Below are positions 1 through 64,000 of a stretch of 64,000 nucleotides of DNA, in pieces. The translations under genes and the position numbers were made by a program. How positions within the stretch are numbered: position 1 is the first letter of the stretch; each line of letters opens with the position of its first letter. Under the pieces are notes generated by a model. It was not told the origin of the DNA. It worked only from the letters and a program-made list of their open reading frames with translations, and ran no database searches. The stretch is from a virus: positions 64,001-128,000 of the IMG/VR virus record IMGVR_UViG_3300024054_000269; one strand, written 5' to 3'.

Positions 1-1
1 G

Positions 2-1111
2 CGACCAGAAGATTGGATGACAGGAGCGTCATTTAAAGCTAATTTTTCTGGAAAGGATTCGCTTGACGGCATAAATTACACTGGCCAAGAAACTTATTCC
101 TCAAATCTGAAAGCCTCAAAAACTACAACAGTCTTTGTCGAAGCTGATTCATTGAGGAAATCATTAACTTTAGCCGAATTGAAACCATCAATTAATATGG
201 GCGCACTAAGTGAAGCGGTAGAAGATTGTGACTGTTGGTTAGGCAAAGCAGAATGGCTTTCGGTTTTGCCTAAAAGTGTTGTTGGTTCTATCCTAGGTAA
301 AGAAAACATTAACAATCAGCTTCTAAATCCAACAGGAACCGAAACTCAAATCGGACTTCAAACACCAAGCCCGCAAGGATTTTTCAAAAAATTGAATGAA
401 TTCTTACAAGACAAATTTGATCTCGAATACGGATATAATGTTTCCAGGGAAAAACAAAATACAACCGGTGGTGTAACTGTATTTGCACAACCTCAGTTAC
501 CAAGAACTGATAACATTTTGGGTGATCTGCAATCTTCGCTTTTCCAACGCGCTGCACTTGGTGACCCAGATGCACTAGAAGCAATGAAAGCAGATGTTAA
601 TTTTGCATTTGGAGAGACTGAGAAAGCATGGAAAGATTTCAATAAAGAACTTTCAGCTTCTGGAGCAAAAATCAAACAAGCTTCAGAAGATTTCAGAGAA
701 TCACTTAAAATGCCAACGCCAACTGCATCGGTAACAACTAAGAGCCCGAACGAACAGAAACTGGAAGAAGCTCAAAAGCAATTGAAGGATGTTAAAGACA
801 AGTTGAAAAAAGCACAAGAAATACTTCAACAACATCCTGATTCTGTGAATGCACAGGCGGATGTTAAGAAACTTCAAAAGGAAGAATCAAAATTGCAGGC
901 TAAGGTTGATTTCTTGAAAAAGAAAGTTGACGGAACATCAACTGGTGGTCAATATCAACCAGAAGCAAAAGTACCGCCTGGGATATTTGATGCTGTACGT
1001 TTGGCTGCAGCACTTGAGTCTGAGCGGCTTTCAAGTCAAGAAAATCCAATGCCGGCAAAGGCTTTTTCTGAGAATCCAGAAGAATTCGAAAGAAAACTGA
1101 CAGGTGGTTAA
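2..1111 (+). CDS. Probable tail/baseplate-module protein, C-terminal part (frame is open to the left edge of the window; first ATG at 17)
   Basis: Frame 2 has no stop from base 2 to TAA at 1109-1111. There is a coiled-coil-like stretch (EQKLEEAQKQLKDVKDKLKKAQE...). It lies immediately upstream of the spike gene. Function is inferred from position only. Confidence 0.5.
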   Translation, partial: RPEDWMTGASFKANFSGKDSLDGINYTGQETYSSNLKASKTTTVFVEADSLRKSLTLAELKPSINMGALSEAVEDCDCWLGKAEWLSVLPKSVVGSILGKENINNQLLNPTGTETQIGLQTPSPQGFFKKLNEFLQDKFDLEYGYNVSREKQNTTGGVTVFAQPQLPRTDNILGDLQSSLFQRAALGDPDALEAMKADVNFAFGETEKAWKDFNKELSASGAKIKQASEDFRESLKMPTPTASVTTKSPNEQKLEEAQKQLKDVKDKLKKAQEILQQHPDSVNAQADVKKLQKEESKLQAKVDFLKKKVDGTSTGGQYQPEAKVPPGIFDAVRLAAALESERLSSQENPMPAKAFSENPEEFERKLTGG

Positions 1112-1485
1112 TTTCTTAAAACCTGCAAAAATTTTTGATCACAAAGGCTTGGTTCGTAAACATATAATATAATATTTTCAACCATTCTGTTTACTGGCAT
1201 AACAGAAATCATGGTTTCTATTTTCTTTGTTTTTTGAGTTGTATCAAAACTATGTCTGATTGATTTGATTCTAAAATGAAGTGTTATTGTTTGATATTCA
1301 CCTTCTTCAACATAACAATCTTGTGAATTTAATCCTGAAATATACGAAATTAATTTTTGATTATCTGATGATATATCTATGAAAATACTTTGATTTTCTT
1401 TTATATAAGAATAATTATTCACAATCCATTTTGCCTTCTCAATAATCACTCCGTTAATAGCCGTAACTTGGATGAGAAGGTTCAT
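1108..1485 (-). CDS. Hypothetical protein (125 aa), lone antisense gene inside the tail module
   Basis: It fills the gap between two + strand genes exactly, overlapping the upstream stop by 4 nt. TACTGT lies 6 nt before its ATG. Confidence 0.6.
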   Translation of the reverse strand: MNLLIQVTAINGVIIEKAKWIVNNYSYIKENQSIFIDISSDNQKLISYISGLNSQDCYVEEGEYQTITLHFRIKSIRHSFDTTQKTKKIETMISVMPVNRMVENIILYVYEPSLCDQKFLQVLRN

Positions 1486-1519
1486 TTAAACACAGTACAC
1501 CACCGTATCGTAAACAAGC

Positions 1520-3739
1520 ATGGCACGAAATCCAATGGATATGGACCCAGAGGGTCCGGCTAATATACCACCAATTCCGTCGTCCGACCCAAATTTAGGG
1601 CACGGTGGCATATTAGACCAAAGTCTAAACAACAAATTATCAAAATCATATTTGTGGTCCGGAAGAATTACGCATGTTGATTATGAAACTATGGTTTGTT
1701 CAATTAGGTTCGACACCGGTCTTGGAGAATGGCATGATATACCATTGCCCGCTCCAGCCGGATCAAGTAACAGATCATGGTCAGGAATAGTTCCAGAACC
1801 TGGAACAAAAGTAATCATCGGGTGGACAAAGTATTCTAACAGAGGGTTTAAACCTCAAATAGTTCAATTTCTTACAACTGGCGTTTTCCCAGCTAGGGAG
1901 TTTGAAGTTTTTTCTTCCGCAGATCCGACCATGGCGAAGACAGCTCTGGATATATTACCAGAGTTGGAAGACGACCCAGGTTTGTTTTTGCGTCCTGTTA
2001 GACTAAAGTTAAGAAAGGTTTATCCTGGCGATTATTTAGCCACGTCATCTAGTGGTGCTGATTTTATACTTGACAAAGATGTTTATTTCACAAATCGATC
2101 CGGGAATGAATTCAGATTAAGAGATACTGACCAAACTGCTATATTACAAACAGTCAACACATTTGAATCAAATTCTGCTGGGTATTACAGGAGGGGTCTT
2201 ATAAGAAGAAATGCGTTTGAACTTTTACCAGATCTTGGATTTGATTCAGAAACTGATACGTTCGACAAAACCAAAAACCCTGATGCATTTAACAAATTAG
2301 TAAATTTTGGGATAATCAAAAGTGACGGAACACCTAATTTTCCGGAAGACGCTGATAACATATATCCATTCGATGTCATGCCAGATGGCATGAGAATGAG
2401 TTATATTCATCATGGTGAGACTGATGTTCAATTTTCCGGAAATGAAGCACCAGAAGACTGTTACGTAGAAGATAGAATTGAATTAAGACATACGCACACT
2501 GGAGTGATGGAGGTAACTGAAGAAGGCGACGGATTTCAGTTAGAAAGATTTGATCCGTACATTGAAGATGTTAGCGGAACTGTAGTTGGAAATGATCCAT
2601 TTTCTGAAGATGGCAGAACTCTATACAAAAGAATTCTGTCAATGCGTTTGTTCAATAATTTTGACGCAGAGTGGAACCCGGGCATAAAACCAAGATTTTA
2701 CGCTGTAGATCAATTAGTAAGAGGATCTGAAGATGCTGATACGTTAGCGTTGGCTCGTCTTTTCAAAATAAAATGTCCAAGAAATAATAATCAATTTGTG
2801 TTTGGTATAACTAAAGAAGGAAGAGCTTTTTTACATGTTCCATCAAGTACCGGCAACATACCTGATGAAAAAGGAAAATCAATAGATATTTTTACAGCCG
2901 GAAAAATAAGAGCCGCTATAGGTAAAGATCCATCGGATAGTAGAAGCTTAGACGTAGCTTTTTCTGGCGGAATTAGGCTTGACATCGGTAGAAGTACAAG
3001 TGGGCATTCAATAGAAGTCAAATATTCAGGTCCGATTAGGCAGATTTTCGCTGGTAATGATGACAACGGAATAGCATCGCAAACAACTATTGGTGGAAGC
3101 TCATACGAAGCAACAAGTGGTGATAAATTTGTAAGCGTAAGCGGTGGTAGTTCAGAGGTCATCGGTGGTGATAAAACGATCGAATCAGAGAGACTAACAG
3201 TAAACTCCGGGACTGGCGGTTTCGCTTTAAAAGCTGCTGGAAACGTAAGTGAGACGATTCTTGGTAAAAAAGATTATAAAATAGCACTTCTTCAGAACGA
3301 AGTTTATGCTTTAGGTCGCGTTGCACTCACTTTGGCTGGCGGCATATCAGACACATTATTAGCCGGTGCGTATGCAAGAACTGTTACAGCTGGAACTATA
3401 GTTGATACAGTAGCGGCTGGTAATTATTCACAATCTGTTGGTGCTGGCAACATGTCAGTAGCTGTTGGTGCTGGCAACATGTCAGTAGCTGTTGGTGCTG
3501 GCAATTTGTCTTTGGTTACAGCGGCTGGTGCCGCAACTTTGGCATCAACCACATCAACAATTGTTGCATCGACTGGCGTTACACAAATACTTGGCCCAGT
3601 TGTTAAAATAGGAACGGTGCCAGGACCATTCGGTATTGGCAATGCGGTTGCTGGAGTGCCTGGCCCACCAGTTGTTTTTACGTGCTATATCACAGGACTC
3701 CCAGCACGTGGGATTTCAACTATTTTCTTAGGGCCATAA
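1520..3739 (+). CDS. Baseplate central spike, gp5/gpV/VgrG-like (739 aa)
   Basis: The N-terminal segment resembles an OB-fold (WSGRITHVDYETMVCSIRF...GIVPEPGTKVIIGW). The C-terminal third is Gly/Ser/Thr/Val-rich beta-strand repeats (GAGNMSVAV x2.6) ending in CYITGLP. Gene order (spike, wedge, baseplate J) fits. Confidence 0.75.
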   Translation: MARNPMDMDPEGPANIPPIPSSDPNLGHGGILDQSLNNKLSKSYLWSGRITHVDYETMVCSIRFDTGLGEWHDIPLPAPAGSSNRSWSGIVPEPGTKVIIGWTKYSNRGFKPQIVQFLTTGVFPAREFEVFSSADPTMAKTALDILPELEDDPGLFLRPVRLKLRKVYPGDYLATSSSGADFILDKDVYFTNRSGNEFRLRDTDQTAILQTVNTFESNSAGYYRRGLIRRNAFELLPDLGFDSETDTFDKTKNPDAFNKLVNFGIIKSDGTPNFPEDADNIYPFDVMPDGMRMSYIHHGETDVQFSGNEAPEDCYVEDRIELRHTHTGVMEVTEEGDGFQLERFDPYIEDVSGTVVGNDPFSEDGRTLYKRILSMRLFNNFDAEWNPGIKPRFYAVDQLVRGSEDADTLALARLFKIKCPRNNNQFVFGITKEGRAFLHVPSSTGNIPDEKGKSIDIFTAGKIRAAIGKDPSDSRSLDVAFSGGIRLDIGRSTSGHSIEVKYSGPIRQIFAGNDDNGIASQTTIGGSSYEATSGDKFVSVSGGSSEVIGGDKTIESERLTVNSGTGGFALKAAGNVSETILGKKDYKIALLQNEVYALGRVALTLAGGISDTLLAGAYARTVTAGTIVDTVAAGNYSQSVGAGNMSVAVGAGNMSVAVGAGNLSLVTAAGAATLASTTSTIVASTGVTQILGPVVKIGTVPGPFGIGNAVAGVPGPPVVFTCYITGLPARGISTIFLGP
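3435..3504 (+). repeat. 27-bp tandem repeat (ctgttggtgctggcaacatgtcagtag x2.6) encoding 9-aa beta-helix rungs
   Basis: Read directly: two identical units plus a 16-nt partial unit. Confidence 0.95.
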
Positions 3740-4320
3740 TGGCAATTAATCAAATCACAGTTCTACCAATTGTTACCGGTGCTTTGACGTCCAATGGCAT
3801 AGTTGGAGTATCAATGCCCCAATTAGCATTAGCATTAACAAATGGGCTTGTTCAATATGTTTTGACTGGCATAACAATAACATCTCAGGATGTTGGAACA
3901 GTCGGGTCTGGTGTTGGCACTGGTTTTGGAATTTCTCTTGAAGTTCCAATTTTATTTCAAAATTTTCAAACAACTTTTACAGCTGCTGGCATAAATGGAA
4001 CGCATTCAAGATTAATTATTAACGCAATTTCAACAGCTTATTCATCAGTGTTTAGAATAGCAAATATGGTAACAACTAACGTCGGAGTTGCAGTTGGTAC
4101 TGGTGTTGTATCAGTAATACCAAATACAATAATATCAATTCCAACATATATTGGTAATTTTACTGCTTCACTTTTGCTTGGTATATCAGCACCTGCTTTG
4201 GCAACTGCTATCGCTAAAGGCTTGGATCAATCGTTGCCAACAGCTAAAGGTACTGTCATAATAGCTGGTCCACCTTCATCAACATCATCTACAGGAAATG
4301 GGTTGGGCAAAATTCTATGA
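3739..4320 (+). CDS. Small Gly/Ala/Thr-rich structural protein, candidate spike-tip protein (193 aa from ATG 3739)
   Basis: ATG overlaps the spike stop (TAATG), so the ORF-track start at 3682 is probably too early. It has three internal G-x2-G...LA-x-A[IL] repeats. Confidence 0.6.
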   Translation: MAINQITVLPIVTGALTSNGIVGVSMPQLALALTNGLVQYVLTGITITSQDVGTVGSGVGTGFGISLEVPILFQNFQTTFTAAGINGTHSRLIINAISTAYSSVFRIANMVTTNVGVAVGTGVVSVIPNTIISIPTYIGNFTASLLLGISAPALATAIAKGLDQSLPTAKGTVIIAGPPSSTSSTGNGLGKIL

Positions 4321-7300
4321 GCATAGATCTATCAAGAGTTCTTTTAGAAGGGATAAGAGTAAGCACTGGCAACAATGCTTTTACATTTCCTTCTAATGTA
4401 GTCATCTTATCTGATTCAACGTTCCAATCATCATATTTAGATAGAGTTGAATATTGTGTCATAGCTGACAGTTTGAATTTATCATCTTTATCACTTGAAA
4501 TTGCAGATCCAAATTTGATATTTAAATGGACTAAAAACGAGTCAACCGCCATAAGATTTGACTACGATAGTTTTTCTGGTAGGTGGATGCCTATGCCTGG
4601 TTCTTCACCAGAAGAATTAGGTATGATTAGTAACACAACGAGATTGATTGTTCAAATCCCAGATCTAAATTTGACAAATTCGCCATTTAGTATTTACATA
4701 GGCAATCCAGTAAGAATAATAACCTTTTCAGTCCAACTTGTTAACACTCCAACAAATTTTACAAGTTTAACAACTGGAAATGTGCAAATCGCACAAGACA
4801 CGGGTGAGTTAAATTTCGCACAAGTAGATGTGGATCAATTTGCCGGACAAATTGTTCTTAATACGAGACAAGGTTTTTTTGATAGGTCAAGAACGACTGG
4901 TAAGATTGGATCTTTACCTGAATCATCATCTGTATCATACAATTTATTTTTAAACCCAAGACCAGCATCTGGACAGCGACCAAGAGTTCGTATAAATTAT
5001 AGAGATCACCTAACTCCTATCGAAGTTCCAAATGAATCATCATTCAGTCCTCCTGCATCTGGAACTTTTCAGTGGTCAGCTGACACCGGAAAACTTGCAT
5101 TCTCTGCTAGTGATATTAATAGTTTTAAATCTGAGTTTGTTTATTACGATGGAGTTTTTAACGGTTCTTTTCAATTAGTTAGAACTTCGCTTGGCCTCCC
5201 AACTGTTGGTTATCCAAGTATAACATTTAATGTTCCGTTATTTGTTGGTCTAGAAACTACTGACAGATATCTGATATTTGCGGAAAAAACTGGTGAGCCA
5301 AGAGTTTATTTTAAAATTAGACTGCGTGATTCAACAACACAATCACTTAGCGCGCCACCATCCGGAACAGTTTTGGTAGACACGTCAAATGGTAATGTGT
5401 ATTTAAAATCGTCTAATGTTTCTAATTTTTCTTCTTATACATTCTATTATTTAGATACGATTGGAGTTGTTGAAAATGGTGTTGGCGTACAATTTTTCAG
5501 AAGCGGCGCAAATTCTGGTTCAACATCAAGTGTTGGCGATTTTACTATAAAATATCACGTTGACAATCAATTCATAGGAAACATTTCATCTGATCTCATA
5601 TTTTTACCAACTATTCCGATCAACAATTCAAACCTTAGTTTTACAGTTAAAAAGGGAACTCTAGGTGGGACCTTTATTGGGGATTTAAAAAATAACGTAG
5701 ATTCAACACAACAAGGATCTGGTTATTTACCAGATTTTGATAACAAGAAAATAAACATCAGCTTTAGAAGGACTTCTAATATTGAACTTGATAAAGAATC
5801 ATCTATCATAAAAATTGAACCAACTGTAAGCCAATTCGGGCTTGAAATAGAAATTGACGGTTCAGCTTCTGAACCGGGCGTTGATTTTGATTTTAACCCT
5901 GATGCTGGATTTTTAGAATTCACAAAATCAATCGGTGAAAACAATCCAGAAAATGTGTTAAATGTATCTGGGGCAACTTCTTCACCTAACATATTTATAG
6001 CCAACGATGCAGTTTTTCCGATCAATGAGACGATAGGAAGTTTTTTGTATATAAATTCTGGTTCCAACGCTGGTATTTATAAAATAGTTGCTTTTATTTC
6101 ATCTTATCAAGTTTTAGTTTCGCCAAATTTTCAAGTTTTTGGGTCAGATACGGCCGATTTTAGAAAAAATGCTGATGTAATAGCTGATAGATTTTTTACT
6201 GATTTGCTTACGCCATTGAAAAAATTCAAACTCGAAAGAGCAAATAGCATTAATGATATTTTTACGCAAATCGACAATTCGTTGTTTACTTTGTTGGCTA
6301 CGAATGGGCAGGTTAACCTAAAAAACAGGGCTAAACCTGGTGAAGTTTTCAAAGTTATGTATGTTTATTTACAGTCTGATGACGAAGGCGTTACGACAAC
6401 GCCACAAAACATAACGGAATTTGCTTCTTTTCCGATTCGACAGGAAATTGCGACAACAACTATTGGGTCGAATACTGTAACTTTCAACCAAAATAATAGA
6501 CAAATATCAGATACGCAAATCAACGTCTATGTCAATGGTGTAACATTAGACACAACTCAATTCGAACTTAAGAATAACAATGAAATTGAATTATCAGAAC
6601 CTATAACAAGTTCTGACACGACTGTTACCGTTACTTATTTTGTAGACGAAGCCGTTGGCGGTGAAACTTCGTTTACAGTCAAAAATTCGCCAATAGACAT
6701 AGACACACCAAGTTTGACAGCCGGATCTAATCAAATATTGTTAAATGGTAATCAAACAAACATTATCCAACCTGGTTCGCCGGTTTTATTTGATAACGAA
6801 ATATTATTAATAACATTAGATACAACATACGATTCAACTAGTGACATAACAACAATTACATTTACTACAAATGCTCCGTCTGACATCACCAATCCGATTA
6901 TTCAAATTGCAGAATCAATTTTTGGATATACTGAACAAGACGCATCGACATTTGATGTTATACCGTCCGGTTCTGGATCAATAACTGTCTCTGGTAACAA
7001 CTTATTTAGACCGAATACTGTTATTACAATCAATGAAGATCCGTATTTTGTTATAGGATCAAATTATGACTCAGAAGATAATAAAACAACAATATCATTA
7101 TCTTCTCAAGCAATTAAAAATTACATTTTTCCAACTATAATCAAAACAATTAGACCGATATTTTTATCTGGCAAAGAATTCCAAACGTCAAATGATGCAA
7201 AACTTGACCCTGAACCAATCGTTATTAGAATGGGACAAGGACAAAAAATATTAGTACCAAATGTTGATTATACAATATCAGATGGCGGGCTTATTTCTTT

Positions 7301-9566
7301 GGTTGAAGAAATAGGTTATGGTCAGTCACTTTATGCAATGTATGTAGCCAGGTCACCAAAACCTGTTGGTACAAGTTTAACCATAAATTACGCAAATTTG
7401 GCTGCACCTGGTAATATGACTGGCCAAAGGTTACTTGCAACTTATGATTTGTTAGCCCCAGACTCATTTTTTTACAGAGTAGAGACAGTAGAGACATTTA
7501 TACCAGAAGCTCAACAAGTATTGGAAGCTAGTGCTAGGTCAGGCGGAGTTTCTGGCCCTAATATTGGTGATTCAGTTTCTTTAGCTACAAAAGATCAAGG
7601 TTCACCAGGTCTTTATTATAATGAACAACATTTAGGAAATTTAGATTATGTGTTTATTCAACTTTTGAAGCTGTACAACGATTTGATAAATGCATACGAG
7701 GATATACTAAGTAACACAGATGGAAGAGTAGTTGGTGGACTGCATGGTAAATTTAGATTCGACGGTATAACGGATAACTCAGCAAGAACTGAATATGATG
7801 AAATTACTAATGATATAGACGACAAAATCGAAATTTATAGAAAATTCAAATTAACATCACTTACGCCGTTGACGTTTACTGAGACACCAATTTATAGATA
7901 CATGTGGCAAGATAACAGGTTTTCTAGAGTCTTCCCAAGATCTAAGGTTGTTACAGCTGGAATTGGTAACAATGTGAATGCATCTAATTTTGGTGAAACT
8001 ATCGGATCTTTAGAAATTGAAGATATTACTTCAACCGGAAAAATGTCAAGTTCAAATGCACGTTTATTTTTTAATAGAGTTGAAGCTGGAAACACCTTGG
8101 TTGTTTCGACACCAAACGGTGAATCAATAAACGGAGACGTTGAAAACGGAATACCAGCGTTTGTCTCTGGTAAAGAAATAGAAATAAGAAGATTTGATGG
8201 CACATTAGAATTGACGGCTGACATTACAAGCATAACTACTGTAAATAATGAAGTAAAAATCCAATTAAATAATTCAGTTAGTTTGCAGAGAGGCACGATA
8301 TTTAGAAGCACATCCGACTCAAATGATTCTAGTAATCATTTTTATACGGTTGGACGGGATTTAGATGTTGATTCTGATAATGGTCAAATAATAAACTCTA
8401 GATTTTCCGGCCCGTTGGCTTCTTTGCAAACTCAAGTTGTTGGGTCTGAGCTAATAGATGTTCGTGTCAATTTTAGAAGATCAGACACTGAACCGTTTAG
8501 GCCGCCGGTTCTTGACGGTTCCATATTTGGAGATGATGGAAGATACCCGGAGCCATTAGTCAAACGAGACAACGAATTAAGAGTTCTTAGCAGTGAAGCT
8601 GATTTCATAGATGGTAACATAACAAAAGGTTCTGTATCAGCTAGCGGTTTTGAAGTAACATTCATACCAGCTGTTCAATTTGCGGTTGGCTATAAAATTA
8701 AATGGTTATCTGGGCCAAATGTTGGTACAGAAAGAACCATAACAGCTGTCGTTGGCGCTACTGTGTGTAAGACTAATTCACCATCAGCATCATTAACAAC
8801 CAATGATGCTCTTGTGTTTGGTCCGACATCTGAAACGATTGATGGCATATTTGATATAGAAACTAAATTGTTGATATCTAATGTTGAAAGTCCGCCTGCT
8901 TTTGATTCACTAATAGGTGTAGTCAATTCTCAAATTTTGTCATCAGAATTAGCAATTAGTAATTTTGGTAAACAAATCATATCTAGTACCGGAACTGTGA
9001 CATCAGCAAACATTATTACAGACACTAGTGTTAATTTTGTCTCAGCAGAAGTAACAAATGGACATCTTTTGTTTGTTATATCAGGCTCAAATAGAGGTTT
9101 ATATCAGGTTTCTTCTGTTACCACGAATTCCATAACAATTAACACAACAGATCCATACTCAAGTTTTCCATCAACTGGATCAACTAGTTATTTGATATAT
9201 CTTCCACATCCATTTTTAACATCGGATCAATTTGGGTTCATTTCAAAATTTGAAAGGAATGCTTTGGATTTCTTGTCGTCTACTCAAGCATGGTCATCTT
9301 CGATGGCATTTGCTGGCAAACTTACTAGAAGATCATCAGTTTACGATAGGATAAGTTATTTGAATGATTTCATTGAACAGATAACCGATGTACTGCAAGA
9401 CGGTGGACAATTATACGAAACGAGATACACATGGATAAAACAGAGGACGGACAAAGAAATCGGGACACTGATGCAGAAGAATCAAGCAATAGTGGACAGA
9501 TTAAAGAATGTGAGGAGGTTAGCAGAAGACCAGAAGAAACTGCTCATCTCACAAAACTTGGCGTAG
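4317..9566 (+). CDS. Large virion/baseplate structural protein (1749 aa)
   Basis: Beta-rich, S/T/N-rich composition with repeated SG-x-N-x-G-x-Y/R-x-I motifs. ATGA coupling to the upstream gene and position within the baseplate cluster. Confidence 0.7.
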   Translation: MSIDLSRVLLEGIRVSTGNNAFTFPSNVVILSDSTFQSSYLDRVEYCVIADSLNLSSLSLEIADPNLIFKWTKNESTAIRFDYDSFSGRWMPMPGSSPEELGMISNTTRLIVQIPDLNLTNSPFSIYIGNPVRIITFSVQLVNTPTNFTSLTTGNVQIAQDTGELNFAQVDVDQFAGQIVLNTRQGFFDRSRTTGKIGSLPESSSVSYNLFLNPRPASGQRPRVRINYRDHLTPIEVPNESSFSPPASGTFQWSADTGKLAFSASDINSFKSEFVYYDGVFNGSFQLVRTSLGLPTVGYPSITFNVPLFVGLETTDRYLIFAEKTGEPRVYFKIRLRDSTTQSLSAPPSGTVLVDTSNGNVYLKSSNVSNFSSYTFYYLDTIGVVENGVGVQFFRSGANSGSTSSVGDFTIKYHVDNQFIGNISSDLIFLPTIPINNSNLSFTVKKGTLGGTFIGDLKNNVDSTQQGSGYLPDFDNKKINISFRRTSNIELDKESSIIKIEPTVSQFGLEIEIDGSASEPGVDFDFNPDAGFLEFTKSIGENNPENVLNVSGATSSPNIFIANDAVFPINETIGSFLYINSGSNAGIYKIVAFISSYQVLVSPNFQVFGSDTADFRKNADVIADRFFTDLLTPLKKFKLERANSINDIFTQIDNSLFTLLATNGQVNLKNRAKPGEVFKVMYVYLQSDDEGVTTTPQNITEFASFPIRQEIATTTIGSNTVTFNQNNRQISDTQINVYVNGVTLDTTQFELKNNNEIELSEPITSSDTTVTVTYFVDEAVGGETSFTVKNSPIDIDTPSLTAGSNQILLNGNQTNIIQPGSPVLFDNEILLITLDTTYDSTSDITTITFTTNAPSDITNPIIQIAESIFGYTEQDASTFDVIPSGSGSITVSGNNLFRPNTVITINEDPYFVIGSNYDSEDNKTTISLSSQAIKNYIFPTIIKTIRPIFLSGKEFQTSNDAKLDPEPIVIRMGQGQKILVPNVDYTISDGGLISLVEEIGYGQSLYAMYVARSPKPVGTSLTINYANLAAPGNMTGQRLLATYDLLAPDSFFYRVETVETFIPEAQQVLEASARSGGVSGPNIGDSVSLATKDQGSPGLYYNEQHLGNLDYVFIQLLKLYNDLINAYEDILSNTDGRVVGGLHGKFRFDGITDNSARTEYDEITNDIDDKIEIYRKFKLTSLTPLTFTETPIYRYMWQDNRFSRVFPRSKVVTAGIGNNVNASNFGETIGSLEIEDITSTGKMSSSNARLFFNRVEAGNTLVVSTPNGESINGDVENGIPAFVSGKEIEIRRFDGTLELTADITSITTVNNEVKIQLNNSVSLQRGTIFRSTSDSNDSSNHFYTVGRDLDVDSDNGQIINSRFSGPLASLQTQVVGSELIDVRVNFRRSDTEPFRPPVLDGSIFGDDGRYPEPLVKRDNELRVLSSEADFIDGNITKGSVSASGFEVTFIPAVQFAVGYKIKWLSGPNVGTERTITAVVGATVCKTNSPSASLTTNDALVFGPTSETIDGIFDIETKLLISNVESPPAFDSLIGVVNSQILSSELAISNFGKQIISSTGTVTSANIITDTSVNFVSAEVTNGHLLFVISGSNRGLYQVSSVTTNSITINTTDPYSSFPSTGSTSYLIYLPHPFLTSDQFGFISKFERNALDFLSSTQAWSSSMAFAGKLTRRSSVYDRISYLNDFIEQITDVLQDGGQLYETRYTWIKQRTDKEIGTLMQKNQAIVDRLKNVRRLAEDQKKLLISQNLA

Positions 9567-9622
9567 CCAGAGAAAATAAGACGCATTGGACGCATGGGCA
9601 TGATCTGTCACCTGGTCCGATT

Positions 9623-9727
9623 ATGAATAACCTTTTAAAATTAAAAGAAATACTAGAATTACAAATCAAAGAACAGAAAAAAGAATTAGAAAGACATCAA
9701 ACAGTTCTAAACCAATTTAAGAAATAA
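9623..9727 (+). CDS. Putative 34-aa coiled-coil peptide (MNNLLKLKEILELQIKEQKKELERHQTVLNQFKK)
   Basis: Non-overlapping 3' part of track ORF 9431-9727. It fills the gap between two large genes and has a heptad-like pattern. Confidence 0.35.
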   Translation: MNNLLKLKEILELQIKEQKKELERHQTVLNQFKK

Positions 9728-9732
9728 ATAAA

Positions 9733-12171
9733 ATGGCTGCACGTTGGGATAGCATCACAATCGATTTTGATCTTCTTGGCGATTTAAAACCGCCAATTGA
9801 AGCTGTCTTAAAAGTATTGCAAGCAATAGAAGCAATACTAGAATCGTTGCTTGATTTGTTGAAAATTTTTGCCCTTGATTTGTTAAATCCTTTGCGAGCA
9901 ATAATGGCTCTGTTACTTGCTGCTATACGGGCTATTATAAATCAACTTCGTGCTACCGGATTTAGTTTTCTTTTAGTTCATCCTGACTTTAATCAGACAG
10001 AATTAGACGGAATTTTAAATTCTGTATCGGGTGCTTACCCGGCGTTTGAATCAAAGGTTATTGGAAAGTTCTTCGATACTGGTGATTTATTTAGGCCGAC
10101 TTACCCACCTGGTTCTTCAGCTGCTATGATCGTGTTCTACATAGGGGCTGACTCACCGGGTGATTTACTTAGTGTAATTAGAGCATTGTTGAGATTATTT
10201 AGTTCACCAGTTCCGATCTCAATGCCACCAGCTCCGGTCGGGTTAAAAATCGGCCCAATAACAAAAGGTGGTAACTCTATAGCTCAATTCAGAAGATTAT
10301 TTGATTCTGATTTAGACAAAGCTTTATCAATTGAATGGAAACTTCCAGTTCCAAAAGCTGGTGGCGGTGCCGCTGGTGTTATTAATCAATTTTCATCGTT
10401 CATTCAATCTTTTGCGGTTCCGAATTTTATTATTGAGAGAAGTACAACTCCAGGTGGGAAAACAATAATTAAAAATATTGATACGATGACACAGGGGGTA
10501 GCCCTTAAGCCTAGATTAACAAGCTTAACTGGATTAACTGTAAACAACAAAGTCTCTGTTAGAGAAAAAATTCCAGGAGCAAAACCTGGTTCTGGCCCAG
10601 TATACAAACATTTCGAAAAAAGAATTGATGTCCCGTCTGAAGATTTGGTGCGCGGTGCTTTGACGGGGACATACAAATATATAGATAATGACGATGATTT
10701 AATTTCCGGTGCCACGTGGTATTACAGAATACGTGCATATTTTGGTGATGCAACTGCGTACCTTTCTGATTTTGTCACTGATTTTGCGTCTAACGGCACA
10801 AATAACATAATAAAACAAAATAGTGATTTCTATGAAATCACATTCGGTGATATTGATATTAGTCCACCAAGTGCTGTTGTTCAGGCCGTTGTTCCAGACG
10901 TATCAGCCGCCATGTCTGGGTTCAATGCATATGAAGATGTATACGACGCCGTAAAGGCTGCCATTCTCTTGAATTTTGAAATGCCACAACCTACTAGAAC
11001 GTCACCTGACTATGCAAGACAACCGAATGGCAGAGAAACGTATACAAGATATGATCAAAGATCAGGTTGGGGCACATTAGCTGCAATTGGTGGTCAGGTT
11101 GGTGCTCTAAAGGCTGCCTACTCAAAAGCAAGTCAACTTCGTAGAAACATAATTTTCAAACAAATTGCAAGAAGAATTACAAATATGGCTTTGGTTGACA
11201 TATATTCAAAACCTCAAATCAGAAATTTGTTGGCTGAAAAATGGAACGGCCCAATTGCTGGTGAAGTTGAAGAATTTTCAGCTGAAAAACTTAATTCACA
11301 ACCAGATTCTGTATACTCAATAGTTCATAAAGTTTTGTCAACAAGTATTGATTGGACGTTCATAGGAATAGTCGGTGGTAGTATAACTGAGGAAGTTGAA
11401 GAACAAATAGATGAATATTTATCTAGAGAAGATTCATATAACACGATAAAGGGAAAATCGAAAGCTGGGCCGCTCGACACATCAGTTGGTCCTTCAGCCG
11501 ATCCAAATGATCAAATAAAGTTAGCTCAATCTGATGTTGACGCTGAAACTCCGGCTGAAGTTCAGACATTAGAAACTGGGTCTGATCCAACACCTAAATC
11601 TAAATACAGTGGACCTTTGCCACTAGACGAAATAACAATTGAAGAGAGATTGGCTCTTGCTGAATTTCTTAGAATTGCTTTGATACCACTTAATGGAACA
11701 TCCGGTTATTTGGCTTGGTATGGGGTTACTCTTGGTGATATTTTCCCAAATTTAATGCCGTTTTTGTTTGATTTTGAGCAATTCATAAAGTCTTTGCTAA
11801 GAGCATTGGAAAGTGCTATCAAAGAACTTCAAGCAATAATAGAGGCAATACTCCAAAAAATTAGAATGTTGGAACAAATATTGAGATCATTGTTACAGTT
11901 AATAGATATTCTGTCAATTAGTGTAAGAGTTTCAGTTCTTACATTTTCTGACACAAATTCTTCAGCAACTGATTTGGCTAATCAAATACTTACATCAGCT
12001 GATAAGCCCTCAAATTCTCCATTTGGGCTTCATTCTGGCCTTGTTCTTACAGCCGGCGGGCCTGGGAAAGGATTCATAAAGGCTCTTGAAGCTATTAAAT
12101 TCGTTTTATCGTTACCTGTTCAGGGTGCTGATTCAACTAGTGAAGAGCTAGAATCAGCTCTTAGTACGTGA
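9733..12171 (+). CDS. Virion-module protein with N- and C-terminal amphipathic helical regions and a central FnIII/Ig-like segment (812 aa)
   Basis: Leu/Ile-rich helices at both ends; central LSIEWKLP...FIIERS...YKYID...WYYRIRAY pattern. Confidence 0.6.
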   Translation: MAARWDSITIDFDLLGDLKPPIEAVLKVLQAIEAILESLLDLLKIFALDLLNPLRAIMALLLAAIRAIINQLRATGFSFLLVHPDFNQTELDGILNSVSGAYPAFESKVIGKFFDTGDLFRPTYPPGSSAAMIVFYIGADSPGDLLSVIRALLRLFSSPVPISMPPAPVGLKIGPITKGGNSIAQFRRLFDSDLDKALSIEWKLPVPKAGGGAAGVINQFSSFIQSFAVPNFIIERSTTPGGKTIIKNIDTMTQGVALKPRLTSLTGLTVNNKVSVREKIPGAKPGSGPVYKHFEKRIDVPSEDLVRGALTGTYKYIDNDDDLISGATWYYRIRAYFGDATAYLSDFVTDFASNGTNNIIKQNSDFYEITFGDIDISPPSAVVQAVVPDVSAAMSGFNAYEDVYDAVKAAILLNFEMPQPTRTSPDYARQPNGRETYTRYDQRSGWGTLAAIGGQVGALKAAYSKASQLRRNIIFKQIARRITNMALVDIYSKPQIRNLLAEKWNGPIAGEVEEFSAEKLNSQPDSVYSIVHKVLSTSIDWTFIGIVGGSITEEVEEQIDEYLSREDSYNTIKGKSKAGPLDTSVGPSADPNDQIKLAQSDVDAETPAEVQTLETGSDPTPKSKYSGPLPLDEITIEERLALAEFLRIALIPLNGTSGYLAWYGVTLGDIFPNLMPFLFDFEQFIKSLLRALESAIKELQAIIEAILQKIRMLEQILRSLLQLIDILSISVRVSVLTFSDTNSSATDLANQILTSADKPSNSPFGLHSGLVLTAGGPGKGFIKALEAIKFVLSLPVQGADSTSEELESALST

Positions 12172-12197
12172 TGTTTTATGGCCAGTTAAGGTAAAGA

Positions 12198-12923
12198 ATG
12201 TTTAATTTTACTGGAACATTTACTGTATCTCAATTTGAGGCTCTTAAAGTATTTGCTGAGACGCAAAAGGTTGATTTATTAGCTAGAAGGCAGTGGCTTG
12301 TAACACAGTTAAACAAACTTGGAACTTATGGCACTACGTATGACAAAACAACAGGTGAACCAATTAAATTTGTTGCTACACCGAGATCGTATGCAGAAAA
12401 ATTGTTAGAGGCTTATAGAATCCTTGGCGGTATACCCGAAAAAGACATGATGTTGAGAGATAGGAGTGATCCAGTATTCCTTCAAGAAGGTTCACCGATA
12501 AAAGAGACTGAAACTGATACTATTGGTGGTTTTTCTGATACATATAGTAACAACCGTCGTTATCGCGGTGGAATGCGATTTGACAGAGATATTGGTATGA
12601 TTGTTACAAAATTTAAGAAATGGCAATTTGACATCATAAAAAGGAAGAGGGAACATCTTGAATATAAAATGAAACGAGTTCTTGATGCATCTGATCAGAT
12701 TGCAAATGAAATTGCCGAAATTGATGTCTTACTCGGTGATGGAAGAAATTCATTTGATGCTTTAATTCAAAGAATTGAAGCCGCGATATCAGATCCGAGC
12801 AATATAAACGTGACTGATGGTGATGCTTTTGGTTTAGCCATTGGGAAACCTGCTGATTTGGCATACGAAAATCAGACATTTGAACAGCTTAGTGAACATC
12901 AGAGAGGCGGATCAAAGGCATAA
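12198..12923 (+). CDS. Hypothetical virion-module protein, helical/coiled-coil (241 aa)
   Basis: Clean ORF in the operon; no family recognised. Confidence 0.6.
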   Translation: MFNFTGTFTVSQFEALKVFAETQKVDLLARRQWLVTQLNKLGTYGTTYDKTTGEPIKFVATPRSYAEKLLEAYRILGGIPEKDMMLRDRSDPVFLQEGSPIKETETDTIGGFSDTYSNNRRYRGGMRFDRDIGMIVTKFKKWQFDIIKRKREHLEYKMKRVLDASDQIANEIAEIDVLLGDGRNSFDALIQRIEAAISDPSNINVTDGDAFGLAIGKPADLAYENQTFEQLSEHQRGGSKA

Positions 12924-12931
12924 GGTAAAAC

Positions 12932-14107
12932 ATGTCGTATGACTTTAGTACAAGAACGATCTGTACCCATGAGGTATTTTTCGAAACGTTGACTTTAGAA
13001 AGTTCGAATCAGACTTCTAAATTTCTTAAACCACCATCAAGCTCAAGAGTTTCGGTATTCATTGATAATGTTGAAGTACCACGCAGTGGATTAGTGTCAA
13101 CACCAGAAATTTCATTCACTAAACCGGAACCATATACGATTAGAAAAAATCAAAATGATTTAATTTATATAAAAATTGGTAATGAGTTGCCAAAATTCAT
13201 TACTGTAGAATCAGGATCTAACATACGAGCCGTTGACATAGTAAGAGACTTAAAAAACAAATTGCCTGAATTAGATGTTGATGTTTTAAATGCTAGAGTT
13301 AGAATAAAAAATAAAGTTCCGTTTATTGGAACGGCTTTTTCTTTTCCAGACCCAAGGTGGACTGATAAAACCGCTGTATTAACTACGACTGCAAGAACAC
13401 TTGCTTTTTATAATGAAGTTGGTTTAATACCAGGTAGGTCGGTTGTCGGGAAAACCATACTTCCAGGGTGGGATGTTGTAAAAGATCCAAACGTGCTTTT
13501 TAGTGATGAAAAACTTATAGTTTTTAAAGAACCAATCAGAAATCAAGATTCTTATATACAAGTTCATTATGTCACGTCGGCTGCTAATTGTCGTAGGTGT
13601 GGTGGCATAAGAATAGAATTTGATTATAGTATTTTAAACACAACGTATGAAACTGTTACAGATACTGATCTTTTATCACAAGAACTTGACAAATTTTTAT
13701 TTACTAGAATTGGTAGCCATTTTAAATGGAATTGGCTTGGCTCTGGTTTGGTTAACAGAGTTGGTTCAAAAAGCAATGCTGGCGGGGTTGCAACAAACGC
13801 TGTATTAACTTCAGATATTGCACAAGCTTTTAACACATACAGAGACATCAAATCTCAACAAGATAGTAGATTTCCATTCCAACAAGTTTCTGACGCTGAA
13901 TTTCCATATTCACTTAATAACATAAATGTTGACATACCAGATGAAGACCCAACGATTGCAATAATTTCAGTTGAAATATCAAGTAGGAGTTTAGTACCAG
14001 TTCCATTGAAACGAATTATTGGTAACCCAAACCCATTCACATTAGCTCAAGACCCACAAGCTTATTTAAGACTAACCCAGAATACTGATTTTATGGTACG
14101 TGCTTAA
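12932..14107 (+). CDS. gp25/gpW-like baseplate wedge subunit with N-terminal extension (391 aa)
   Basis: C-terminal region (DLLSQELDKFLFTRIGSH...W-x-GS...SLNNINV...IAIISVEI) resembles the gp25 fold. It directly precedes baseplate J. A CTH...CRRC possible Zn site is present. Confidence 0.7.
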   Translation: MSYDFSTRTICTHEVFFETLTLESSNQTSKFLKPPSSSRVSVFIDNVEVPRSGLVSTPEISFTKPEPYTIRKNQNDLIYIKIGNELPKFITVESGSNIRAVDIVRDLKNKLPELDVDVLNARVRIKNKVPFIGTAFSFPDPRWTDKTAVLTTTARTLAFYNEVGLIPGRSVVGKTILPGWDVVKDPNVLFSDEKLIVFKEPIRNQDSYIQVHYVTSAANCRRCGGIRIEFDYSILNTTYETVTDTDLLSQELDKFLFTRIGSHFKWNWLGSGLVNRVGSKSNAGGVATNAVLTSDIAQAFNTYRDIKSQQDSRFPFQQVSDAEFPYSLNNINVDIPDEDPTIAIISVEISSRSLVPVPLKRIIGNPNPFTLAQDPQAYLRLTQNTDFMVRA

Positions 14108-14125
14108 TAAAGTAGCGTGGGGTAG

Positions 14126-17100
14126 ATGGCGAACGCACCCCTGTTTACTCTTCCTGACGGTTCTGGCCAAGAACAAAACTTGACCATAACTACAAATCTG
14201 TTTTCTATGTTTTTGAATGGAACAGTAGATTCAAGCACAATTGATATTCAAATAAACGTTAACGAAGCAGGTTTTGTGTCAGATCCAAGTTTGGTTGATT
14301 TATCGGTTCCAGATTTCACAATTCCGAATCCAAACAGCTTTCCAGATGGTTTGTCGTTAGAAAAAGGTTACAACATAGTTAAAATAAGAGCCATAGACAT
14401 AAGTGGAAGTGTTAGCGCTGTATCAACTGTAACAATAAATGTTGTGTCAACCAATGATTTAACAACTATTCCAACAACACCGAATGGTGTGTCAATCCAG
14501 AGACAGGCCGATTCTGTTGATATTAAATGGTCGTCTCCGATTGAAATAAACTCTATGACTTTTAACACCAGCGATGATTCACCAATAAGTGGTTATAATG
14601 TTTATGCTTCAACTGGTTCTGGCGGCACTTTGTCTGGATATTTAAGGTTAAATAAAGATATAATACCGTCTAGTAATCCAATTGAAACAACTCTTGAAGA
14701 ATTAAGCACAACTGAATATGAATTTGATATAAATGACAATGATTCAAATACTATAAGAGTTGTGGCCGATCTTATAAATCCAGCCACAAACGCGATAATC
14801 AGGAGAGTCAGTACTAACACATTTTCATTGTTGAATTCACCACAAAATAGATATAAGACGTCTGTTTCTGAACTTTCAGAAACAAAAACTTATTCATTCA
14901 AACACGATCGAAGAGATGGTACATCCAAAGGAATACTGAACGCTGATGTGTGGCAAGCAGTTAATAATGACTCTCCAATATATTATGTAATAACATCAGT
15001 TGTGTTTGATAAAACTAAAGGTCTTTATACGGAAAGCAAATTCAGTCAAGAATTAGTTGGGACACCGTTACCAATTGACAGATTTATACGCGGCATAAGA
15101 ATACGTGATCAGAGACAAATAACACAAGATTATATAACAGAGATTTCGAGAGTTCAGCCAACTTTATCTCTAATACCTGGATCAACAATTCGTGAAGTAC
15201 ACATAGAACCATTTTCGAACGAATCGCAAAAAATTTATTTTTTGCTTGATTTTGTGCATAGATCAAAGTCTTTTGCAGCTTTGCTTTCTATCGATGATCC
15301 TGGAAGAACAAATTCTAGCATACCTGTAGCCAATTCTCCGTACAAACAAGCTCTTAGGACAGCTCTTGCAATAGAAGACGATGCCACCGTGCAAGCGTTA
15401 ATTAACGGTGCGTTTGAATCATTAGCCGGAAATTTTGGCATAGAACGAGCCGGAAGACGTCCAGCTGTTGTTACACAAATTTTTTATACAACTAGCAGGC
15501 CAACTAAAGACCTTTTTGTGCAACAAGGAGCTATTGTATCTTCATCTGTTGATTCATCGGCACCGAGATTCAGAGCCAACGGTTCTGTTATGATAGAAGT
15601 TGATAATGTTGATTCATTTTACAACGCAAACAGAGGAAGATACGAAGTTAAAATCCAAATGGTTGCAGAAACCCCAGGATCAATAGGAAATGTTCCTGCC
15701 AAGACGTTAGATACAGTTTCGTCTGGGGCTGATGGTTTGCTTACAATAAATGAGATAGCCGCCGATTTTGGTAGAGACGAAGCTAGCAATCTAGAACTAG
15801 CAGAAGAAGCTAGCAGAAAGCTTGTGTCACTTGATACTGGGACTGAAGGCGGCTATAGAAACATAGCCATATCAACGCCTGGTGTTCTTGAAGTTAGAAT
15901 TATTAAATCTGGTGACACGGCTATGATGAGGGATTGGGACCCGATCAGAAAAAAACATGTTGGAGGGAAAGTAGACATATTTGTAAAAGGAACAATTGAA
16001 AGAACCGTATCGGAAACCTTTGCATTTCAATTTAATATCGCAAATAATGTTAGATTTGATGTTATAGACGCAACAAATTTAATATTCAGGGCGCGTGATT
16101 CTAGGTTATCAGAAGATAACCCAATAGCAGAGATGTTGTTTAATCCATCTCAGAATCTTGGACTCAGAAATCAATCAATATCGCCTGTTGTTTCTTATGA
16201 TCTAACTGGGGTTAGCATCATTGACTATAAAACAATTCAGTTAAGTACAGCAATACCACAACCTTCAACGTCAACAGATGATTTTATTGAAGGTGATTAC
16301 AGATTTAGGAGCAATACTAAATTTATTCCAAATCTTCAACCAATCGAAAGAGTTGTATCAGTAGTAGGAGAAGTTTCTGGTTCATTAGATCAAGATGACG
16401 GATTCAAAGTTTATAGAACTGAAGACCCGTTACTAAACGGATTTAGTACAGCTGCGTCAGACAGTATAGAAATAATCCAAGTTGACGACATTCCAACTGG
16501 CGAATCAATCGTTATAAACGATGAACAACACATATTGATTGGACAAATAGAAGAACCACTAAACTCAGTTGGTATAAATACATTCACAATTGCGGTGTTT
16601 AATGAAGACAGAAGCCGGCAATTCCTTGGGCCAGACAATCCGAATCCTGATTATTTGATAATTGGTGGTTCACAGACTGAACCAGTAAAGATAGTAAGAA
16701 CAGCAACTTCTGGCATAGCAAATGGTGAAACTGTATCGATTGATTATGAACATGATGAGAACTTCACAGTTACATATGTTATAAATGATGTTTTGCAAAG
16801 AGTTCAAAGTCAAATAAATATATCAAAACATATAACTGCTGATGTTATTGTTAAAAAAGCAGTTGAAAATCCGATGTCAATTGAGGGAACAGTACAACTT
16901 TTACCGAACGCTGACAAAGCAAGAGTTGACATAGACGTACGAACCGCTTATACAATATTAACCGATTCTAAGGGTGTCGGTGGTGACATACATATTTCTG
17001 ATGTTGTAGCAGTAATAGATGACACAAAAGGTGTTGATTTTATAGTTCAGCCATTTGCTAAGATGACATTGCAAAATGGTGCGTTAAGAATACGAGAAGA

Positions 17101-17587
17101 AATTGCAAATGATGTTGATGAGATTCTGTCTCTTAGTAAATTTGCTAATAAAGTTTGGGTTTTGACACAACCATTACCATTTAATACAATTGATAAAGGA
17201 GGTGACGAATTCATACACCACGGCGTGTTTAAAGATGGTTTAATAATGTCCGAAGCTCGTTCTTTACAGGATCTTGGTGAAGGTGAAAATCGAGCGTTTA
17301 TAGTTGGTAAAGATGGTGCTATCATTGATGGTTATTCTGATGATTCAACTTTGACATCTGCTGGGTTTAACGATGTTGATGAAATAGAAGCTGAGAGATT
17401 AAGAAGAACAGCAAACCATGTGTTTATCTCATTGAATGTCGGAATTGATCCGCCAGATGACCCGTCTTACCATTCATTTTCTGCAACTTATGTCGTTGAA
17501 AATGATGTCGGTCAGAAAGACATCGAAATTTCTGAGATCGAATTCCTGACCAGTGGCGATTTGACACTCGTGTATAGAGAAGCATAA
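14126..17587 (+). CDS. Baseplate J / gp6-like wedge protein with N-terminal Ig/FnIII-like extension (1153 aa)
   Basis: NFGIERAG, AETPGSIGNVPA, DEASNLELAEE...TGTEGGY and GGKVDIFVKG motifs are typical of baseplate-J-like proteins. It follows a gp25-like gene. Confidence 0.85.
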   Translation: MANAPLFTLPDGSGQEQNLTITTNLFSMFLNGTVDSSTIDIQINVNEAGFVSDPSLVDLSVPDFTIPNPNSFPDGLSLEKGYNIVKIRAIDISGSVSAVSTVTINVVSTNDLTTIPTTPNGVSIQRQADSVDIKWSSPIEINSMTFNTSDDSPISGYNVYASTGSGGTLSGYLRLNKDIIPSSNPIETTLEELSTTEYEFDINDNDSNTIRVVADLINPATNAIIRRVSTNTFSLLNSPQNRYKTSVSELSETKTYSFKHDRRDGTSKGILNADVWQAVNNDSPIYYVITSVVFDKTKGLYTESKFSQELVGTPLPIDRFIRGIRIRDQRQITQDYITEISRVQPTLSLIPGSTIREVHIEPFSNESQKIYFLLDFVHRSKSFAALLSIDDPGRTNSSIPVANSPYKQALRTALAIEDDATVQALINGAFESLAGNFGIERAGRRPAVVTQIFYTTSRPTKDLFVQQGAIVSSSVDSSAPRFRANGSVMIEVDNVDSFYNANRGRYEVKIQMVAETPGSIGNVPAKTLDTVSSGADGLLTINEIAADFGRDEASNLELAEEASRKLVSLDTGTEGGYRNIAISTPGVLEVRIIKSGDTAMMRDWDPIRKKHVGGKVDIFVKGTIERTVSETFAFQFNIANNVRFDVIDATNLIFRARDSRLSEDNPIAEMLFNPSQNLGLRNQSISPVVSYDLTGVSIIDYKTIQLSTAIPQPSTSTDDFIEGDYRFRSNTKFIPNLQPIERVVSVVGEVSGSLDQDDGFKVYRTEDPLLNGFSTAASDSIEIIQVDDIPTGESIVINDEQHILIGQIEEPLNSVGINTFTIAVFNEDRSRQFLGPDNPNPDYLIIGGSQTEPVKIVRTATSGIANGETVSIDYEHDENFTVTYVINDVLQRVQSQINISKHITADVIVKKAVENPMSIEGTVQLLPNADKARVDIDVRTAYTILTDSKGVGGDIHISDVVAVIDDTKGVDFIVQPFAKMTLQNGALRIREEIANDVDEILSLSKFANKVWVLTQPLPFNTIDKGGDEFIHHGVFKDGLIMSEARSLQDLGEGENRAFIVGKDGAIIDGYSDDSTLTSAGFNDVDEIEAERLRRTANHVFISLNVGIDPPDDPSYHSFSATYVVENDVGQKDIEISEIEFLTSGDLTLVYREA

Positions 17588-18414
17588 TGGCTATAACTAA
17601 AAAAGTTAACTTTTCAGATTATAACACTGGTGAACAGTATTTAAATCAACTTAATGACGCAGCGAATCGAAATTTGCAAATTTTCATGAGATTATTATCA
17701 AGTTATTTTTTATCAAGAATTGACGGACCAAATTATGTAAGACATCTTAAATCAATGGCTATTGAAGTTTCAAGAGTCAGGCTAGCCTTAGAAGAAATAA
17801 GAACTGACGCTTATTACACATCAACTCGCGGTGAATTTCTATATCAAATTTTAGTATCAATTCTATTCCCAGATGAAGTTCCTGATCCAAAGCTTGGTGA
17901 TATAGATTTTAAAGATTTTTTAAATGAAATAGTAGATATTTATTTTCAAGGCAGCATACCACCATCAATAAAACGAGTTGTTGAGTTGCTTACTAAAAAT
18001 GCAAACATTGTTATCAGTGAAAATTTTGAATTAGCTAAAAAACCGGGGGCAAAACTCGATATCTCAGATCAATTTGGATTTAATATAGATATTATTTTAA
18101 ATGGTTCTATTGATTTTGATTTGTTCTTAGCTGACAAGAACATAAGAATATTATTAAATATAATAAGACCAGCACATACTTTATACAGACTTAGGTACAT
18201 AATGGGCGATGAATATTTTGGTAATCAACTTGATCCTAACACTGGCGAAATAGACACAAGGTTAAAAAAAGTTACGGACAGTTTAAGGTCGTCTTTAGAC
18301 TCGTATTCTTATGAAGATTTCAGGAAATTTGTTGAGGGTGTTGAAGGAATAGATACTTTAGGAACAAAGAAATCAAAATCAATTATTTTAGAATCACATT
18401 CGGCAGATTTTTAA
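17587..18414 (+). CDS. Baseplate wedge protein, P2 gpI / gp7-like (275 aa)
   Basis: FQGSIPPSIKRVVELLT and LLNIIRPAHTLY motifs. Coupled (TAATG) immediately after baseplate J. Confidence 0.7.
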   Translation: MAITKKVNFSDYNTGEQYLNQLNDAANRNLQIFMRLLSSYFLSRIDGPNYVRHLKSMAIEVSRVRLALEEIRTDAYYTSTRGEFLYQILVSILFPDEVPDPKLGDIDFKDFLNEIVDIYFQGSIPPSIKRVVELLTKNANIVISENFELAKKPGAKLDISDQFGFNIDIILNGSIDFDLFLADKNIRILLNIIRPAHTLYRLRYIMGDEYFGNQLDPNTGEIDTRLKKVTDSLRSSLDSYSYEDFRKFVEGVEGIDTLGTKKSKSIILESHSADF

Positions 18415-18468
18415 ATTGAAATAATTCTGGAGTCCTAATTGACCTGCAAAGGTGAGGTCGATTACGAC

Positions 18469-20547
18469 ATGTCTGTAGAAGCTCTAATAAAATTTACTCA
18501 GGGGTTTACGACGGACGTAGCTGGCAGAGCAGTTGCTGGGTCTATTAGTATACCAGTTGACATAACAAATGGTGATGATACTGGCGTAGATTTTTGGGAA
18601 TTTACCCTTTTAGACGTTCCGCCAGGAAGCATAACATCGACTGGGGTTAAGAGTTCTGGGGCATCGCCAACTGTTTCGTTTACACCAGATGCAACTGGTT
18701 GCTACAGATGGAAATTAACTGTCAGAAATTCAACGACAGGTGAAACTGATACTGATATAAGAAATTTTGGAGCACCTAATAATCGAGGATGGATAATACC
18801 ATCATATCAGAAGAATCCAGACCCGATAGATATTAGCATAAAACCTGACGAATTAAATTTTACTAATCAATTAAGAGGTTGGGCTGGTAATGGAGTTGAA
18901 GGTCTTTTAGTATACATATTAAATGATATTTTTTCCAATGGATTTGCTGGTGGTATAGGGACTGGATATTTAACAGTTCAAAATGAAGGTATAGCATTAA
19001 TACAACAAAATACTCTCAATTTTGTTGGTCCTGGCGTAAATGCATCAGATGATACAATCAGAACAAAAATTGAAGTTTATGAAGCAAGTGCTGTTCAATC
19101 TGGAACTATAAATTTAACGCAAGATTTAGCTGGAACTGCCACATTACCACAAGTTGTTGGATTACGAACTGTTGATCTTCACTCATCTGTTAGTATACCG
19201 AACAATAATGATGTATTGGTTTATGATTCTGGTCTTTTAGCGTATAAAGCAGCTGTACAACCAGGTGGTGATGCAGTTTCGTTAAGAAGCATAAATTTAG
19301 ACGCCGTTACGGTCGGTTCACCAACAACTAATAATATAATAACATTTGATGGAACTGATTATGTTGCTGGACCGTTGAATTTATCTGGCGGAACAGCCGC
19401 AGTGTCAGGGACTTTGCCAGTCATTCGTGGTGGAACTGGATTGGGCGCTCTAGGGTCCGCCAATGAAATATTAAAGGTAAACGCCTTAGGTACAAATCTT
19501 GAATATGGGTTTTTGGCAAATGCTAATGTATCTGCAGTTGCAGCCATAGATACAAGTAAACTTGCCCTAGCTCCAACAAACCCGGGGGATGACACAAAGG
19601 TTGCTTATGCTTCCGGTGGCGACATTTTGTATGCTAGCGGCATAACAACAGATGGAACAAATTTAACTGTAAGCGGCAAGTTAACAGTTGGTGGTTTAAT
19701 AGATCCAACCGGTTTAGTACTTGACCCGCAAGCTGCTTCACCAGGAACAGGAACGTTGTGGGTAAAAACCACAGTACCAACAACAATTGTTTTTACAAAT
19801 AGCGTCGGTACTGACACAACTTTAGGTGCGGGCGGTGGTGGACTTACACCACCAACAAATCCAGGAGATGATAACGCAATTCCGTTCGCATTAAGCGGAG
19901 ACTTGTCTTATTCAACAACTTGGCATTTGTACGGAACCCAAATGGATGTTTGGGACGATGGTTCTGAAATTTATTGTTCTGGCGGTGAATTTACGGTTCG
20001 TGCTGATACTTGGATGTACGTAAGCGGTGGTGTTGGAGAGGGTGTTATATTACAAACTAGTAACGGAACTATTGATTTGGCTAAATTCACAAATACTGAG
20101 ACCAAATTTTATAAACCAGACATCAATTTTGATACAACCGCTGGTACAATGTTCATAGATTTCGATCCGTTGACAGCTCCTACAGGTGCTCCACAATTTG
20201 GTATACCAAATTCAATTTATATGCAAGCACAGCATGCTGGCGCTGGTGGTGGTGCCGGTGGTGAAATTGTGTTCACTGCAGGTAATGGTAACGGAGGACA
20301 AGGCGGATTTTGTCAGTTAAAAGCATCGAGCACGGGAACAACCCCTGGGTTCGTACGTCTGTCTGTTGGTGCAACTAATGTTTTTGAAGTTGGTGGGTCA
20401 GCTGGAGCAAACTCAATTGGTTTTTATGGAACCACTCCCGTAACTAAACCAACTGTGTCTGGATCACGCAGTGGTAACGCTGCACTTGCTAGTTTGCTGA
20501 CGGCCCTGTCCGGACAGGGTTTACTAACAGACTCAACGACTGCATAA
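18469..20547 (+). CDS. Tail/short fibre protein (about 692 aa from ATG 18469)
   Basis: Gly/Thr-rich, with a duplicated PTNPGDD motif and QDLAGTATLPQVVGL. C-terminal IGFYGTTPVTKPTVSGSRSGNAALASLLTAL resembles fibre trimerisation ends. GAGG lies upstream of ATG 18469. Confidence 0.6.
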   Translation: MSVEALIKFTQGFTTDVAGRAVAGSISIPVDITNGDDTGVDFWEFTLLDVPPGSITSTGVKSSGASPTVSFTPDATGCYRWKLTVRNSTTGETDTDIRNFGAPNNRGWIIPSYQKNPDPIDISIKPDELNFTNQLRGWAGNGVEGLLVYILNDIFSNGFAGGIGTGYLTVQNEGIALIQQNTLNFVGPGVNASDDTIRTKIEVYEASAVQSGTINLTQDLAGTATLPQVVGLRTVDLHSSVSIPNNNDVLVYDSGLLAYKAAVQPGGDAVSLRSINLDAVTVGSPTTNNIITFDGTDYVAGPLNLSGGTAAVSGTLPVIRGGTGLGALGSANEILKVNALGTNLEYGFLANANVSAVAAIDTSKLALAPTNPGDDTKVAYASGGDILYASGITTDGTNLTVSGKLTVGGLIDPTGLVLDPQAASPGTGTLWVKTTVPTTIVFTNSVGTDTTLGAGGGGLTPPTNPGDDNAIPFALSGDLSYSTTWHLYGTQMDVWDDGSEIYCSGGEFTVRADTWMYVSGGVGEGVILQTSNGTIDLAKFTNTETKFYKPDINFDTTAGTMFIDFDPLTAPTGAPQFGIPNSIYMQAQHAGAGGGAGGEIVFTAGNGNGGQGGFCQLKASSTGTTPGFVRLSVGATNVFEVGGSAGANSIGFYGTTPVTKPTVSGSRSGNAALASLLTALSGQGLLTDSTTA

Positions 20548-20560
20548 CGTAGAGTATGCT

Positions 20561-20962
20561 ATGGTCGAAAAATTAAGCATAACAATTCCAGAATCTGTCA
20601 CTATAGGAAATGTTGGTTCCATATCATTTTATGAATTTATACGATTTCTTTGTTCTAGAGATCAAAGATTTCTTGGGTCGGCAAACAGAGTCAGAATGGG
20701 CGTAAAAATAGAATCTTTGTTTAAAGATAAAGAACCTGGTTCTATTGTTGACGTTGAACAAAGTGATTTTAATTTATTGTTAAAAGTTGCGACAGAACCA
20801 GCATGTGGGTATCCAAGATTAGACATAATAAGACAAAATGGTCAACGTGATACTGTGTTAACTGATAGAGCAATTATGGTATATGTTGAAGCCATTGAAA
20901 ATGCTGAAGTTGCTGAAGTTGCTGAAGTAGAACAAATAGAAAATAACGGAGGCGATGTTTAA
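20561..20962 (+). CDS. Hypothetical protein, possible fibre assembly chaperone (133 aa)
   Basis: Small ORF directly after a fibre gene; role inferred from position only. Confidence 0.45.
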   Translation: MVEKLSITIPESVTIGNVGSISFYEFIRFLCSRDQRFLGSANRVRMGVKIESLFKDKEPGSIVDVEQSDFNLLLKVATEPACGYPRLDIIRQNGQRDTVLTDRAIMVYVEAIENAEVAEVAEVEQIENNGGDV

Positions 20963-23742
20963 TGCCATCCGGCGGATGGGGCGGTTTATTCGGCGGCGGG
21001 CCTTGGGGAGGCTCTGGCGGCGTGCCTGGTGTTGAATTTGTAGCCCATGTTATAAGTTCAACAGAATTGCGTTTAAAATTTGAAGCACGCGTTGAAGACG
21101 ACGGGAATCCGACAGACATAACAAACTACATTTTAGATTCATTTGAGCCATTTGGTACATATTATTTACCTAATATTTTGTCAGTTAAATTCGATGACCC
21201 TGGAAATAGAGCTATAATAATAACCTTCGAAAAATCATTAACTTTGAATAAAACTTACAGAATACAAGCTTTAAATTTGAAGACCGCAATTGGTGGATTA
21301 GACATATCAGGATTACCGCATAGTTTTTTATCAACAGTTCCAGACCCGCCAAGGGCGCTAACATCTCATATTAGTGGCCTTGACACGATAGACATTGTAT
21401 TTGATAGATCAGTTGGTCCAACTTCGTCTTCAGCAACTGCCTCCATAAGACCGTCTGGTTCAACTGGACCTGGAACATTACTAACTTTAGTTCCATATGT
21501 TGCGTCTATTCCTGAAGATCATATCAGATTTACATTAAATCCATTAATGGTATCGGCAAATTCTCATGAAATTGTGTTTTCCGATGTTGTAGATGAATCA
21601 TTAAACGTTGGTACAAATGAAGTTGATTTGAATTTGAAGTTAAGGGCTCCATCACCGTTTGGGTATTCTGAGATAACTCAAGCACAAATCATAGGAGCAA
21701 CTGTAAACAGAGTCAACAACGATTATTTAGTTGGAACTTATTTATTAGTTTATTTTAATGTTCCAATGCTTCCTTCTGATATCACAAATTCTGCAAATTG
21801 GTCAATTTCAACACCAGGTTCTAATGTTATTCCTGATACAAGCAATACACTACTGCTAAATCCTTTAGTAGACCCGCTAGTGAATGTAGCAAATGAATTT
21901 AAAACAAATTTTAATAGTCACATAATTAAAACTGGCATACATGTTACAAAAGAATTTACTAAAAATTTGACGTTTGCTGATTTAGTTGATGAATCAAATC
22001 TCATAACACTTTCGAATGATTTAAAGAGAAAATATGAAGCACATAGAACACAAAGTGGCGTTCATCCATTTGTGTTAACAAGATACAACGATTTGTCTAA
22101 TATAATAACATCCACAGATGCATATGATGTTGCTTCTTCGATAATTTTATTAAATGAAATTAAAACAAAATATAATCTGCATAGAGTAAACACTCTATTT
22201 CATATCGTTGCTGATACAACAAATATCGTAACTGCTGCTAACGCGGTTGACATAACAACGGCGGCGGCTTTGGCTGAACAAATAAAAAATAAACTAAATT
22301 ACCATAGAACTCAATCTGGTGTACACACATCAGATGATACAATAAATGTTGTTACAGCAGTTGATGCAGCATTATTTATAACTTCACCAACGGCAATTGA
22401 TACACAAACATCAATCGATATATGTAATGAAGCACAGAACAAATACTTGGCTCATTTGTCAAAATCTGGTTTTCACGTATTTGAAGATACAATTAATACG
22501 TATATACCACTTGTAGTTAATCCTGGGAATGTCCCGTTAGCCAGGGCAATTTTTGATCAATACCTGTATACTAATTTTAACATACACATAACTGATAGTT
22601 ATCAAGTAACAATAACTAATATAAGAAATGAGAATTTTGTACCATATGATCCATTTTATGACGTAGCAGAAGTTCGTGTTGATGTATTTGATACTAACAC
22701 ACCTTTTAATATCGAAGTAACGGCAAATAATTTGAACAGTTCTAGCATAACAAATCCAGCAAATTATTCTGGGTCTATTGGCATAGATTCTGCTCGTTCT
22801 ATTTCTAATCAATTTACCAGTAATTTAATTTCAAAAAATGAATTCAATATCAGATTTGATAAGAAAACACTTGCAATGAATATTGACCAGTTTGTTTTAA
22901 CTGATCCATCGATGTTAACCACTCCAATTTTATCGATTCAACAACGTTCTTCAGTACCAAACGCATTTTTTATGCTTGATCATTTAGCTGATGTATATGA
23001 AATACACAGAAACGCTGTTATACATTATACACCAGATGTTACAAATATAATAACTACTCTTGATAGACCATATTTGCCAGATTTGCAAATTATTATTAAT
23101 TCATCTAACCTCATAAAGGACATTATTAATGAACATTTTCAATCATCGAGTCATTTTTCACCGGATCAAAACTTAATAACGGCCCCGAATGCAACTGATT
23201 TAGATTCACTAATTGTTTTGTTATCAGACATGGAAACAAAATATTTAGAACACATAAAAAATCATATAGCACATAATGGAGAATCACTAGTTTATTATTC
23301 AACAGGTCTTTTTGATTCAATTTCTGTAGCTTTTCCAGATTTAGTAGACGATGAAGAATACACATTAAATTTTGATGCAACAACATCTGTCGTTGATAAC
23401 GCTGAAAACACAAAATTCGAATCGAATTTGGTTACTTCTGCGTCTTTCTTCGGAGTAACCCAGCCACCAGCCATAGCACCAGCCCTATCAGAAATAGGCA
23501 TTAAACCAACTTATGAAGAAGGAAAATATCTAACACCAGATTCTGTTTTGGGGTTTATTTCAAAACCATTAAGACAGAAAGAATTGACTTCGTCTAATAT
23601 TCAAATACCAAGTGTTATAATTAAAAATTTTACCTGGATAAGTAATAGGAGAATCGCAACGTTTATAACAAACATGCAAAATTCAACTTATAATTTTACT
23701 ATAACTGGCATAACTGATAAAGCTGGAAACGACATCTTGTAA
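20962..23742 (+). CDS. Virion protein with Ig-like (Big/SbsA-type) domains and 8-9 His-motif helical repeats (926 aa)
   Basis: N-terminal GGWGGLFGGGPWGG; ELRLKF/IDIVFDRSV/LLVYFNVPM beta-domains; repeats such as NDLKRKYEAHRTQSGVH and NEIKTKYNLHRVNTLFHIVAD. Confidence 0.7.
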   Translation: MPSGGWGGLFGGGPWGGSGGVPGVEFVAHVISSTELRLKFEARVEDDGNPTDITNYILDSFEPFGTYYLPNILSVKFDDPGNRAIIITFEKSLTLNKTYRIQALNLKTAIGGLDISGLPHSFLSTVPDPPRALTSHISGLDTIDIVFDRSVGPTSSSATASIRPSGSTGPGTLLTLVPYVASIPEDHIRFTLNPLMVSANSHEIVFSDVVDESLNVGTNEVDLNLKLRAPSPFGYSEITQAQIIGATVNRVNNDYLVGTYLLVYFNVPMLPSDITNSANWSISTPGSNVIPDTSNTLLLNPLVDPLVNVANEFKTNFNSHIIKTGIHVTKEFTKNLTFADLVDESNLITLSNDLKRKYEAHRTQSGVHPFVLTRYNDLSNIITSTDAYDVASSIILLNEIKTKYNLHRVNTLFHIVADTTNIVTAANAVDITTAAALAEQIKNKLNYHRTQSGVHTSDDTINVVTAVDAALFITSPTAIDTQTSIDICNEAQNKYLAHLSKSGFHVFEDTINTYIPLVVNPGNVPLARAIFDQYLYTNFNIHITDSYQVTITNIRNENFVPYDPFYDVAEVRVDVFDTNTPFNIEVTANNLNSSSITNPANYSGSIGIDSARSISNQFTSNLISKNEFNIRFDKKTLAMNIDQFVLTDPSMLTTPILSIQQRSSVPNAFFMLDHLADVYEIHRNAVIHYTPDVTNIITTLDRPYLPDLQIIINSSNLIKDIINEHFQSSSHFSPDQNLITAPNATDLDSLIVLLSDMETKYLEHIKNHIAHNGESLVYYSTGLFDSISVAFPDLVDDEEYTLNFDATTSVVDNAENTKFESNLVTSASFFGVTQPPAIAPALSEIGIKPTYEEGKYLTPDSVLGFISKPLRQKELTSSNIQIPSVIIKNFTWISNRRIATFITNMQNSTYNFTITGITDKAGNDIL

Positions 23743-26700
23743 TGGGAACTATATCATTTACCGGTTTAAGTTCTGTTTCTGATAGAACTTTGTTTACAAA
23801 CAAAGGTCCTATCGTAAAAAGACCGCTATCACTTCTTTCCGGGTCAGATTTAAGAATTGTTTCGGAAAACGAAATTGAGATATTGTCAGGATCATTTACA
23901 TCATCAAATGTTGGACAAATAATAACAATTTCAGGGAGTTTGAATAATCGAAATGATGGGACTTTCACAATAGATCAAGTAAAAAATTCAACACGTTTAG
24001 TGTTAAAGAATTCGTCGTTTGAACTTATAAACGAAACTGACACGATCGAAAGTATTATTGATTTAGCGAATGATATTCGTAATAAATATGAATTACATAG
24101 AATTCAAGATGAAGTTCACGGATCAAATGATACAACAAATATAATATTCACTGCGATTGCAGTACCAACATTGGCAAATGCAATAATTTTGTTGAATGAT
24201 ATAAAAACTAAATTTAGTGCGCATATAATAGACATATCATCCCCTAGTCCAGGGGAGCCAACAGTCCACTTAGAAGCAGATGTAGAGAATACCGTGTATT
24301 TGCCTGATGCTGATGACTTGGCATCGGCGTTACAACTGGTTAATGAATTAAGAAAGAAATACTCGTTACATAGACAAAGTAACATCTATCATCAAAACGT
24401 TGATTCTGCAAATGCTGTTACAGTTGATAGAGTAATACCAACAGTTGGTACCTATCCGGGTTCTTTAACTGGGCCATTATCTTGGGTATTAAAAAGTCCG
24501 AGAATAGGGGAATTTGCGGACGTTCCGGAAGACGTTGATGTTTATGTTAATTCTACAGATGCTAGTGTTGACGCAGTGTTCGGATTATTAGGAGCTGTGG
24601 TTTTAACTTCAAAACCAACTAGTAGTGATACAGTTGAAATTGATTATGATTATTTAAACAACCCAGCTGTTCTGTTTACTGGTTTAAATTTTCCAGGCTT
24701 CACATTTAATCAAGCTGGCAACCACGGAATTGGGGGCTTGCCAAGCCACAAATACAGAATGCGTGCGTTTTTTATAGACCCAGAAAATCTTCCAAACCCG
24801 CATGGCGTTTCTTCTCCGTTTGCGCCGAGACTTGTTGGTTGGAGATATAAAGGATTTGAAAGGGCGTATACGGCATCTTTAAACGACCCAAATTTATTTA
24901 GACTAAATTCGCCAGCAAACAAAATACTTTTTCCAGTTGAAGAAGACCCAGCATTTGAAACGTCCGTATCATATGATCCAACTAATTTACCACAAAATGT
25001 AACAAATCCTTGGACCTCCAACGGATTTGGAACCGTTTACATATCAGGTAAACGTCTTATTATAATAGATGCCGATGATGGTTCAGGAACTGAGAGTCTG
25101 CCACCGTTTTTTAGCAAAGAAATAAATATTGACCCACCAAGCATCGTTTCAGCAGCTTTTAGAACTGAATTATCAAACGAAGGTCTTTTGCTTGACGGAG
25201 CTTTTACTGGTGTTGGGTTTGGGTTTTCTGATGGTAACAATGTAGCATTAATTGGGTTCATAATAACATCACAACCCGCTACAAACTTATCATCAGCTAT
25301 TTCACTAACAAATGAAATAAAAACCAAATTTAACTCCCATGTAATAGAGCCAACTGTTCATTTTGTTAATGATACACAAAATATTGTAGATCTCGTAAAT
25401 GCTACCAATTTGTCTCAACTATTAATTATTTTGAATTCGTTAAAGGCGGCTTTTAATTCTCATATTGTTAAAGTTCCAGAACATGCGATATCAGATACAA
25501 CTGATTTGGTAACGTCGCCAGACGCAGGCGATCTATATTCTGAAGAAATTTCATTACAACAAGCTATAACATTAGTAAATGAACTACGAGATAAATACAA
25601 TACACATCTGTCTCAAATAATAACATCAACTAATGTCCATCAAGTTAACGATACTATAAACGTTGTTCCGGACGTAAAACAAGTAGGAATTTTAACAAAC
25701 AGGGGACCATGGGAATTCGGAGAAAATTGGAACTCATATGCAATAGATTTCACAGAGACAAAATCATACAGGATAGCACGAAACATAGACGGAGGTGTTT
25801 CGTTATACTTGAGTGGTATGATAGATCCGATTGCGACGGTTGAAGCATCTGAACTACCGTCGATTTCAAATTTGAATGCTAAATTTGATCCTATACAACA
25901 AGTGTTTTTTGGTGCAATTAGTAAAGAGTCAACGTCCACAAGCAGGTGGTCATTTGTAAGAACTGTTATAACACCATTAGACCCAGATAGAATCAGCCGC
26001 AATAAATCCATAGATTATCAAGCATCAGTAACACCAGAACTTGATACAACAGCACCTTGGGTACCTGTAGGATTAAATGGATTTGAGAGAGTAAATAGTG
26101 GAATTTTATTGCTAGATTCAACTGCGTCAGCAAATACAAATGAACTAGATTCATTTGGTTTGAGCAGCGGTGCCTACAGGGGATTTTTAAGATTTGAACC
26201 AACTCAAACTATAAGAACATCGACTGTAATAGAATTTAGGACAAAAATCGACTATTACACATTTGGGATAAACAATAGATCGGCTGGTGTGTATTTAGAT
26301 GATAAGAATCTTCAGGTGCATTTTTCATTTTTGCAATATTCACCGTCAGCTCCAACAACGATTGGTAGATCTGAACTTTATCCGATAATACTTGGTGACA
26401 ATTTGTTGTTGAGGATAAATAACGGACAAATCATAACAATAACATTTGCTGCCACAGATACAACTGCTGCCACAGTTGCAGCCAAAATTAATTCTACCAC
26501 TGGTGTACCATCCGGTTTTGCATCGTCAAGCAGCGGGAAAATTAAACTTACAGGCGTAAATCTTGGTGTAGAGTCATCATTTGAAATTGTTGGCGGTACA
26601 GCTGTTACAAAACTTGGTTTAATTATAGGTAATTATATTGGTTCTGATTCGAACCCAGAGCCAAGAATTTCATATTTTGGTGCCGATTTACCTGATAAGG

Positions 26701-29700
26701 ACAACCCGGTTTGGGTTTCAAGTGGAGAACAAAGAGCCGAATTAATAAACAGGGCGCTTAGAATAACTGATGACAGTGTGACCGATTATCGTTTGTTTGA
26801 TTTGTCAAACATTCTTGTTACTGAGCCTGTACTAAAAGATCCGAATGATTGGAAATTGGACACAAGAATCACAGTTTATTCTTATACGCCTTCTTCTACA
26901 TACATAATTTACGGTTTGTATGTTCCAGTTAAATTTGCCGGTGCATTTATAAATATTGATGAAGGGGTTGGTGGTAAGAACTTAGAACTGCATCTATCTG
27001 TTGATCAGAATGGTAACAAATATGTAACTATTTTGTCGATTATTGCCAGTGCATACATAATAGTTTTTCAAGCACCGTTTAACTGGGATGATGGTCTACC
27101 ACATTCATATAATGTGTATATGAACAAAGCGTCTGGCTTGGTGTTTGTATTAGCTGATGGACAACCTATAAATGATGTTTTATCAGCAACCAATTCATTT
27201 TTGACTTCTGTTTTGAAACCGAGTGTGTCTGGTCCGTCTGTCACATTTGGTTCTGGTAGTATGCCAATCGGTGCAATAGATATAAACACAGCTAAATCAG
27301 TTGTTGATTGGCATTCAGTGGCAGTGTTCAAAGATAGTAAAATAAACGATTCGAATTCTTCTATAAGACGTTATATTGGTTTATATAAAGGTGGAAATGA
27401 GAACGAATTAAGCTCATATTATGTACATCAAATAGATTGGACTTCGTTTCATACATACAGAATAATTAGAAGTCCAGACGATTACGTGTCAATATTCGTT
27501 GATAACAATCCAACGCCTGTTATATCAATTAGTTATGACTCTTTAAGACTTCCATTAGTTAATACGAGTTTCTTGAATGGCATAACCGGTGGAATACCAT
27601 CAATAGCATTTGGATCGTTTAACCCGCAAGAGTTATCAAGAACAGAATGGGACTATGTAAAATATTCGTTGGGCAGAATCATACAAAGAAACAGGCTTGT
27701 GCCAAGGCATCATTTATTAAATTATGCCAATTTGATAACATCACCAGATCACCTTTTCACAAAAGCGCAACACATACATTTTGGTAAAGAAGTCTATTCA
27801 GAAGGAACAGCATCAGAAGAGTTGATAGCTAATGACACAGCTAGCAGTTATACGATTTTAGGAGAAGGAACGCCACCAATTCCAATGACTCAAAATCTTG
27901 AGTCAAGAGGCGGGTTGGTAAAATCAATAACCCAAACTAAGAATATAAACACCGTAGATTTCATTAATTCAAACGGTTTCCCGGCAGCGTTTGAAGACGA
28001 TTCAATAAATGTAATTCTTTCAGAGAATGCCTTTGATTTGTCGACTTCAATAGCATTAGTTAATGAATTAAAATCTAAATTCAATTCACACTTAACTCAG
28101 TATAGAGTCCACGTATCAAATGACAGAATAAATATTGTTGAAATAGACGACGCGTCTGACTTAACAACTGCTATAGACTTAGTAAATTTAATAAAATCAA
28201 AATACGGTTCGCATTTAATTCAATCCGGAATACACACAAACAATGATACAGTAAACATAATAACATTATCTGATGCAACAAATCTTGCCACATTGATAAC
28301 TTTGGTTAATGAAATTAAAATTAAATATGAATCGCATAGGATGCCAATAGTTGCGTTTGCAAATGATTTAAAGTCTAAATTCAATTCTCATCTCACACAA
28401 ACTGGCGTCCATGTTGTAAACGGAACAACTACCGTAACAACACAAGACGCAGCTGATCAATTGTCTGCGTTCGTCTTAATAAACGACGTTAGACAGAAAT
28501 ACAATGAACATTTAGTTGAGATTGGTGTTCACATAACTAATGACACTATAAATTCTTCAATTCTTCCACCTGTAACAAATTTCTCGTCAGCTTTAGCGCT
28601 AGTTAATGAGGTTAATTCAAAATACGATTTACACAGGGCTGACTTAACTTATCATTTGGTTGCTGATACAATCAATATAAATACATATTTCATATCATTA
28701 CTGTTAATACCTGACGTTCATTTGTCAACAGTAATAATAAGACTTGATCCGCCTTCAAGGGTTTTGTACGAAGCCATGAAATTTTACACATTTGCAGAGG
28801 GCGATGTTGGACATTTATTTCCATTTTCAGATGATGAAACACTCCATGTTCATGGCATTTCTTATGCTGGATCTCATTCTTTCTCATATGAAGGTTCTGT
28901 TTTACCGGAAGACGCTGCTGAATTTGCTGTTATAAACTTGGCAAATGACTTGAAATCGAAGTACAACTTACACAGATCACAATTTGGCGTTCATATGAAT
29001 GATGACATATTAAATGTCGTCACAGCTCCAAATTCAACTGACCTATCTTCTGCTATTACATTATTAAATGATATAAAAACCAACTATAATTTGCATTTGA
29101 TAACTGGAAGTGTTCACACAACGAATGACAATGAAAATAAAGCTATAAACATTAATGCAACAGAGTTGTATACGGCTCTTTCATTAGTTAATGAATTAAA
29201 GTCAAGATATGAAGCACACATAGATAGCATAGTTTACCACGTGTCAGTCGACACAACTAACGAAATATCAGTTGAAGATGCACCACCAGTCGCAGATCAA
29301 GGGTGGTTGTTAACAACTGAAGGACCAGGTTCAGCTTCCATATCATTGATAACAGTTGGTCCAACAACTGCGTTAGAATATGGAGCAGTTGGGTCTATAG
29401 AAACTATATATAAGAATAAGAATCCATTGCCAAGTATTGGTAACCAGAATTTTGAAATGTCATTAAGTCTAAGAATCAATGATGTTTATACGGTCGTCCC
29501 AACTTTCGATTCAAGAATTTATGCTGGTTTTACAAGTAAAATGCATGGCGGAATTGCGGCGGCTATTGGATTTGATTCAATAAATAGCGTTCCATATGTG
29601 AAAATTCATGATATGAATAATGATGAAACTGTGTATCGTGTCCCATTTGATTGGGGCGACGGTAATTTCCATTCATATCGTCTTGTAAGGGACATTAACA

Positions 29701-29732
29701 CAAACACAATAGGCCTCGTAATAGACTCATGA
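23742..29732 (+). CDS. Giant virion/adhesin-like protein with four His-repeat clusters alternating with ConA/LamG-like beta domains (1996 aa)
   Basis: 15 copies of N[ED][LI]KxK[YF]xxH-x6-H (a few degenerate). Four copies of a DW-x2-5-H-[ST]-Y-[RN]-[ILV]-like motif (FTETKSYRIAR, NWDDGLPHSYNVY, DWTSFHTYRIIR, DWGDGNFHSYRLVR). Confidence 0.75.
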   Translation: MGTISFTGLSSVSDRTLFTNKGPIVKRPLSLLSGSDLRIVSENEIEILSGSFTSSNVGQIITISGSLNNRNDGTFTIDQVKNSTRLVLKNSSFELINETDTIESIIDLANDIRNKYELHRIQDEVHGSNDTTNIIFTAIAVPTLANAIILLNDIKTKFSAHIIDISSPSPGEPTVHLEADVENTVYLPDADDLASALQLVNELRKKYSLHRQSNIYHQNVDSANAVTVDRVIPTVGTYPGSLTGPLSWVLKSPRIGEFADVPEDVDVYVNSTDASVDAVFGLLGAVVLTSKPTSSDTVEIDYDYLNNPAVLFTGLNFPGFTFNQAGNHGIGGLPSHKYRMRAFFIDPENLPNPHGVSSPFAPRLVGWRYKGFERAYTASLNDPNLFRLNSPANKILFPVEEDPAFETSVSYDPTNLPQNVTNPWTSNGFGTVYISGKRLIIIDADDGSGTESLPPFFSKEINIDPPSIVSAAFRTELSNEGLLLDGAFTGVGFGFSDGNNVALIGFIITSQPATNLSSAISLTNEIKTKFNSHVIEPTVHFVNDTQNIVDLVNATNLSQLLIILNSLKAAFNSHIVKVPEHAISDTTDLVTSPDAGDLYSEEISLQQAITLVNELRDKYNTHLSQIITSTNVHQVNDTINVVPDVKQVGILTNRGPWEFGENWNSYAIDFTETKSYRIARNIDGGVSLYLSGMIDPIATVEASELPSISNLNAKFDPIQQVFFGAISKESTSTSRWSFVRTVITPLDPDRISRNKSIDYQASVTPELDTTAPWVPVGLNGFERVNSGILLLDSTASANTNELDSFGLSSGAYRGFLRFEPTQTIRTSTVIEFRTKIDYYTFGINNRSAGVYLDDKNLQVHFSFLQYSPSAPTTIGRSELYPIILGDNLLLRINNGQIITITFAATDTTAATVAAKINSTTGVPSGFASSSSGKIKLTGVNLGVESSFEIVGGTAVTKLGLIIGNYIGSDSNPEPRISYFGADLPDKDNPVWVSSGEQRAELINRALRITDDSVTDYRLFDLSNILVTEPVLKDPNDWKLDTRITVYSYTPSSTYIIYGLYVPVKFAGAFINIDEGVGGKNLELHLSVDQNGNKYVTILSIIASAYIIVFQAPFNWDDGLPHSYNVYMNKASGLVFVLADGQPINDVLSATNSFLTSVLKPSVSGPSVTFGSGSMPIGAIDINTAKSVVDWHSVAVFKDSKINDSNSSIRRYIGLYKGGNENELSSYYVHQIDWTSFHTYRIIRSPDDYVSIFVDNNPTPVISISYDSLRLPLVNTSFLNGITGGIPSIAFGSFNPQELSRTEWDYVKYSLGRIIQRNRLVPRHHLLNYANLITSPDHLFTKAQHIHFGKEVYSEGTASEELIANDTASSYTILGEGTPPIPMTQNLESRGGLVKSITQTKNINTVDFINSNGFPAAFEDDSINVILSENAFDLSTSIALVNELKSKFNSHLTQYRVHVSNDRINIVEIDDASDLTTAIDLVNLIKSKYGSHLIQSGIHTNNDTVNIITLSDATNLATLITLVNEIKIKYESHRMPIVAFANDLKSKFNSHLTQTGVHVVNGTTTVTTQDAADQLSAFVLINDVRQKYNEHLVEIGVHITNDTINSSILPPVTNFSSALALVNEVNSKYDLHRADLTYHLVADTININTYFISLLLIPDVHLSTVIIRLDPPSRVLYEAMKFYTFAEGDVGHLFPFSDDETLHVHGISYAGSHSFSYEGSVLPEDAAEFAVINLANDLKSKYNLHRSQFGVHMNDDILNVVTAPNSTDLSSAITLLNDIKTNYNLHLITGSVHTTNDNENKAININATELYTALSLVNELKSRYEAHIDSIVYHVSVDTTNEISVEDAPPVADQGWLLTTEGPGSASISLITVGPTTALEYGAVGSIETIYKNKNPLPSIGNQNFEMSLSLRINDVYTVVPTFDSRIYAGFTSKMHGGIAAAIGFDSINSVPYVKIHDMNNDETVYRVPFDWGDGNFHSYRLVRDINTNTIGLVIDS

Positions 29733-30628
29733 ATTTGACTAGATTAACAACTATTTGTAATGATGGTTCCAACATTCTGTTGTTAAATAGCGATTATGAT
29801 AATTATGCAATTAAATTAGATGAATCATTTAATATAATCTCGAAGATCAAATTAAAAAACACCGTTGCAAGCGGATCACTACCGTTTTTTTCTATCAAAG
29901 ACAACACCGGGGTTTGGTTTTCTGACTTAGCATCAAGTCGTGTGTTCAAAATTATTAATGATGAAATCTCAATTTCACTTCAAATTGGCCAAGGTGGTAT
30001 TTTAGGAATAGCTACAACTCCTGATTATTTGTTTGTCGCTGAATTGGGACAAAATGGTATAACAAGAATTGGTTTGTCTGATACAGATAATAGGATTACA
30101 ACTGGCATACAAGCTCAACTTATAAAATTTGATGAATCATCTGGACTTATGTGGTTTGTAGATGCAAACACAAAATCAATTGGCGTCATTGACCCGAATG
30201 ATAAATTTGGATTTTCGTCTATTATTTATTCTATTGAATTAGAAACAACTAATATTTTTGATTTTGTAATACTTGACGCTGAAGTTTGGGTAACAACATC
30301 AAATGGTGTTGTAATAATAAACAAAGCTGAAAGAAGAGTAAACTCACAAATTTTTTTGTCAAAGTCTCAAATATGTTATTTTTCTGGTAACCATAACATT
30401 ATACATAACAGCAATAATAAAGTGTACATATCATTACCACACATTAAATCTTTAGCTGTAATAAATACAGCCACGAAATCTGTAGAAATCATAAATGTTG
30501 GTTTTAACATTGATTTAATCCATTTGTTTAATGGCAAAATATTTGCACTCGATCCATATGCCGATGTTGTGTTAAAACTAGATAGCAATGCTGGTCTTTT
30601 GATGAGTTCTGTGATAGAGGTTGGTTGA
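29729..30628 (+). CDS. Beta-propeller protein, YncE/YVTN/Vgb-like (299 aa)
   Basis: About 40-aa repeats ending in aromatic-hydrophobic strands (GVWFSD, YLFVAE, LMWFVD, EVWVTT, KVYISL, KIFALD). Confidence 0.65.
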   Translation: MNLTRLTTICNDGSNILLLNSDYDNYAIKLDESFNIISKIKLKNTVASGSLPFFSIKDNTGVWFSDLASSRVFKIINDEISISLQIGQGGILGIATTPDYLFVAELGQNGITRIGLSDTDNRITTGIQAQLIKFDESSGLMWFVDANTKSIGVIDPNDKFGFSSIIYSIELETTNIFDFVILDAEVWVTTSNGVVIINKAERRVNSQIFLSKSQICYFSGNHNIIHNSNNKVYISLPHIKSLAVINTATKSVEIINVGFNIDLIHLFNGKIFALDPYADVVLKLDSNAGLLMSSVIEVG

Positions 30629-31362
30629 TGCCTCTTCCAATATTCATAACCCCAATATATCAAACACCAACCGGTGTTGTTCTTGGGCGTGTACCAATTT
30701 CGAGATTTTCTGGTCAACCAATTTCTGGACTGTTGACGCCAGTTACATCGGGGTTGGTCTTTTTTTCACCAGTTTTGCTCGAACAATTACCAAATAATGA
30801 AATAGACTTAGATTATATTAGGGTGGTTGTAAATTCGAATGATGTTTATACACCTCCGGTTGTAGAAAATTCAAGATTGTTCACATTTGGGCCAAATAGT
30901 AGTTCAAGAACGAATCAACCAAAATGGAGAACCCAACCAAAGGAGTATACAGCTATTGGCGGATTGGTTGATGAGACTTTGTTAATTACACTTGCAAATG
31001 ATTTAAGAGCTCAATATGAAGCTCATAGAGCATCAGCTGTATTCCATGTAATAGCTGATGGAATCAATACAATAACATCTCCGGCGGCCGTAAGCTTGGC
31101 AACAGCAACTACGCTTTTGAATGAGTTAAAATTGAAATTTGATCTGCACAGAACACAACCTGGCGTTCATTCAACTGATGATGTAATTGATGAAATATTA
31201 ACGGCAAATGCAGACGGTAACCCATTACCGGCTGCGTTTCTTGCAAATGAATTGAAACTGAAATATAATGTGCATAGAACTGCACCATTAATTCACGTTG
31301 TGAATGATGGCATAAACATAGTGACTGCAGCTGATCCGTCAGTTATAAGTAAACTAATATAG
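30628..31362 (+). CDS. Small protein with a C-terminal triplet of the His-motif repeat (244 aa)
   Basis: NDLRAQYEAHRASAVFHVIAD, NELKLKFDLHRTQPGVHSTDD, NELKLKYNVHRTAPLIHVVND. TGATG coupling to the upstream gene. Confidence 0.75.
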   Translation: MPLPIFITPIYQTPTGVVLGRVPISRFSGQPISGLLTPVTSGLVFFSPVLLEQLPNNEIDLDYIRVVVNSNDVYTPPVVENSRLFTFGPNSSSRTNQPKWRTQPKEYTAIGGLVDETLLITLANDLRAQYEAHRASAVFHVIADGINTITSPAAVSLATATTLLNELKLKFDLHRTQPGVHSTDDVIDEILTANADGNPLPAAFLANELKLKYNVHRTAPLIHVVNDGINIVTAADPSVISKLI

Positions 31363-31377
31363 AAGGTAATGTAGGAC

Positions 31378-32031
31378 ATGTTTAAAGACAAATTCAAGAA
31401 AGCACAAGATTTCGTTCGTATGGCCTTGCATTTTAAACACCAAGATGCCTATCACTGTAGAGGTATCAAAGGCGAAATTTTTTGGGAAATGAATGATACT
31501 AAGACCGGTGAAATTACAAAAGGTAAGCTAAATAATATTGTTACTTTGGATGCTAGTATCCTTATAGCCAGACTTATGAAGTCAACTGCTATTCCATATA
31601 CGTCTGAACCAAGATTTGGTATTTATGCTTTGGCAGTTGGAACTGGAAATGTTGGGTGGGACCCACTTGACCCACCAGCTGGCACATCCACACAAAGATC
31701 GCTCGAAAATGAAATTGCTAGAAAACAAATAGCATCAACTGATTTCATAGACGGAACTGGAGCAATTAGTGGGATACCAACAAACGTAGTTGATTTTACA
31801 ACCACATTTTCTGAGTCAGAAGCAGTAGGAACGTTGGTCGAGATGGGTTTGTTAGGCGGTGATGTTGACACAAACATGGCAATACAAAACCCAATAATTC
31901 CGCCAAACGGACCATATGATGCAACAGTCGATGTTACTGGAAAAGACACGCTTGTTAATTATTTGACATTTGGTGCTATCACTAAACCGGCGTCAAGTAC
32001 TTTCAGTTGGACTTGGCGTTTATCATTTTGA
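31378..32031 (+). CDS. Tail-collar / fibre-attachment-like protein (217 aa)
   Basis: NIVTLDASILIARLM, ALAVGTG, SLENEIARK, TLVEMGL and ITKPASSTFSWTWRLSF match the pattern of P2 gpH N-terminal / tail-collar-fibre-like proteins. Confidence 0.7.
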   Translation: MFKDKFKKAQDFVRMALHFKHQDAYHCRGIKGEIFWEMNDTKTGEITKGKLNNIVTLDASILIARLMKSTAIPYTSEPRFGIYALAVGTGNVGWDPLDPPAGTSTQRSLENEIARKQIASTDFIDGTGAISGIPTNVVDFTTTFSESEAVGTLVEMGLLGGDVDTNMAIQNPIIPPNGPYDATVDVTGKDTLVNYLTFGAITKPASSTFSWTWRLSF

Positions 32032-32049
32032 CGCATTGAGTTATATAAT

Positions 32050-32328
32050 ATGTCAGATATTTCTTTCAAAGACCTTTCAGAAGAAGATGTGAAAGTTGCT
32101 TCTGAAAAATTAAGTGAATTTGCTTGTTATGTGTTATGTTTACCAAGGAGCAGACTCAAAGAAGTAAAACTATTTGACATGACAGAACTTAATAACAAAA
32201 CAGGTCTTGAATTTATTTGGGACCCGCCATTATCTGAAGAACAAAATTCAAGGTTATTTGAAGTCCTAAAAATTGTAAATACATTACTTGGAGGTTCTGA
32301 GTTGCAAAAAATAGATAAAGAAGCATGA
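32050..32328 (+). CDS. Hypothetical protein (92 aa), first gene of accessory cluster
   Basis: Coupled chain of small ORFs with overlapping stop/start codons. Confidence 0.55.
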   Translation: MSDISFKDLSEEDVKVASEKLSEFACYVLCLPRSRLKEVKLFDMTELNNKTGLEFIWDPPLSEEQNSRLFEVLKIVNTLLGGSELQKIDKEA

Positions 32329-32528
32329 ACCACAAATTTAAAGAGATTTACTGCGGCCAAGACTTTAAAATATTAAAATGCAAAGTTTGTAGCAGTGTGT
32401 TTTACAATTTTGATTTTAACATTGACAACAAAAAATATGTAGAATATTCAAAATTCATACATGATGTTTTCAAGTCTGATTCAGAAGGGTGCGATGTAAA
32501 ATTAACTAGGGACGTTGTTGAATCATAA
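32325..32528 (+). CDS. Small CxxC protein (67 aa)
   Basis: MNHK start, CKVC motif, ends DVVES; ATGA overlap with the upstream gene. Confidence 0.55.
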   Translation: MNHKFKEIYCGQDFKILKCKVCSSVFYNFDFNIDNKKYVEYSKFIHDVFKSDSEGCDVKLTRDVVES

Positions 32529-32736
32529 AAAGATAAAATGCTTAGAATGCGGACGTAGTTCGTCCAGGTATTTTATTGACAGACATCCAAAATATTTTCG
32601 GTTGCTTAGTTTCTGTTTTATACACGCATCAACAAGAAAAAATTATGCATCAAGAGATTTGCAACTTTATATGTTATACGGATTATATGAAATAACAAGA
32701 AATGAATTTTTATCGTACGAGGTTTTAGAATCGTGA
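32515..32736 (+). CDS. Small CxxC protein (73 aa), possible paralogue of the preceding gene
   Basis: LNHK start (TTG), CLEC motif, ends EVLES. Confidence 0.5.
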   Translation: MLNHKKIKCLECGRSSSRYFIDRHPKYFRLLSFCFIHASTRKNYASRDLQLYMLYGLYEITRNEFLSYEVLES

Positions 32737-33038
32737 CAGATCATGGTCCATATCGTACAGCAGCAATTGTTGTGCGACACAGCAGGCCAAAGCGAACCAT
32801 ATCAGGTCGATTTCGTTCGTTGCTTCGTCGTTTTGCTGTTCGTTGGTATGGAAAATTTCTTATTAGATATCCAGTTAAATGCCCGACATGCAACAAACGA
32901 AGTTGGAATCCGCACGCTATCCGTCGCAATGGTCCTGGCTTGCTTTCAGCTGGTGATTATTCAATAAGAGCTAATCGTTATCGGTGTGGTCATGGTGGCA
33001 TGCGTGTTGGACTCAGTGGAATGGTCAGATTAGGATGA
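32733..33038 (+). CDS. Small basic protein with CxxC (101 aa)
   Basis: GTGA overlap upstream and ATGA overlap downstream; CPTC motif; Arg-rich. Confidence 0.5.
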   Translation: MTDHGPYRTAAIVVRHSRPKRTISGRFRSLLRRFAVRWYGKFLIRYPVKCPTCNKRSWNPHAIRRNGPGLLSAGDYSIRANRYRCGHGGMRVGLSGMVRLG

Positions 33039-33421
33039 AACGCGCTTTTTACTTTGGTTCTTTAGGTTACGGTCACTTTTTGCACGACGATACTGGCAGA
33101 AGCCGATTGAAGCCAAAAGTGCTAGACGTCAACTTCCCATGGGAAATGGAACTATTAGACACAGGCCTACTCAAAAATGGTAAAGTGCCAGACTGGCCAG
33201 ATGGCCGTGTCTTCTGGACATGCGGTAAAGATGCACAAGCTCACCTTTGGTTTGCTTTCTTTTGGTGGGATCGTTCAGGTGACAAACGTCCTGGTTCAAA
33301 TTCTGGTTTTTACGTAAATGGGTTTAATTTTAATGAACGTAACGAAGCATTTGAATTTGCATGCAAAGAATGGCCGTCAGTTATCAAACGTCAAGAATTT
33401 CCATTAATGTTGCAACCATAG
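33035..33421 (+). CDS. Trp/Phe-rich hypothetical protein (128 aa from ATG 33035)
   Basis: ATGA coupling indicates a start at 33035 rather than 32984. Motif FWWDRSGDKRPGSNSGFY. Confidence 0.6.
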   Translation: MKRAFYFGSLGYGHFLHDDTGRSRLKPKVLDVNFPWEMELLDTGLLKNGKVPDWPDGRVFWTCGKDAQAHLWFAFFWWDRSGDKRPGSNSGFYVNGFNFNERNEAFEFACKEWPSVIKRQEFPLMLQP

Positions 33422-33629
33422 TTATGCCACCAGAAATTGTTAATCTTATTAAACACAATAACTATTTCAGTTTTCTTTGATTGTTCTCTAAGTTTTTAAG
33501 CAATCATTTTATATATTGTTTTACAATTATTTCTGCTAGGTTTTTCTTAATTGTGTTTTGTTCCATACAAACATTTATCAGTATCGTCCTGTATATCATC
33601 TCCTCTTAATCAGTCGAGACAATTGAAAC

Positions 33630-36224
33630 ATGGCGTATAAGAATCTTGGCGCTGGGGTAAGTCAAACTCCACAAAGCATACCAGCTGGTGATCAATTTTC
33701 TGGTGAAGACAAAGCTTATGAAAGTTTAGTTATTCAAGATACTAAGCCGGTAATCGATTGGGAGTTGAATTTACTTGGTGAAATCAAAGGCGACTATGGC
33801 TATCAACAAAGCAACCAAAGACTTCTTCCATCAGTCTGGTTACTTGGTGACTTTCAAGAAAAATCTGATATATCAGGATCTTACGAATTTCTTTCACCAA
33901 TAGTTGGTAATGAAAACAAATTCAGGATCAAAGGATCAACTCTTCAAATCAACGGTTGGACCGTAAAATTTGAATATTCTGACATATCGACATCTGATTT
34001 AAACGAAATAACCGTCCCAGCTCCTCCTGTAGCCGGTACAAGAACTGATTTGGTTGTTTTGGAAATTTGGAGAGCTTTACTTTCTCCATTTCCATCTGTT
34101 GCCAATAAGAGTCCAACCGGACTAATTTTAAGGCATGGGAACGTAAAAGCACCTGATGCCGTTAATTTTGTTGATGATTTAATAGACCCAACTTACACGC
34201 TTGAATCGACTAAACGTGTTCAAATTCAATATAGATATAGAGTTATTCAAGGCGTTAACATTACGACCTATCCAGACGGACTTGACGATCCAGTAGTTTT
34301 TGCTAATTCAGTCTCAGATTTTTCGGGTCCTGGCGCCGACGGTTCCGTAACGATTTATAATTATTCAGCCATGTCTGGCGATTCAGGACTATGGGTTGCC
34401 GGGACTGGTAATGCAGCGTCTGCCACGGCTATTGGAACAGTCGATGGTTACATGTACGCAATACCAATTTGTGCAGTTTTTAGAAGAAATACAACCGCGT
34501 TTGACAGAACATTGAATTTAAATGGTGGGTCAGCGATTTTATCAGGAACATCAACAAGGCCTGACGGACTATTCAATGATCAAATAGCAATAAACGATGT
34601 TAAAGACTTAAGAAAGACTGTATTTTTTGACTTTCTTCAACCATTGCAAAAAGGATCGCAACAGTTATTAAATAACAACCTTTCAACAAATCATGAAACT
34701 CTTTCTGGAGTAACTGGAACATCAGTCTTAGTTAAAGATGATATAAGCTTAACTGGTGTCATGATAAGTTCTGACCAGGTTAGGTTTAGATTTAGTGATA
34801 GATCAATCACAGAAAGGATAACGGTAAGAGTTGATGTTGGCGGCGTTGGGGTAGCGTTCATACCGTTATCACTAGCAGCATTGCCAATAGCAACTGATTC
34901 AACAATAACCACGGTTAACGTTGTAGCAAATTCACCACCTACAACAAAATTTTCTGGTGTTGGTGAAATAAGAGTTGTTGATTTTGTTGGAATTACTGAT
35001 ACTCAAGTTGTTTTTGGTGCTGGTGCGAATGACATATCATCAATATCAATTATTCCAGCCGCGATACAAATAAATTTTAACGTTTCGTCATTGACTAATG
35101 TTTCATACTTTATTATTATTGAAATTGAATATCCAATTGGTTCTGGTCTTTCAAGGAATTTTTTAAATGGTTATGAGTTGTGGACGCCAAACCCAGGTGG
35201 TGGCGTAGGGCAATTGCCAGTATGGGCAACAGCTGCGCAATTTACAACTTCACCAGTGCCAAGTGATGTAAATAGATCAGAATTGTCAACAACACGTTGG
35301 AGCACTGATCGTCTTCATAGAGAGTTATCTGTTTCGTTGCTTACAACAACTCAAACTGTTTCATTTCCGGCTGCAACCACAACTACAGTAAAAATTCCAG
35401 AGAGAATAGATTCGGTTGTATCATTAAATGGTGGTGCGTTAGCTGTAGTTGGTTTCACATATAATGAACCATACACAACAATAACTTTTTTCCCAGCCGT
35501 AATTTTACCAAGTTTAATAACTGTTGACTATGTTGCAATAAGGGCTTTACCAGTTGTATCCGGAGCGCCAGCTGATTCATATCAAATTTTCTATGAATCT
35601 AGAGCTATTCAATCGTTAGACGTCCCAGCTGGGAATGTTACTCTTGATTTAATACCAAGGTCGATACTAAATGAATTAGCTGTAATGCAAGTCGGTTCTG
35701 GTAGCCCGGATGATTGTTATCCATATATTGACCCTAGTAGCCAAATACCGGTGTCAGCAACACCGTCGCCAAATTATCCAGAAGCCAGACTTAACTCTCT
35801 TTCAATTATGTCTATTTCTAGTTTTTCATCTAATTTTGGTTTTGCACAATTAGGGACAGTTATTCCATATTCACCAGACACTGGTGAAGTTGTGTTGGAA
35901 CGACAAGCTGGTGATAATGATATAGATGCTGAAGGCAGACATTTTTGGGCACGTGGCGATGCATCATTCTATCTTCCATCAGCGTATACACTTCCAATTG
36001 CTGGTCCAACTAGACATAAAACCGCGTTATTTACAATTATGGAGTTAAAATCTGATTTTGCGTCAATTGGTAGAAAAGGAACTCTTGTGTTAGTTGTGTT
36101 TTCAACTTGGAATGAAATAGTAACTTCTAACAGTATAACATTGTTAAGTGTTCCAAGTGGAACTGGTGCATCGGTTTATAGATTAAGAGGTAATCCTCTT
36201 AACCCACACAGGACTAACACATGA
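33630..36224 (+). CDS. Tail fibre-base/baseplate protein, paralogue A (864 aa)
   Basis: Shares blocks with 36940-41601: LGAGVS, KRVQIQYR, GTVDGYxYAIPxCAVFRRN, RPDGLxxDQIAxxDxxDLR. Confidence 0.7.
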   Translation: MAYKNLGAGVSQTPQSIPAGDQFSGEDKAYESLVIQDTKPVIDWELNLLGEIKGDYGYQQSNQRLLPSVWLLGDFQEKSDISGSYEFLSPIVGNENKFRIKGSTLQINGWTVKFEYSDISTSDLNEITVPAPPVAGTRTDLVVLEIWRALLSPFPSVANKSPTGLILRHGNVKAPDAVNFVDDLIDPTYTLESTKRVQIQYRYRVIQGVNITTYPDGLDDPVVFANSVSDFSGPGADGSVTIYNYSAMSGDSGLWVAGTGNAASATAIGTVDGYMYAIPICAVFRRNTTAFDRTLNLNGGSAILSGTSTRPDGLFNDQIAINDVKDLRKTVFFDFLQPLQKGSQQLLNNNLSTNHETLSGVTGTSVLVKDDISLTGVMISSDQVRFRFSDRSITERITVRVDVGGVGVAFIPLSLAALPIATDSTITTVNVVANSPPTTKFSGVGEIRVVDFVGITDTQVVFGAGANDISSISIIPAAIQINFNVSSLTNVSYFIIIEIEYPIGSGLSRNFLNGYELWTPNPGGGVGQLPVWATAAQFTTSPVPSDVNRSELSTTRWSTDRLHRELSVSLLTTTQTVSFPAATTTTVKIPERIDSVVSLNGGALAVVGFTYNEPYTTITFFPAVILPSLITVDYVAIRALPVVSGAPADSYQIFYESRAIQSLDVPAGNVTLDLIPRSILNELAVMQVGSGSPDDCYPYIDPSSQIPVSATPSPNYPEARLNSLSIMSISSFSSNFGFAQLGTVIPYSPDTGEVVLERQAGDNDIDAEGRHFWARGDASFYLPSAYTLPIAGPTRHKTALFTIMELKSDFASIGRKGTLVLVVFSTWNEIVTSNSITLLSVPSGTGASVYRLRGNPLNPHRTNT

Positions 36225-36871
36225 TTAGGGCAGTAATTGCTGATGACATAGGACCAGCCGATGGAACAATTAATGCAATACACGATTCAACTATAACATC
36301 ACAGATAAACGGGTTCTACATAATAGAACTGCCAAATAATTTTGATTATAGTACTGTTCCGTCAACAGTAGAAAATTTAATTACTGCAAAGGATAATGCA
36401 TATCTTGCGGCCAATCCAAGCTTTAGTAACGCAAAATCTACAGAATTTTTAAGTTATTATGAATGGCCATCTATTGTCAATTCAGATATGATTTATTATG
36501 GTGATAATAAATTAACTGGTATAGAAACTGGTGGGCAACTAACTACTATAGGTGTAGTAGTTCCAGCCACAACTGATTATTTTATACATTTAGATTTGTT
36601 TAGAATATATTCAATAAAGGATACTTCAACAACAAATCCGTCATTAATTAAAAAATATTATAACTTTGACGGAACAACCGCGCAAGAAATAACGGCTTCA
36701 ACGGCCGTTACTGTTGAATTGGATGACGGCGGTGGTTCTGGGTTTCAATTCATATCACTTGATACATCATTTCCAGCACCAAGTGGCGGGTCACGTACTC
36801 AGGCCAAATTGAGAATTACACCTACTGGTGCTGGTTTAATGGTTTCTAGTATAACTATTTTGACGGTATAA
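36221..36871 (+). CDS. Hypothetical virion protein (216 aa)
   Basis: ATGA-coupled between the two paralogues; beta-rich composition. Confidence 0.6.
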   Translation: MIRAVIADDIGPADGTINAIHDSTITSQINGFYIIELPNNFDYSTVPSTVENLITAKDNAYLAANPSFSNAKSTEFLSYYEWPSIVNSDMIYYGDNKLTGIETGGQLTTIGVVVPATTDYFIHLDLFRIYSIKDTSTTNPSLIKKYYNFDGTTAQEITASTAVTVELDDGGGSGFQFISLDTSFPAPSGGSRTQAKLRITPTGAGLMVSSITILTV

Positions 36872-36939
36872 TGGAAAGCTGGATAGATCCCTTATGTCCT
36901 GCTTAAGCTGAACCGTCTATTGGCGGAGATCTCTATATA

Positions 36940-39900
36940 ATGGCTACAAACGAGCTGGGCGCTGGAGTTTCGAGATACTTAGATGGGCGTGATGCCCAGT
37001 TTGCTTTCGTGGTCTATCAATTTAACAGGCCACCGCTTGACTCAGAGTTAAACCTAACTGGTCTAGCTGAATTAGAGACAAAAGCTGAGTCAATCAGATC
37101 CAGATATCCGTCTGGATGGTTAATGAATGAATTAAGTCCAAAGAGTGACTTTGGTACAAACTCTAACTATTCAAATTTCTTTTATTTTGGAAGGAATACA
37201 ACAAATGAGACTAGGAACCCATCTTGGGCTATAGTAAATGGCTGGCTTGTGCCAGTTACAGGAACTAGAACTGGACAACCGCCATTAAACCCAAACAATT
37301 CAGATACGCATAACAAAATAGAACTTAACCCACCTAGTACTTCAACTGGCGGAAGTAAGGCAGAATTTGTATTTCTCGAAGTTTGGTTGCAGCGCATAGA
37401 TGTTGACCCGCCTTCTCCTGCGATAGCACCCGGAAAACCACAAAGAGGTTTCCTTTATAGATTTGGAAATGTCGAATGTGGATTTGACAATCTCCCAGAC
37501 GGACTGTTAGACCCAGATCTTAATTTTGAAACAACTAAACGCGTACAAATCCAATATAGAATTAGAACAATCCAAGGTGTTAATTTAATTCAATATCCAG
37601 AAGGATTTGACCCAGTAACAGTGTTAGCACAAGGCCCGTTATCATCTCCATCAACAATTCCGTTTGAAAACATGAGGGAAGACCTTGGTGATCCAGGTCT
37701 TTGGAGAGCCGGAACGGGTGACCCGACTACGTTTGGAACAGTTGACGGATATGTTTATGCCATACCATTGTGCGCAGTATTTAGAAGAAATGGTGCTGGG
37801 TTCAACGATGTAGGTAATCTTGCTGGCGCATTTAATAGGAATAGCATAGCTGTAGCAAGGGAAGATGCAACGAGTTTTACAGCTGTTCCGCAACTTCCAG
37901 CTACAATATCAGAAACAGATACAGTTTTAAATTTTACAAGCATAACTGGGACTGTTCTTGAGACTATAAATTCATTTGGGGAGGCGTTTTTTAGAATAAA
38001 CCAAGAAATTGTGCGCGTAACCAGTGTTGTTGATACTGGTGCAGTTTTCCAAGTCACAATAGATCGTGGGCAACTTGGAACAACAACCAGATCACATGAT
38101 TCTGGTACAGATATGGTTTTATATACGGTAAGACCAGACGGTCTATACGCTGATCAAATAGCAGTTACTGATATATTAGATCTGCGCCATGCCGTGGCTG
38201 ATCATTTCGATTATACTGAGATTTTAAAAACTAATCTTGTTTCGCTCATGAAAGGTGAATTGAGAACAACTTGGAAAAGATTTGGGTCATCAAATCCAGC
38301 TGGTCCAGTTGTTTTGTATGGGGATAGAATTACAGATTCTACAACATTTGTTGGTGGTTTATCTCGTCTTGACGCCCCAAACGGCAACAGACGTGCGTTT
38401 TCAGATTCAATTGTAACAGAGCGTTATGTTGTGTCTGTGCGTGCTCCGACAAATACAACAAATGATCCAACCGTATCTCTTTCTCCATTACAAATTGCAG
38501 TTGTTCCGTATAACATTGAAGTTCTGTGGACAGCTTCGGCGACTGGCCGACCTGGTGCTGGTACTGCTAGCCCAGCCGCCAGGAATTTTGCTAGCGTTCC
38601 ATATTGGTTTAATGGCGATGAAATAACTGTCCAACTTTCAGATTTTCAAGTTGGTCTGCCAGCAAGCGATGCTGACCAGGTTAGATTTGTTTTAGCAACA
38701 GAAGACGCTGATGCAGTTGTCCTTCATTTTGAAGGTATGACATCTGATCCAGCCGGTGGCGAGCCAAATAGCCCGGCAACTACTGCACCAACCACAACTA
38801 ATCCGACTCTTGGCGTTGCGATTGCCGGTAATAGAATTTTGAAAAATGGCCAAGGCATAACTGTAACATTAGATGGTAGCGGCAATCTAAAAATAACATT
38901 TGACAGTGGAACAGCTGGAACAGCTTTACAAGAGTTTACTGATGCGTTGCAAGGATCAGTTGACCCAGCGTTTGCACAAAACATTTTATTACACATACAA
39001 TTTTCGGTAGTTTATGGATCAGGCAGAGGTCTTTCGCATAAGCCTGATTATGTGCACGCAGCTCAATATTTAGGCACACCAACGAACACGTCAAAATTTA
39101 TGTTACGTCCTGGTCTAAATGGAAAGAACAGGATGGTCCCAACGTATGTGTGTGAATCGCCACTTGTACAAACTGGCAGATACAGACATTTGGCAGCAAC
39201 TTCTGAAGTTATGGTTGATACTGGATCAAAGACTGTTTACGTTGCACCATATAGAAATATCCAAATACAGAAAACTCTGGTTAGAAATGGGACTTCGTCA
39301 TTAAATTGGTATTACCCAGGACCAACATTCCAAGGTGGGATGCCGACTCTATCGCAAGACGGTTCCTCAGTTATTTACACAGTTGTAGACCCATTGAATT
39401 TGTTCCATAACGGTGGTGATACCAGATACGTTGACATACCGTTTGAGTATGCTTTAAGACCTGGGCCACACCACGTTCCAATAATACCTACAACAAATAG
39501 TGTTTTCCCGTCCGGAATCAACTGTTTCTTGATGGCTCAAGAAGGCTTGGTTGCTAACACATCTCTTTATAATCCGCATCTGGTTGCTTATCCAGCTAGC
39601 AGGCCCGGATATTATATAGCAATTCCAAATACATCAATTGGAGAGGCTTATGGTGCTTCTTTAGGAAGCTACACAATTTTTGGTCAAAGATACACAAATA
39701 GTAACATAAGATCAGAAAACGGCGGTCCATTCAGAGGAATACAATTTCCTCCATATATGGCACCTGCAAGAATAACTGGCATATACGCTAGAATTCCACC
39801 TGCTGCAGAACCAACTTTATCACCATTCGACAACAACCGTGTTTTCATAAATGCGCCTGGAAGCGACGAAAATTTATTGAAGGATGATTTTGACGGACCA

Positions 39901-41601
39901 ACTTTCTTGTTAGATGTCAATGAAGAAGGAGACGTGTCGTTTGTATTAAACGCAGACGTTATAGATTTCACAAAACTTTCGCCAGGATCAACATTTGATA
40001 ATACTTATTTCTTTGTTGAATGCACTTTGTTTGCATTTGACCGTGGATTCGGTCAAACTAACGCAAGATTGCTTACAACAACTTCCGGGTTTGGCGGTCC
40101 GTTGGCCGTAAACAATTTTATTAATTCAACTGACGGATTCATCGGCTTAATAACACCAGCACCATTGACTCTTAATTCTAATAACAATGAACTTACTGTT
40201 TATTATAGCAGAATGCCATATCAGGGCGACGCATTTGGGACGCAAGGCGCATTTTCTGATGATGTTCAAAGATTAGGCCCACTATCAGTATCAGAAGCAA
40301 ATTCGATACATAATAACCCAACTACTGAAGACACGGCTTCATATCCAAATAAAGCAGGTTATGAAGTTCTTGCATCACAAAGTTTTGTAACGACAATGGG
40401 AACTGGTAGACTTTCAGGACCTGTTATTATTCCATTACTAGAACCACAAGACAACCCAGACCAGGTTACTGATTATGAAGGGACTTTAGTTGACGTTACA
40501 AGAAGATTTTCTTTGAACAGGGTTGGGTACGAAAATTGGGCTACACCTAAATTCCCAGTTCTCTCAAGTTCATTTGCTGCAAGACCGTCAATTAATCTTG
40601 GGGCTTTGTCTGAGATTTTTGATTCTGATACACACCCAGACTTTTCTGGGAGTATTGCGCATCTCCCACTTGGAATTTATTTCAGAGACAAAGACTTCAT
40701 AGGAAAAGTTCTTTACCAAGTAAAAACTCACAGTGGCAATGCAGCAGTAAATCTTGGAACTTTGTCTTTGACAGATACATTCGCACCTACTTTCCAGGCC
40801 CCGTATGGAAGAACAACTTGGGAGGGTACTGAATTTGTGGTTGGGAATTCATCTGCAACAATTGGAGCCGGCGGAGAAGCAATAATCAAAGTTGATGGAA
40901 CAACAACTACAAGCGATAACACTAAATTCAAAGTAACACGTGGATCAGCTGCTTATTCAGCATCAGGTGATCATCCAGGCGGGCCAATAGCTGTTAGATT
41001 CCCGAAGTCAAGACCAAACACAGATGTTGGTTCAGTTTTAGTTGGAACAGCCTATTTAGTTAGATCACAACCTGAATCTGTTGGCGGATCAGAGATTCAC
41101 CAAGGCCACGAGTTGCAAATGATAATAGCAACACAGGCCATACCAGCTTATTTCAAAGAAACAAATCTTGAACACTCAGCAAATGGAACTTCTGAAGGAT
41201 TCTCAGCAATTGATAGGTTCAGGTGTTTAGGTCATCCATTAGAGAAGCGAAGGGGAGACATAGATACATCTATGTCTCCAACTCGTACTCCTATATTTAA
41301 AACCCAAATAACAAGTAACGACATAGAATTTGGATCAGGTGACCTTCCACTCATAACTGTCAAACAGGAAGTTTTGCCTGTTACAGTTAATGGGCAAACA
41401 GCATTTGTTTTGTCGTTGCGTCCAGCAGACGTTACGACTGTGCAGTTATTTGCACGCGGTGTCAAATTGACTTATGGAACTGATTATACAGTTGGTGGGT
41501 TTGGGTTATCTGATCAAGACGTTACATACATACCATCATTCCCTGATAATCCGCCGTTGATAACAACTGACACCGTAGAAGCATTTTATGTTGTTCTATG
41601 A
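36940..41601 (+). CDS. Tail fibre-base/baseplate protein, paralogue B (1553 aa)
   Basis: Same conserved blocks as paralogue A plus insertions, e.g. the RGQLGTTTRSHDSG module. Confidence 0.7.
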   Translation: MATNELGAGVSRYLDGRDAQFAFVVYQFNRPPLDSELNLTGLAELETKAESIRSRYPSGWLMNELSPKSDFGTNSNYSNFFYFGRNTTNETRNPSWAIVNGWLVPVTGTRTGQPPLNPNNSDTHNKIELNPPSTSTGGSKAEFVFLEVWLQRIDVDPPSPAIAPGKPQRGFLYRFGNVECGFDNLPDGLLDPDLNFETTKRVQIQYRIRTIQGVNLIQYPEGFDPVTVLAQGPLSSPSTIPFENMREDLGDPGLWRAGTGDPTTFGTVDGYVYAIPLCAVFRRNGAGFNDVGNLAGAFNRNSIAVAREDATSFTAVPQLPATISETDTVLNFTSITGTVLETINSFGEAFFRINQEIVRVTSVVDTGAVFQVTIDRGQLGTTTRSHDSGTDMVLYTVRPDGLYADQIAVTDILDLRHAVADHFDYTEILKTNLVSLMKGELRTTWKRFGSSNPAGPVVLYGDRITDSTTFVGGLSRLDAPNGNRRAFSDSIVTERYVVSVRAPTNTTNDPTVSLSPLQIAVVPYNIEVLWTASATGRPGAGTASPAARNFASVPYWFNGDEITVQLSDFQVGLPASDADQVRFVLATEDADAVVLHFEGMTSDPAGGEPNSPATTAPTTTNPTLGVAIAGNRILKNGQGITVTLDGSGNLKITFDSGTAGTALQEFTDALQGSVDPAFAQNILLHIQFSVVYGSGRGLSHKPDYVHAAQYLGTPTNTSKFMLRPGLNGKNRMVPTYVCESPLVQTGRYRHLAATSEVMVDTGSKTVYVAPYRNIQIQKTLVRNGTSSLNWYYPGPTFQGGMPTLSQDGSSVIYTVVDPLNLFHNGGDTRYVDIPFEYALRPGPHHVPIIPTTNSVFPSGINCFLMAQEGLVANTSLYNPHLVAYPASRPGYYIAIPNTSIGEAYGASLGSYTIFGQRYTNSNIRSENGGPFRGIQFPPYMAPARITGIYARIPPAAEPTLSPFDNNRVFINAPGSDENLLKDDFDGPTFLLDVNEEGDVSFVLNADVIDFTKLSPGSTFDNTYFFVECTLFAFDRGFGQTNARLLTTTSGFGGPLAVNNFINSTDGFIGLITPAPLTLNSNNNELTVYYSRMPYQGDAFGTQGAFSDDVQRLGPLSVSEANSIHNNPTTEDTASYPNKAGYEVLASQSFVTTMGTGRLSGPVIIPLLEPQDNPDQVTDYEGTLVDVTRRFSLNRVGYENWATPKFPVLSSSFAARPSINLGALSEIFDSDTHPDFSGSIAHLPLGIYFRDKDFIGKVLYQVKTHSGNAAVNLGTLSLTDTFAPTFQAPYGRTTWEGTEFVVGNSSATIGAGGEAIIKVDGTTTTSDNTKFKVTRGSAAYSASGDHPGGPIAVRFPKSRPNTDVGSVLVGTAYLVRSQPESVGGSEIHQGHELQMIIATQAIPAYFKETNLEHSANGTSEGFSAIDRFRCLGHPLEKRRGDIDTSMSPTRTPIFKTQITSNDIEFGSGDLPLITVKQEVLPVTVNGQTAFVLSLRPADVTTVQLFARGVKLTYGTDYTVGGFGLSDQDVTYIPSFPDNPPLITTDTVEAFYVVL

Positions 41602-41613
41602 TGAGGAAAGACA

Positions 41614-44600
41614 ATGGTACGTCCGCGTAAAGAACAAATTTTATCAATAAACACTAGACATGCCAGATACACAGCTGATGTGACAGCTGGTACGTCGTTA
41701 ACAACCATTACTGCAGCATCGGTGAACCCATATTTAATAACAGATACGCAAGGTGGAGCGCAGGAAGACTGCCCAGCATTTGTTAGAGGAACAGTTTCAG
41801 AAATTTTTACGATCGTAGCTTCTGACGCAATAAATATAAGTGTTGATGGTGGTTCAACAATAACCGTTACATTTGCTGGAACTGATACTATAGCTTCAAA
41901 AGTTGTTGCCAGAATAAATGGAACTGTTGGGATACCAGCCAATTTTGCCAGAAATGAAAATGGAAAGGTTTTACTAGTTAGTACAACAACCGGTTCTACG
42001 TCGACAATTCAGTTATCTGATTTTGTGGCTGGAACATTAGCAAAATTAGGGTTAACAGCTGGAACTACAACTGGAGCTACAGCACCAATCCGTGGTGTTG
42101 TTACAAAATCTGCTGATTTAAAAGGTGGTTTTGTTAGGCTTTCAAGATCAGAAGGAAACACAATAGTTACGAATGCAGACGAGCTTATTTCTATTAGTAA
42201 TGACATCAAGTTTGGCCATGGATTAACAGCTAACATTAAAGGCGGGCTTCCATTACATGGAAGATTACTACCAAGTGGTTCTAACTATGAATTAAGTTAT
42301 TTCTGTAAAATCCCACAAAGACCAGAAGTTGTAACTGGTGATTCTAGCTTTGCATCGTTAAATGGTACAGATTCATTCACCATAACAGTTTCTGGACCAA
42401 ACGGAATTTTTGGTCCATTCACCATAACATTCCCGGCTTTTCCGTATACGACAGCTGCGTCAATAGCTGATAGAATAAACACTGTGTTTGCTACAACTGC
42501 AAACACAGTCACTGGAACAGGTAATGCATTTGTTGACAGTGTTGAAGTTCAACCGTTCGACATGGAAGGTGGCGATACCTTTTATATATCAATAGATGGC
42601 GGCGTTACAACGCCAGTAACATTTGCTGGAACCGAAGTAACAGCTGCAGACGTGGTAGCGACTATTAACGCTGCACTTGGCGTCACTGGCACAGCTTCAA
42701 CTTATACAGATTTGTTAGGTAATATTTCGTTCAGAATTCAAAGTAATAACACGAATGGTAGAACGTCTTCTGTAGAAATTTTCGGTCCACCTGATAATAT
42801 CACAAAAAAGCTTGGGTTGTCAGTCGGTAAAATACGTGGGTTTATATGTGCAGATTTGTACGGAACACAATCTGTAAAAATATTTTCACCAACACGTGGA
42901 GCTTTAAGTTCACTCGTTATAGGCGGTGTAAACCCAACAACTTTAACACGCATGGGACTGACAGCTGGAACATATCCAGGTTCAGACTCTTATGTGGAAG
43001 AAAGCGTCAATTTACCAGTTGTTAGCGGATTCGCCTCTACTTATACACTTAAATGCTTAATACCAGAAGAATTAGAATTTGGTGAAGTTAACCCAGCAAC
43101 TGAGTCATTTTTAGAAAATTTTGACGATATATCAGCAGGAAATAATAATTCATATTCTGATGATTTGTATGCATCCGGTGCTTATCCGTATTTTGCTGCT
43201 GAGTCAGGTCTTGGAACACAAGGCGGGAAAGATCACGGAAAAGTTGTTTTAGCAAATCATTTTGGGGTACTTGATGAAGATTTATTAGTTCCAGCTCAAA
43301 CTTATGCAAACAGATTTTTCAAAAAATTTCTTAGAACAGCATCAAGTGGTGGATACAGGAGAGGTGAAGTTGCGGCGCTAGTAGCTTCATCTATAGAAAC
43401 CCCAGGTACAAGTGGTAACCCATTACCAACATCAAACATATTCACAGTTGATGTTGATCCAGATAATTCGTATACAGATGCTGAGTTTAGAATTCAAAAA
43501 GACAGACTTGGAACACCAGTTGTTCCGTTCAGAGTAAGGGAACTTGGTGGGGCATCACCGACAGCACTTGATTGGGTTTCCGATGCTGGAACAGGAACAA
43601 TTGATTTTGGATACGGGTCTGTACTCAGCAGATTATGGTTATACGACGTAAATACAATTGCAGCTGGTGGAGCTGAATCAATACCGTTTACAGATGCGAC
43701 ACAAACAGCTTTAAGAATCGGTGACGCGCTTGTAACAAGCGGTCTTTCTTTACTGAAGAAAGTAAACTCAGTTTTTACCATCACATGTGGTGATGGTGTA
43801 AATAGTTTTGGCGATTTCAACGGTGCGAACGCCATACAAGATGCGGTTGCCTACATAATATCAACGATATCATCTGATACATTTAGAATTCAAATAAAAC
43901 AAGGCACGTACACGGTTGACACTGGAGCTGTTAACGTAACTGGAACAATCGATCCAACTAACAGTGGTGCAATATCAAACGCAACTTTCATATTTGAAGC
44001 TGTTGGTCCCAACGCTGTTATAATTGCTTCATCAAATGCAACGGTGTTTGAAGGCGGTATATCAAATAGGCTGGAGTTAATAAATCTTAGAATTGAAACG
44101 TTTACTGCACCGTATTCTAGATTAACAAATATTGGCCAAAATTCAGTTTGTTATGCAACTGGTTGTAGCATAGTTGGTTCTCAAATTAGGGCTGTTGACT
44201 CAGAACGTGTAATATTTGACAAATCTACAATTGATATGTCAGCCGATGCAGCTTGCGATAGGCCAGCTTTTTTGTTTGAGTTTGGCGATGGGGCTGCAGA
44301 CACGCATCAGTTATTCAAGTTTGTAAATTCTAAAATAACATCTGGACAAAACAATCCAATACTTAGAGTTAGAGCAACTGGAGCTGCGGTTTCATATACA
44401 GTTTGTGAATCAATTGTGTTCGAAGATTGCAAACTTTCGACTAAATCAACAACCGTTGATGGCAATGGAAATTTGACTGGAAACTGTGGGATTTTTGATG
44501 TCGACCCGAATGGATCGATTGCAGTTGCTGGTTCAACTGGCGTATTAATCAATAGCCTGAATTTTACTAGATGCGATGTTCAGGCTAACACTTCCTTGGG

Positions 44601-46005
44601 TCCGGTTTCAGTATTGATTCATTTTATACCAACTGCCAATGGAGTTTTCACAAATGCTTCACCTTGGACATTTGGTGTGTCACCGTATCTAGCTGTGAAT
44701 TATTTAACAATAGATGGTGGTGATTGGGTAATTCCTGGCGTAAACACCTCAATAAATCCGTTCACAATAGGTGGTGTTGCCGTCAAGTTGACAATAAACA
44801 ATATTTCGTATGGAACACCACAATCAACTGGCGTTACGCAAGGTGCCGCAACAGCTGATGTTGGTGGATTCTTTACATCGCTAGTAGGCCCGTCAGGCGC
44901 CCCAGCAACAAGTTTCTGGGGGTCGATGGCTTTGTCTGCATTCAACTTGGATCTTGACAACATTAAGATCCACGAGATGACTAGAGCAGGCAATTCTGGG
45001 GATCTATTCGTTTATTGTTTACAAAACTGTAGGATGAAAGACATTAGTATTACTGATTACATTGATGCTGCGCCCGGCTCGGTTCCGAATCAGCGCGTTA
45101 GGTTTAGATTTGGTGATCCGATAGCATATAATACGTTGAACGCAAATATTAAGAGATTGATAATTAAGGGTGCAAATGGAACTGGCAACTGGACAGCTAC
45201 ATCAACTGGCGATAATGACTATGCCATTATCGTGTATGAACCAGTACAAGAAGTGTTTGGTATCAACAAACATGCAGTAACTTTTGAAAATTGTGAAGTT
45301 TCTGATTTCTTAAATGCTACCATTCAAAATAGCATTGGGTTTGCATTTCATGATATAGCCGGTGGTGCATTGTTCGGAACTGGACTTGGTGTGAATGGGA
45401 CAATGTTTACTGGTGTTAAATTAATAAATAATAAATTTGACCAAAACACAGTTGGTATAAGTTATGTTAATTCAAACACTGTTGTCAGAAATTTGGAAAT
45501 AATAGATAATAAAATAACAAATTGTTCAGATTGGGGCGTGTATTTATATGATACTACCACAGATGCGTTAGGTCTTTTGACAATAAATGATAATAGGATT
45601 TTTAACTGCGGAAATACGTCTGGCAGAGAAGGCATCTATGTGAATACAGCAGATTGGGATAACACTTATTTGATTATGAATCATAATTACGTGCACAATA
45701 ATAACACGGCAGTTACAGGCATACAGGTGAATATTATAAATAGTGCTATTCCTGGTTCGACATCACCCAGGGGTGTTGTCATGGGTAATTCAGCAAGAGC
45801 TAGCACTGGATTTGTTGGACAATTCAGAATACAAACCAACAACACGCCAACACTCATAACTGGTACATACCCGGCTGCTTTTACGCCAGCTGGTGAGCCA
45901 TTTAGAGGTGTTGAGACAGGGTACGTTGGCGGAGCTGCTCCAGGTGATAGTAGATATTTCCAGCCTGCTACACCAATGTTCCATAATGACGCGACATTGA
46001 CATAA
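41614..46005 (+). CDS. Tailspike/tail fibre with C-terminal parallel beta-helix (pectin-lyase-like) region (1463 aa)
   Basis: N-terminal repeated I-x-[VI]DGG...VTF...[AV]xxVVAxIN modules. TCGDGVNSFGDFNGANAIQDA junction, then Asn/Ile ladders (NNKFDQN, IIDNKITNC, INDNRIFNC, NHNYVHNN). GAGG SD upstream. Confidence 0.75.
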   Translation: MVRPRKEQILSINTRHARYTADVTAGTSLTTITAASVNPYLITDTQGGAQEDCPAFVRGTVSEIFTIVASDAINISVDGGSTITVTFAGTDTIASKVVARINGTVGIPANFARNENGKVLLVSTTTGSTSTIQLSDFVAGTLAKLGLTAGTTTGATAPIRGVVTKSADLKGGFVRLSRSEGNTIVTNADELISISNDIKFGHGLTANIKGGLPLHGRLLPSGSNYELSYFCKIPQRPEVVTGDSSFASLNGTDSFTITVSGPNGIFGPFTITFPAFPYTTAASIADRINTVFATTANTVTGTGNAFVDSVEVQPFDMEGGDTFYISIDGGVTTPVTFAGTEVTAADVVATINAALGVTGTASTYTDLLGNISFRIQSNNTNGRTSSVEIFGPPDNITKKLGLSVGKIRGFICADLYGTQSVKIFSPTRGALSSLVIGGVNPTTLTRMGLTAGTYPGSDSYVEESVNLPVVSGFASTYTLKCLIPEELEFGEVNPATESFLENFDDISAGNNNSYSDDLYASGAYPYFAAESGLGTQGGKDHGKVVLANHFGVLDEDLLVPAQTYANRFFKKFLRTASSGGYRRGEVAALVASSIETPGTSGNPLPTSNIFTVDVDPDNSYTDAEFRIQKDRLGTPVVPFRVRELGGASPTALDWVSDAGTGTIDFGYGSVLSRLWLYDVNTIAAGGAESIPFTDATQTALRIGDALVTSGLSLLKKVNSVFTITCGDGVNSFGDFNGANAIQDAVAYIISTISSDTFRIQIKQGTYTVDTGAVNVTGTIDPTNSGAISNATFIFEAVGPNAVIIASSNATVFEGGISNRLELINLRIETFTAPYSRLTNIGQNSVCYATGCSIVGSQIRAVDSERVIFDKSTIDMSADAACDRPAFLFEFGDGAADTHQLFKFVNSKITSGQNNPILRVRATGAAVSYTVCESIVFEDCKLSTKSTTVDGNGNLTGNCGIFDVDPNGSIAVAGSTGVLINSLNFTRCDVQANTSLGPVSVLIHFIPTANGVFTNASPWTFGVSPYLAVNYLTIDGGDWVIPGVNTSINPFTIGGVAVKLTINNISYGTPQSTGVTQGAATADVGGFFTSLVGPSGAPATSFWGSMALSAFNLDLDNIKIHEMTRAGNSGDLFVYCLQNCRMKDISITDYIDAAPGSVPNQRVRFRFGDPIAYNTLNANIKRLIIKGANGTGNWTATSTGDNDYAIIVYEPVQEVFGINKHAVTFENCEVSDFLNATIQNSIGFAFHDIAGGALFGTGLGVNGTMFTGVKLINNKFDQNTVGISYVNSNTVVRNLEIIDNKITNCSDWGVYLYDTTTDALGLLTINDNRIFNCGNTSGREGIYVNTADWDNTYLIMNHNYVHNNNTAVTGIQVNIINSAIPGSTSPRGVVMGNSARASTGFVGQFRIQTNNTPTLITGTYPAAFTPAGEPFRGVETGYVGGAAPGDSRYFQPATPMFHNDATLT

Positions 46006-46068
46006 ATTATTTCAATGTATTTTGTAAATAGATACTTATAGTGGGTATCTGCTCCAGAAGGAGTAGAG

Positions 46069-47067
46069 ATGAAAACAAAACATAGTCTTCTTTTGGTTCC
46101 TTTTGGTTTCTTTGTGTTTTTAGCGTGTGGTGGTGGTGGTGACGAGACGGGTTTGACAAAAGCGTCTTCTGGCGGTCAAGCCGGGGCGTCTTCTGGCGGT
46201 CAAGCCGGCTCTGGGTCTGGCGGTCAAGCCGGTGGTCAGTCCGGGTCTGGCGGTCAAGCTGGAAACACTGGAGGGTCTGCTGGATCTGTTATCGATTCGG
46301 GATCTGATGTTATCGATTCGGGATCTGATGCCATACTTGATTACAATCAAGATATTTTGACTGATTCACAGTCTGATGTTGAAGCATGCGTCCCCCAACC
46401 ATGCGCAAATGACGGCAAGACTTGTGGTAGTCTTCCAGACGGTTGTGGTGGGATGTCTAAATGTTTGTACCAGTGTTCTTATCCAAAAACTTGTGGTGGC
46501 AATCCGAATGACCCTAATGGGTGCTATTGCAAAATGAAAACACAAACTGAAATAAATTCTGTTTGTGCTACATATAGCTGTACTGATGGTGCGAGCGTTT
46601 CAGACCCGTGTGCTAACGGTGGTGCCGTTTCGTGTCTTCTTTATCCAAATCAGAAACGATGTAAGTATTTGCAGACATGTAAAGACGCTGGCGCAACCCC
46701 GACAGATTTTACTTGCCAGGGATGCACAGACAGTAGCATCGACACTGGTTGTTCACAAAATCAACCATTTGCTTATACATGCCCTGGAAATGTGACACCA
46801 CCAACTAGTGAATGCACATGGAATTCCTCCACTCAGAAATGGTGTTGCAAAAAGAATACGGCTGGTTGTTTTGTCCAGTTTGAAGAAACTTCATGCAATC
46901 CAACATTTGGATGCACATGTCCGGCCGGTAAGAAGGTTGTTTTTGATTGTGGTGCTTTTGGTACGAATCCTATTGCTAATGATTTGATGCCCCAGTTTGG
47001 ATGCATCAAATCTACAAATCAATACGCACTTGATAAGTGGTGTTGCCCAACTAATTCTGTTGGTTGA
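46069..47067 (+). CDS. Cys-rich lipoprotein of myxobacterial style (332 aa)
   Basis: Signal peptide with lipobox-like FLA|C20, Gly/Ser/Gln linker, then 30 further Cys including C-x-P-x-x-C...CG...DGCG and two KWCC motifs. Strong AGGAG SD. Confidence 0.85.
   Translation: MKTKHSLLLVPFGFFVFLACGGGGDETGLTKASSGGQAGASSGGQAGSGSGGQAGGQSGSGGQAGNTGGSAGSVIDSGSDVIDSGSDAILDYNQDILTDSQSDVEACVPQPCANDGKTCGSLPDGCGGMSKCLYQCSYPKTCGGNPNDPNGCYCKMKTQTEINSVCATYSCTDGASVSDPCANGGAVSCLLYPNQKRCKYLQTCKDAGATPTDFTCQGCTDSSIDTGCSQNQPFAYTCPGNVTPPTSECTWNSSTQKWCCKKNTAGCFVQFEETSCNPTFGCTCPAGKKVVFDCGAFGTNPIANDLMPQFGCIKSTNQYALDKWCCPTNSVG
46162..46330 (+). repeat. Tandem repeats in the lipoprotein linker (24-bp gcgtcttctggcggtcaagccggg x2 plus degenerate copies; 21-bp gttatcgattcgggatctgat x2)
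   Basis: Read directly from the sequence. Confidence 0.9.
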
Positions 47068-47070
47068 TAG

Positions 47071-47107
47071 AAAGCCCTGATAGGAGTAAATCTCCTATCA
47101 GGGCTTT
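47071..47107. terminator. Perfect 16-bp inverted repeat, likely (bidirectional) intrinsic terminator
   Basis: aaagccctgataggag-taaat-ctcctatcagggcttt, right after the lipoprotein stop, with A/T runs at both ends of the stem. Confidence 0.85.
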
Positions 47108-47112
47108 TCCAT

Positions 47113-47619
47113 ATGAAAAAATTATGGTTGTATTTGAAAGCCCTTGGTAAAAGATTATTTCAAATAATAATAAGATACCCGTTAGCAACAGCTTTAACTG
47201 TTTTGTTAGTAATTGGTACGATGTTTCTGTTAATTTTTGGCCAAAAAGTACAAATCGGTGGTTTACTTGGTTCAATATGGGGCAAGAAAAAAATAAACTC
47301 TAGAGCCATCCCACCAGAAGACAGAAAAGATAAAGATGGCAAGCCAATCCAACCTGGTGAATCAGACGACAAAGGATACGTACAAGCGCCAGTATCAACA
47401 AAAATAAAGGAACCAACAATTTTTTCAGACCCGAATGTTGTTGAAATTGAAGAACAAAATGGTGAAGTTAAAAAAATACCGTTACCAACGGGTGTGTCAA
47501 ATACTGATGTACGAGAAGTGACAAAAATTTCACCAAATATATATGAAGTAAAAAACAAAGATAAAGGAACAAAAAAAGAAGAACTATCAACTCTAATAGA
47601 ATTATTGGGGGATAAATGA
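47113..47619 (+). CDS. Membrane-anchored protein (168 aa)
   Basis: Basic N-terminus followed by hydrophobic YPLATALTVLLVIGTMFLLIFG, then a hydrophilic Lys/Pro-rich domain. Confidence 0.7.
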   Translation: MKKLWLYLKALGKRLFQIIIRYPLATALTVLLVIGTMFLLIFGQKVQIGGLLGSIWGKKKINSRAIPPEDRKDKDGKPIQPGESDDKGYVQAPVSTKIKEPTIFSDPNVVEIEEQNGEVKKIPLPTGVSNTDVREVTKISPNIYEVKNKDKGTKKEELSTLIELLGDK

Positions 47620-48230
47620 TCCCATTACTAATTTTGATGCAACAAGACCCAGTTAATGTTAACGCAGCGGTTGTGCCGCAACCGGAAGAACAAGTTTGTA
47701 TAAATAAAGAAGAAGCAGACAAGTTAGCTCAGGCTTTAAGAGAATACAAGAATATAAAAGAATCACCAGCTAAGTTGGAAATGAAAGAACCAATCATAAT
47801 TATTCGTGATTGGGAAGACAGAGTATATGTAAATGGTGGTGAAAAAAGTCCAATAAAACTCAGATTGAGGATAGGTGAATATGTTGATAGAGAATTTGAA
47901 GCAGTTTTTCCCGTCCAGGTTTTTTACAGAGAAGAACCTCCAGATCCGCCATTCAGACTAAGAATAAAAGCACAAGCCGGTTTTCTTTTGCCGCAGTTAT
48001 TTACGGCTGTGAAAGATGGCGGTGTTGACTCAACTATTGACATGGGCATAGCGTTTGATTTTTTCCACTACGGACCAGTGAACATAAATATTTATACTGG
48101 CATAAGAAGTATCGGAGCGGGCCTTGGTTTTGACATAACTAAAAATTTTGGTGTGTATAGCGGTTATGCTCTATCATATAGAGGTTTAGAATCTGGTGCT
48201 TTGACTGGCGTATTCTTTAGTTTTAATTAA
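47616..48230 (+). CDS. Protein with coiled coil and amphipathic beta-strand C-terminus, possible outer-membrane protein (204 aa)
   Basis: ATGA coupling. Alternating-hydrophobic Gly/aromatic-rich strands ending ...GALTGVFFSFN. Confidence 0.55.
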   Translation: MIPLLILMQQDPVNVNAAVVPQPEEQVCINKEEADKLAQALREYKNIKESPAKLEMKEPIIIIRDWEDRVYVNGGEKSPIKLRLRIGEYVDREFEAVFPVQVFYREEPPDPPFRLRIKAQAGFLLPQLFTAVKDGGVDSTIDMGIAFDFFHYGPVNINIYTGIRSIGAGLGFDITKNFGVYSGYALSYRGLESGALTGVFFSFN

Positions 48231-48244
48231 TGTAAATTTAAGGC

Positions 48245-50323
48245 ATGTTGGAAGAACTTAGAAAAATAAGAAACCTTGAAAACCCAAAATTGAAACCATC
48301 ACCATATTTGAAAGACAAATTCATAGATGAATTTGGTGAAGAACAAAATGTTAAATTGAGAGATTACCAATGTTCTGGGATTATGAATATTTGTATGTCA
48401 CCAAGGCATATAAATGGATTCGACACAGGATTAGGAAAATCGCTTATTTCATTAGCTTCAGTAAGTTATATTTGGTTAGTAGAACCGACTTATGTTCCAA
48501 TTGTTGTAACAACGAAATCTTCATTATTTCAATGGGAATCAGAGTGTCACAAATTTATGAAAAACATGAGTGTGTTGGTTGTTAGTGGACAACCAACACA
48601 GCGGCATTCAACGTATGCTGAATTTTTTGATAATTACAATATAAATAACAAACGCATTATGATTGTTACTTACGACTCGATATTTAGAGATCTACGAAGT
48701 GGGATAATAAGTGAAAAGACTAAAGGACAAGGGTCTACAAAATTAAAAGAAAACACGAAAATATCTAAACAAAAACTAGAATTGGCCAAAAAAGAATTAG
48801 AAGAATACTCTCAGATATTTAATGACAAATTTTTGAGTTTACCATATGAGATTCAATCATGTGCAACAAATTTGATTCGCGGCAAAGACGTTATGCAAAG
48901 GCCTGATGGTTGGATTTCAGAATACGATAATTGGGTTTTAGATTACATAACTAAAAAAATAATTTGGTCTCAATGTTTAGATGAATACAACAATTCGAAA
49001 TCATTATCAAGTCCAACTAGAAATGTTAGGGGCATACTTGATTATATTCAAGATTTGAAATCAAATCACCCAGATACACAGTTTATGCTGATTATGGACG
49101 AAATGCACAAATTAAAAAATCACAGAAGTCAAATACATGAATCGGTTAAAGAATTATCCATGAATTGCAATAGAATTTATGGATTAACAGCCACCCCGAT
49201 TAAAAATCGGTTGATGGAATTCTTCAGTCTTTTTAGGGTGATCAAATCAGATTTGTTTCCAAAAATTTCACATTTCATGAATGATTATTGTGTTACAAAA
49301 CTCCAACCAATTGGAGGTGGAAGACAAGTTCCGATAGTTGTAGGTTACAAGAACTTGCAGCAATTTATCTCAAAAATTGAACCATATTACTTCTCAAAAA
49401 AGAAACACGAAGTTGCAGAACAACTTCCAAAGTTAATAAGCAGAGAAATACCGTGTGAGCTTTCTGATATACAAGAAGAATTGTATGACATGGCAGAGTC
49501 AGGTTTGCTAGGCAAAAATACTGATATTACACAAGCTGAAATGCTTCAATCTTTAACTCTATGTCAACAAGCAGTGAATTCTCCTTATTTGATTAAAGAT
49601 GAAAATGGCAATCCATTTGAAGGTCCTTCTACAAAAGAAGAAACCCTAATTGATTTATTAGAAAATGATCTGAGTGAAAAGAAAGTTATCATTTTTTCTA
49701 GATTTGAGAAAATGATTAGTAGACTTGAAAATTTGTTAGATGAAGCAAAAATAAAAAATGTTAGGATAACTGGAAAAGAACATAAAGCGCAGGATAGAGA
49801 GAAAGCAAAGAATAAATTCCAAGATCCGAATTCAGGGATGAATGTCATATTAATTACGACCGCTGGTTCTGAATCAATTAATTTACAAGCCGCTGAATAT
49901 ATAATATTCTTTGATTCATGCTGGAGTTTTGGAGATTATATTCAACTTGTTGGACGTGCTGTAAGAATCGGAAGCAGAAATGACTCAGTTGTTGCCATAC
50001 ATTTCGTTGGTGAAAAACAAAACGGAGAAAAAACTATAGATCAACATGTTTTAAATATTCTTAGAAAAAAGAAAAAATTGATTGATGTTGTTGCTGGACA
50101 AAATATACCAGATGCTTTAGATTTTAAGTCTAAAAACGAGATGTTTGAGTTGTTTTCGGAAATGTATTCTTCTTCTGCTTCTGAGGCAAATAGCAACAAA
50201 ACGAACAAAAGACAAGAAGATAAAAAGAAACCAAAGAAGAAACCAAAAGAAGACGTGTTAAGCGTAAAATCGGAAGATAACTGCAAAATATCATTGGTTT
50301 CTTTAGATGCATCAGACATCTGA
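48245..50323 (+). CDS. SNF2/SWI2-family helicase/ATPase (692 aa)
   Basis: LRDYQ (Q motif), DTGLGKS (motif I), MDEMHKLKN (II), GLTATP (III), KVIIFSRF, GSESINLQAA, QLVGRAVRIG (VI). Confidence 0.93.
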   Translation: MLEELRKIRNLENPKLKPSPYLKDKFIDEFGEEQNVKLRDYQCSGIMNICMSPRHINGFDTGLGKSLISLASVSYIWLVEPTYVPIVVTTKSSLFQWESECHKFMKNMSVLVVSGQPTQRHSTYAEFFDNYNINNKRIMIVTYDSIFRDLRSGIISEKTKGQGSTKLKENTKISKQKLELAKKELEEYSQIFNDKFLSLPYEIQSCATNLIRGKDVMQRPDGWISEYDNWVLDYITKKIIWSQCLDEYNNSKSLSSPTRNVRGILDYIQDLKSNHPDTQFMLIMDEMHKLKNHRSQIHESVKELSMNCNRIYGLTATPIKNRLMEFFSLFRVIKSDLFPKISHFMNDYCVTKLQPIGGGRQVPIVVGYKNLQQFISKIEPYYFSKKKHEVAEQLPKLISREIPCELSDIQEELYDMAESGLLGKNTDITQAEMLQSLTLCQQAVNSPYLIKDENGNPFEGPSTKEETLIDLLENDLSEKKVIIFSRFEKMISRLENLLDEAKIKNVRITGKEHKAQDREKAKNKFQDPNSGMNVILITTAGSESINLQAAEYIIFFDSCWSFGDYIQLVGRAVRIGSRNDSVVAIHFVGEKQNGEKTIDQHVLNILRKKKKLIDVVAGQNIPDALDFKSKNEMFELFSEMYSSSASEANSNKTNKRQEDKKKPKKKPKEDVLSVKSEDNCKISLVSLDASDI

Positions 50324-51119
50324 AATTATTTCGTGTTCCGAATGTGACGATATTGGTGTAATAGAAAAAAATGGAAAACTGTTTGAGTGTGAATGTGCAT
50401 TAGTACGTAGAATATCTGCTTCAATGCCGCCCTACATAAGGAAAGCAGAAATTTTACCAGCACATCTTGAACTCGGATTCTTTAATAAAATTAACAAATC
50501 GTTATACGTAATATCTTCTTGGCCTGATACAAAATCAATAATAAAAGCATGCATAATAAAATTCAACAAAAAATATTTTCGTATAACAAGTGATAGAGAA
50601 ATAAGGGATGTTTATGTTGGTTCCAGATCATCAGCTGCATCAAGTGATCAGGAAAAAGTTCTAAATACGTTAGAAGATTTGATGGATCCGCCAGATTTGG
50701 TGGTTGTTAGACTTAATGAGTTATCATATAAAAACAAAGCCGCGCCTGGTGCACTAGAGGAAGCAATATCATACAGATGCGATAGGGATAAACCAACTTG
50801 GCTAATTTCTGATATTGATCGAGTATTTGGTGTTGGCAGCCACGCATACTCAGAATCAGTATGGAATCTTATTAATGATGCATTTGAAATAACAAAGATT
50901 CCGATGATTTTGCCAAGAACTGTAACAAATGTAGATTCGGTTGTTCCGGTTCAGTTTGAACAAAAACACAATGAACAGCAGCTAAAGGAAAAAGAAACAA
51001 AATCTGACGAAAAACCGGCTAAGATAAATCGAATTTCAAATGAAGAGTTGACAGGTGGTTTGTCTATGTACGGTAGTGGTTTTGATAGATTAAAGCCGAA
51101 ATCGAAATTACGAAAATGA
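50307..51119 (+). CDS. Degenerate DnaC/IstB-like helicase loader with N-terminal Zn finger (270 aa)
   Basis: CSEC...CEC Zn motif; SLYVISSWPDTKS at the Walker A position; PDLVVVRLNEL at the Walker B position; YR...KPTWLIS. Immediately upstream of DnaB. Confidence 0.6.
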   Translation: MHQTSEIISCSECDDIGVIEKNGKLFECECALVRRISASMPPYIRKAEILPAHLELGFFNKINKSLYVISSWPDTKSIIKACIIKFNKKYFRITSDREIRDVYVGSRSSAASSDQEKVLNTLEDLMDPPDLVVVRLNELSYKNKAAPGALEEAISYRCDRDKPTWLISDIDRVFGVGSHAYSESVWNLINDAFEITKIPMILPRTVTNVDSVVPVQFEQKHNEQQLKEKETKSDEKPAKINRISNEELTGGLSMYGSGFDRLKPKSKLRK

Positions 51120-52606
51120 ACAGATTATTCAGATCAGTAATTCAAATTGGAAGCGTACCCGATGAAGAAGACGCTTTACAGAATTGGAATAGACTACAAG
51201 AACATATTGTAGAATTTGATGACGAAGAAGGGAAGAAAGTTTTTGATTATTTAGTTCAATTTTATAGCCAGATGAATTCTCCACCAGATTTTTCTTTGGT
51301 TAGAGAATTTTTTGAAAAACAAGATGAGATAGAAGTTCTCGAAAAATTAGAGGATATTAAGAAATCGCAACACTATATTAGAACAAATTTCTTAGCCATT
51401 TTAAAAACGATAGTAGAACAACAACAGGTCAAAAATTTTATTTTAGCGTGTAGAGATGCTCAAACAATAGCTGAACATGGAAGAAATCTAAACAAACCAA
51501 TAGAAGGGAAGAAAATATTAAAAGGCGTAAACGATGCAGTTAATTTTATTTATTCAAAATTGTCTGATTTTACTAGAATAGAAGCTGGAACAAAACTTGA
51601 AGGCGTTGTTTCAGAAGATTCTGAGGAATTTATTGGTGAGTATGATAAAATTTCAGCAGAAGGCAATTTTACAGATAGAAATTTATTTGGACTTGAACCA
51701 GTTGATGTGGCTTGTATGGGTCACAGACGTGGTGAATATTGGATTCACGCTGGATTTTCAGGGGAATTGAAAACTACCTTAGCATTAAATTATGCATATA
51801 ATAATGTAATGGTTTATGGTCGAAATATATTTTATGCAATTTTAGAAATGCCTTATGAACAGCTTAGAAGACAATTATACGTAATTCATTCTTCGAACGG
51901 AAAATTCGTAACAGATTGGCATAAAGAAGACGGTTACACTGGGTTAGATTATAGAAAAGTTCGCGATGGTATGTTGTCTGATAGGGACTACAAGAGGTTA
52001 AAAATCGTTGCACAAGATTTTAAAGCTACAGCGAAAGGAACATTGTATGTCTGGAGGCCAGATGACGAAGTTACTTTATCAGATATTAAACGAAGAGCGG
52101 AGATGTTTCACAACAAATATGATTGTGATGGAATAATAATTGATCATTTGGGTTTAGTTAGACCAAAACGAACAGTTTCTGACTATGTTGTTTCTTTGAA
52201 TAACACGGTAAGAGAAACAAGGTTGTTAGCTTTAAATTTTGCACGCGGAAGAGCTGTTCCATTATTAGCTCTTTTTCAAATTAACCGTCAAGGAAAAATG
52301 CGAGCCGATAAAAATGATGGTAGATATGACTATGCGTCGATAGCCTACGCAAATGAGGCAGAAAAATCAGCTGACGTAATAACGTATACATATTTAAATG
52401 ACCAACTTAGAAAAGACGGAAAGTTCTTTCTTGGGTGTCTAAAGAACCGCGACAATCCTTTATTCGAGCGTATGATTGGAAAAATTATTTGGCAAAGTAA
52501 AAGAATGAGAGCACTGGAAAATGATTTGATTGATTTTGATAACGATAGAATAGTTAGTGCTTCAAAACGAATAACAAATCTTACTACTTCTGATCTTCTG
52601 TCGTAG
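51116..52606 (+). CDS. dnaB: Replicative DnaB-like (SF4) helicase (496 aa)
   Basis: AGFSGELKTT (Walker A variant), ILEMP, IIIDHL, LFQINRQ, YANEAEKSADVI, LKNRD motifs. Confidence 0.88.
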   Translation: MNRLFRSVIQIGSVPDEEDALQNWNRLQEHIVEFDDEEGKKVFDYLVQFYSQMNSPPDFSLVREFFEKQDEIEVLEKLEDIKKSQHYIRTNFLAILKTIVEQQQVKNFILACRDAQTIAEHGRNLNKPIEGKKILKGVNDAVNFIYSKLSDFTRIEAGTKLEGVVSEDSEEFIGEYDKISAEGNFTDRNLFGLEPVDVACMGHRRGEYWIHAGFSGELKTTLALNYAYNNVMVYGRNIFYAILEMPYEQLRRQLYVIHSSNGKFVTDWHKEDGYTGLDYRKVRDGMLSDRDYKRLKIVAQDFKATAKGTLYVWRPDDEVTLSDIKRRAEMFHNKYDCDGIIIDHLGLVRPKRTVSDYVVSLNNTVRETRLLALNFARGRAVPLLALFQINRQGKMRADKNDGRYDYASIAYANEAEKSADVITYTYLNDQLRKDGKFFLGCLKNRDNPLFERMIGKIIWQSKRMRALENDLIDFDNDRIVSASKRITNLTTSDLLS

Positions 52607-52979
52607 GAGATTCAACATACTTATCAAGTTTTGTGTAGTAATCTGAGACTTCCAAAAGATGTGCTAACGCTATTCTAGCGGCTTTTTCTAAACTATGACC
52701 TATAACATCAGTTTGGCCACCATCATCGCCATGTTCCATTTCAATTTCAATGCCGCGACGAAATTCATTTATATCGATGTCCCCCCAATTTATTCCAATT
52801 TTATCACCAAGCTCTTTAGCTTGCTCGAAAGACACTGGTTGTTTCCATGTTCCAGCAATACGATATGCAATGGTTGATAATTTCATATTAAATGTCTTAG
52901 AATAAAGATTCAAACTGATGTAATTTTTAAAATGATAGATTCTCAACACATTTTTATTTCGATAAATGGTAAAATCCAT
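52584..52979 (-). CDS. DUF5661-like small phage protein (131 aa)
   Basis: EFRRGIEIEMEH...AARIALAHLLEVSDYYTKL motif recognised from this family. Confidence 0.7.
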   Translation of the reverse strand: MDFTIYRNKNVLRIYHFKNYISLNLYSKTFNMKLSTIAYRIAGTWKQPVSFEQAKELGDKIGINWGDIDINEFRRGIEIEMEHGDDGGQTDVIGHSLEKAARIALAHLLEVSDYYTKLDKYVESPTTEDQK

Positions 52980-53159
52980 TTGTTTAAACGTGTTTTGCGT
53001 GTTAATTATGCAAAAAGCGTGTCATTCTGTGGTTTGGAACCAATGCCTGCAAGGCCGATAACAATTCAATCGACAGATTTAAGTGAATGGGATAAAAAAA
53101 GTTGTTTGTGCCAAGAGTGTAAAAATCTAATATTTACATCAGAGGTCTGTGATGGTTGA
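52932..53159 (+). CDS. Small Cys-containing hypothetical protein (75 aa)
   Basis: SFCG...CLCQEC; overlaps both neighbours, so it is uncertain. Confidence 0.4.
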   Translation: MIDSQHIFISINGKIHLFKRVLRVNYAKSVSFCGLEPMPARPITIQSTDLSEWDKKSCLCQECKNLIFTSEVCDG

Positions 53160-53751
53160 ATTTTCTGATTCAGAAAAAAGATTAATAAAACAGAGAGTTG
53201 CAGCAGTTAATTCTGTTTTTACAGCATTTGACGCCCTAAATGAAAACGGTGTTATTATCACTGATAGGGGCTCGCCAATTCAAATTTCGTGTGTTTTACC
53301 TCAACATGGCCCAGACAAAAAACCAAGTGCAAGATATTATCCAGGAGAGGGCGGAGAAATACCTCATTTTTATTGTTTCAAATGCAAAGTTAGAATGAAT
53401 AGTGTTGAGATTCATGCAAAATCAAAAGGAATAACATTTTTCCAAGCATTATCTGAATTAGAAAAAAGATTTGACATCAAACCACCAAAGAAATCAGATC
53501 AAATTGACGATAATAAACCAAAAATTGATGTAGTTGCACGTCTTTTTCCATTAGCAGAAAAGAAATTAAGAAATATCAGAAACAAATGCGGGATGAACGA
53601 TTATATAAAAATTTGCAGAACACTAGATTCAATAGATTGGGATTTAAGACATGGAAATGGTAAACCAACACCAGAGATGGAAGCAGCGTTAAAACAAATA
53701 TTGGAAAAAATTAGAAACTTAGATTCAGAGAACAGTCATGGAATTGAATGA
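53149..53751 (+). CDS. Stand-alone CHC2-type zinc-finger protein (primase zinc-binding-domain-like, 200 aa)
   Basis: ISCVLPQH-GPDKKPSA...HFYCFKC...FFQALSELEKRF. No TOPRIM motif follows. Confidence 0.75.
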   Translation: MMVEFSDSEKRLIKQRVAAVNSVFTAFDALNENGVIITDRGSPIQISCVLPQHGPDKKPSARYYPGEGGEIPHFYCFKCKVRMNSVEIHAKSKGITFFQALSELEKRFDIKPPKKSDQIDDNKPKIDVVARLFPLAEKKLRNIRNKCGMNDYIKICRTLDSIDWDLRHGNGKPTPEMEAALKQILEKIRNLDSENSHGIE

Positions 53752-54166
53752 ATATTCAATTCTCCTGAACACCGGAGAAAGATTTGAAATCGTAGAAATA
53801 AGAAAAGATCAAATAACTAATATAGATTTGAGTTTAGTTTTAGACAAATGTCCGGTAATACCTCGTGAAATTGTTGAAGAAGCAAAATTGGGGCATAGTA
53901 AAAGATTCCAATTGTTGTTGAATACTAATCCAATTGGCTCTTTGATGAAATTTAAAAAACCAAACTGTAGGCTTATAAATAACTGTGCAATGGCCGATAA
54001 GAAAATTTGTTTAACAACAAATGTTAACAACAAATCTGGAAATTTTCCTGAGTGTTGGGAATTCACAAATGATATAGATACAGAATTTTTGGACGAAAGT
54101 TCTGAATTAATAACTAAAATCGTCCATTTGTGGAAAATGAATAAATATGTGATAATCAGTGATTAG
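53738..54166 (+). CDS. Cys-containing hypothetical protein (142 aa)
   Basis: Coupled ORF with five Cys (CPV...CRLINNC...C...ECW). Confidence 0.55.
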   Translation: MELNEYSILLNTGERFEIVEIRKDQITNIDLSLVLDKCPVIPREIVEEAKLGHSKRFQLLLNTNPIGSLMKFKKPNCRLINNCAMADKKICLTTNVNNKSGNFPECWEFTNDIDTEFLDESSELITKIVHLWKMNKYVIISD

Positions 54167-55238
54167 TTTTGTTAAATTCAATTTTCAACTCCTCAACCAA
54201 CTTTCTGGCTCTTGGTGTCAATGTTGATGGCAAAATTGCTTTTAATACAACAATAAGATCACCTTTGTTTTTAGTTTTTATGTTTGTTGCTCCAGCACCT
54301 TTGACTATTACTTCATGATCTGGTTGCATGCCGGGCAATATGTCTATATTGACGTTGCTTCCATTTGGTAACTTTATGTTTTGTTTCAATCCGATTAAGA
54401 AATCAATAATTGGCGTATAATGAATAATCTTTAAATTGTCGCCAATTCTTGAACATTCTTCTCTTTGATCAACATAAATCGTTACGTAAAGGTCGCCTGG
54501 TTCACCATTTTCTATAAAATTTCCTTTTCCTTGAATTCTTAATTTTTGTCCAGCTTCAACACCTGGTGGAATAAAAATAGACACAAACTTTATTGATTTT
54601 GTTTTACCAGAACCGTGGCATGTTTTACATGACGAAATGAACAAAACACCAAGCCCGTTGCACACATCACATGTGATTACGTTCATGACGTGTTTTCTAG
54701 ACGAAATGATTTTCCCATGGCCAGCACAAGATTTACACGGTATCTTTTTACCGTTCACATCCTTGCCTGATCCAGAACAATCATTACAATTCAAATCTCT
54801 TTTTACGGATTCTATTTTAAGTTCCTTCTTACACCCATTTAATGATTCTTCAAGAGACAGTAATATATCAACTTCTATATCTTTTCCTTTTCCTTTTCCT
54901 ACTGAATCATCAAACCCATCAAACCCATCAAACCCATTATTAAACATGTCTTGAAAATGATTCATAAAATCAGAAAATCCTGGACCACTGGTTCTTGACC
55001 ACCTAGTCCCAGGGCTAAATTGAAATGATTTCGAATTATCGTATTTATTTCTTCTATCTGGATCAGATAAAACTGAATAAGCCTCAGACGCAGCTTTCAT
55101 TTTGTTTTCTGAATCTTGGCAGCCTGGATTTTTGTCTGGATGATATTCTTTGGCTATTTTTTGGAATGCTTTTTTTATTTGTTCAGAAGTGGCATTTTTT
55201 GGGATGCCAAGAATGCTATAATAATCGGTGTTGTTCAT
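54156..55238 (-). CDS. dnaJ: Full-length type I DnaJ (Hsp40) chaperone (360 aa)
   Basis: J domain with YHPDKNPG, G/F-rich linker, four CxxCxGxG repeats and C-terminal PPGV...GEPGDLYV domain. Confidence 0.96.
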   Translation of the reverse strand: MNNTDYYSILGIPKNATSEQIKKAFQKIAKEYHPDKNPGCQDSENKMKAASEAYSVLSDPDRRNKYDNSKSFQFSPGTRWSRTSGPGFSDFMNHFQDMFNNGFDGFDGFDDSVGKGKGKDIEVDILLSLEESLNGCKKELKIESVKRDLNCNDCSGSGKDVNGKKIPCKSCAGHGKIISSRKHVMNVITCDVCNGLGVLFISSCKTCHGSGKTKSIKFVSIFIPPGVEAGQKLRIQGKGNFIENGEPGDLYVTIYVDQREECSRIGDNLKIIHYTPIIDFLIGLKQNIKLPNGSNVNIDILPGMQPDHEVIVKGAGATNIKTKNKGDLIVVLKAILPSTLTPRARKLVEELKIEFNKTNH

Positions 55239-55266
55239 TTGAATGACCTAGTAATGTAATCTGACA

Positions 55267-57993
55267 ATGATGGAACTCCAGCAACTTGATGACAAAGTAG
55301 ACATTAAAAAATCTTGGTTTTCTGAATATTCGTTTCATTTAGTATCAAACCAAGAGCAGTTTTCTAAACTTGTTGACATGTGTGTTAAACGTGGTTTGTG
55401 TTCACTCGATGTCGAAACGACAGGTGTTGATAATCGAATATATCCCGATACACACTTCAATGACGGAAAAAAATCTAAACACGGAATAAGAACTATTGAT
55501 AAGGTTGTTGGATTATGCATTTCTTTTGATGGCAAAAATGGGTACTATGTTCCTCTGAATCATGAACCATCAGATTCAAACAATTTACCTTGGGACTCTA
55601 CCTGCGATGATTTAACAAGGCTTTGCAATGGTTGTAGGATAATTTTTCATAATTCGAAATTTGATCAAGAAATGTTATACCCGATGACGGGTAAGGAATT
55701 TTGGAAAATTAACGAATATGAAGATACAATGCTTATGGCAGGCGTTTTAAACCCGCTTAAAGCATTACCAAAAGGTCTTAAACAATTATCAAAGCTACAG
55801 TTTGGTATTGATATGATAGAATTAAATGAATTGTTTACTGAAGAACAAACCAAACAATTGGAATTAAACAAACAAGGCAAAAATTTCGGTATTTTACATC
55901 CTAAAGAAGGCCTTGAATACGGATGTTCTGACGGAATTTTTACTTACAAATTGTTTTTTTCTTTGAAAGACAAATTGAGAGAGAATGATTCTAGTATATA
56001 CGACCTAGAAAAAACATTTTGCAATATTTTGAGAAAAATGGAAAGAAACAGAGTAAGGCTTAATATAAAATTAGTTGAAGAACTAAATAATGAATGCAAT
56101 AAATCAATGCAAAATATCGGAGACTCAATAAGAAACTTTATTGAATCAAAAACTGGAAATACTGGAAAGTGGCTAAGTTTGAATGTCGGATCTGGCGATC
56201 AATTAAGGAAAGCTATTTTCCTTGATGTTGATGGTTTGAAATTAAAACCAATACCAGAAATGTTTGATTCTGAATCTGGTTCTGGATCAGACGATGATGA
56301 TGCTGCTGCTGATGTTACTTTTACACTAAAAGATGAAGCGCTCAAGGCTCTTTTAAAGGCATATTCAAAGTTGGTTATAAAAATTGATGGCACTGAAAAA
56401 ACAATATTTGGATGGGTTCTTGATTATAGGCATTATGAGAAGATGGAAGGTTCATTCACGTCTAAATTTATACAATCACATGATAAATACGGAGAGGTAA
56501 GGCCTGATTACAAACAAATAGGTACTGACACTGCTCGTCTTTCTTCGAAAGCCGGTGAAATCAAACATGGCTATTCTGGTGTCAATTTTCAAGGAATGCC
56601 AAGAGACTCTGATGATGATAAACCAGAAACATTTAAAAGATTAAGAGAATGTATAATACCAAGAGATGACTATGTTCTCGTAAAAATAGATTATGCTGGG
56701 GAAGAACTGAGGGTTGTTACAAATTTGTCAGGAGACCCAATTTGGACGAAATCATTCTTGCACGAAGACGGTGATGTCCATTCAATTACAACCAAAATCT
56801 TGTATGGAAAACAAAATATAACAAAAGATGAAAGAAATAGGGGGAAAAGGTGCAATTTCGCCGTTATTTACGGCGGAGGGGCTGGCGCAATATCTAGAAA
56901 TATTGGTTGTTCAATTGAAGATGGCGGGCGCATGCTTGACAATCTTAGAAGTGGCGTCCCAATTTTAATGGGGTATTCAGATCAACAAAGGCGCTTTGCA
57001 AAACAAAATAAATGCATCTACACAGCTTTTGGCAGAAGAATACCAATACCAACAATAGATCATCAAGTTGTTGCAATTAGAAGAAAAGCAGAAAGATGCG
57101 CCATTAATTACACCATTCAGTCAACATCAGCAGACGTATTGAAATTGGCAATGTGTTTCGTCGATAAAAACATAAGAAAAAGAGGGTGGGAAGACAAATT
57201 AAAATATGTTATGACTGTTCACGATGAAGTCGTTTATGAAATAAAACCAGAAATACTTCAAGAAGCTATACCATTATTAAATGAATGGATGGTGTTGCCT
57301 TGGAAATTGCCAAAGGCACATGGTAAAGCATGGGTTGTTCCGCTCGAAACTGAACCAGATATTGATTTGAGTTGGAGAGCAAAATACAACTTCTTCAAGA
57401 TGGTTGATGGTATAAAACCAAAACCAAGTGATGTTGATAAAAATGGCAATTTTGTTGGTGATTTAAAAAAGAACGAATATTTCCATAATGGAAAAATATA
57501 CCAGAGTATACCAGATTTTTTGAAGCCTTGGATAAAAAGAACCGATCAACTCGATGATAACGACGTCGACAATGATGAAATAAAATTAGACACGAAATTA
57601 AAGGAAGATGATGAAGTAAAATCAGATATAGTGGTTGTTTCAAATGAAGAAACTGTCTCTGTGGACGCAACATTATCTGATGTTGAAGTACATGATAATG
57701 TTGCGTCAGTTTCACCAATAAAAGATCTTGCTGGGCTTTCAACTAATACAGAACAAAAAGAACAAGTTGAACCTAAAAAAGAATCAAATGGCCATATTTT
57801 AAATTGGATAATTAAATCACCGTTGAACCACATGAATGTTAAAAAATTGCAGGCCATATGTTTATTAACCGACGGTGAAACACCATTAAGAATAAGTTTA
57901 CCAAACGGCGTAATTGTGGTAGACGATTCTAAAGGCATAAAAGTTAAAGAGGATGAATTTGTTATATTGACAAGGTTGTTTGGACTTGGATAA
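55267..57993 (+). CDS. polA: Family A DNA polymerase with 3'-5' exonuclease and C-terminal extension (908 aa)
   Basis: ExoI LDVETTG, ExoII FHNSKFD, ExoIII YGCSD; motif A DYAGEELR, motif B RNRGKRCNFAVIYG, motif C TVHDE. No 5'-3' exonuclease domain. Confidence 0.95.
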   Translation: MMELQQLDDKVDIKKSWFSEYSFHLVSNQEQFSKLVDMCVKRGLCSLDVETTGVDNRIYPDTHFNDGKKSKHGIRTIDKVVGLCISFDGKNGYYVPLNHEPSDSNNLPWDSTCDDLTRLCNGCRIIFHNSKFDQEMLYPMTGKEFWKINEYEDTMLMAGVLNPLKALPKGLKQLSKLQFGIDMIELNELFTEEQTKQLELNKQGKNFGILHPKEGLEYGCSDGIFTYKLFFSLKDKLRENDSSIYDLEKTFCNILRKMERNRVRLNIKLVEELNNECNKSMQNIGDSIRNFIESKTGNTGKWLSLNVGSGDQLRKAIFLDVDGLKLKPIPEMFDSESGSGSDDDDAAADVTFTLKDEALKALLKAYSKLVIKIDGTEKTIFGWVLDYRHYEKMEGSFTSKFIQSHDKYGEVRPDYKQIGTDTARLSSKAGEIKHGYSGVNFQGMPRDSDDDKPETFKRLRECIIPRDDYVLVKIDYAGEELRVVTNLSGDPIWTKSFLHEDGDVHSITTKILYGKQNITKDERNRGKRCNFAVIYGGGAGAISRNIGCSIEDGGRMLDNLRSGVPILMGYSDQQRRFAKQNKCIYTAFGRRIPIPTIDHQVVAIRRKAERCAINYTIQSTSADVLKLAMCFVDKNIRKRGWEDKLKYVMTVHDEVVYEIKPEILQEAIPLLNEWMVLPWKLPKAHGKAWVVPLETEPDIDLSWRAKYNFFKMVDGIKPKPSDVDKNGNFVGDLKKNEYFHNGKIYQSIPDFLKPWIKRTDQLDDNDVDNDEIKLDTKLKEDDEVKSDIVVVSNEETVSVDATLSDVEVHDNVASVSPIKDLAGLSTNTEQKEQVEPKKESNGHILNWIIKSPLNHMNVKKLQAICLLTDGETPLRISLPNGVIVVDDSKGIKVKEDEFVILTRLFGLG

Positions 57994-58477
57994 TTCATCA
58001 ATTTTTTTAAATGAAGGTGAAGTAAAAGTTCTTAGTGTGGATAAGAGTAACAGACAGGCGTTGTTATTTTTCAATGTGCCGTTATATTTAGCCCAATCAG
58101 CATTGCCAGCTCTATTATACAGTGGTGTTATTGAGTCATTTTCATTGTCAAATCCAATATCAGTTTTTATACCAAATTTTAAAGACGAAGATGTTGTTAA
58201 TAAATTGCTCACAAATAAATTGAATTCAAAAGTGTCGAAATCAATATCTGATTCAATCTCGCTTTACAAACAATCATTACAAGTTCTAAAACGACCATCT
58301 GATATAATTTCATTATTACCAGTTGGTGTTTATGTATCATTTGCATATAAATGCAGTATAGATGCGTTTATTTCATCAATGAACGATAGATGGGTAATTG
58401 AAGAAAACTCATACGAACATGAATTTAAATGGGCTGTATCTAAAATTATGGCATCAATTCTAAATGACATTGGTTGA
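57980..58477 (+). CDS. ThyX-fold-like protein lacking the catalytic motif (165 aa)
   Basis: GEVKVLSVD, FFNVPLYLA and LLPVGVYVSFAYKCSIDAF...R...HEF follow the spacing of ThyX blocks, but RHRxxS...SxR is absent. Confidence 0.4.
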   Translation: MDLDNSSIFLNEGEVKVLSVDKSNRQALLFFNVPLYLAQSALPALLYSGVIESFSLSNPISVFIPNFKDEDVVNKLLTNKLNSKVSKSISDSISLYKQSLQVLKRPSDIISLLPVGVYVSFAYKCSIDAFISSMNDRWVIEENSYEHEFKWAVSKIMASILNDIG

Positions 58478-59326
58478 ATTTCTTAACAACTTTGGTGAAC
58501 GCACCTTTACTTTTACAGAAAACCATTTGTGTTTTGTGTTTGAATTTTCAGTTACTTCAATAACGTCACATGATATAATGTCGTCGTATTTTAGCATTAG
58601 TTTTTTAGCAACGAGTGCTCCATACATATGGGCTCTATGAAAATTCATGTTCATTGATTGATATTCACCATCAATGTGTTCTTTACCAACTTCTATAACG
58701 TCGTCTATTGCGTTATCAGTTAATTTTTCGATTTTAACACCCATTTCCAGTAACACTGATTTAGTGTAGTCAATTATGGAAACTGGATTCAACATATGTT
58801 CGAATGTTGATTTCAATGCCGGATTTTTTGATATTTTATCTAAAGCTAACTCTTTTTGATTATTCCTTTTTTCATCTTCATATTTCTTAAGACCTAGTGA
58901 TGATGATATGCCTGGGTGAATTATCAAGCCCGGGTGATGAATGTTCCCATTCTCATCAGTCCAGTCTTGCGGTCTATAAAATGATGATTCGTCTGCCTTT
59001 ATAATAGCTCTTCCGGTGTCTGTGTCTATTATGTATAAGCCCGGGTTTTCTTTTTGATATTTGTATTCATCTGCAATTATATTTGCGGCAATTTTTAAAA
59101 AATCGTCGTCGCTTATTTCTTCATTATTTAAATTTTTAAGGAAATTAATTATATTATCAGCTGATTCAAGAGCTGAAAAATTGTTTTCTTCAATTTTGGC
59201 TCTTATGAAATTTAATCTTGATACAGTTATTCTTTTTTTAAGTTCTTTTATTGACTCGATGTCACCATCAGTTTCAGCTTTAGTCAATGCCAAAAAATAA
59301 TCTTTAATTTCTGTCATTTCTGTCAT
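58460..59326 (-). CDS. Hypothetical protein (288 aa)
   Basis: Long clean ORF coupled to its upstream neighbour; no family recognised. Confidence 0.7.
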   Translation of the reverse strand: MTEMTEIKDYFLALTKAETDGDIESIKELKKRITVSRLNFIRAKIEENNFSALESADNIINFLKNLNNEEISDDDFLKIAANIIADEYKYQKENPGLYIIDTDTGRAIIKADESSFYRPQDWTDENGNIHHPGLIIHPGISSSLGLKKYEDEKRNNQKELALDKISKNPALKSTFEHMLNPVSIIDYTKSVLLEMGVKIEKLTDNAIDDVIEVGKEHIDGEYQSMNMNFHRAHMYGALVAKKLMLKYDDIISCDVIEVTENSNTKHKWFSVKVKVRSPKLLRNSTNVI

Positions 59327-59853
59327 TTGTCATCACCAAATGTGAATGTTCCGCCAGGGTCCATAAAAACTTCTGCATCATTTTTAACCATAGACCCTTG
59401 AGTAAATTGTGTATTTAATTTCTTGTCTATTTTATTTGAAACTTCTGTTTGCTTCTCAATCTTCTTTTTTTGTTTTTTTTCTTTTTTGTTTTTTTCAATT
59501 GGCTGTGTGATTTTAATGTCTTCCACGATCGGTTTTTCAATGATTTCAGTTATCGGTTTTGTATCTGGTATACTTTCATTTGGTATCGAGTAAACTTTGA
59601 TCGGATCTGGTTCGATTGATATAAAATGTTTGGCTCTTATGGCATCATACCTATTATCATTATCATCTGCACGCGGGACCTTTAAGAATAATCTATCTTC
59701 CCATTCATTTACTCGTTTGTTGAACAGAGATCCGGCCGCACTTCGCACACATGCGGAATTCGCACATAACCTGCAATATTGATTATTAAAATTATCTATC
59801 GGGGTTCGTTCAAATCCAGACATGCAATCTTTGAGAAAATCTTGTTTGCTCAC
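59323..59853 (-). CDS. Hypothetical protein with N-terminal Cys cluster and Lys/Glu-rich tail (176 aa)
   Basis: C...YCRLCANSAC motif; GTG start 5 nt after TAAAGT. Confidence 0.7.
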   Translation of the reverse strand: MSKQDFLKDCMSGFERTPIDNFNNQYCRLCANSACVRSAAGSLFNKRVNEWEDRLFLKVPRADDNDNRYDAIRAKHFISIEPDPIKVYSIPNESIPDTKPITEIIEKPIVEDIKITQPIEKNKKEKKQKKKIEKQTEVSNKIDKKLNTQFTQGSMVKNDAEVFMDPGGTFTFGDDK

Positions 59854-59873
59854 AACGTACTTTACACAATCAA

Positions 59874-59903
59874 TTGCGAATTTTGTATTAAATGTGCTAG
59901 AAT
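59874..59903 (+). promoter_or_regulatory. Sigma70-type promoter for the phage sigma gene (TTGCGA-18-TAGAAT with extended -10 TGTGc)
   Basis: -35 at 59874-59879, TG-n at 59895-59897, -10 at 59898-59903; AGAGGG SD before GTG 59932. Confidence 0.65.
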
Positions 59904-59931
59904 CAATGATTCACAATAGAGGGAAATAAAC

Positions 59932-60588
59932 GTGATAGCTCAAGAGCTGAATCGATCTAGGACTATCAAGGTAAAAAACCCCATTAAAACACAACGGCTG
60001 CCATGGCCAAGATTATCAGAAGACGAACCAAAAGTTCAGCTTGGAGTTGACGTTGTAGCAAAACAACAAGATATAATAAAAATTGTATACAAATTTTTTA
60101 GAGTCGAAGATATATCAATGGACGAACTTTTACAAGAAGTATATCTTGCAATATTGCATAAAAATCAAACAAGAAGTGCGCATGATCAAAGGAAATCGAG
60201 TTTTGGGCATTATGTTTATATGGTAGCAGATAATGTATGCAAGAATTTGGTCAATAAAAGAAAACGACGAGACAGAGAAAAAGAATCGCTTGATGCACCG
60301 TGTAATGTAGATGGCAGTAGAAGAACGAATTTAGAGGTCATAGAAGATTGTGGGTTTTTGAATGTTGAACCAATTAATAATGATATAGAACCTGCTCAAG
60401 AATTTGAAGAAATCCTTAGAAAAAACGGCAAAAGAGAGCTTGCAAGATATATTAGGGCGGTTAGATACGGTGCAAGGCCTGAGATAATAAAAGAAGCCCT
60501 TTCCTTTGGTCAAAAAAGGTATTCTGCAAAGATGGTAAGAGATTTAAAAACGAAAGTCAAAGAAGCAGCTAAAGAATTTAGTCTTTAA
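59932..60588 (+). CDS. Phage-encoded RNA polymerase sigma factor (sigma70/ECF-like, 218 aa)
   Basis: Region-2-like MDELLQEVYLAIL...KSSFGHYVYMVADNVCKNLVNKRKR, ESLDAP, and a weak HTH-like C-terminus. Confidence 0.75.
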   Translation: MIAQELNRSRTIKVKNPIKTQRLPWPRLSEDEPKVQLGVDVVAKQQDIIKIVYKFFRVEDISMDELLQEVYLAILHKNQTRSAHDQRKSSFGHYVYMVADNVCKNLVNKRKRRDREKESLDAPCNVDGSRRTNLEVIEDCGFLNVEPINNDIEPAQEFEEILRKNGKRELARYIRAVRYGARPEIIKEALSFGQKRYSAKMVRDLKTKVKEAAKEFSL

Positions 60589-60814
60589 TTTTCCATTTAG
60601 AAATACTTTCAATAAAACTGTTTATCGATTTATCCAAATTTTCTTTTGACATTTCATTTTTTAACAAAATTGTTAAATTGCCTCTAATTAGCGATAATCC
60701 AGTTGTTGGGTTTTTCAGCAGTTCCCAACATCCCTTGCAGACATATAAATTGGAACCGTCTTCATCTTTTCCCCTAAATTCACCGTCATTCACACAAAAA
60801 TAACATGTGTTCAT
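60578..60814 (-). CDS. Small Zn-finger-like protein (78 aa)
   Basis: CYFC...VCKGC motif. Confidence 0.65.
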   Translation of the reverse strand: MNTCYFCVNDGEFRGKDEDGSNLYVCKGCWELLKNPTTGLSLIRGNLTILLKNEMSKENLDKSINSFIESISKWKIKD

Positions 60815-61416
60815 TGATTAAACTCATTAAATAAAATTGACACCACCTGCTCTATGTCTTTATTAGACTGAGAATATATATTTTCAGCAAAAATTAGCGC
60901 CATTGGTATTGGTAATTTTATTTTAAGAACACCATACGAATCGATTTTTGAATTTATTAGCTTATCAAATTCCAACATTATTTCATCCATGTCAACTGGT
61001 TTATACAGACCGGTCTCACTACTCCATGGGTTGCAATATTCAGGATTTGATGAAACAAAATGTGTTGAACACGTCGGCGGCCTAACCGGATAAGCTGAAC
61101 ATTCACCTTTTTCGTTTAAGACCGGGCATTTTATATTCATTTTAAACCATGATACTGGATTAGAATTTCTAATAACTTTAATTTGATCCAACGATTTAAC
61201 TTTGGTTATTTTCCATTGATTATTGAGTAAATATTCATACATAATTATTGCTTCAGCGACTGTTATGTATAATAATCGGCTACAACAGCCATTGCATCCA
61301 ACCTTGCAAGATATAACGTCTTTGTAAATTGAAAGTCTTTTTTTATCTGACTTGTAAGCCGATTCTATTATTGATAATTTAATCGAATTTAAAGCTTGAG
61401 ACAGTTGAAAGTTCAA
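60811..61416 (-). CDS. YkgJ / FliB-like CxxxCxxCC Cys-cluster (Zn or Fe-S) protein (201 aa)
   Basis: SCKVGCNGCC and CPVL...ECSAYPVRPPTC signature. Confidence 0.85.
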   Translation of the reverse strand: MNFQLSQALNSIKLSIIESAYKSDKKRLSIYKDVISCKVGCNGCCSRLLYITVAEAIIMYEYLLNNQWKITKVKSLDQIKVIRNSNPVSWFKMNIKCPVLNEKGECSAYPVRPPTCSTHFVSSNPEYCNPWSSETGLYKPVDMDEIMLEFDKLINSKIDSYGVLKIKLPIPMALIFAENIYSQSNKDIEQVVSILFNEFNQ

Positions 61417-61424
61417 TTAATTTC

Positions 61425-61760
61425 TCAATTTATCGATGGTATAACATCATCAAAATCACATAGATATATTTCTTTCATTATCATTCTTTTCTCATTTTGA
61501 GATAAATCTAGTGTTTCAACTTTATTTAAAGCCGTAATTTTTATATAATTTTTAATTTGTTCTTTTGCTTCGTCGATTTTACCATATTCAAGAAATGATA
61601 ATATATCCTCATGAAGTTTAGACTTTGCAATGTTAATCAATTCTCGCTCAGTAATAGTAACTAAATGGTCATCCCCACATTTTGTTCTTAACAAACACAT
61701 CCTAGCAAATCTTTTGGCAAACACTTTAGAAGAATCTAATATCGGACCTAGGTGTAACAT
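61425..61760 (-). CDS. Hypothetical protein (111 aa)
   Basis: GAGG SD upstream; part of the - strand run. Confidence 0.6.
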   Translation of the reverse strand: MLHLGPILDSSKVFAKRFARMCLLRTKCGDDHLVTITERELINIAKSKLHEDILSFLEYGKIDEAKEQIKNYIKITALNKVETLDLSQNEKRMIMKEIYLCDFDDVIPSIN

Positions 61761-61819
61761 ATGAACCTCTTTCTTCCTTTGGCGGTTCTATATAGAACCG
61801 CCAAAGGAAGCACAACATA

Positions 61820-62626
61820 TCAAATTACGGTCGCGACGTCAGAAGAGGCTTTTACAGAACTCAGAAGCCTATCAACATCGGCTTCCGATTTAGCTTTTGA
61901 GCCATTTGTATTAGAAAGTTCTACTTTATCGTCTTTGCCAATCTTAAACAAATTCTTGTCTTTTAGCGCATTGTATAATGACTGGCGAGACCATTTACCG
62001 ACTTTCTTCGTTTCAGAATAAATTTCAGATTTTGTAAGTTTTTTCCCCTTCAATATCTGGGAAATCACACCTTTAAGAGGCGGCTTAGCCCCAGCTTTTG
62101 TAAGCGCAACCTTTACAGGCTTTTTCTCAATTTTTTTATCCGATTTAGCTTCTATTGGTTTTGCCGCCTTGGCTGGTTTCGCCTTTGCAGCCTTTGCCGC
62201 CTTTGCTGGTTTGGCCACCTTGGCCACTTTGGCTGGTTTTTCCGCCTTGGCTGGTTTTTCCGCCTTGGCTGGTTTTTCCGCCTTGGCTGGTTTGGCCGCC
62301 TTGGCTGGTTTGGCCACCTTGGCCGCCTTTGCCGGTTTTGCCGGTTTTGCCGGTTTTGCCGCCTTTGCCGGTTTGTCAACTTTCTTTGTCACTTTTTCTT
62401 TCTTTTCCATTTTTGGTTTGGCCTTTTCCGGGTTTTTTAATTTATTTTCAATACCCGGCATAACATTACTAGACATCAATGTTACAATTTTATCAACTTT
62501 GGCTCTGTTTTCAGTCATTATTTTTGTGACTGATGCATTAGCATTATCGATGCCTTTTATCAATGCGTTGATTTTGGTTTGATTTTGAGTTGACTTTTGA
62601 TTTCCCGATTTCTTACCATCAGCCAT
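61820..62626 (-). CDS. Histone H1-like / AlgP-Hc1-like basic nucleoid protein (268 aa)
   Basis: Central (K/E)PAKA / AKPAK repeat tract, N-terminal helical domain and C-terminal winged-helix-like segment (LKGVISQIL...LTKSEIY...WSRQSLYNAL). AGAGG SD. Confidence 0.8.
   Translation of the reverse strand: MADGKKSGNQKSTQNQTKINALIKGIDNANASVTKIMTENRAKVDKIVTLMSSNVMPGIENKLKNPEKAKPKMEKKEKVTKKVDKPAKAAKPAKPAKPAKAAKVAKPAKAAKPAKAEKPAKAEKPAKAEKPAKVAKVAKPAKAAKAAKAKPAKAAKPIEAKSDKKIEKKPVKVALTKAGAKPPLKGVISQILKGKKLTKSEIYSETKKVGKWSRQSLYNALKDKNLFKIGKDDKVELSNTNGSKAKSEADVDRLLSSVKASSDVATVI
62160..62375 (-). repeat. 9/18-bp degenerate tandem repeats encoding the PAK/AKA tract
   Basis: Read directly, e.g. (ccgccttggctggttttt) x3 and (ttttgccgg) x3 on the + strand. 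Confidence 0.9.
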
Positions 62627-62861
62627 GTTTGTGTCCTCTTTGTCGGGGTTCTATTACCCCGGCCTTTTTTGAAAAGGAGCGTCTCTTGAATTGTTTAATG
62701 ATCCTATTGATATCAGACTCACTGACAATTCCAAGCTTTCGGCATACCCTTTCTTTCATGTTTGAATGGTTGACAAGAGTTGATCTTAGTCTTTCATGAC
62801 CACTGGATATTGCCATATTTAATGCAATACCCCATAGTCTTGAAAACTCGTCTGTCACCAT
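62619..62861 (-). CDS. Small basic hypothetical protein (80 aa)
   Basis: Overlaps the start of the H1-like gene; TAAAAT 4 nt upstream of ATG. Confidence 0.55.
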   Translation of the reverse strand: MVTDEFSRLWGIALNMAISSGHERLRSTLVNHSNMKERVCRKLGIVSESDINRIIKQFKRRSFSKKAGVIEPRQRGHKHG

Positions 62862-62891
62862 TAATATTTTACATTTAAAGTTATATTAATT

Positions 62892-63107
62892 GTGCCAAGA
62901 GTACCGTACAAAATGCATTATCAAGAGTTTCTTAAAATGTTAAATAATATAGAAAATGAATTCAAAATTAACGGTAAACAGCTATTGACAATACGAGATT
63001 TAAAGGAGTTCATTCTAAACAAGACCAATAAGGTTCCCAAACAGCCGCAAGTGTTGAAGCTTAAAAGATCGAAAGGCCTGAAGTCGTTGAAGGGGTTTGG
63101 CTTGTGA
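62892..63107 (+). CDS. Small basic hypothetical protein (71 aa)
   Basis: GTG start, GTGA coupling to the next gene. Confidence 0.5.
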   Translation: MPRVPYKMHYQEFLKMLNNIENEFKINGKQLLTIRDLKEFILNKTNKVPKQPQVLKLKRSKGLKSLKGFGL

Positions 63108-63418
63108 CAATGTCGCTAGCCAGGGCCTGGCGAATTTTAGGGTTTGATATGCATGATATAATGCTATCTGCAAAACAAAATAGGGATGTCAATCAAAGAA
63201 TTGAACACATACGAAATTTGACTAAATCAGCCAAGACGGTGGCAAAAAAAGCCATGGCAAAACATCACCCAGATAAGGGTGGTGATCCAAAGATATTTAT
63301 AAGTATAAAAGAAGCCATAGATTCTATAGAACACCATCGTGATAAACTAATAGAAGAATTTAACCAAAAGAAAATAAACACCAAAAAGAAGAGGAAGCCA
63401 TATATTGAATTCAAATAG
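63104..63418 (+). CDS. Small J-domain protein (104 aa)
   Basis: LARAWRILG...AMAKHHPDKGGDPKIFISIKEA. Confidence 0.85.
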   Translation: MTMSLARAWRILGFDMHDIMLSAKQNRDVNQRIEHIRNLTKSAKTVAKKAMAKHHPDKGGDPKIFISIKEAIDSIEHHRDKLIEEFNQKKINTKKKRKPYIEFK

Positions 63419-63446
63419 TGAACTTATTATGATTGAGAATAATTAG

Positions 63447-63803
63447 ATGTCAAATTACTGTCCACTATCAATCGACCTGAATACAAAGTGCAATTTGACA
63501 CCAAACGAATGCACACTATGTAATAGACCAGCTAGCAAGGGAAATGTTTGGATAGAAAACAACATATGCAGATTGGATGAAATAGATTACGATGTTGTAT
63601 GCCGTGTTTTGTCACATGTGCCAAGGGCAAGGAAAGACTTGCTTGAAATAACAAACGACCCAACATTAATAGCATTGGCAAACACTGTCGGTTTAGTAAT
63701 TCCAGATCAAGAAGAAAATGAAATTCACAGAAAAAGATTAACTAGAAATACGCTTCCGTATTACACTATTTTCAAGGGAAATGTCGGGGGTAATATTATT
63801 TAA
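63447..63803 (+). CDS. Cys-containing hypothetical protein (118 aa)
   Basis: C...C...CTLC...C...C in the N-terminal half. Confidence 0.6.
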   Translation: MSNYCPLSIDLNTKCNLTPNECTLCNRPASKGNVWIENNICRLDEIDYDVVCRVLSHVPRARKDLLEITNDPTLIALANTVGLVIPDQEENEIHRKRLTRNTLPYYTIFKGNVGGNII

Positions 63804-63999
63804 TAGCATCTGTAGTTGTGTCCAAAGTTCCGCCATAATAACCGTTGTTGGCTCTTTCTATGACAATCTCAACTTTTTCATTAACTAATTTTGTTAAGTC
63901 AATATCAAGAACGTATGCTAAAACATATGAATATATTATGATGTCTGGTAACTCTTTACGAATACCATCTAGTATTCTTGACCTATCGTAACCATTACG
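63796..63999 (-). CDS. 3' end of a MazG-like nucleotide pyrophosphohydrolase (truncated by the window edge; not in the ORF track)
   Basis: My translation of the reverse strand: ...RILDGIRKELPDIIIYSYVLAYVLDIDLTKLVNEKVEIVIERANNGYYGG...AIK*. This matches the EL-x-D-II-x-Y...LA...LDIDL...V-x-EK pattern of MazG-like NTP-PPases. Confidence 0.6.
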   Translation of the reverse strand, partial: RNGYDRSRILDGIRKELPDIIIYSYVLAYVLDIDLTKLVNEKVEIVIERANNGYYGGTLDTTTDAIK

Positions 64000-64000
64000 C

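Follow-up and report, generated by a model that had tools for sequence, protein, structure and literature searches.

We have defined a 41-residue repeat which occurs 27 times in three genes within a 64,000-nucleotide stretch of DNA from a huge uncultured phage (referred to here as the window). Three consecutive units are predicted to make up one small single-chain three-helix domain, which would be used nine times in the three carriers. Each unit consists of an amphipathic helix ending in a histidine (His1), followed by x6-His-x3-Asp-x2-Asn, in which the second histidine is referred to as His2, and by a return segment. The explanation that we favour as a whole, and consider reasonably probable, is that of a single-chain three-helix virion domain built from a three-repeat unit and carrying a six-His metal site.

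Repeat units and their arrangement in the window

The repeats were counted with a profile (A2) built from 19 copies. They are distributed among proteins of 1996 aa (15 repeats), 926 aa (nine, five of them strong and four degenerate) and 245 aa (three). All three reading frames had been described in the original prediction, which had estimated about 26 repeats, at positions that agree with the profile matches to about 30 nt. The number of carriers, given there as three virion-module proteins, had to be raised to four for the genome, which includes a 1665-aa ORF, 24 kb upstream of the window, containing six further copies. The remaining frames of the window gave no profile score. A regular expression match at 27684-27806 was rejected as a chance hit; it had scored in the first profile only because it was part of the seed, and it is not detected by A2.

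The copies are old, with identities of 48% at the nucleotide level and 32% at the amino acid level. Used as the sole query, the 245-aa protein matched the other carriers at E values of 1e-12 to 1e-23, so that the repeat is neither a chance pattern nor the product of a circular search.

The repeats form arrays of 3, 3, 6 and 3 in the 1996-aa protein, 6 and 3 in the 926-aa protein, and 3 in the 245-aa protein (Table 1). The suggestion that copies come in multiples of three is true of every array in the window when degenerate repeats are included. The last repeat of triad B is one of these, since its helix and His1 are retained and its His2 and Asp are gone. In triad C the His spacing is shortened in all three repeats (H-x5-H-x3-D twice, then H-x4-H-x-H-x2-E). 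Within the 1996-aa protein, the middle repeat of triad 1 carries an 8-residue insert separating His1 and His2, the third repeat of triad 2 has the spacing H-x10-H, and the third repeat of triad 3 (28272-28343) is reduced to the helix and His1, without a return segment.

A Baseplate J gene lies upstream of the carriers, and the genes that follow it can accordingly be assigned to the baseplate/fibre part of the tail module. Judged solely from gene position, the 926-aa and 1996-aa carriers may be fibre or baseplate proteins. Eight of the ten neighbouring genes in the window had no Pfam or PHROG match, and no RNA families were found by an Rfam search over the window.

Table 1. Carrier genes, triads and repeats (nucleotide positions in the window)
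Feature	Position	Strand	Basis or remark
Baseplate J-like protein, 1153 aa	14126..17587	+	Pfam PF04865 Baseplate_J, E 1.9e-8, above cut-off; context only
926-aa carrier, nine repeats (three triads)	20962..23742	+	ORF and profile matches
926-aa triad A	21859..22236	+	profile 47, 37, 61 bits
Triad A repeats	21859-21975, 21979-~22113, 22117-22236	+	second with displaced Asp
926-aa triad B	22240..22626	+	profile 61, 56 bits; third 0.2 bits, read by eye
Triad B repeats	22240-22359, 22387-22506, ~22519-22626	+	profile; last by eye
926-aa triad C, divergent	22948..23310	+	regular expression and sequence; profile only 4 and 14 bits
1996-aa carrier, 15 repeats (five triads between non-repeat domains)	23742..29732	+	ORF
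1996-aa triad 1	24033..24425	+	profile 56, 23, 53 bits
1996-aa triad 2	25272..25667	+	profile 62, 44, 41 bits
1996-aa triad 3	28026..28343	+	profile 66, 61, 30 bits
1996-aa triad 4, directly after triad 3	28344..28688	+	profile 51, 55, 54 bits
1996-aa triad 5, then C-terminal domain	28905..29270	+	profile 59, 51, 54 bits
245-aa carrier, ~110-aa N-terminal domain and one triad	30625..31362	+	ORF, TTG start
245-aa triad (modelled)	30967..31329	+	profile 53, 58, 60 bits

Predicted fold of the triad

The triad of the 245-aa protein was modelled by AlphaFold2 as a single compact domain with a pLDDT of 94.1 and a pTM of 0.88, although the program may lean toward an intramolecular bundle even if the true assembly is intermolecular. 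The model contains three helices of 18-19 residues (12-30, 53-70 and 95-112, numbered from nt 30940), separated by segments of about 22 residues without regular secondary structure. Only two strands (5-10 and 135-139) are present, both flanking; as they are confined to the two chain ends, pairing between them is expected. The six repeats at 28026-28688 were modelled independently, with a pLDDT of 88 and six helices. Here the truncated third repeat forms a helix at 96-114, which is followed, after a break of two residues, by the next helix (117-132), and the junction of triads 3 and 4 is kept in an orthologue (P0039). The proposal that three tandem repeats form an intramolecular pseudo-threefold helical bundle has become a high-confidence prediction, with which the six-repeat model agrees.

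We propose that each 41-residue unit provides a third of a domain, and that three consecutive units of one chain would give a compact module about 123 residues long. Its pseudo-threefold bundle would be formed by three parallel amphipathic helices, and each segment of about 22 residues would return to the base of the bundle; the parallel orientation is deduced from the secondary structure, the lengths of the loops and the phase of the heptads. Since the return segments would reach the base, the module would begin and end at one place, and could be plugged into a loop or strung between domains. Deletion of the third return segment in triad 3 would lead the chain straight into the next bundle, and the two modules would then be placed end-on, in a rod-like manner.

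The return segments also bear on the possibility that the carriers are trimeric fibres, in which each repeat would pair with the same repeat of two sister chains, to give a long coiled coil in which there would be an inter-chain His6 site for every repeat, of the kind known from phi11 Gp45 or T4 gp37. Such segments would be needless in a continuous coiled coil. The genes do lie in a fibre position downstream of baseplate J, and the known phage His6-Fe sites are all inter-chain, but the arrays come in threes, the intramolecular model reached a pLDDT of 94, and carriers of the sheath and major tail types are not trimers. We therefore see only a slight chance that trimeric bundling is the correct reading.

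Comparison of both models of the single-chain bundle with 48,161 chains (VIA-align) gave only Z scores below 7, and fold matches with Z below 8 are below noise for helical proteins, for which the tool itself notes a background of up to about 13. Foldseek searches of PDB and BFVD produced no match at E 0.001 or better. Within this background, the best architectural look-alikes of both models were the single-chain gp41 bundle, with its parallel three-helix core (Z 6.5 and 6.9), and the BARA domain, in which three repeats are arranged with pseudo-threefold symmetry (Z 5.7 and 6.7). Like the predicted module, BARA (Vps30/Beclin 1; 3vp7, 4ddp) and gp41-5 (3o3x) have three central helices with return elements packed on the outside, and the arrangement of three tandem repeats around a pseudo-threefold axis is common to all of them. 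However, the similarity (Z 5.0-6.9, rmsd 3.0-3.8 A, 3-10% identity) is below the level of kinship for helical matches, and both look-alikes belong to other biology and lack the His cap that is present in the module.

The conserved histidines as a candidate metal site

His1 and His2 are invariant in all 19 aligned copies. In the family alignment (1159 repeats, mean identity 32%) each is conserved at about 100%, with only two true substitutions at His2, and they are followed by the Asp (98%), the Asn three residues after it (86%) and the helix Asn (85%). The two His and the Asp had been singled out as the best conserved residues from the window copies, and the family repeats bear this out. Both His codons are in use (CAT/CAC 12/6 and 9/9). 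If one site needed all six His, their loss within triads should be correlated. The distribution of defects per triad (85, 51, 18, 1) matched the binomial expectation (81, 59, 14, 1), but nearly all of these “defects” were truncations of the alignment, so that the agreement carries no information on this point.

The unit consists of a helix and coil (DSSP). In the first repeat of the modelled triad, the helix at 12-30 contains His 29 and the next His is residue 36, a pattern which is the same in repeats 2 and 3. The His1-His2 spacing is typically x6 (range x4 to x14), the loop between them accepting inserts of 4 to 8 residues, and the His2-x3-Asp spacing is fixed. The hydrophobic positions of the profile (6, 9, 13, 16, 20 and 23) follow a 3-4-3-4-3 heptad, the phase of which puts His1 at a d position.

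His1 would thus lie in the last helical turn, at a core position of the heptad, and for this reason the three His1 residues would meet on the bundle axis at one end. His2, seven residues later, would be located in the cap, and the six His together would form one octahedral Fe or Zn site; the Asp four residues after His2 may act as a second-shell partner which orients it. Like the parallel orientation, this convergence of the six His is a deduction from the helices of the model, the loop lengths and the heptad phase. The metal would staple the three caps together, and might in this way stiffen a small, extracellularly exposed domain with little hydrophobic core. Considering their invariance, their position at the helix end, the heptad phase and the analogous site of phi11 Gp45, the invariant His probably clamp a metal ion. 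We put forward more tentatively, as a possibility that we hold to be somewhat doubtful, the view that the module is a single-chain, portable version of the His6 cage previously seen only where three fibre chains meet.

The nearest solved precedent is the His-x7-His Fe3+ site in the trimeric helical stem of Gp45, the receptor-binding protein of Staphylococcus phage phi11. In this protein three chains bind Fe3+ through His42-x7-His50 where their triple-helical bundle ends C-terminally, with the ion on the three-fold axis and the residues at i+4 of each His in the second shell (PMC4901313). The Gp45 site and the module are both found in phage tail proteins; in both, a coiled-coil helix (predicted in the module) ends C-terminally with the first His, and the second follows 7-8 residues further on in a non-helical stretch. 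Six His are supplied by three-fold related copies in Gp45, as they would be in the predicted module, and a polar or acidic residue at i+4 of a His serves, or in the module would serve, as second shell. Whereas Gp45 has one His pair (x7) in each of three chains and one site per protein, the module has three His pairs (x6, up to x14) in one chain, and a protein may have as many as five modules. The need for a homotrimer, as in Gp45, would not extend to the module, for which the prediction is intramolecular, the arrays come in threes and some carriers are of the sheath or tube type. No sequence similarity was detectable between the Gp45 stem and either the 245-aa protein or the repeat profile.

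The original prediction had instead drawn its comparison with the HxH iron sites of the T4 gp37 tip, P2 gpV and phi92 gp138, in which six His bind each ion (PMC11705849, PMC4901313). These resemble the module in their paired His, their three-fold axis (a predicted one in the module) and their occurrence in tail proteins. However, they are composed of H-x-H in an intertwined triple beta-helix of three chains, in contrast to the helix and loop, H-x6-H and single chain of the module. Being beta-helical and intermolecular, they are the poorer comparison, and the phi11 Gp45 site is closer.

The same single-chain domain might also function without metal. In this case His1, His2 and the Asp would take part in a buried network of hydrogen bonds or helix caps, or would act as a pH-sensitive latch, holding the return segments on the bundle and able to loosen when the His are protonated near the cell surface. 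Other helical bundles of viruses use clusters of His as pH switches; moreover, the fold prediction requires no metal, and the fixed His2-x3-Asp spacing would suit a His-Asp pair. Against this, two His that are kept at about 100% through over 1000 diverged repeats show a conservation typical of metal ligands, and the solved helical analogue of the same layout binds Fe3+. We regard a metal-free network as unlikely, though by no means negligible. An enzymatic reading of the motif (2-His-1-carboxylate) was rejected, as a single protein may contain up to 27 copies and every carrier with an assignable name is structural.

Distribution of the module among virion proteins

The original prediction had not recognised the repeat as a named family, and the profile search recovered none. 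Pfam and PHROGs gave no families for any of the three window proteins, NCBIfam gave only noise for them, and a search of PDB chain sequences with the 245-aa protein and the repeat profile found no match beyond two chance-level rows. Only unnamed viral clusters (0.75-0.77) were retrieved from the ESM Atlas, and the names of the family clusters are hypothetical or unnamed throughout, with the exception of one automatic label. The helix part of the repeat is matched by phrog_6994 (“head fiber protein”, 67 profile positions) in 10 of 96 members (best E 1.4e-8), but this entry spans approximately a single repeat and carries no description as a repeat or domain, and the window proteins match it at only E 0.006-0.1. 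We found no description of the repeat in the literature. When 50,697 GenBank phages were searched by tblastn, the triad and an 8-repeat member had no match, and a 173-aa member had one, in which the protein is annotated as hypothetical; this sole match is a metagenome-assembled genome, and no cultured carrier was found.

The repeat profile identified 1166 protein clusters among 1.84 billion. Three is the most frequent run length in the family (158 of 410 runs), and exactly three repeats are present in 68 of 181 family proteins; runs of 1, 2, 4 and 5 are also common, some of them, at least, being due to copies that are truncated or degenerate. In at least 20 orthologue clusters of the 1996-aa protein, triads 1 and 2 occupy fixed sites; the C-terminal array of its orthologues varies from 3 to about 17 repeats, and the first cluster in orthologues of the 926-aa protein has 3, 5 or 8 detected repeats. 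Triad 5 and the C-terminal domain occur elsewhere as stand-alone proteins of about 300 aa (P0013 and P0029, by alignment). Orthologues of the 245-aa protein (P0005-P0008) are 50-57% identical to it, and a syntenic copy is present in L020. Identity between triads was 0.388 in register and 0.371 when shifted, an in-register excess so weak that movement of whole triads is not proven.

Among 96 family members, all PHROG matches with a function name are to virion proteins: major tail protein (6), tail sheath (2), head-tail adaptor (2), baseplate wedge (1) and virion structural protein (1), together with 10 “head fiber” matches obtained through the repeat itself only; the rest are to unnamed families. 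Pfam Phage_sheath_1C was found in two family members. The gene of the 173-aa member directly follows the major capsid gene, and a 322-aa member occupies the major-tail-protein slot. The carriers thus include several unrelated virion proteins, and the presence and number of modules vary among orthologues. This distribution shows that the module is an optional accessory piece of virion proteins (accessory, decoration-type domains being a functional class and not a homology family), and the idea of a portable structural domain has held up, since copy number differs among orthologues and the module is present in unrelated virion proteins of other phages. In the genome studied, the carriers are the two giant proteins and the small protein encoded downstream of the baseplate J gene, together with a putative sheath.

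The idea that the repeats serve as a docking code, allowing the three window proteins to recognise one another as they assemble, was suggested by the motif being common to neighbouring genes of one module. It does not agree with the occurrence of the domain in single proteins of unrelated phages, both beside the capsid gene and in the major-tail-protein slot, nor with the self-contained nature of the predicted domain, and we find it scarcely credible.

Ig-like, FN3 and similar accessory domains are carried by many phage structural proteins, e.g. T4 Hoc and the C-terminal domain of lambda gpV. Like the module, they are small and self-contained, are found on the sheath, tube, head decoration and fibres, and vary in number between orthologues. 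However, they are beta-sandwiches without invariant His/His/Asp, whereas the module is a helical bundle with strongly conserved polar residues only in one cap. Such phage domains have been reviewed in part (PMC7602432).

This likeness could mean that the module is mainly a binding device and not a brace, i.e. a weak adhesin for host or environmental surfaces, or a metal carrier or bait (“Ferrojan horse”), a role which would be compatible with metal binding. Its promiscuous distribution, variable in copy number, on exposed virion proteins resembles that of Ig-like accessory domains, there would be many sites per virion if the sheath carries two, and phage tails have been discussed as iron carriers (PMC11705849). 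Yet the conserved residues gather at one cap, with no variable binding face, and the surface outside the core motif is poorly conserved; we consider a primarily binding role improbable.

To conclude, the single-chain three-helix module is a newly defined, unnamed domain, represented by approximately 1166 sequence clusters, whose fold is predicted with confidence and has no significant counterpart among solved structures. In annotation it can serve to mark virion proteins in those huge-phage genomes in which structural genes cannot otherwise be recognised. The 245-aa protein is a small natural construct for studying the metal stapling of virions and the carriage of iron by phages. If the His cap binds metal, the module would represent a route from a three-chain metal site to a one-chain module. 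Should the single-chain His6 cage prove true, any virion protein, trimeric or not, could bear metal-stapled rods, whether one or many. The two modules in each putative sheath subunit, together with the nine in the window proteins, would then amount to very many metal ions per particle, which would bear on phage tails as a pool of bound iron in natural waters.

Repeat copies and their genomic setting

We confirmed the repeat described in the original prediction (a 41-aa unit whose amphipathic helix ends in His1, followed by x6, His2, x3 and Asp) and its copy numbers: the three carrier proteins of the window contain a total of 27 copies. A profile built from 19 repeat copies (A2) detected 15 of them in the 1996-aa protein (arrays of 3, 3, 6 and 3), three in the 245-aa protein and five strong ones in the 926-aa protein. 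Four further, degenerate copies were recognized by eye in the last of these; one fills its second triad (three tandem repeats), and the others make a divergent third triad with a shortened His-His spacing in all three members. No other frame of the window scored, and a regular-expression match within the 1996-aa gene was rejected as chance. This detection is not circular, since the 245-aa protein alone, used as a query, also retrieves the other carriers (E 1e-12 to 1e-23). Across most of the arrays, successive repeats are spaced by exactly 41 aa (123 nt). The copies are old: their mean identity is low (48% nucleotide, 32% protein) and His codons of both kinds are in use.

Coordinates of the features discussed (window positions unless another contig is named)
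Feature	Coordinates	Strand	Remarks
Baseplate_J match (1153-aa protein)	14126-17587		E 1.9e-8
926-aa protein	20962-23742	+	repeat carrier
Gly/aromatic-rich N-terminus of 926-aa protein	20962-21030		GGWGG..GGGPWGG
1996-aa protein	23742-29732	+	repeat carrier
W/F-x-D-G-x-F-H-x-Y-R-like segment ends	~26800-27600; 29270-29732		1996-aa protein, by eye
Rejected regular-expression match	27684-27806
245-aa protein	30625-31362	+	repeat carrier
217-aa protein	31378-32031		phrog_5417 (function unknown), E 8.5e-17
G+C-rich patch	32800-33300		45-47% G+C; surroundings 30-39%
1665-aa ORF	G000:C1:36332-41326 (L009 33-5030)		two triads
Two tandem 217-aa ORFs	L020 5771-7131

The IMG/VR record (182 kb) has a completeness of ~40% according to CheckV, and is therefore a fragment of a huge phage. 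The genes of the window lie on the + strand almost throughout, and only 2 of 10 neighbouring proteins scanned gave a Pfam or PHROG match. The set of three carrier ORFs starts no more than 3.4 kb downstream of the Baseplate_J gene. By gene order, the three carriers would lie in the usual place of the wedge and fibre genes of contractile-tail phages.

The gene next after that of the 245-aa protein encodes the 217-aa protein; two tandem ORFs of this size occupy the matching place in L020, a related huge-phage contig. The only ORFs across the G+C-rich patch have GTG starts, and their translations are odd and rich in Arg, Trp and Cys. Rfam gave no match to the patch, which may represent non-coding DNA or a small gene of foreign origin.

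A fourth carrier, the 1665-aa ORF, is encoded in the same genome 24 kb upstream of the window and contains six copies. Over its C-terminal 594 residues it shares 58% identity with a protein that ends in a 90-residue stretch weakly matching Phage_sheath_1C (E 9e-4, below the cut-off), and the ORF is likely to encode a tail sheath. Among the matches of the 245-aa protein within this genome, the region of the ORF's second triad ranks first (49% identity), and the first repeat there shares the motif AHRASAVFH with repeat 1 of the 245-aa protein, which hints at module exchange between genes.

Predicted fold of the triad and its His/His/Asp cap

The idea that three repeats form an intramolecular pseudo-trimeric helical bundle was supported by AlphaFold2. 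The triad of the 245-aa protein, submitted with a 28-row triad alignment, was modelled with a pLDDT of 94.1 and a pTM of 0.88. The model contains helices at residues 12-30, 53-70 and 95-112, each followed by approximately 22 residues without regular secondary structure, and just two strands (5-10 and 135-139), which, lying at opposite chain ends, must pair with each other. The termini of the triad would thus be adjacent and the three helices parallel, with the start and finish of every repeat at a single end of the domain.

The six-repeat stretch of the 1996-aa protein (pLDDT 88, pTM 0.73) was predicted to form six helices. Its third repeat is devoid of the return segment and helix four begins after a two-residue break, so that we read the stretch as two bundles joined end-on. 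This junction is also kept in an orthologue of ~61-66% identity, and is therefore not damage. The best structural matches of both models were a single-chain gp41 bundle and the three-repeat BARA domain; their architecture fits the triad, but the Z scores (5.7-6.9) are below the level indicating kinship. Foldseek searches of PDB and BFVD gave no significant match to the triad fold.

Conservation of the two His and the Asp exceeds that of other positions, as originally proposed: over 1159 repeats it reaches 100% for His1 and His2 and 98% for Asp; His2 has two real substitutions and Asp about 20. The hydrophobic profile positions 6, 9, 13, 16, 20 and 23 form a 3-4-3-4-3 heptad, by which His1, in the final turn of the helix, falls on a core d position. 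The His1-His2 loop tolerates inserts (x10 to x14 spacings in the window); the His2-x3-Asp spacing is invariable.

The closest solved precedent for this cap is the Fe3+ site of Gp45, the receptor-binding protein of Staphylococcus phage phi11. There, three chains form a triple-helical bundle, and each contributes His42 and His50 to the octahedral coordination of an ion located on the three-fold axis, where the bundle reaches its C-terminal end. The residues four positions after each His make up the second shell, and the authors described the site as a lock by which the helical segment is kept rigid (PMC4901313). The layout of the repeat is alike, whereas here the three His pairs come from one chain. 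The HxH sites invoked previously (T4 gp37 tip, P2 gpV, phi92 gp138) are real, but they are a more distant comparison because they are beta-helical (PMC11705849). We infer, with good motivation, putative metal binding by the His/His/Asp cap.

Distribution and copy-number variation of the family

The repeat profile matched 1166 representative proteins among 1.84 billion (E <=0.001; 101 reach 1e-30), 148-3370 aa in length and with up to 27 copies in one protein. Neither an informative name nor a precomputed Pfam domain was available for any of the 33 close relatives. The rule of three was borne out: a run of three is the commonest (158 of 410), and exactly three repeats occur in 68 of 181 proteins. 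Other run lengths also occur family-wide; in the window proteins they are accounted for by copies that are degenerate or truncated.

Among 96 members, the PHROG matches with a named function were exclusively virion proteins (major tail protein, tail sheath, baseplate wedge, head-tail adaptor, virion structural protein and "head fiber"), and the others were unnamed families. The sole existing database model touching the motif, phrog_6994 ("head fiber"), aligns to the repeat helix itself; its matches to the window proteins were below significance. The gene of a 173-aa member lies directly 3' of a major capsid gene, and a 322-aa member occupies the slot used by siphophages for the major tail protein.

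Three orthologues of the 245-aa protein from other phages (P0005, P0006 and P0008) begin with GGYGGGPYG, a stretch absent from the window protein and very similar to the N-terminus of the 926-aa protein; it may be an attachment peptide common to both carriers. Several segments of the 1996-aa protein with similar ends (see table) suggest repeated jelly-roll (lectin-like) domains between triads, for which Pfam gave no match. Two stand-alone relatives of ~300 aa (P0013 and P0029) consist of one triad and the C-terminal domain of the 1996-aa protein. In P0039, an orthologue of the 1996-aa protein, ~93 residues separate His1 of one repeat from the next detectable repeat (residues 1553-1647), which would fit a further domain nested in the His1-His2 loop.

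The proposal of a docking code for co-assembly of the three proteins was not supported. At least 20 clusters are orthologous to the 1996-aa protein; in these, triads 1 and 2 occupy fixed sites and the C-terminal array ranges from one triad to ~17 repeats. In orthologues of the 926-aa protein, 3, 5 or 8 repeats were detected. This copy-number variation, together with the predicted fold and the distribution across virion proteins, supports the view of the repeat as a portable structural domain.
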